DNA of 20,000 nucleotides from Folioceros fuciformis (lineage: Eukaryota). The first letter of the stretch is position 1. Each line of letters starts with the position of its first letter. The stretch covers positions 61,403-81,402 of the forward strand of contig JBNGIO010003970.1 of assembly GCA_049999805.1 (NCBI GenBank). The letters are read 5' to 3'. Of this stretch, positions 1 through 20,000 are shown piece after piece. A model generated the notes under the pieces. That model did no database searches and was not told the origin of the DNA. It was given only the letters and a program-made list of their open reading frames with translations. A program made the translations under genes and the position numbers.

Positions 1-1219
1 AGCTCATTTGCCTCTTCATTATGCCAATGTAAAGGCATAGTAAAGACCAATGTCAGACACAACAACAAGGCTCCAAATCAAAAACTGCTAATCTCTCCTA
101 CAATATCATAACTAATAACCTAGAAGGCCTACAATCAACAGCAACAAAAGCTTGTCAATGAAGAAGTGGCATCACATATTGTTGTTGCCATTTCTATGTT
201 GTATTGATAGCCAATTGTTGATGCCCTTAAGGATTGTTGCTACAAGTGCAATAAGTTGGCTAGTAATGGACATCCATTGCTCACAAAGAAAAGGTCTAGT
301 TAAGTTCAATGTCTCTCATTATAGTGTCTAAGTAGCCTGTGTCTCTTCTCGATTGTATTGTGTGCTCATGATCCCTAATTGCAACATTGTCACCTTCTCC
401 AGCTTTGTTGTTGTTGTTTGTAGAATGACATGTGTATTGTCTAATAGTGAGCTAGTGAATGTATCATCTAGAGTCCTGAAAAGTGTGTGTAGCAGAAGGA
501 GAAGGAGGGACTAGAGTGAAGGTTCATAAGTACTCTCTTATGCAATAAAGGCACAATTTCATTCCCTTACTATTGACATCCACAAGGTTATGGGCAAGGT
601 TTCTCTAAGTTCCTTAAGGTTTATGCTAGAAGTCCCATAATCATAGGAGCAAGATAGGTCTCACTGTTTGTTTCATGTAGTAACTGATCTAAGAGTAGGA
701 AGCTTGATCTTGAGTTCTCATCAACTTATGTCCATATGGGCCTAAAGTAGGTCCTTGAGCTCATATCTTGAACTCTGAAATTATAAGTGAAGTAACAAGC
801 TATGTGACTAAAGATAAGGAGGTTAGTCCATTGGCTTTTTCATAGTCTCCACAGATGGGGTTTTCTTTAAAATAAAGGCACTCACTCCATTCCTTTTTCT
901 TAAAGCTCTTGTCTCGAGGAGGAGTTCCTGCCACATTCGTCTCTGTACTCCCTATCTCATCATTACTGTGTTGAGCTCAAACTTTTCCCAATATTTAAGA
1001 TTTAATTTAACTTTAACAGTGGTTGTTTAGATATGATGATATAATAGAGGTTACTATTAACTTGAGTACATAGTATTTCAGGAACGCCTGACTTCGAATC
1101 GCTCTCGGTTTCAGTCCTTGATCTGGGGTTCAGGGCTGGGTGGTGACGAAAGCAATACCACAGGATACAAGCCCGGCTGGCGCGAACAGGAGCTCAGACA
1201 CCACGGGAGATCGGAAATC

Positions 1220-2408
1220 ATGGGGAAGCAAAATGGCGAGCTCCTGGTGGAATTATTCGGGAAGGCAAGCAGGGCCGCGGAGAAAGCTGCGGGAGAGGGA
1301 TCTGCAGCGAATTCGGAGGAAGAGCGCTGCGTGGATGCGTTGAAAGCTATGAAATCCGTGTCGGTGACCACTTCAGTTCTGGTTGACACGCAGGTATTGC
1401 GGGTGGCCATTTTTTTTCCTAGGCTGCTGCTTCTGTCCAGCTAAATTCTGTCCTCTGCTGCTCCTCCGTGTTGCAGCAATTGCGATGAGCGCATTGGTTT
1501 TCTTTGTTTTGTTTTGTTTTGTTTTTTTTCTCTTGCCAGGGCTCTGCGTTTCGTAGGGTTTCTGGTGTGATGGCGGGCGAGAGATTTTTGGATACCTGTT
1601 TGTGTGCTTTATGTGGTCGTGTTTGAGGTTGTTCATTTGTGCAGCTCGTGCATGGCAGGTTGGCAGGGAGCTGAAGAAACTGGCCAAGCACAAAAGGCCT
1701 AAAATCGCGGCAATGGCCCAGTCGGTGGTGAACGAGTGGAGGAGAATCATCGCCTCTGAAAAAACAGAGAAGAAGGGCTCTCCAGGCGTGCCCGGGACCA
1801 CCAACAACTCAAAATCTTCCATCTCTTTGTCCGATTCGAAGCCTACTGATACGCTTGCGGCCAAGGTGAAGCCCAAGATTGTGAAGACTGGCAGTGAGTC
1901 ACGGGACAAATTGCAGGAGCTGTTAATGGAGGCACTTCTGAAGGTGTCCGATGAGGTAGACCCGGAAGTCCGTGAGGTTGCAGAGAAAAGGGATGTGGCC
2001 AAGGTTGCTGGTGATGTCGAGAGGGCCATGTTTGGGAAGCTGGGGCTGTCTACAGGGGTGAACAAGGCTAAGATCCGCTCCATAATGTTCAACTTGAAGG
2101 ATCCCAAGAACCCGGATCTCAGAAGAAGGGTACTGTTAGGGGAAATCCAGGCCGAGCAGCTGGTGACCATGAGTGCGGAAGACATGGCAAGTGATCAGAG
2201 GAAGCTTGAAAACGGGAGAATAAAAGAGAAGGCATTGTTCGAGTGTGAACGGGGGCTGAAGCAGGCAGCCTCCACGGATCAATTCAAGTGTGGCAAGTGC
2301 GGACAGAGGAAAACCACATATTTCCAGATGCAGACCCGAAGTGCTGACGAGCCCATGACAACGTTCGTGACGTGTGTGAACTGCAACAACCATTGGAAGT
2401 TCTGCTGA
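1220..2408 (+). CDS. TFIIS: Transcription elongation factor S-II (TFIIS), 2 exons: 1220-1393, 1659-2408; 307 aa
   Basis: ATG at 1220 starts MGKQNGELLVELFGKASRAAE...CVDALKAMKSVSVTTSVLVDTQ. A GT..AG phase-0 intron (1394-1658) joins it to VGRELKKLAKH (plant TFIIS domain I). The central domain has RSIMFNLKDPKNPDLRRRVLLGEI. The C-terminal zinc ribbon is CGKC...QMQTRSADEPMTTFVTCVNC with the acidic DE hairpin intact. TGA ends at 2408. Confidence 0.97.
1502..1529. repeat. (TTTTG)n / poly-T microsatellite in the TFIIS intron
   Basis: ctttgttttgttttgttttgtttttttt read directly. Confidence 0.85.
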
Positions 2409-2843
2409 AAGCTTGGACTGCCTGCAGCGTGCGGCCTATGCCGCGAAGATACGGGGCATTCATATCCGATGCCGGGCCGTCAATCGGAACGCCACATCGT
2501 CCAGGTCTGTTGCTGGAATGGAGTGTGTGGGCTTGTGGGTAGCGGGATAGTGGAAAGAAGCATCAAGATGCTTGTGTTTTAGTCTGGTAGATTTGCTGAT
2601 GTGGGAGTGACAGGCGCAGGCAGGCAGTCAAGCTGGCGGTGATAGCGTTCCTTGATAGTTGCTGCTCTTGCTGGCGCCTTCACTCAATTGTACACTAAAC
2701 TGGTCGACTAAGTTCTCGACTAGGTACTCTCGCCCTGGTGCCTCATATTCTTGGCCCCTCTTACTTCAATCTGGTCTGTCAATCTCTCTGTTCTTCCCTT
2801 CGTGAGCAGGCGGAGACCAGACCCCTCTGGTTCCTCTCCTCTC

Positions 2844-4687
2844 ATGGCGGCTCGTTGCCCGGCTTGGACAACCGCGGCCGTCATCTTGCGCCAAAGTAGC
2901 CACTGCCTTGCCACCACATCCCGGCCATCTCTCTCGCTGCCGGCCCGACGGGTTCGACTCCAGACCTTAAGGGCAAGGGTTAGTCGGAGCGGGAGGCGAA
3001 GCCGGAGTCTAGGCGACACTTATTTCCAAGAATACGAGGATGCCTTAGAGGGCATGGATCTGGCGAAAGCCCTTGAGCTGCTGGATGCCGCACGGCCCGA
3101 CGCGTCTGGGGCCCGGGCGCAGGAGGAGGGAGGTACTCTTGCAGTCTGGGGCTGTGCCGTCGCTGGAAACGACAGTGGTAGTAGAGTGGACTGACCCGGA
3201 AGCGGGGTGGTGTGATTGATCGTGTATTGTGTGTCCAGAAGTTGTGGTCATGGCATTGCCTAGCGGGACACCATCTGTATCGCCAGGCCAGCAGCAGTTT
3301 CTCAGACTTCTAAATACCTGTCTCAGCACTTCGGACCTCACGTTGGTAGCCAAAGCCTACAATTGGCTGAATGTGAGGGGATTACTTCCGAATTTTGGCC
3401 GGTACAAGGACCGGGGTGAGGGGCAGCTGAACCTGGATATAATCGTTGGTATAGATTTTGAGTTCTTTCCCCATTCTCACTTTGCTGTTGGTAATCGCAC
3501 AGCACAGCTTCAGAGGGTGAACGCGTGGTGACGCCTGCCGTGTTGATGGCCGCGACTGGGTTGGAAGGTGCCCTCCTCACTTTTTTCTTTCTACCTATGC
3601 GGTTGCGGATTCCGTTTTCCATTTTACTCATGCCAGGCTTTGGGCACTGCTGTTGAGTGGCAGCTTCTAAGCTCTCCCCCAAGAAGTGGGGCCTGTCAGG
3701 AGTCTCGGCCACCGTCTTATTTGCTTCGCTGGCCCTTTTCTCCTTCGCTGTGGACAATCACCTGGAAATTCGGCCCACCATTCTATTGTTGATGTCCCTG
3801 GGTTTGGCAGATGCGATTTACCTTGGGGGCACTGGCTACGGACAGGTTTTGAGTCTCTTTCCTGCTTATAGGGAAAGAATACTTGTTCATGAAGCAGGCC
3901 ATGTTCTTGCTGGTACGGCTATCTGCGACTATCTCCGTGTGATGCATCACCACAGTGGCATGTGCTCTTCTGGGTGAACATGTTCTGATTGGAGGAGGTT
4001 GGGTTACAGCGTACTTCCTTGGTTGTCCAGTTCGAGGAGTGATTCTGGATGCAATGCAGGCCCTGAAAATGGGCATTCAAGGTCAGGTATGGAACAGGGC
4101 ACTTCCTTGGGCGGTGCAGTGAGAATGGCAGGGAGACCCGGTCGACTGAGCTTGAACAGAATTGTGGTGCAGGCTGGGACGCAATTCTGGGATTCGTCAC
4201 TAGAAGAGGAGTTGAAACAGAACCGTATCACAAGTGCATCGTTGGATAGGTGAGACTGCCTTGCAGAATCTTCAAGCTTGGATGCAGCAACTCACTGCTT
4301 TGCCCGTACCTGTCTGTACCAGGTACTGTATTGTCATATTTGCTGGAATAGCTGCGGAAGCGATGGTGTATGGAGAGGCTGAAGGTGGCGAGAGTGACGA
4401 AAACATGTTCAAGGCCGTCGTTTCTCAACTGAAGCCCTCCTGGTCACCTGCACAGGTTTCCTACCCGTGAAGCGCGCTAAATTCAGCTCTCCCGCTAACA
4501 AGACTCACTTGTTCTTACTTTGCATGTCCGCATGATCCAGATGTCCAACCAAGCTCGATGGGCAGTCATACAAGCCTTGCGAATTTTGAAGGAACAGAGA
4601 GCGGCGCATGAGGCAGTTGTGGAAGCACTCAGGAGAAATTTGAGCCTCGCCTCCGTTATTCGGGCCCTCGAAGCAGCGGCTGTGTGA
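2844..4687 (+). CDS. VIR3: Chloroplast putative zinc metalloprotease (FtsH/M41-like protease region, no ATPase), VIRESCENT3-like; 8 exons: 2844-3132, 3239-3415, 3508-3567, 3664-3912, 4010-4086, 4173-4249, 4323-4455, 4541-4687
   Basis: The Arg/Ser-rich N-terminus resembles a transit peptide. The spliced product has EYEDAL..DLAKAL, RGLLPNFG, VTPAVL..ATGLE, KLSPKKWGLSG, RILVHEAGH (HExxH, 3888-3902), GCPVRGVILD, GIQGQAGTQFWD, FAGIAAEAMVYGEAEGGESDEN and MSNQARWAV. These match my recollection of Arabidopsis At1g56180/VIR3. All introns are GT-AG and frame-consistent; the exon 3 acceptor could alternatively be 3514. Confidence 0.9.
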
Positions 4688-4921
4688 AGAAAATTGTAAT
4701 GGCCTTTGCTGTTTGCGATAAAGAGGAGTGCGCGATCCTGAAACACGAGAATTACTTGCTTGAGACTTTGATGCAGGGTAATTTTCATTTCCTATGTACA
4801 ACTATCTGCTTAGGGCTACGAGCCAAACTATGTGAGCCTGCCCCTAGAGCTGTCCGTTGTGACCGTATGTTGCAATGGTTGACAACTCAGATGCACATGT
4901 CCCGAGCACAAAGCTATCAAG

Positions 4922-7919
4922 TCAGAGTTGCAGGTTCACACTGAGCCTTGAAACCAAAACCAGCATCACCAGCAAATTCCTTGAGACAAGCAGTCTAAAT
5001 GATGCGAAGGGCACAAGACCAGCCATTACAGGAATGAAGAACACTAGGCTAAAGTGAAAAAGGAGGCGCCGAAGCCATAGAAATTGACACCTTCTCGGCA
5101 CTAACCCCTCGCGACGAGTACAACGTCCATTTAAACAACGATACAACAGCGGGGTATAGCAACTGGCAAACGCATGCAACAGACAAAGGCCTTCCCAGAG
5201 TAACAGCCAGTAGAGCCCACTCCCACCGAGGCTGTCCACAGATAACTTACCGGCGAAGCCACAGACCACCCCAAGAACTATCACAATGACTGACACAGGC
5301 ATGGCCACACTGGCACTAGTCACACTCCTTCGCAGAAGGAGGGAAGCCACCAAGGTAATGATCGCTGTTCCAGCAAGCATTCGCCCAGCAACTGTGATTT
5401 CACACATCAATGCCTGAGCATGTCCAGATAATGAATCCACTGCCGACTGATAAATACCAAAGCCCATCCACCCAGAACGACGTCGCACCTGCACACAGTT
5501 CCTGACAATACTAAGCAAACCCCAACTAGCAACGGCTCGCAGAGAAGGAGGGGGAGGAGGAGCATCTGGGGGAAGGGGAAGACACATTCTACGTACCTTA
5601 GCTGTTGGTTGACAGGACGACACCATGATAGAAAGTCTGTCATAGGAGTAATTCCAAGCACCATATGCTAATGCCAGCATCATTACACACAGCCCTGCTA
5701 CCAGCTCGTCTGCACAAGCCTTGCTCAATTCCATATACGCAATTCTCAACTTTCCGTCTTCTATCTCACTTTCCTTCAATAAAGTCCTTCCACGACTCAG
5801 TTCAAGACCTTGCTTCAAGATATCCTTTGTATCTTCACTCACATCTACGTTCCGCCGCATGATTTGATTAGACTCCCTGCTGAGACTCGCATTCCGCTTC
5901 ATGATCTGATTGGCCTCGAAGGACACTTCCAGCTGCTGCTCTTTCAGACTCAGCTGCTTCATCTTGTGCACGATTTCAAAATGCTTGTAATAATTGCGCT
6001 CCTCAAGGGCCTTGGTATTCCTTACAAGAACTTCCAGAATAGCTTCCTCAGTTGATAGTTGAGGAAGTTGAGGCGGGGGTGCCAACGTGAGAGCACCGTC
6101 TAATGTATGCAAACTGTAGGCTGCTCCTGCACTGCCATTTTCTTCCACGATTTCCTCCACGTCACTCATACAATTGGAAAAGCACAATTCCTCATTGTTT
6201 GAACAGCCGCGCTCAGTGTCAGAGACCTTGTCATTAACACCATAGTCGGTCACCGAGGAGGCATCCATGTCCACAGCTTCACCGCAAGCTTCGCGACCTG
6301 TGGTGCGACGTCCACCGGTGACCCATGCTTCTGCAACCTGCTCCTCCACTGGAACAAGAGTCGCCAATCCAGGTACCAGCTTCTGAGAGACACTTCCAAC
6401 CCTTGACATACCTGGCACCATATCTGATTGAAATCCCAGCCTCTCAGCACCATTCGGCTCCATGTCCGCAACTCGCGAAATTGCATGACGCACGCTCCAG
6501 AGTGTAGTAAACGTAGACTTGAAAGTCTGTTTAACATCCTTCACAAAGGGACTGCATGCTGTGCCCATCACCTGTGCATCACCAGCTAGCCCCCTCGCAT
6601 CAGGAGAACATAGGGGTTGTCGAAGAGAAAGGTACGAAGGGGCACGTGAAGAACAAGCTTACATACCGGCAACATCTGTGACTCCATAGCTACTTGCAAA
6701 ATCTGACAGAACGCACCCGAAGAAGGCATTAAGAACCTAAACATAAGTGAGACGGCCATGGCATCAAAGACCTTTGTAGCAGTGCTTGGCTGTACCCACC
6801 TTAGACAGCTGATCCGCAGAAAGTAAAGGGGAGCCGGAGCAGCTGACCTCCAGAATCTGCAGCCAGCGTCATCTTGTTAGCATCGTGGCGTGCTCCTAGC
6901 TATGAACAAGGTCAGGAAGGCCGGAAGAGTACCTCCGCAACAAGAGTCCCAATGGCCATGCCCAACGGAGCCGACAGTGCTCTTAGTGAGACGTTCCCAC
7001 CGACAGACAATGGCTCAGACTCCGGTACCGGCGTTGCTTCCCATGACTCAGAGGTACTCGTGGGCCTCTGCACCCGCTCCTCGTGAGCAGGCTTCGTGTC
7101 ACCATCTCCACCCGCTGTCAAGCTTGGCACGGAGCCCAACACACTCTGGTGGGCTGCTTCACATTCCTCCAACCTGCTCTCATCGGTGACGAGCACCCGA
7201 TCCCCCTTCCAAGCATTCATGAGCAACAGTCCGACAAAGCCGCAGAGCCCGTAAGCCAGAAGGTAAGAAATCCACTGAACTGCTACAGGGTCGTGTGGAG
7301 CATCACAGGTGTCATGCTGATTGCCCAGCGAAAACCCACGTTCATGCCGGCCCTCCACCGTCTGCAGAACACCCTCCACGCCCGACTCCCAGCCGTGTCC
7401 TCCATCACCACGATCTGGCACCGGTACAGCATCAAGGACACAAGTGTCATCCTGAGCGGCCAGCGACAACCCACATTCATGCCCGCTCCCTGCAACTTGC
7501 ACAAGCACCTCTGGCCCCGCCTGACACTCGCTGTCTACTGGGTCCAGTGCAGCATCCTGGGCAGAGGTGTCATCCTGGCCATCCACCTCCGGGCCAAATT
7601 CGAACGCGTCACGTGCCGCAACGAGACCCAGCTGCCCCTCCCACTTGGTTCCTGCGCTGCAGTCCACTACTGGGGCTCCCCCGCTCCGGCCTGGCAGCTC
7701 CTGTTCCTCCGCCGGGTTCAATTCCTGCTCGACACAAGCAAGCCATCGATCCAACGTGGTGCCATCCTGGCTGCTGTCCAGACAGGGAGAGATTTTGCGG
7801 AAATCCAACTGCAGCTCAAGCGAAGCACAAGACGGGGCTGGACAGGGCAGAAACAGACACAACAGCAGCAGAAGCAACGGCGGCGGGGATGGCTGCCGCA
7901 TTGCTGCTGCGGGAGCCAC
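4922..7919 (-). CDS. CPR5: CPR5-like nuclear-envelope membrane protein with an extended N-terminus; 5 exons: 7919-6933, 6856-6800, 6702-6667, 6571-5597, 5488-4922; about 873 aa
   Basis: CPR5 hallmarks are present: ALSAPLGMAIGTLVAE|ILEVSCSGSPLLSADQLSK|ILQVAMESQMLP|VMG..FVKDVKQTFKSTFTTL (LPLGM block plus two micro-exons), the coiled coil KMKQLSLKEQQL, and the C-terminal TM region ELSKACADELVAGL, LLLRRSVTSASVAMPVSVIVIVLGVVCGFAGKLSVDSLGGSG..WLLLWEGLCLLH, AGLVPFAS. All introns are GT-AG in phase 0. The start at 7919 is less certain than the rest of the model. Confidence 0.9.
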
Positions 7920-8416
7920 TTACCCGTGCATTCGAACTCTACGTACATGTATGTATCCGGACACCTGCACTTTGGTTAACCTACGCAGCGAACATACGGG
8001 CGCCCATGTACCACAGGCCCACCTGGTAGACGCCACGCAGTATGTATACCTATACATTTTGCTGGCATTGAAAGCAGACGTGGAAATACCGCCTACATAC
8101 ATACGACGCATATACGTAATTGTAATAATAATATGCCGTTATTGTATACGGTGCCACATAAATAAGCGCAACGGAAGAAACATGGTCGCAAGTGCAGAGT
8201 CGACTTGCCACGATCTGGGACCGCCTGCTTGATGCTTCTGCCCCTGCAATTCTCGTTTGTGGGAGGACCAAAGAGCTCAGGCAGGATTGGGGCGACGGAA
8301 AGCGGGAGAACAGGGGGTTTGGGATGCGAGAGCCCGTTCGTTGGGTGTCAGCTGGGAGGGATATGGGCAGCCGGGGTGTCAATCAGGCCGGCTCTTGAAC
8401 ACGCTTGGGGGGCATC

Positions 8417-8921
8417 ATGGCTGCTCTGCTCAAGAAATTCTTTGCTCACTTCGGCTCCAAGAAGTCAGGGAGTGATTCCAAGGAGACAGGGAAAGCAGGT
8501 GTCTCTTCCGGTGTTGGAGGCTCCGCCAAGGTAGCAGCTGCAGGGCAAGCTCACGGGCCGGTGGTGCGTCAATGCCAGGCTGGGAGCGGTGGTGTTCAGG
8601 TCGGCCTTTTGCAAACTTGTGCAAACCTTTATCTCACGCCCCGTCTGCTTTTACCTCTCCTCACATGTCGAGTCGTTTCTGGACTGGAGCGTGCAGGGTT
8701 TCACGTGGTACGTGGAGAGACTTTGTGCGGACGACGATGGGGATGTTGCTCAAGAGTTTTGGAAGGAGGTGGCTGTTGCTCGCAACCTTGCCCCCTCCCA
8801 ACCTACATTAGAGACTGTTTTGAGAACGAAGCCTGTTAAGTTGCGAGGGCCAGTGCTCATACACGGGGGTAATGTTCACCAATGCGTGGAGATTGCGAAG
8901 GGGGTTGTCATGTGGGCATGA
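8417..8921 (+). CDS. Small conserved plant protein of unknown function, 2 exons: 8417-8599, 8697-8921; 135 aa
   Basis: MAALLKKFFAHFG...GPVVRQCQAGSGGVQ is joined by a GT-AG intron (8600-8696) to GFTWYVERLCADDDGDVAQEFWKEV...TKPVKLRGPVLIHGGNVHQCVEIAKGVVMWA*. The GGVQGxxWY..L..D.DGDVA.EF..EV and QCVE motifs match a land-plant hypothetical-protein family as I recall it. Confidence 0.82.
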
Positions 8922-9196
8922 GAGGAAGCAGAGGAAGCATGTTTCAGTTAGGCTTTGTAAAGATGACAGGCCGCCAATCAATTTGCGATTGAGAGCGGGG
9001 GTCTTGTGTGTGACTGGTTTCTACAAGCTCTCACTCAATAGCGAGAGATACGAGGTTACACGGCTCACACTGCTCCTCTTTTCATCGACATGTGTCAGTC
9101 ATCTACAGAATAGGTAACATGGATATAATTTATGCACAATCCTGGTTTAGGACCAGGGCGACACAACAGTGACAACAAACCCAGCGCAATTGTGTG

Positions 9197-12100
9197 TCAG
9201 GGTAAATTGTATAATACATCCTGCCTCCCTTTGGCGTTCCTGGCCTGTATATCTGAATCCATACGCCTCATCATGTGACCAGACCGGGCTGCTGCTGCTT
9301 GACGTGCATGAGCTAAGTCTTTTCTGGTAATCATACCTATTACCCTGTAAATCGGAGGGTCGTTATATGGAGAATTGGAAATGCAGAACTTATTGCAAAC
9401 AAGCTGTCAACATGCTTGCCTGTTGCGTGAATCAGTGACACACAGGTGACGGAGTCCCAGGGTTCTGAATATAATGAACACCCGATGCGCCGAGCACTCC
9501 GCACGTACCTGGCATAGGAGCTTTCTTGTTAAAAAAAAGAAATGCTCGACCACAGTGGAGCATGATCAAGCAACAACGACTTACAGTCAGAGGGGCTCTG
9601 TTCATGAAGAGTCTCAGATCCAAAGCCAGATCTCTCTTGGGCACCTCCTCTGTATTGACCCTTATCTCAGACGTTTGGTTGCTCCCACTGGGTTCATTCG
9701 CAGACATCACAGGAGCTGGCACTGCTAAAACCTCTCCAACTTCCAAGTCTTCCAAAGCTTTGAGACCGGAGGAGAGGTCTCTACGATGTCGGTAATGGCA
9801 ATGATGGTACACCCTCATGGCATGATCCAGAAACAACTCATCGGCGCCAATATCTTTCTCTGGAGGAAGGGCTCTCGCCTTCATGTCCACCTCCACGAAC
9901 GCCCGTTGCTCGATCAAGACTAGGAGCTGATGCCTCAAGATCAGGCCAGCTAGTTGTCTTCCAGACGTGTCCTGCTGCAGAACAGGGAAACCATTGTGCT
10001 GACATGCACGAAGCTTCTCCATGACTTCCGACAGAAGAGGAACCTGAATTACACCCATACACACGAAGGACTCACAAGTTAGAACGACGTTAGCCCGCAC
10101 GAGCATCCACCTGATTGCAATCAACACAACGTGCAAAAAGCATGAGGTCAATAGCCGCTTCAAGACATCATGTACAACAGAGTGCAGAAGCATGGCATGC
10201 ATTGCCAGATTATCTTCTGTAAAAGTAGAAGCAGCCACCGGGAAATGATTTTCCACGTACAGGACACCCACCACCCACCTCTTCAAAGGTGACAAGATCC
10301 TCTGACATAATATCAGTCGCAGTATAATTTAGGAGCTCTTGTGATGGCTCACTGTGCAGGAAACATACATCCCCTGAAATGCAGTGCCTCAAAATATTAG
10401 ATCTAAAGGTGGAACCGGCAGAAAATGTGAGCATTATGCATCTATTTCCAGCGCAGTCTCCTGCTCCATTCAATCCCTACCAAGGTGATTCAAGTCTGCC
10501 TCATATGCACCCGATGAATGGATATAATGCGCAACATAATTGGACACAACAATTGCTAGAATAACTGGGAGAATAAATTCTATACCACCAGTTCCTTCCA
10601 CCATAATGACGACCTGTCAAACTCCAAATTGTCAAAAGCTTAGACGAAAGCTATGCAAATCTGCACTTAGGTCATGACCGTGTCCATGACAAAATTGGGC
10701 TGGACAATTTACCAGAGAAATGGATGCGCGAAAGACCCCACCAATCATAGCAGATGCTCCCATGAGAGCATGATGACCTGGCTGCACATTAGCACTGAAG
10801 GAAACGAGGGTTCATCTCCCTTCCGCAGAGAACATGTTACAGTTCCAAACTTCACCATGTACACCAGCTTCGACACAAACGAGTCACCTGGGAAGTAAAA
10901 GCTCATAAATGCGTCCCATGAAGGCTCCAAAAGAAGCACCAACCTGACAGTTACGATAGTTGTGAGAATGCAGAAACATGATCAGGACAAATTGCGTGCG
11001 CATAGCAACCAGATTTAGAACCTACCAAGATAGAAGGCATGAAAATGCCCCCTGGAGTAGCAATTCCATAGGAGAGAATAAACATAATCAAGAAGGAGAC
11101 AGAATGAATCCCCAAACTGCTTATTGTGAAAGGCGCTCCCACAGATCCGCCCAGTTCAAGAAGCTTCTGTATTGTCTGCAACACCAATCCATTAGCACAG
11201 GTAAAGTCTTACAGCTATTTGGTTTGGCAAGTCTGGATTTTCCTCACCTCATGAGGTAGTGAAAAGTACATGGTTGCCAGGTCATTGTAGACTGGCACAT
11301 CCCCATTTTCTTGCTTTGCGGAGCAGGCATATTGAAACCAGTAAGGATCTGGGACCATTTGACTGCATTACATACAGCAATTAATTGCAGTAAATAACCT
11401 GGCCCTCTGCTCAACCATCTTTCATGGTAAAGCTCAATCCACGAGGATAGCTCAGACTCAATCAACTTACTCTTTCTGAATTTCTAGACAGCGCCCGAAA
11501 AAAAAGGGGAGAACGAACATAAGTACAATGCAAATAAAAGTGACGAGGCATGCCTCAACCAGCCTGGACACAGAAACACATGAGCCAAAAGATCAGAAGA
11601 CGATCCCTTTTTGGAGATGAATTGCTTTAAAAAGGCAAGAACGCTCTCTCTGAGACATCTTACCTTCGCACCTTGTTGGCTGACGGCGGCCTCCAATTTA
11701 TTAGCCAAGTGTGACTCATGTTAAGGAGCGCCCCCATGATGCCCGCTCCCAAGCTTGTTACGACAAATAGTGGCAGATCGTTGAGATTGAACTCTGGCTG
11801 CATGAAACAAACCTGCCCAGTTACTTCTAATGCACCAAAGAGACTTCAAACGATGAAAGTACGACAAAAACGTCAAGCACAACACAGAAAGCTCATGGTA
11901 TACTACCACAAGTGTTTCCTACGTTTACCTCAAGTCCATGGAATGATAGATGGCTCGGAAGGACGAAGGAGAAACCTCTGAAAGATTTCAACAACAGTGC
12001 ATCATATTCAAGTCACATCACGCCTAAGAATGTGGGCATACTCAAAACCAGGTTGATCGCAAACCAAACGTCATAGGAGGAGACATACCTGTCTTGCAGC

Positions 12101-13886
12101 CAAGCAATCACCATGGTTGCCGTGGCTGTGCAAACAATTGAACGCCACATGACCTTTACATTCAATACTAAGTCAACTGATCACAGACATGTGGCTGGAC
12201 TGATAAGGTCGAAGCAGGTGTCAATCCGGGACATAAAAGATGAAAGTGCATGAAAGTTTCGTGCGTACACCTTTCGGGACCAGAAACTTGATGCTTCCTC
12301 AAGTGAGAAGAGCACACCCCCGATAGGAGCTCCAAACGCAGCTGCCAAACTGCTCAAGCAGGTATACAGTGTTAATGATTCTCTTTTCCAAACACACAAA
12401 GACTTTCACCATGACACTTGAGAAACAAGATGTCTCAAGAAGCATTTTGTTTTCAATAATCTCAAGCACTAGGAGGTAGACAACTACCCGGCCGCAGTGC
12501 CAGCTGAGATGAACTCTCTGCGATCCTTATCATTGTGAAAATCCTGCGGATGATGTCCACAACGTAGACAAAGGAGTGTGTTGGTTTAAGAAGTGCTGTT
12601 TGGCACTGCTGGTGCTGATCGATGTGTTGCAAAACCATTCAATTTTGACTTACAAGTTGACACGCTTTTGGTTGACAAAAGCAGAAACAGATATCTGCTT
12701 TGGCCGAATGCTTTTTCTTCTTAGAGGTGGGAAACTCGCCGTGCATCCAGGTCAGAGTGGAAGCCACGGCTCCCCCAATGTGAACCATAGGACCTTCCTG
12801 ACCAAGCTGTAGACATGCAAATGGGACTGTCTGAGCATATTCCATTCCAGTCCATTATCCGGCAAATGCAGGGTGAGGGTAAGATTGGAACTCACAGGAA
12901 GACCCGACGATATGGTGCAAACAGTTCCGATAATCTGGAGCCCGAAAATTCAGTAAGAGTAAACATTTTCGACTCCTTGAGCTCATCATCCCAAAGTGGT
13001 ACCTCGAATCAAGTCCAGAGCAGAAGCAGAGGAACGCAAGGAGGATTGCAGGGCAGTTGGAGGATGCAAACCTTAGCAATCAAGGTATCAAATTTGAAAA
13101 AATTAGGAATATCATTCCCGTTTAGATAAGCAATGACTAAAGTGACCTGCATAAGATGAGCAGGTGCACGTGAGCTGCCCTGTTTGCTCTTGAACACAAG
13201 CTCGCGTCATAGCGTAATGGCGTCCCAAAATGATAACCACGAAATTGCGCCAGCACACTAACTCACCCCACCACCAGCTGCAGCAGGAGCCAAGTAGAGG
13301 ACCACGCAGCTTGAGATCAGAACAAGCAGCATGCCAAAGGAGGCGTAGCCAAGAAAGGCAACCCACAAGCCCCCACGGTTGATGAATTCCTGAGCCAAGT
13401 GCTTCTGCGCAGCAGGCAAGACAGACGGGAGGAGGGTAAGCATGGATTCGCCCACAACCGAAAACCGAGCTGCATTGTTACCTTGTTCACAATGATGAAC
13501 TCCTGGCTGGTGGAAATGCAGTGGCCCAGCAATCCTACCAATACGCCCACCACGAGTGTGATGCTCCATTTGACCAAAGTGAGCCCGGTGTATCTGGCAG
13601 ACGATCAGAGGTTGGATCATGGATGCGGGGGAAGCCAGAGCTGTCCCGACGTAGGAGCAGATGAGAGCAGATACCCGTAGAGATGCCGCTGCAGCGATCT
13701 CCGCTTGGAATGAGCGTACACAGTGCTGTGAATGGGTTCGTAATCCAGACTCTCTACTCCCAGCCCGTCTCCATTGAGCGCGTCGCTGGTCTCCGGCTCC
13801 GATTCCGGCACCGACTCCGACTCCGGCACCGCCTCCGACTCCGGCACCGCCTCCAGCAGAGGTTGCTGGGCGGAGGCCGGCTCCAT
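9197..13886 (-). CDS. CLC: CLC-family anion channel/transporter with two CBS domains; 21 exons: 13886-13675, 13593-13482, 13404-13267, 13146-13072, 12934-12896, 12806-12654, 12543-12488, 12349-12271, 12153-12089, 11977-11929, 11797(or 11812)-11664, 11563-11471, 11362-11248, 11175-11026, 10943-10888, 10794-10713, 10613-10481, 10373-10279, 10043-9585, 9508-9420, 9344-9197; about 843 aa
   Basis: Motifs in order: [100 protein letters not shown]1 HNGFPV, CBS2 [29 protein letters not shown]. The exons sum to 2532 nt in one open frame. The last intron is GC-AG. Confidence 0.95.
13797..13854. repeat. Coding 18-bp tandem repeat x3 (EAVPES units) in CLC exon 1
   Basis: ctccgattccggcaccga / ctccgactccggcaccgc / ctccgactccggcaccgc encodes [19 protein letters not shown] on the minus strand. 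Confidence 0.92.
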
Positions 13887-13896
13887 GTGGGATCCC

Positions 13897-14030
13897 GGGT
13901 GCTGGCAGGCGCTCTAGAGGCGAGGGTGCTGCCAGGCCCTCTATAGGCGAGGGTGCTGCCAGGCCCTCTAAAGGCGAGGGTGCTGCCTGGCCCTCTAAAG
14001 GCGAGGGTGCTGCCAGCCATTTCCAGGCGA
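13897..14030. repeat. 27-bp minisatellite x~5 immediately upstream of the CLC ATG
   Basis: Unit gggtgctgccaggccctcta(a/t/g)aggcga starts at 13897, 13924, 13951 and 13978, with a degenerate copy at 14005. Confidence 0.95.
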
Positions 14031-14343
14031 CGGGATGTAGTGTAGTGGTTTATTTTGATTAAAATAGGGGTTTATTTTATTAAAATAGGGTTAATAGTGG
14101 TATGGTTTGGTTTTTTTTTCTACTTATTTTCTTTAATTTTCTGGTTATTTTCTACTAATATTATTAATTAATTAAGAATAATTTATTTAGTTATTAGAGT
14201 AGATATAGGTTTAGTCCCTAGAATAGTTTAGGTTGGTACTGGACCATAAAAGATCTAAAAAGTTTGAATGTAGGTTTGTTGATTAGTTTAATAATAATTG
14301 TCTAGAAGTGGAATATGGGATATGTCAGGGTGAAATACTTGGT

Positions 14344-14384
14344 TGGCTAGGGTCAGATACCTGGCTAGGGTTAGATACCTGGCT
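14344..14384. repeat. 18-bp tandem duplication
   Basis: tggctagggtcagatacc / tggctagggttagatacc / tggct. Confidence 0.8.
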
Positions 14385-14896
14385 GGCTGATTGCATGATG
14401 GACTAAATGGCAGTGGAGGCCGTGCCCTAGCTAGGGCACGGACTACGGCTACTCCCATCCCTCTCTTCCTCTCTTCTCCTCTTGTCCCCACTTCCTCTTC
14501 TCCTTCTTCCTTCTCTATCTCCCCGTCCTGTTTGTCCATGGATTCAAGTTGAAGGTAAGAGGGCGAGACACAGGGCTTCAGATTTGATTGGCGAAGCAGA
14601 CCAAAGGAACCTCATGCAAGCGGGGCTGCTTGCTATGTTTCCCATTTTTTCTTCCTCCCACATTCTCTCCACCTTTCCCATCCCGCTACTAGCCAAAGAG
14701 TGTTGGATCCAGCTCTGTCCTCAACTCCAAACTTAGCCCAATTTCCAGCCCCCGCTGTCACGCTATCTTTCTAACCTTGCGCCACTATCTAGAGCCCAAT
14801 GCGCATCCAACCCAGCCCAATCAGCCCTGCTCTCCATTTCCAGGCTAATTACAGTTTAGATCCCATGCGCTCTCCTTCTACCTCTGCCCATCCTCT

Positions 14897-14977
14897 TGCA
14901 GCTAGATGGAAGCCGCCGTCCACTGCAGCTAGATGGAAGCCGCCGTCCACTGCAGCTAGATGGAAGCCACCGTCCAC
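14897..14977. repeat. 27-bp tandem repeat x3
   Basis: tgcagctagatggaagcc(g/a)ccgtccac at 14897, 14924 and 14951. Confidence 0.95.
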
Positions 14978-15555
14978 TCCGATTTCAGCCTGCCAATCCC
15001 CTCACCCCCTTCGCCGAGACGTAGCAAATCCAGCGTTGCGGCAGTGCTGCTGCTGCCCCCCCTCTCCAACCCGCTCCTTCGCCATCCCCTTCGCTCCCTC
15101 CCTTGCCTGTATCCACTGCTTTAAGGTCTGTATATGGTTTGTATACGTACACACCCCTCCCCAATGTATTTTATACTTATTTGCTCAAAATATATTTTAT
15201 ACTTATTTGATACGTATTTAATATATATACGGCATTCATATATGCATATACTTCTTTTCTATTTTTTTAATTTTTTCCTTATTTTTTGAATTTAATTCCA
15301 GAAATTTTGAATTTGCTCTTTCTCATTGCTTTCTACCCCTCACAATTCAAGACCTTATCCCAGCACCCCGGAATGAGTTTCCCAAGGCTGCGGAACTGTT
15401 TCGGCTATAAGTCAATTATGCTGAATAAGCTGTTGACTTCATGCCTCATGCTCGGTTTTGGTTGCTTATCACACTTTTTCTCTTCCCTTTCTTCTTCCAT
15501 AGCTCGTACTCCGCCCATAGAGGCAGGCTCAACAACCAAGGGGGAACAATTGCAA

Positions 15556-15638
15556 GGGCAGCCATCCAGCAAGGGAAGGCTTTGGGGCAGCCATTCAGCA
15601 AGGGAAGGCTTTGGGGCAGCCATCCAGCAAGGGAAGGC
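15556..15638. repeat. 29-bp tandem repeat x~3
   Basis: gggcagccat(c/t)cagcaagggaaggctttg at 15556, 15585 and 15614 (last copy partial). Confidence 0.93.
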
Positions 15639-15800
15639 AAGATCTTTGAAGATCATGCATCCTTCAAGGTTTTTGAATAGTTTAATAGGTGGTGGATACT
15701 TGTGACGGTAGGGTCAGCGGGTTGTAGGCCAACTCAGACTGTCCCTGCTTGGATACAGCAGTGAGTGTATGCGGGCTGTGCATGTGTGCACCGTCTAGTA

Positions 15801-15998
15801 AAGCTTTGAGAGACTGTCTTTATTGCATCCACACTTTATGAAGCTTTGAGAAGACTGTCCTTATTGTATCCACACTTTGTGAAGCTTTGAGAAGACTGTC
15901 CTTATATCCACACTTTGCGAAGCTTTGAGAAGACTGTCCTTATATCCACACTTTGCGAAGCTTTGAGAAGACTGTCCTTATTGTATCCACACTTTGCG
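15801..15998. repeat. 38-41-bp minisatellite x5
   Basis: aagctttgagaagactgtccttat(tgt)atccacacttt(g/a)(c/t)g at 15801, 15841, 15882, 15920 and 15958. Confidence 0.96.
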
Positions 15999-16030
15999 AT
16001 CTCTCTCATATTGTCCCTGGTTGGATAGGG

Positions 16031-16156
16031 TAGTGTGTGCGGGCTAGTGTGTGCGGGCTGTGATACGTAGTGCGTGCGGGCTGTGATACGTAGTGTGTGC
16101 GGGCTGTGATACGATAGTGTGTGCGGGCTGTGATACGGTAGTGTGTGCGGGCTGTG
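16031..16156. repeat. 23-24-bp minisatellite x~5.5
   Basis: tagtgtgtgcgggctgtgatacg at 16045, 16068, 16091, 16115 and 16139 (partial), plus a truncated unit at 16031. Confidence 0.95.
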
Positions 16157-16247
16157 TATATGTGCAGCATATGTGATGGCTAGTAAAGCTTTGAGAAGTG
16201 GTGGCAGGGTTAAGGCGGGGTCCCTGTAATTCTTGATCTTACCGTCG

Positions 16248-16520
16248 GGGCTGGAGTGAGTGTGCTCTCAGGACTGGAGGGAGTGTGCTCTCGGGGCTGG
16301 AGTGAGTGGTAACGTCTCAGGGCTGGAGTGAGTGCTAACGTCTCAGGGCTGGAGTGAGTGCCTGCTTGTGGCAGGGCTGGAGTGAGAGTGTCTGCTTGTG
16401 GCAGGGCTGGAGTGAGAGTGCCTGCTAGTGGCAGGGCTGGAGTGAGTGCCGACGCATGTGCTTGCCTGCTTGTGGCAGAGCTGGAGTGAGTGCCGAAGCA
16501 TGTGCGTGCCTGCTTGTGGC
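16248..16520. repeat. Variable-length minisatellite, 9 units sharing the core GGGCTGGAGTGAG
   Basis: Core at 16248, 16271, 16294, 16320, 16346, 16374, 16404, 16434 and 16478, giving spacings of 23, 23, 26, 26, 28, 30, 30 and 44. Confidence 0.93.
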
Positions 16521-16575
16521 GGCAAAACCCCGGCACTGTTTGCCAAAGGTTCGACCAAGCAGGCACGCACATGCT
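16497..16575. other. Perfect 20-bp inverted repeat (hairpin)
   Basis: agcatgtgcgtgcctgcttg (16497-16516) is the exact reverse complement of caagcaggcacgcacatgct (16556-16575). The loop holds an inner stem ggcaaa/tttgcc. Confidence 0.9.
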
Positions 16576-17439
16576 GGCATGTTGACAAGGAATTTAGTGG
16601 GGAGCGGGGGAAAGCGATCTGAAACAGTGGAGACGGGTGGAGTGAGCCTACAGTCGCGCAGCACAAAAATGGTATGGCAAGAATGGGAGGCGGGACTGAC
16701 TCTCGGAGGTCGCAGCATACTGCAGGAATTTAAGAGCAAGTCGTGCTGGAGGTCTTCTGGAAGCACGAACCAGCAGCAGTGGAGGCGGCGGTAGCGGTAG
16801 CGGCGGCATGAGTCTCGGCCCGAACTGCGGCAGGAGCGGTAACTGGACTGCAAGAGAAGCAGCGCGACATCGGGATTCAGTGACAACTGGTAGCAGTGCT
16901 GGCGCTACTGTAGGCCCAGAAGCCCGTGGGGGTGTCACTTAGTAATCCTGCTGCACATGCCCGCCACTGGCCTGCTCATTTTAGTAACTAGAATGGAAGC
17001 TCAAGCTCTCAACCTGGACTCTGCCAAACTCGGCCGACGGTCTGCGCTGTGGTTGGTTTTTTGGGCCTTCTGCGCCCCCCGGCGACTCGTCTATCCTGTC
17101 CAAGATTCTGCGGCTTCGGCCTTTCGGTCTCCCTGACAAGATTGACAAGGCGAAAGTAAGTTGCACCCTGCTATGGACTGGCGGATTTGGCACTGCAGCA
17201 CAGGATCATGTCCAGTGCACCATCATGCCTGGACTAGTGTATCTGTCCATCTGGACTCTGCACGTCGGGAGAGGAGACTGTTGATGATCTATCGCAAACT
17301 CATGCAGGCCAGGGGCCCACAGGGAGGATCATGTCCCTACCTTCAGTGTGTGATACATTTTGGTACTGAAGAAGATAGTTGTGCTCCGGTACAGGCAAAG
17401 CTGTACATACCAGTACATACCTGCCCACTACCCCACTAA

Positions 17440-19555
17440 CTAGCCTTGCCGCTGCTGGTAAGGGAAGCCAGACGCGAGCCGGGACAACGTGAGCGACGCG
17501 ACCACAGCCAGGCCGGCGAACACGAAAAACTCGTTTGCCATGGACAGCCTTTCCCCGATTATGGCCACCATGATAATGGTCACCAGGTTGCCTGCGCAAA
17601 CTCAGTGTCACAAGCAAGGGGTCTGGTGAAAGCCTCCAACAAAGGTACCAAGATAGCTATTGAGTGGCAGTTAGACAGTGACACTTGGGGCAGAAAGGGC
17701 AGAGCAGGGGGTTTGCTGAAATGCACGGGAAACAAGGTAAAGCAAGGAGAAGGAGAAGCAAACCCACCAGCTGCCACGGTGAGCATCCACGCCGACTGCG
17801 CCGCTGCTTTCATGGTGGACGGTGCCTCGCTGTAGGCGAAGGCGGATCCTGTTGCCAAGCCACGTGTTCCAATCATGACACGCACATAGGGCAGTAAGTC
17901 AGGACCAGGAGGTGGAAGGAATGCAGCATCTCACACGTACCAGTGACGCTGAAGAGAACCTCTCCGGCCGTGATGAGCACGTACTGCGGCAGTTGCCAGA
18001 GGATGCAAAGCTGCTGCTCTCCGTGAGTCTCGATTGCCAGCTGAAGCAGCCCGGCTACCACGAAGGCTAGCGCAGCCAGCACAATGCCAACCACCATTCT
18101 TGCCAGAGGCGAGAAACGCACTCCTAAATCCCGTAGGCCGGGATATATCAGCTGGTCTGCTACTGGGATCATGAGCAGCACCAGCGTCGGGTTCAAGGCC
18201 TGAGGTAGCAGGCACCCCACACAAGCATTAGTTTACAAGGTTAGTCTCAGCTTTGGCTCTCTCTCTTGCACGTTTTGTTGGTCCAGGAGCATCAATCCAA
18301 CACCCGCACATATGGATGCTACAATGCACGCATGGATGGCTTGGCCCTGGGCCCTCGGCTTGGCTTACCACCATCTGATCTGGTTGGATGACCAATCCCC
18401 CCAGCCAGGAAATGCGCCCATTCAACTTGCTGCCCTGGAACACCCACTTGGAGGACTGCTGGTCGCCAAGAGCCCAATACACAGGAGTGGGCAGCAGCAC
18501 CAAGATCACCCGCAACAGCCTCTTGAGATCCTCCACCTCACTTTCATCGTGCTTCACCTTGGCACCATCCAACCAGTGTCCCCCTGTATTGCTACTGCTG
18601 CTGCTTCCCTCGCTACTCTGCTCCAAAAGGAGGGGAGCTTTTTCCTCCTTCTTGCCTCTAACCTTCCAGGCATCCCTAGCTATTCTCATGACCGACCCAT
18701 AAACATTCGCGTCCGGTGACCTCACCACATACGACCTCCTGCCTCCCCAAAATGCGGACAGAGCCAGCAGGGCCATCACACCCAGCACCGTGAAGGCCAC
18801 AGCGTAGGATGTCCTGGCTCTAAGGAAAGGAGTCAGCAGCTTGGTCAACACGGAGGCCGAGTTGGCCACGAAGTAGAATAGCGAGAAAAACCTGCGCTGC
18901 ACGAGCTCGCGGGTGCCCAAGTTCCAAACAGAGTACTCCACCTGGTCCGCCCCGAATGCACAGATGCAGGGCCTCATCCCCCCGGCACTGAGACCAACTA
19001 GAAAGATTCCCAAAGACGAGGCGCACACCAGTGCCGCCCGGGGCGACCAAGTGACTGCATCTCGTAGAGACGACAGCAGCAGTATCCAGATGCCCGCAAC
19101 GTCGAAGACTTCCAGCCAGAAGATAGTGCGATAGCTGCCCTGCCACCACATTCATTCAGCACCCAACTGTGAGTCCCACAGCCAGCAGTGCAACTCTCAT
19201 CAAGCTCAACTTCTTCGGTCAATAAGAGTTGAACAGCATCGTGACCTACCCACACACCGTCGCTCACGAAGCCGCTCAGCAGGGGCGCGGTGTATGTCAC
19301 CACCACAAACAGATGAACAAGCTCGGTGGCTGTGTTCTCGCTTAAACCCAGATGCTGATACAGGTACAACGCTAGCACAGCCTTCAGACCATAGAACACA
19401 AATCTTTCCGGGAACTCTGAGGCCACCAGGAACTTGATGCTGGACGGGAAGGAGCTGAAGTAGCCAGCACTAGCCACGCTATATCCGCTGGCCACTTCTG
19501 GGAGAGGCAGCGCTTCTGCGTCGTCGGCGGGCACGGGAGTCGTCGTTGCTGCCAT
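17440..19555 (-). CDS. Proton-dependent oligopeptide transporter (POT/PTR, SLC15/PEPT1-like); 5 exons: 19555-19250, 19139-18369, 18199-17941, 17848-17768, 17591-17440; 522 aa
   Basis: Motifs: EFPERFVFYG (ExxERF), PLLSGFVSD, GGMRPCICAFGADQ, RFFSLFYFVANS, HWLDGAK, PVYWALGDQQSSKWVFQ, IQPDQMVALNP, WQLPQYVLITAGEVLFSVTG, YSEAPSTMK, WMLTVAAGN. Introns are GT-AG and frame-consistent; TAG is at 17440-17442. Confidence 0.95.
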
Positions 19556-19699
19556 CTCCCGTCAGTTTAGGCCCCTGAGCTACTCGCTTGCCTTCTCCGC
19601 CGCGGCATCTGTTGGAGGGCTACTGACAATCCGGTCCGTGCGGTGCGCAGTTGCAGGAACATTCTTCAAAAAAAAAACGTGTCAAGCTGAGTGATTGAG

Positions 19700-19981
19700 T
19701 AGGGAGGAGGGCTCCGGATCCGGACCGAGCTCCGTTTGCTCCGTTTCGGTGTCGGTCCGAGATTTTCGTAAAGCGGGACCATGCTTTCCATTTCTCAGCC
19801 CACTATTTTTCCCGGGTTCTATTATGGGAGACATTGGGCTTTACACGCAGGGAAGAGAAAAAAGCGGACCCTGTACAGAAGCCTAAAGTGAACAGGAAAT
19901 AGAGCGGGCGGACACCATTAATGGTGCCCGCACGTTCCCTACGTCTCCGTTCGGTACCCGCTATACAGTCCACCCTCCCTA
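19700..19981. mobile_element. Candidate hAT-like MITE upstream of the POT gene
   Basis: 8-bp terminal inverted repeat TAGGGAGG (19700-19707) / CCTCCCTA (19974-19981), with subterminal TCCGTT and CGGACC/GGTCCG motifs. No matching TSD. Confidence 0.25.
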
Positions 19982-20000
19982 AATGTTACCTGTTGGGAGT

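What the first reader, a model, noticed from the sequence alone, without database searches (positions are those of the whole stretch)
6933..7919. CPR5 carrying a signal peptide, a luminal domain and an extra TM helix in front of the conserved CPR5 body
Seen: a 329-codon stop-free exon runs in frame into the conserved CPR5 LPLGM-type block and a clean GT donor at 6932. It starts with a classic signal peptide (MAPAAAMRQPSPPPLLLLLLCLFLPCPAPSCA, about 7919-7824). About 180 aa of acidic, Cys-containing sequence follow, then a TM-like segment WISYLLAYGLCGFVGLLLMNAW (about 7274-7209). Known: Arabidopsis CPR5 (about 564 aa) is a nuclear-pore membrane protein with a soluble, basic/Ser-Arg-rich N-terminus and no signal peptide. 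Here that basic region is absent and the linker is acidic. Inference: the topology is self-consistent (lumen, TM, nucleo/cytoplasmic CPR5 domain, C-terminal TMs). It suggests a receptor-like CPR5 with a perinuclear-space/ER-lumen ectodomain, either a lineage-specific fusion or an architecture lost in angiosperms.
Basis: partly seen in the sequence, partly recalled or inferred. Interest (0 to 1): 0.8.

Follow-up and report, generated by a model that had tools for sequence, protein, structure and literature searches.

The report
CPR5 gene with signal peptide and extra helix
This land-plant gene encodes the counterpart of the nuclear-pore immune regulator CPR5, but with a secretion signal, a short acidic segment and an extra membrane helix in front; mosses, liverworts, a clubmoss and ferns share this build and flowering plants lack it.

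Summary
Codon 7919 is GTG behind an in-frame TAA, so the first ATG is 7901 and the protein has 867 aa, not 873.

A spliced RNA-type contig runs unbroken from 7934 through the signal-peptide, TM and CPR5 parts. It removes four GT..AG introns exactly where homology predicts them.

The gene is a true CPR5-family member. It has CPR5_C, the heptad-repeat domain and the conserved TM2 glycine.

The N-terminal module is not a lineage-specific fusion. A signal-peptide-like start and a hydrophobic helix before the "PLG" block occur in 11 of 11 full-length non-seed-plant forms scored; the C-x12-RW[LMI]-x-C hairpin occurs in 10 of 11 and a basic flank after the helix in 10 of 11. All are absent from 12 of 12 seed-plant forms scored. 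The gene tree follows the species tree. So this looks like the ancestral land-plant build of CPR5, lost in angiosperms.

"Receptor-like" is not supported. Outside the small Cys hairpin, the luminal part is acidic, poorly conserved and predicted disordered.

The homologs are filed as "hypothetical". I found no paper describing this module. Topology is inferred, not shown.

The parts
7902..7934 (-). 5' leader covered by the spliced contig. It holds a 3-codon upstream ORF (ATG 7931 .. TAA 7922-7920) in frame with the main ORF.
6933..7901 (-). Exon 1 coding part, aa 1-323, from the first ATG at 7901 to the GT donor at 6932
7824..7901 (-). Signal-peptide-like start, aa 1-26. The n-region is MRQ (+1) and the h-core is 10 residues. 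It is followed by a proline-rich c-region with small residues at -3/-1 (S-C-A | S).
   Evidence: AF2 helix 8-17
7719..7805 (-). Conserved two-helix hairpin with Cys40 and Cys56 (C-x12-RWL-x-C), aa 33-61
   Evidence: tblastn; alignment; AF2 pLDDT 74-86
7290..7718 (-). Acidic, poorly conserved segment predicted to be disordered, aa 62-204. It contains a direct repeat of 135-nt period (7304-7387 and 7439-7522, 70% identical).
7209..7274 (-). Extra hydrophobic helix TM0, aa 210-231
   Evidence: KD 1.84; AF2 helix 205-234 with pLDDT 70-83; positional counterparts in 10 homologs
6987..7208 (-). Acidic linker, aa 232-305, poorly conserved
6933..6986 (-). Conserved 'PLG' helix, aa 306-323, where the shared CPR5 body begins
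6857..6932 (-). Intron 1 (GT..AG)
6800..6856 (-). Exon 2, aa 324-342
6703..6799 (-). Intron 2 (GT..AG)
6667..6702 (-). Exon 3, aa 343-354
6572..6666 (-). Intron 3 (GT..AG)
5597..6571 (-). Exon 4, aa 355-679. It holds the conserved F..SF.ST block, a variable acidic part, the heptad-repeat domain and the first C-terminal TM helix.
5777..5947 (-). Heptad-repeat domain: 9 consecutive heptad-spaced apolar residues, aa 563-619
   Evidence: the domain as defined in PMC11798864 (passages)
5489..5596 (-). Intron 4 (GT..AG); it reads through in frame in the genomic ORF
4922..5488 (-). Exon 5 coding part, aa 680-867 plus the stop. It holds the remaining TM helices of CPR5_C, including the conserved TM2 glycine.

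Best explanation
The minus-strand five-exon gene (ATG 7901 to stop 4922) encodes the single-copy-type orthologue of the plant membrane nucleoporin CPR5 in a non-seed land plant. It keeps what appears to be the ancestral land-plant architecture.

Shown here:
- One assembled spliced transcript contig carries all parts.
- The C-terminal two thirds are a bona fide CPR5 body: PLG helix, heptad-repeat dimerisation domain and the CPR5_C transmembrane bundle.
- The N-terminal module (signal-peptide-like start, Cys hairpin, acidic segment, hydrophobic helix TM0) is shared with moss, liverwort, lycophyte and fern orthologues. It is missing from angiosperm CPR-5.

Inferred mechanism:
- The N-terminal signal is read by the ER translocon and probably cleaved after about aa 26.
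- About 180 aa then sit in the ER lumen or perinuclear space. These are a small, probably disulfide-stapled helical hairpin plus an acidic disordered tail.
- TM0 crosses the membrane with its C-terminal side in the cytoplasm or nucleoplasm.
- The roughly 410-aa middle region (PLG domain and heptad repeats) therefore faces the same side as in Arabidopsis CPR5. There it dimerises and binds partners, and the C-terminal helices anchor it again.
- The body is thus a loop pinned at both ends, rather than a free N-terminal tail.
- In angiosperms the signal peptide and TM0 were lost together, as topology requires. A basic, NLS/SR-type soluble N-terminus took their place.
For: Gene model and RNA:
- Run X3 comes from another study than the DNA runs. 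Its 3306-nt contig has no differing letters.
- That contig covers 7934..6933 unbroken and joins 6933|6856, 6800|6702, 6667|6571 and 5597|5488, all GT..AG on the minus strand. The DNA run X1 is collinear.
- The joined exons give one 867-aa ORF.

Family membership:
- The C-terminal ORF hits four proteins carrying PF28583 at E 1e-51 to 1e-64. PF28583 is CPR5_C.
- There are 9 heptad-spaced apolar residues, and the glycine aligned with Brassicaceae CPR-5 G422 is present (G in 41 of 50 rows).

Module conservation (27 rows scored):
- A strongly hydrophobic 10-aa core in the first 70 aa occurs in 11 of 11 non-seed forms (KD 1.98-3.84). The 12 seed-plant rows all score 1.38 or less.
- The Cys motif occurs in 10 of 11 non-seed forms, 0 of 12 seed-plant rows and 0 of 4 algal rows.
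- A 17-aa hydrophobic segment before the PLG block has KD 1.52-2.6 in 11 of 11 non-seed forms. It is followed by net charge +2 to +7 in 10 of 11.
- The h-cores are 5-14 residues long in the 10 of 11 forms where the rule found one (none in Riccia), which is signal-peptide length.

Named sources: Physcomitrium, Riccia, Marchantia paleacea, Diphasiastrum and Pteridium.

Trees:
- In the trees of 36 and 92 rows the family follows plant phylogeny.
- The angiosperm clade has support 100 and holds all full-length 530-630-aa forms.

AlphaFold2:
- On exon 1, helices are predicted at 8-17, 34-43, 49-61 (pLDDT 74-86), 205-234 (70-83) and 306-322. Residues 68-196 are below pLDDT 50.
- The full-length fern-clade P0002 shows the same order of elements.
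Against: - No SignalP, DeepTMHMM or experiment was available. The signal peptide and TM0 rest on hydropathy, simple (-3,-1) rules and conservation.
- TM0 is only borderline in some orthologues. KD is 1.52-1.61 with internal Lys in Physcomitrium, Pteridium and P0004, and pLDDT is 48-64 in P0002.
- In the window itself, the 15 aa after TM0 have net charge -1, not a positive charge.
- X3 is only guessed to be RNA. Contigs cannot show a transcript start. The same contig also runs into the convergent neighbour gene (joint 4452|4538 with GT..AG on the + strand), so it is a merged assembly.
- Seed-plant loss is not clean. A partial Taxus model keeps three copies of the Cys motif and a TM-like stretch, while Cryptomeria and P0014 lack them.
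- Algal forms are mixed. Only P0100 shows both a signal-like start and TM0. Chara starts directly with a hydrophobic stretch, Spirogloea has a TM-like stretch at 149, and Mesotaenium and Closterium show neither.
- N-termini of database gene models may be wrong.
- No genome is held, so a second, short CPR5 gene in this organism cannot be excluded.
Confidence: 0.78

Rival explanations
1. The first hydrophobic segment is not cleaved. It stays as a signal anchor, so it and TM0 form a membrane hairpin with the acidic segment as a luminal loop and a very short cytosolic N-terminus. The CPR5 body faces the same side as in the main reading.
For: No cleavage predictor could be run. The moss and Marchantia forms have long charged n-regions of 26-41 aa, which is less typical of cleaved signals.
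Against: The h-cores are only 5-14 residues, and most are followed by small residues at -3/-1. The window's core is 10 residues and is followed by three prolines. That length is typical of a signal peptide, not of a membrane span.
Confidence: 0.1
2. The long form is a paralogue or a lineage-specific fusion, not the CPR5 orthologue. A normal short CPR5 exists elsewhere in this genome.
For: No whole genome is held for the window, so copy number is untested.
Against: The exhaustive profile search over 1.84 billion representatives found 192 family members. In the 92-row tree, every row under 600 aa inside the bryophyte, lycophyte and fern clades is a fragment. All full-length short forms sit in the angiosperm clade, and the tree follows the species tree. 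The module occurs in at least five named non-seed species.
Confidence: 0.05
3. The upstream part of exon 1 is transcribed but not translated. Translation starts at Met229 (MNAWK...) or later, giving a CPR5 without signal peptide or TM0.
For: A 3-codon upstream ORF lies in the leader. No ribosome-profiling or proteomic data were available.
Against: ATG 7901 is the first long-ORF start on the contig. The Cys hairpin encoded upstream of Met229 is conserved in 10 of 11 long forms across bryophytes, a lycophyte and ferns. Such conservation is not expected of an untranslated leader.
Confidence: 0.03
4. The module sends the protein along the secretory pathway to another membrane, such as the plasma membrane or tonoplast. 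The non-seed-plant protein would then not be a nuclear-pore protein at all.
For: A cleaved signal plus a type-I helix is the usual build of secretory-pathway membrane proteins. Nothing here tests localisation.
Against: The whole CPR5 body, including the dimerisation repeats and the TM bundle, is conserved with the angiosperm nucleoporin. ER insertion is also the normal route to the nuclear envelope (established cell biology, recalled).
Confidence: 0.04

Closest known systems
Angiosperm CPR5 / 'Protein CPR-5' (Arabidopsis CPR5; here represented by Hirschfeldia P0037 at 563 aa, Amborella P0018 at 628 aa and Nymphaea P0026 at 630 aa)
   Same: Shares the CPR5_C transmembrane domain, the heptad-repeat domain, the PLG helix with the following F..SF.ST block, and the conserved TM2 glycine (mutated in cpr5-1 G420D according to PMC11798864, passages). 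The window model is 27-35% identical to these forms over the shared body.
   Different: The angiosperm forms have no signal-peptide-like start, no Cys hairpin and no TM0 (0 of 12 seed-plant rows). Instead they have a soluble basic N-terminus, described as an SR domain and RRM in PMC11798864 (passages). The window protein is about 300 aa longer.
Unannotated long CPR5 homologues of non-seed plants: Physcomitrium patens XP_024359069.1, Riccia fluitans KAL2653238.1, Marchantia paleacea KAG6553832.1, Diphasiastrum complanatum KAJ7530367.1 and a Pteridium aquilinum EukProt transcript
   Same: Same order of parts: signal-like start, C-x12-RW[LMI]-x-C hairpin, acidic segment, TM0 with a basic flank, PLG helix, heptad repeats, CPR5_C.
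   Different: Only 33-45% identity to the window model, and only in the body. The acidic segment differs in length (about 70 to 300 aa) and in sequence. The window has its own 45-aa repeat and lacks the basic flank after TM0. All are filed as 'hypothetical' or 'uncharacterized' protein.
Membrane nucleoporins with luminal domains (gp210/Pom152 type); recalled, not tested here
   Same: A pore-membrane protein with a part in the perinuclear space. This is an analogy only.
   Different: No sequence or fold relation was found. Foldseek against the PDB gave no match with E <= 0.001. Those luminal domains are large and folded, whereas this one is short, acidic and mostly disordered.

Membership tests
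CPR5 (Pfam PF28583 CPR5_C) | C-terminal multi-helix CPR5_C domain | tested here: met
   The window ORF 4925-6658 hits 4 of 4 returned proteins that carry precomputed PF28583, at E 1.9e-51 to 1.4e-64. PF28583 is named CPR5_C in the Atlas clusters 'Protein CPR-5'. Identity reaches 46-47% over about 300 columns to Ginkgo. Hydropathy peaks lie at aa 639, 712, 740 and 821. The local Pfam copy lacks this model, so the direct scan found nothing.
CPR5 | Heptad-repeat domain (L-x6-L...) just before the TM helices, the dimer interface in Arabidopsis (PMC11798864, passages) | tested here: met
   There are 9 consecutive heptad-spaced L/I/V residues at aa 563-619. The homologous region of P0002 is one long helix with pLDDT 92-96.
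CPR5 | Conserved glycine in TM2 (site of cpr5-1 G420D; PMC11798864, passages) | tested here: met
   The column of Hirschfeldia CPR-5 G422 holds G in 41 of 50 rows, including the window exon 5. The equivalence of G422 with Arabidopsis G420 is assumed from context, not aligned to Arabidopsis itself.
CPR5 | Orthology (position in the family tree follows the species tree, one gene per lineage) | tested here: met
   Trees of 36 and 92 rows place the window inside land plants, outside the seed-plant clade. Copy number in its own genome is untested.
CPR5 as described in Arabidopsis | Soluble basic N-terminus (NLS / SR-rich region) with no signal peptide | tested here: not met
   The window starts with a signal-peptide-like segment. 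Aa 27-208 have 36 D+E against 9 K+R. This is the point of difference, and it is shared with 10 other non-seed forms.
CPR5 as described in Arabidopsis | Location in the membrane ring of the nuclear pore; binding of CKIs | not testable with these tools
   Known for Arabidopsis from the review PMC8685260 (passages). No data exist for this organism.
Type-I (signal peptide + single span) N-terminal module | Cleavable signal peptide and a membrane-spanning helix with a cytoplasmic positive flank | tested here: inconclusive
   Hydropathy, h-core length and (-3,-1) residues fit. The positive flank is present in 10 of 11 forms but not in the window (-1). No dedicated predictor or experiment was available.

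The most novel reading that the evidence does not exclude
Ancestral CPR5 was a pore- or ER-membrane protein that reached into the perinuclear space or ER lumen. It did so with a disulfide-stapled helical hairpin and an acidic, possibly cation-binding tail. This luminal part carried information (redox state, Ca2+ or a luminal partner) to the cytoplasmic dimerisation domain. CPR5 would then have begun as a lumen-to-nucleus signalling device, and angiosperms replaced the luminal input with a nucleoplasmic NLS/SR-type N-terminus.
Probability: 0.15. Interest if true: 0.75.

Novelty: new variant of a known kind. Interest (0 to 1): 0.5.

Why it matters
CPR5 is studied almost only in Arabidopsis. There, its soluble N-terminus is treated as part of the protein's identity, and papers state that CPR5 is highly conserved across plants (PMC11798864, passages).

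The data here suggest that the angiosperm N-terminus is derived. From bryophytes to ferns, the protein starts in the ER lumen or perinuclear space and is pinned to the membrane at both ends of its functional middle region.

That changes three things:
- how the protein could reach the pore membrane in these plants;
- which parts are ancient (Cys hairpin, PLG domain, heptad repeats, TM bundle);
- what should be tested in Marchantia, Physcomitrium or hornworts.

It also gives a clean example of a signal peptide and a membrane span lost together, which keeps the topology of the rest of the protein. If topology tests fail, this remains an ordinary orthologue with an oddly hydrophobic N-terminus.

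Tried and rejected
- Local Pfam scan of exon 1 and of the C-terminal ORF: only chance-level rows (E 0.04-0.27). The local copy lacks PF28583.
- Whole genome of the window: not held. Copy number and organism could not be checked.
- Tandem Repeats Finder on 6900-8000: 0 rows. The 135-nt repeat appeared only with the repeat finder.
- Sequencing-run search: no RNA holder was listed on record; X3 is only guessed to be RNA.
- Runs X5 and X6 (other organisms of the X3 study): nothing laid at 90% likeness.
- ESM Atlas with exon 1: no usable hit.
- Foldseek of the full-length P0002 model against the PDB: no match with E <= 0.001; the top rows are long-helix proteins with TM-scores of 0.1 or less on the query.
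- The exon-1 model was not fold-searched, because its mean pLDDT is 53.
- Literature search CPR5 + signal peptide/transmembrane/bryophyte: the one 'signal peptide' mention in a CPR5 paper refers to an ER marker construct (PMC12034427).
- Literature search CPR5 + perinuclear space/ectodomain/luminal domain/N-terminal extension/type I membrane: none of the 15 listed papers holds CPR5.
- Literature search CPR5 + Anthoceros/Selaginella/Ceratopteris/Klebsormidium: only PMC11798864 among the 15 listed combines CPR5 with non-seed-plant names. It has 0 occurrences of 'signal peptide' in its main text. Its supplementary figures (PDF alignments) could not be read and may show N-termini.
- My first exon coordinates from reading by eye were off by 2 bases at three junctions and gave a broken frame. 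They were corrected from the contig joints.
Full report
**What is in the sequence**

On the minus strand, a frame is open from 7919 to 6912.

Codon 7919 is GTG and follows an in-frame TAA at 7922-7920. The first ATG is 7901, so the protein begins MRQPSPPPLLLLLLCLFLPCPAPSCA.

The remaining details hold:
- The segment between the two hydrophobic stretches (aa 27-208) has 36 acidic residues, 9 basic residues and 7 Cys.
- The second hydrophobic stretch sits at 7274..7209, with a 19-aa Kyte-Doolittle peak of 1.84.
- The following linker is mildly acidic.

The open frame by itself proves little. In this 60% G+C stretch, the opposite strand also has open frames of 310, 268 and 235 codons.

**Gene model and transcript evidence**

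A search with the downstream 578-codon ORF found four proteins of 805-975 aa. Mapped back on the window by tblastn, they hit the C-terminal ORF. They also hit two short blocks inside exon 1, at 7796-7728 and 6995-6927.

Alignment with them suggested three small introns between exon 1 and the large ORF, plus one in-frame intron inside that ORF.

One run of the same organism label but another study (X3, guessed to be RNA) holds 60% of the sampled words. Its 3306-nt contig has no differing letters. It covers 7934..6933 without a break and joins 6933|6856, 6800|6702, 6667|6571 and 5597|5488. The skipped parts all read GT..AG on the minus strand. The DNA run X1 is collinear.

With these junctions the five exons give one ORF of 867 aa. 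My first hand-read coordinates were off and gave a broken frame.

Caveats on the RNA evidence:
- Contigs cannot show a transcript start.
- The RNA nature of X3 is inferred from the removed introns.
- The same contig continues into the convergent + strand neighbour (joint 4452|4538, GT..AG on +), so it merges two overlapping 3' ends.

Upstream, no contig covers 7935-8197, and another contig starts at 8198. The leader holds a 3-codon upstream ORF at 7931-7920.

**Is it CPR5?**

The local Pfam copy finds nothing. The four homologues carry precomputed PF28583. The ESM Atlas lists PF28583 as CPR5_C in clusters named 'Protein CPR-5'.

A profile of the four proteins plus the window's C-terminal ORF was run by HMMER over 1.84 billion representatives. 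It found 192 proteins at E <= 0.001 and 67 at E <= 1e-30.

I looked up source names for 30 of these:
- The short forms of 563-630 aa are named 'Protein CPR-5' or come from named angiosperms: Hirschfeldia, Amborella, Nymphaea, Macleaya and Rubroshorea.
- The long forms are 'hypothetical' or 'uncharacterized' proteins of Physcomitrium patens, Riccia fluitans, Marchantia paleacea, Diphasiastrum complanatum, Pteridium aquilinum, Cryptomeria japonica, Taxus chinensis (partial), Spirogloea, Chara and Closterium, plus a JGI 'Mesen1' entry that I read as Mesotaenium.

The window protein has the heptad-repeat domain that a 2025 paper defines as the CPR5 dimer interface, with nine heptad-spaced apolar residues at aa 563-619. 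It also has the glycine aligned with Brassicaceae G422, which is G in 41 of 50 rows (PMC11798864, passages).

No database protein is close to it. The best identities are 33-45% over the body.

**Is the N-terminal module real and shared?**

An alignment of exon 1 with eleven long forms lines up four elements:
- a hydrophobic start;
- a motif C-x12-RW[LMI]-x-C;
- a hydrophobic helix followed by basic residues;
- the PLG helix.

I scored 27 full-length rows with simple rules:
- All 11 non-seed forms (the window, moss, two liverworts, lycophyte, fern, four unnamed rows of the fern clade, and unnamed P0100) have a 10-aa core of KD 1.98-3.84 within the first 70 aa. The 12 seed-plant rows reach at most 1.38.
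- The Cys motif is in 10 of 11 non-seed rows (P0100 lacks it), in 0 of 12 seed-plant rows and in 0 of 4 algal rows.
- A 17-aa hydrophobic segment before the PLG block scores 1.52-2.6 in 11 of 11 non-seed rows. It is followed by net charge +2 to +7 in 10 of 11. The window is the exception, at -1.
- In that table, the apparent hydrophobic segments of Nymphaea and Hirschfeldia are the PLG block itself, because my pattern missed it there. Cryptomeria has a weak amphipathic stretch (1.56).

The hydrophobic cores at the N-termini are 5-14 residues long in the 10 of 11 forms where my rule found one (it found none in Riccia), and most are followed by small residues at -3/-1. That is signal-peptide length rather than membrane-span length.

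AlphaFold2 on exon 1 used a 12-row alignment and gave mean pLDDT 53:

| Residues | Prediction | pLDDT |
|---|---|---|
| 8-17 | helix | 65-67 (10-residue blocks) |
| 34-43 and 49-61 | helices (the Cys40/Cys56 hairpin) | 74-86 |
| 68-196 (mostly) | no structure | below 50 |
| 205-234 | helix | 70-83 |
| 306-322 | helix | 72 |

A full-length model of the fern-clade P0002 used 50 rows and gave mean pLDDT 63. It shows the same order of elements:
- a confident three-helix PLG domain (pLDDT 76-96);
- a 120-residue helix through the heptad repeats into the first membrane helix (pLDDT 88-96, mostly above 90);
- the C-terminal helices;
- its TM0 is less confident, at pLDDT 48-64.

Segment identities across the long forms:

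| Segment | Mean pairwise identity |
|---|---|
| Cys hairpin | 39% |
| PLG helix | 44% |
| Acidic segment | 19% |
| Linker after TM0 | 16% |

The window's acidic segment also carries its own 135-nt direct repeat, 7304-7387 and 7439-7522, at 70% identity.

**Orthologue or paralogue?**

Trees were built from the last 350 aa. The first had 36 rows (IQ-TREE quick). The second had 92 rows (FastTree). For the second I dropped P0001 (same cluster as P0161), P0046 (transposon fusion), P0048, P0049 and P0062 (no C-terminal helices), and every row under 300 aa.

Both trees follow plant phylogeny:
- Unnamed marine-type and Pyramimonas rows lie outside.
- Next come Chara and the zygnematophyte rows.
- Then land plants, with liverworts plus mosses, ferns and the lycophyte.
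- Then gymnosperms.
- Finally an angiosperm clade with support 100.

All full-length 530-630-aa forms lie in the angiosperm clade. The rows under 600 aa inside the non-seed clades are fragments.

The window branches inside land plants but outside the sampled moss, liverwort, fern and seed-plant groups. It is sister to all other land plants (support 83). In one search it sits in a non-seed polytomy beside the 380-aa fragment P0056. This fits a lineage such as hornworts, but that is not shown.

I therefore read the long form as the CPR5 orthologue and its N-terminal module as ancestral for land plants.

The loss is not cleanly dated:
- The partial Taxus model keeps three copies of the Cys motif and a TM-like stretch before its PLG block.
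- Cryptomeria and the unnamed P0014 lack them.
- Among streptophyte algae, only P0100 shows both a signal-like start and TM0.

**How it most likely works**

Shown: the parts, their order, their conservation, and their presence on one spliced contig.

Inferred from established rules of membrane insertion:
- The signal peptide opens the translocon and is probably cleaved after about aa 26.
- Aa 27-204 stay in the ER lumen or perinuclear space.
- TM0 spans with its C-terminal side in the cytoplasm or nucleoplasm.

The PLG domain and heptad repeats then face the same side as the N-terminal half of Arabidopsis CPR5. That protein is described as a membrane-ring nucleoporin with five C-terminal helices that oligomerises and holds CKIs (PMC11798864 and PMC8685260, passages).

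The joint presence of signal and TM0 in non-seed plants, and their joint absence in angiosperms, is what topology demands. Losing only one of them would flip the body to the wrong side.

The luminal part does not look like a receptor domain. Only a roughly 30-aa hairpin with two conserved cysteines is kept. Their conservation fits an oxidising luminal location, but a disulfide is not shown. A role as spacer, cation-binding tail or luminal contact is speculation.

**Known or new?**

The sequences are public but unannotated.

In the held library I ran four searches and read passages of three papers. One paper aligns the heptad repeats and TM2 of moss, liverwort, fern, lycophyte, gymnosperm and algal CPR5 and calls the protein highly conserved across plants. 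Its main text does not contain 'signal peptide'. Its PDF supplements could not be read.

I found no description of the N-terminal signal, luminal segment and TM0 module. Subscription-journal papers, such as the original CPR5 cloning and nucleoporin papers, are outside the library.

**Verdict**

The finding is real. It is an ancestral, conserved but undescribed variant of a known protein's architecture. It is not a lineage-specific fusion, and the data do not show it to be a receptor. Topology, cleavage and localisation remain to be tested.

Noticed in passing
window 3200-4600 (+), joint 4452|4538: A convergent + strand gene has ORF pieces at 3657-3977 (containing an HEAGH-type motif) and 4216-4470. 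It has an 85-nt GT..AG intron at 4453-4537. The same X3 contig that carries the CPR5 transcript runs into it, so the 3' ends of the two genes overlap. Pfam found no family for the two pieces.
   Followed up: partly
window 7935-8197 and 8198-8600: A second X3 contig starts at 8198 and continues past 8600 with unmatched letters (an intron or further exon). This leaves about 264 uncovered bases between it and the CPR5 leader, which may be a short shared promoter region of two divergent genes.
   Followed up: no
window 7920-7931 (-): A three-codon upstream ORF (ATG CAC GGG TAA) lies in the leader, in frame with the main ORF and 18 bases before its ATG.
   Followed up: no
window 1557-2408 (+): This open frame matches the TFIIS central domain (E 1.6e-32), the TFIIS zinc ribbon (E 2.6e-20) and Med26/TFIIS N-terminal helices. 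It is a transcription elongation factor S-II gene.
   Followed up: no
window 18228-19151 (-): This open frame matches the PTR2/POT transporter family (E 7.4e-41) and is part of an NPF-type transporter gene.
   Followed up: no
P0048 (Taxus chinensis KAH9315746.1, partial), aa 190-620: The conserved Cys motif with its acidic surroundings occurs three times in tandem (at aa 200, 433 and 581) ahead of a TM-like stretch and the PLG block. This is either a real triplication or a gene-model artefact.
   Followed up: partly
P0116, P0118, P0128, P0130 (unnamed ENA proteins, outgroup of the tree): These distant CPR5_C proteins start with about 40-105 polar residues (a shared PRGF..AEA start). A very hydrophobic helix follows (KD 2.4-3.0), with no signal peptide. 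This is a different N-terminal arrangement whose topology would not match the land-plant one unless the helix acts as a reverse signal anchor.
   Followed up: no
P0045 (Chara braunii GBG69762.1), aa 1-20: The Chara homologue begins directly with a hydrophobic stretch followed by basic residues, about 80 aa before its PLG block. It looks as if only TM0, without an ectodomain, is present, or the gene model is cut.
   Followed up: no
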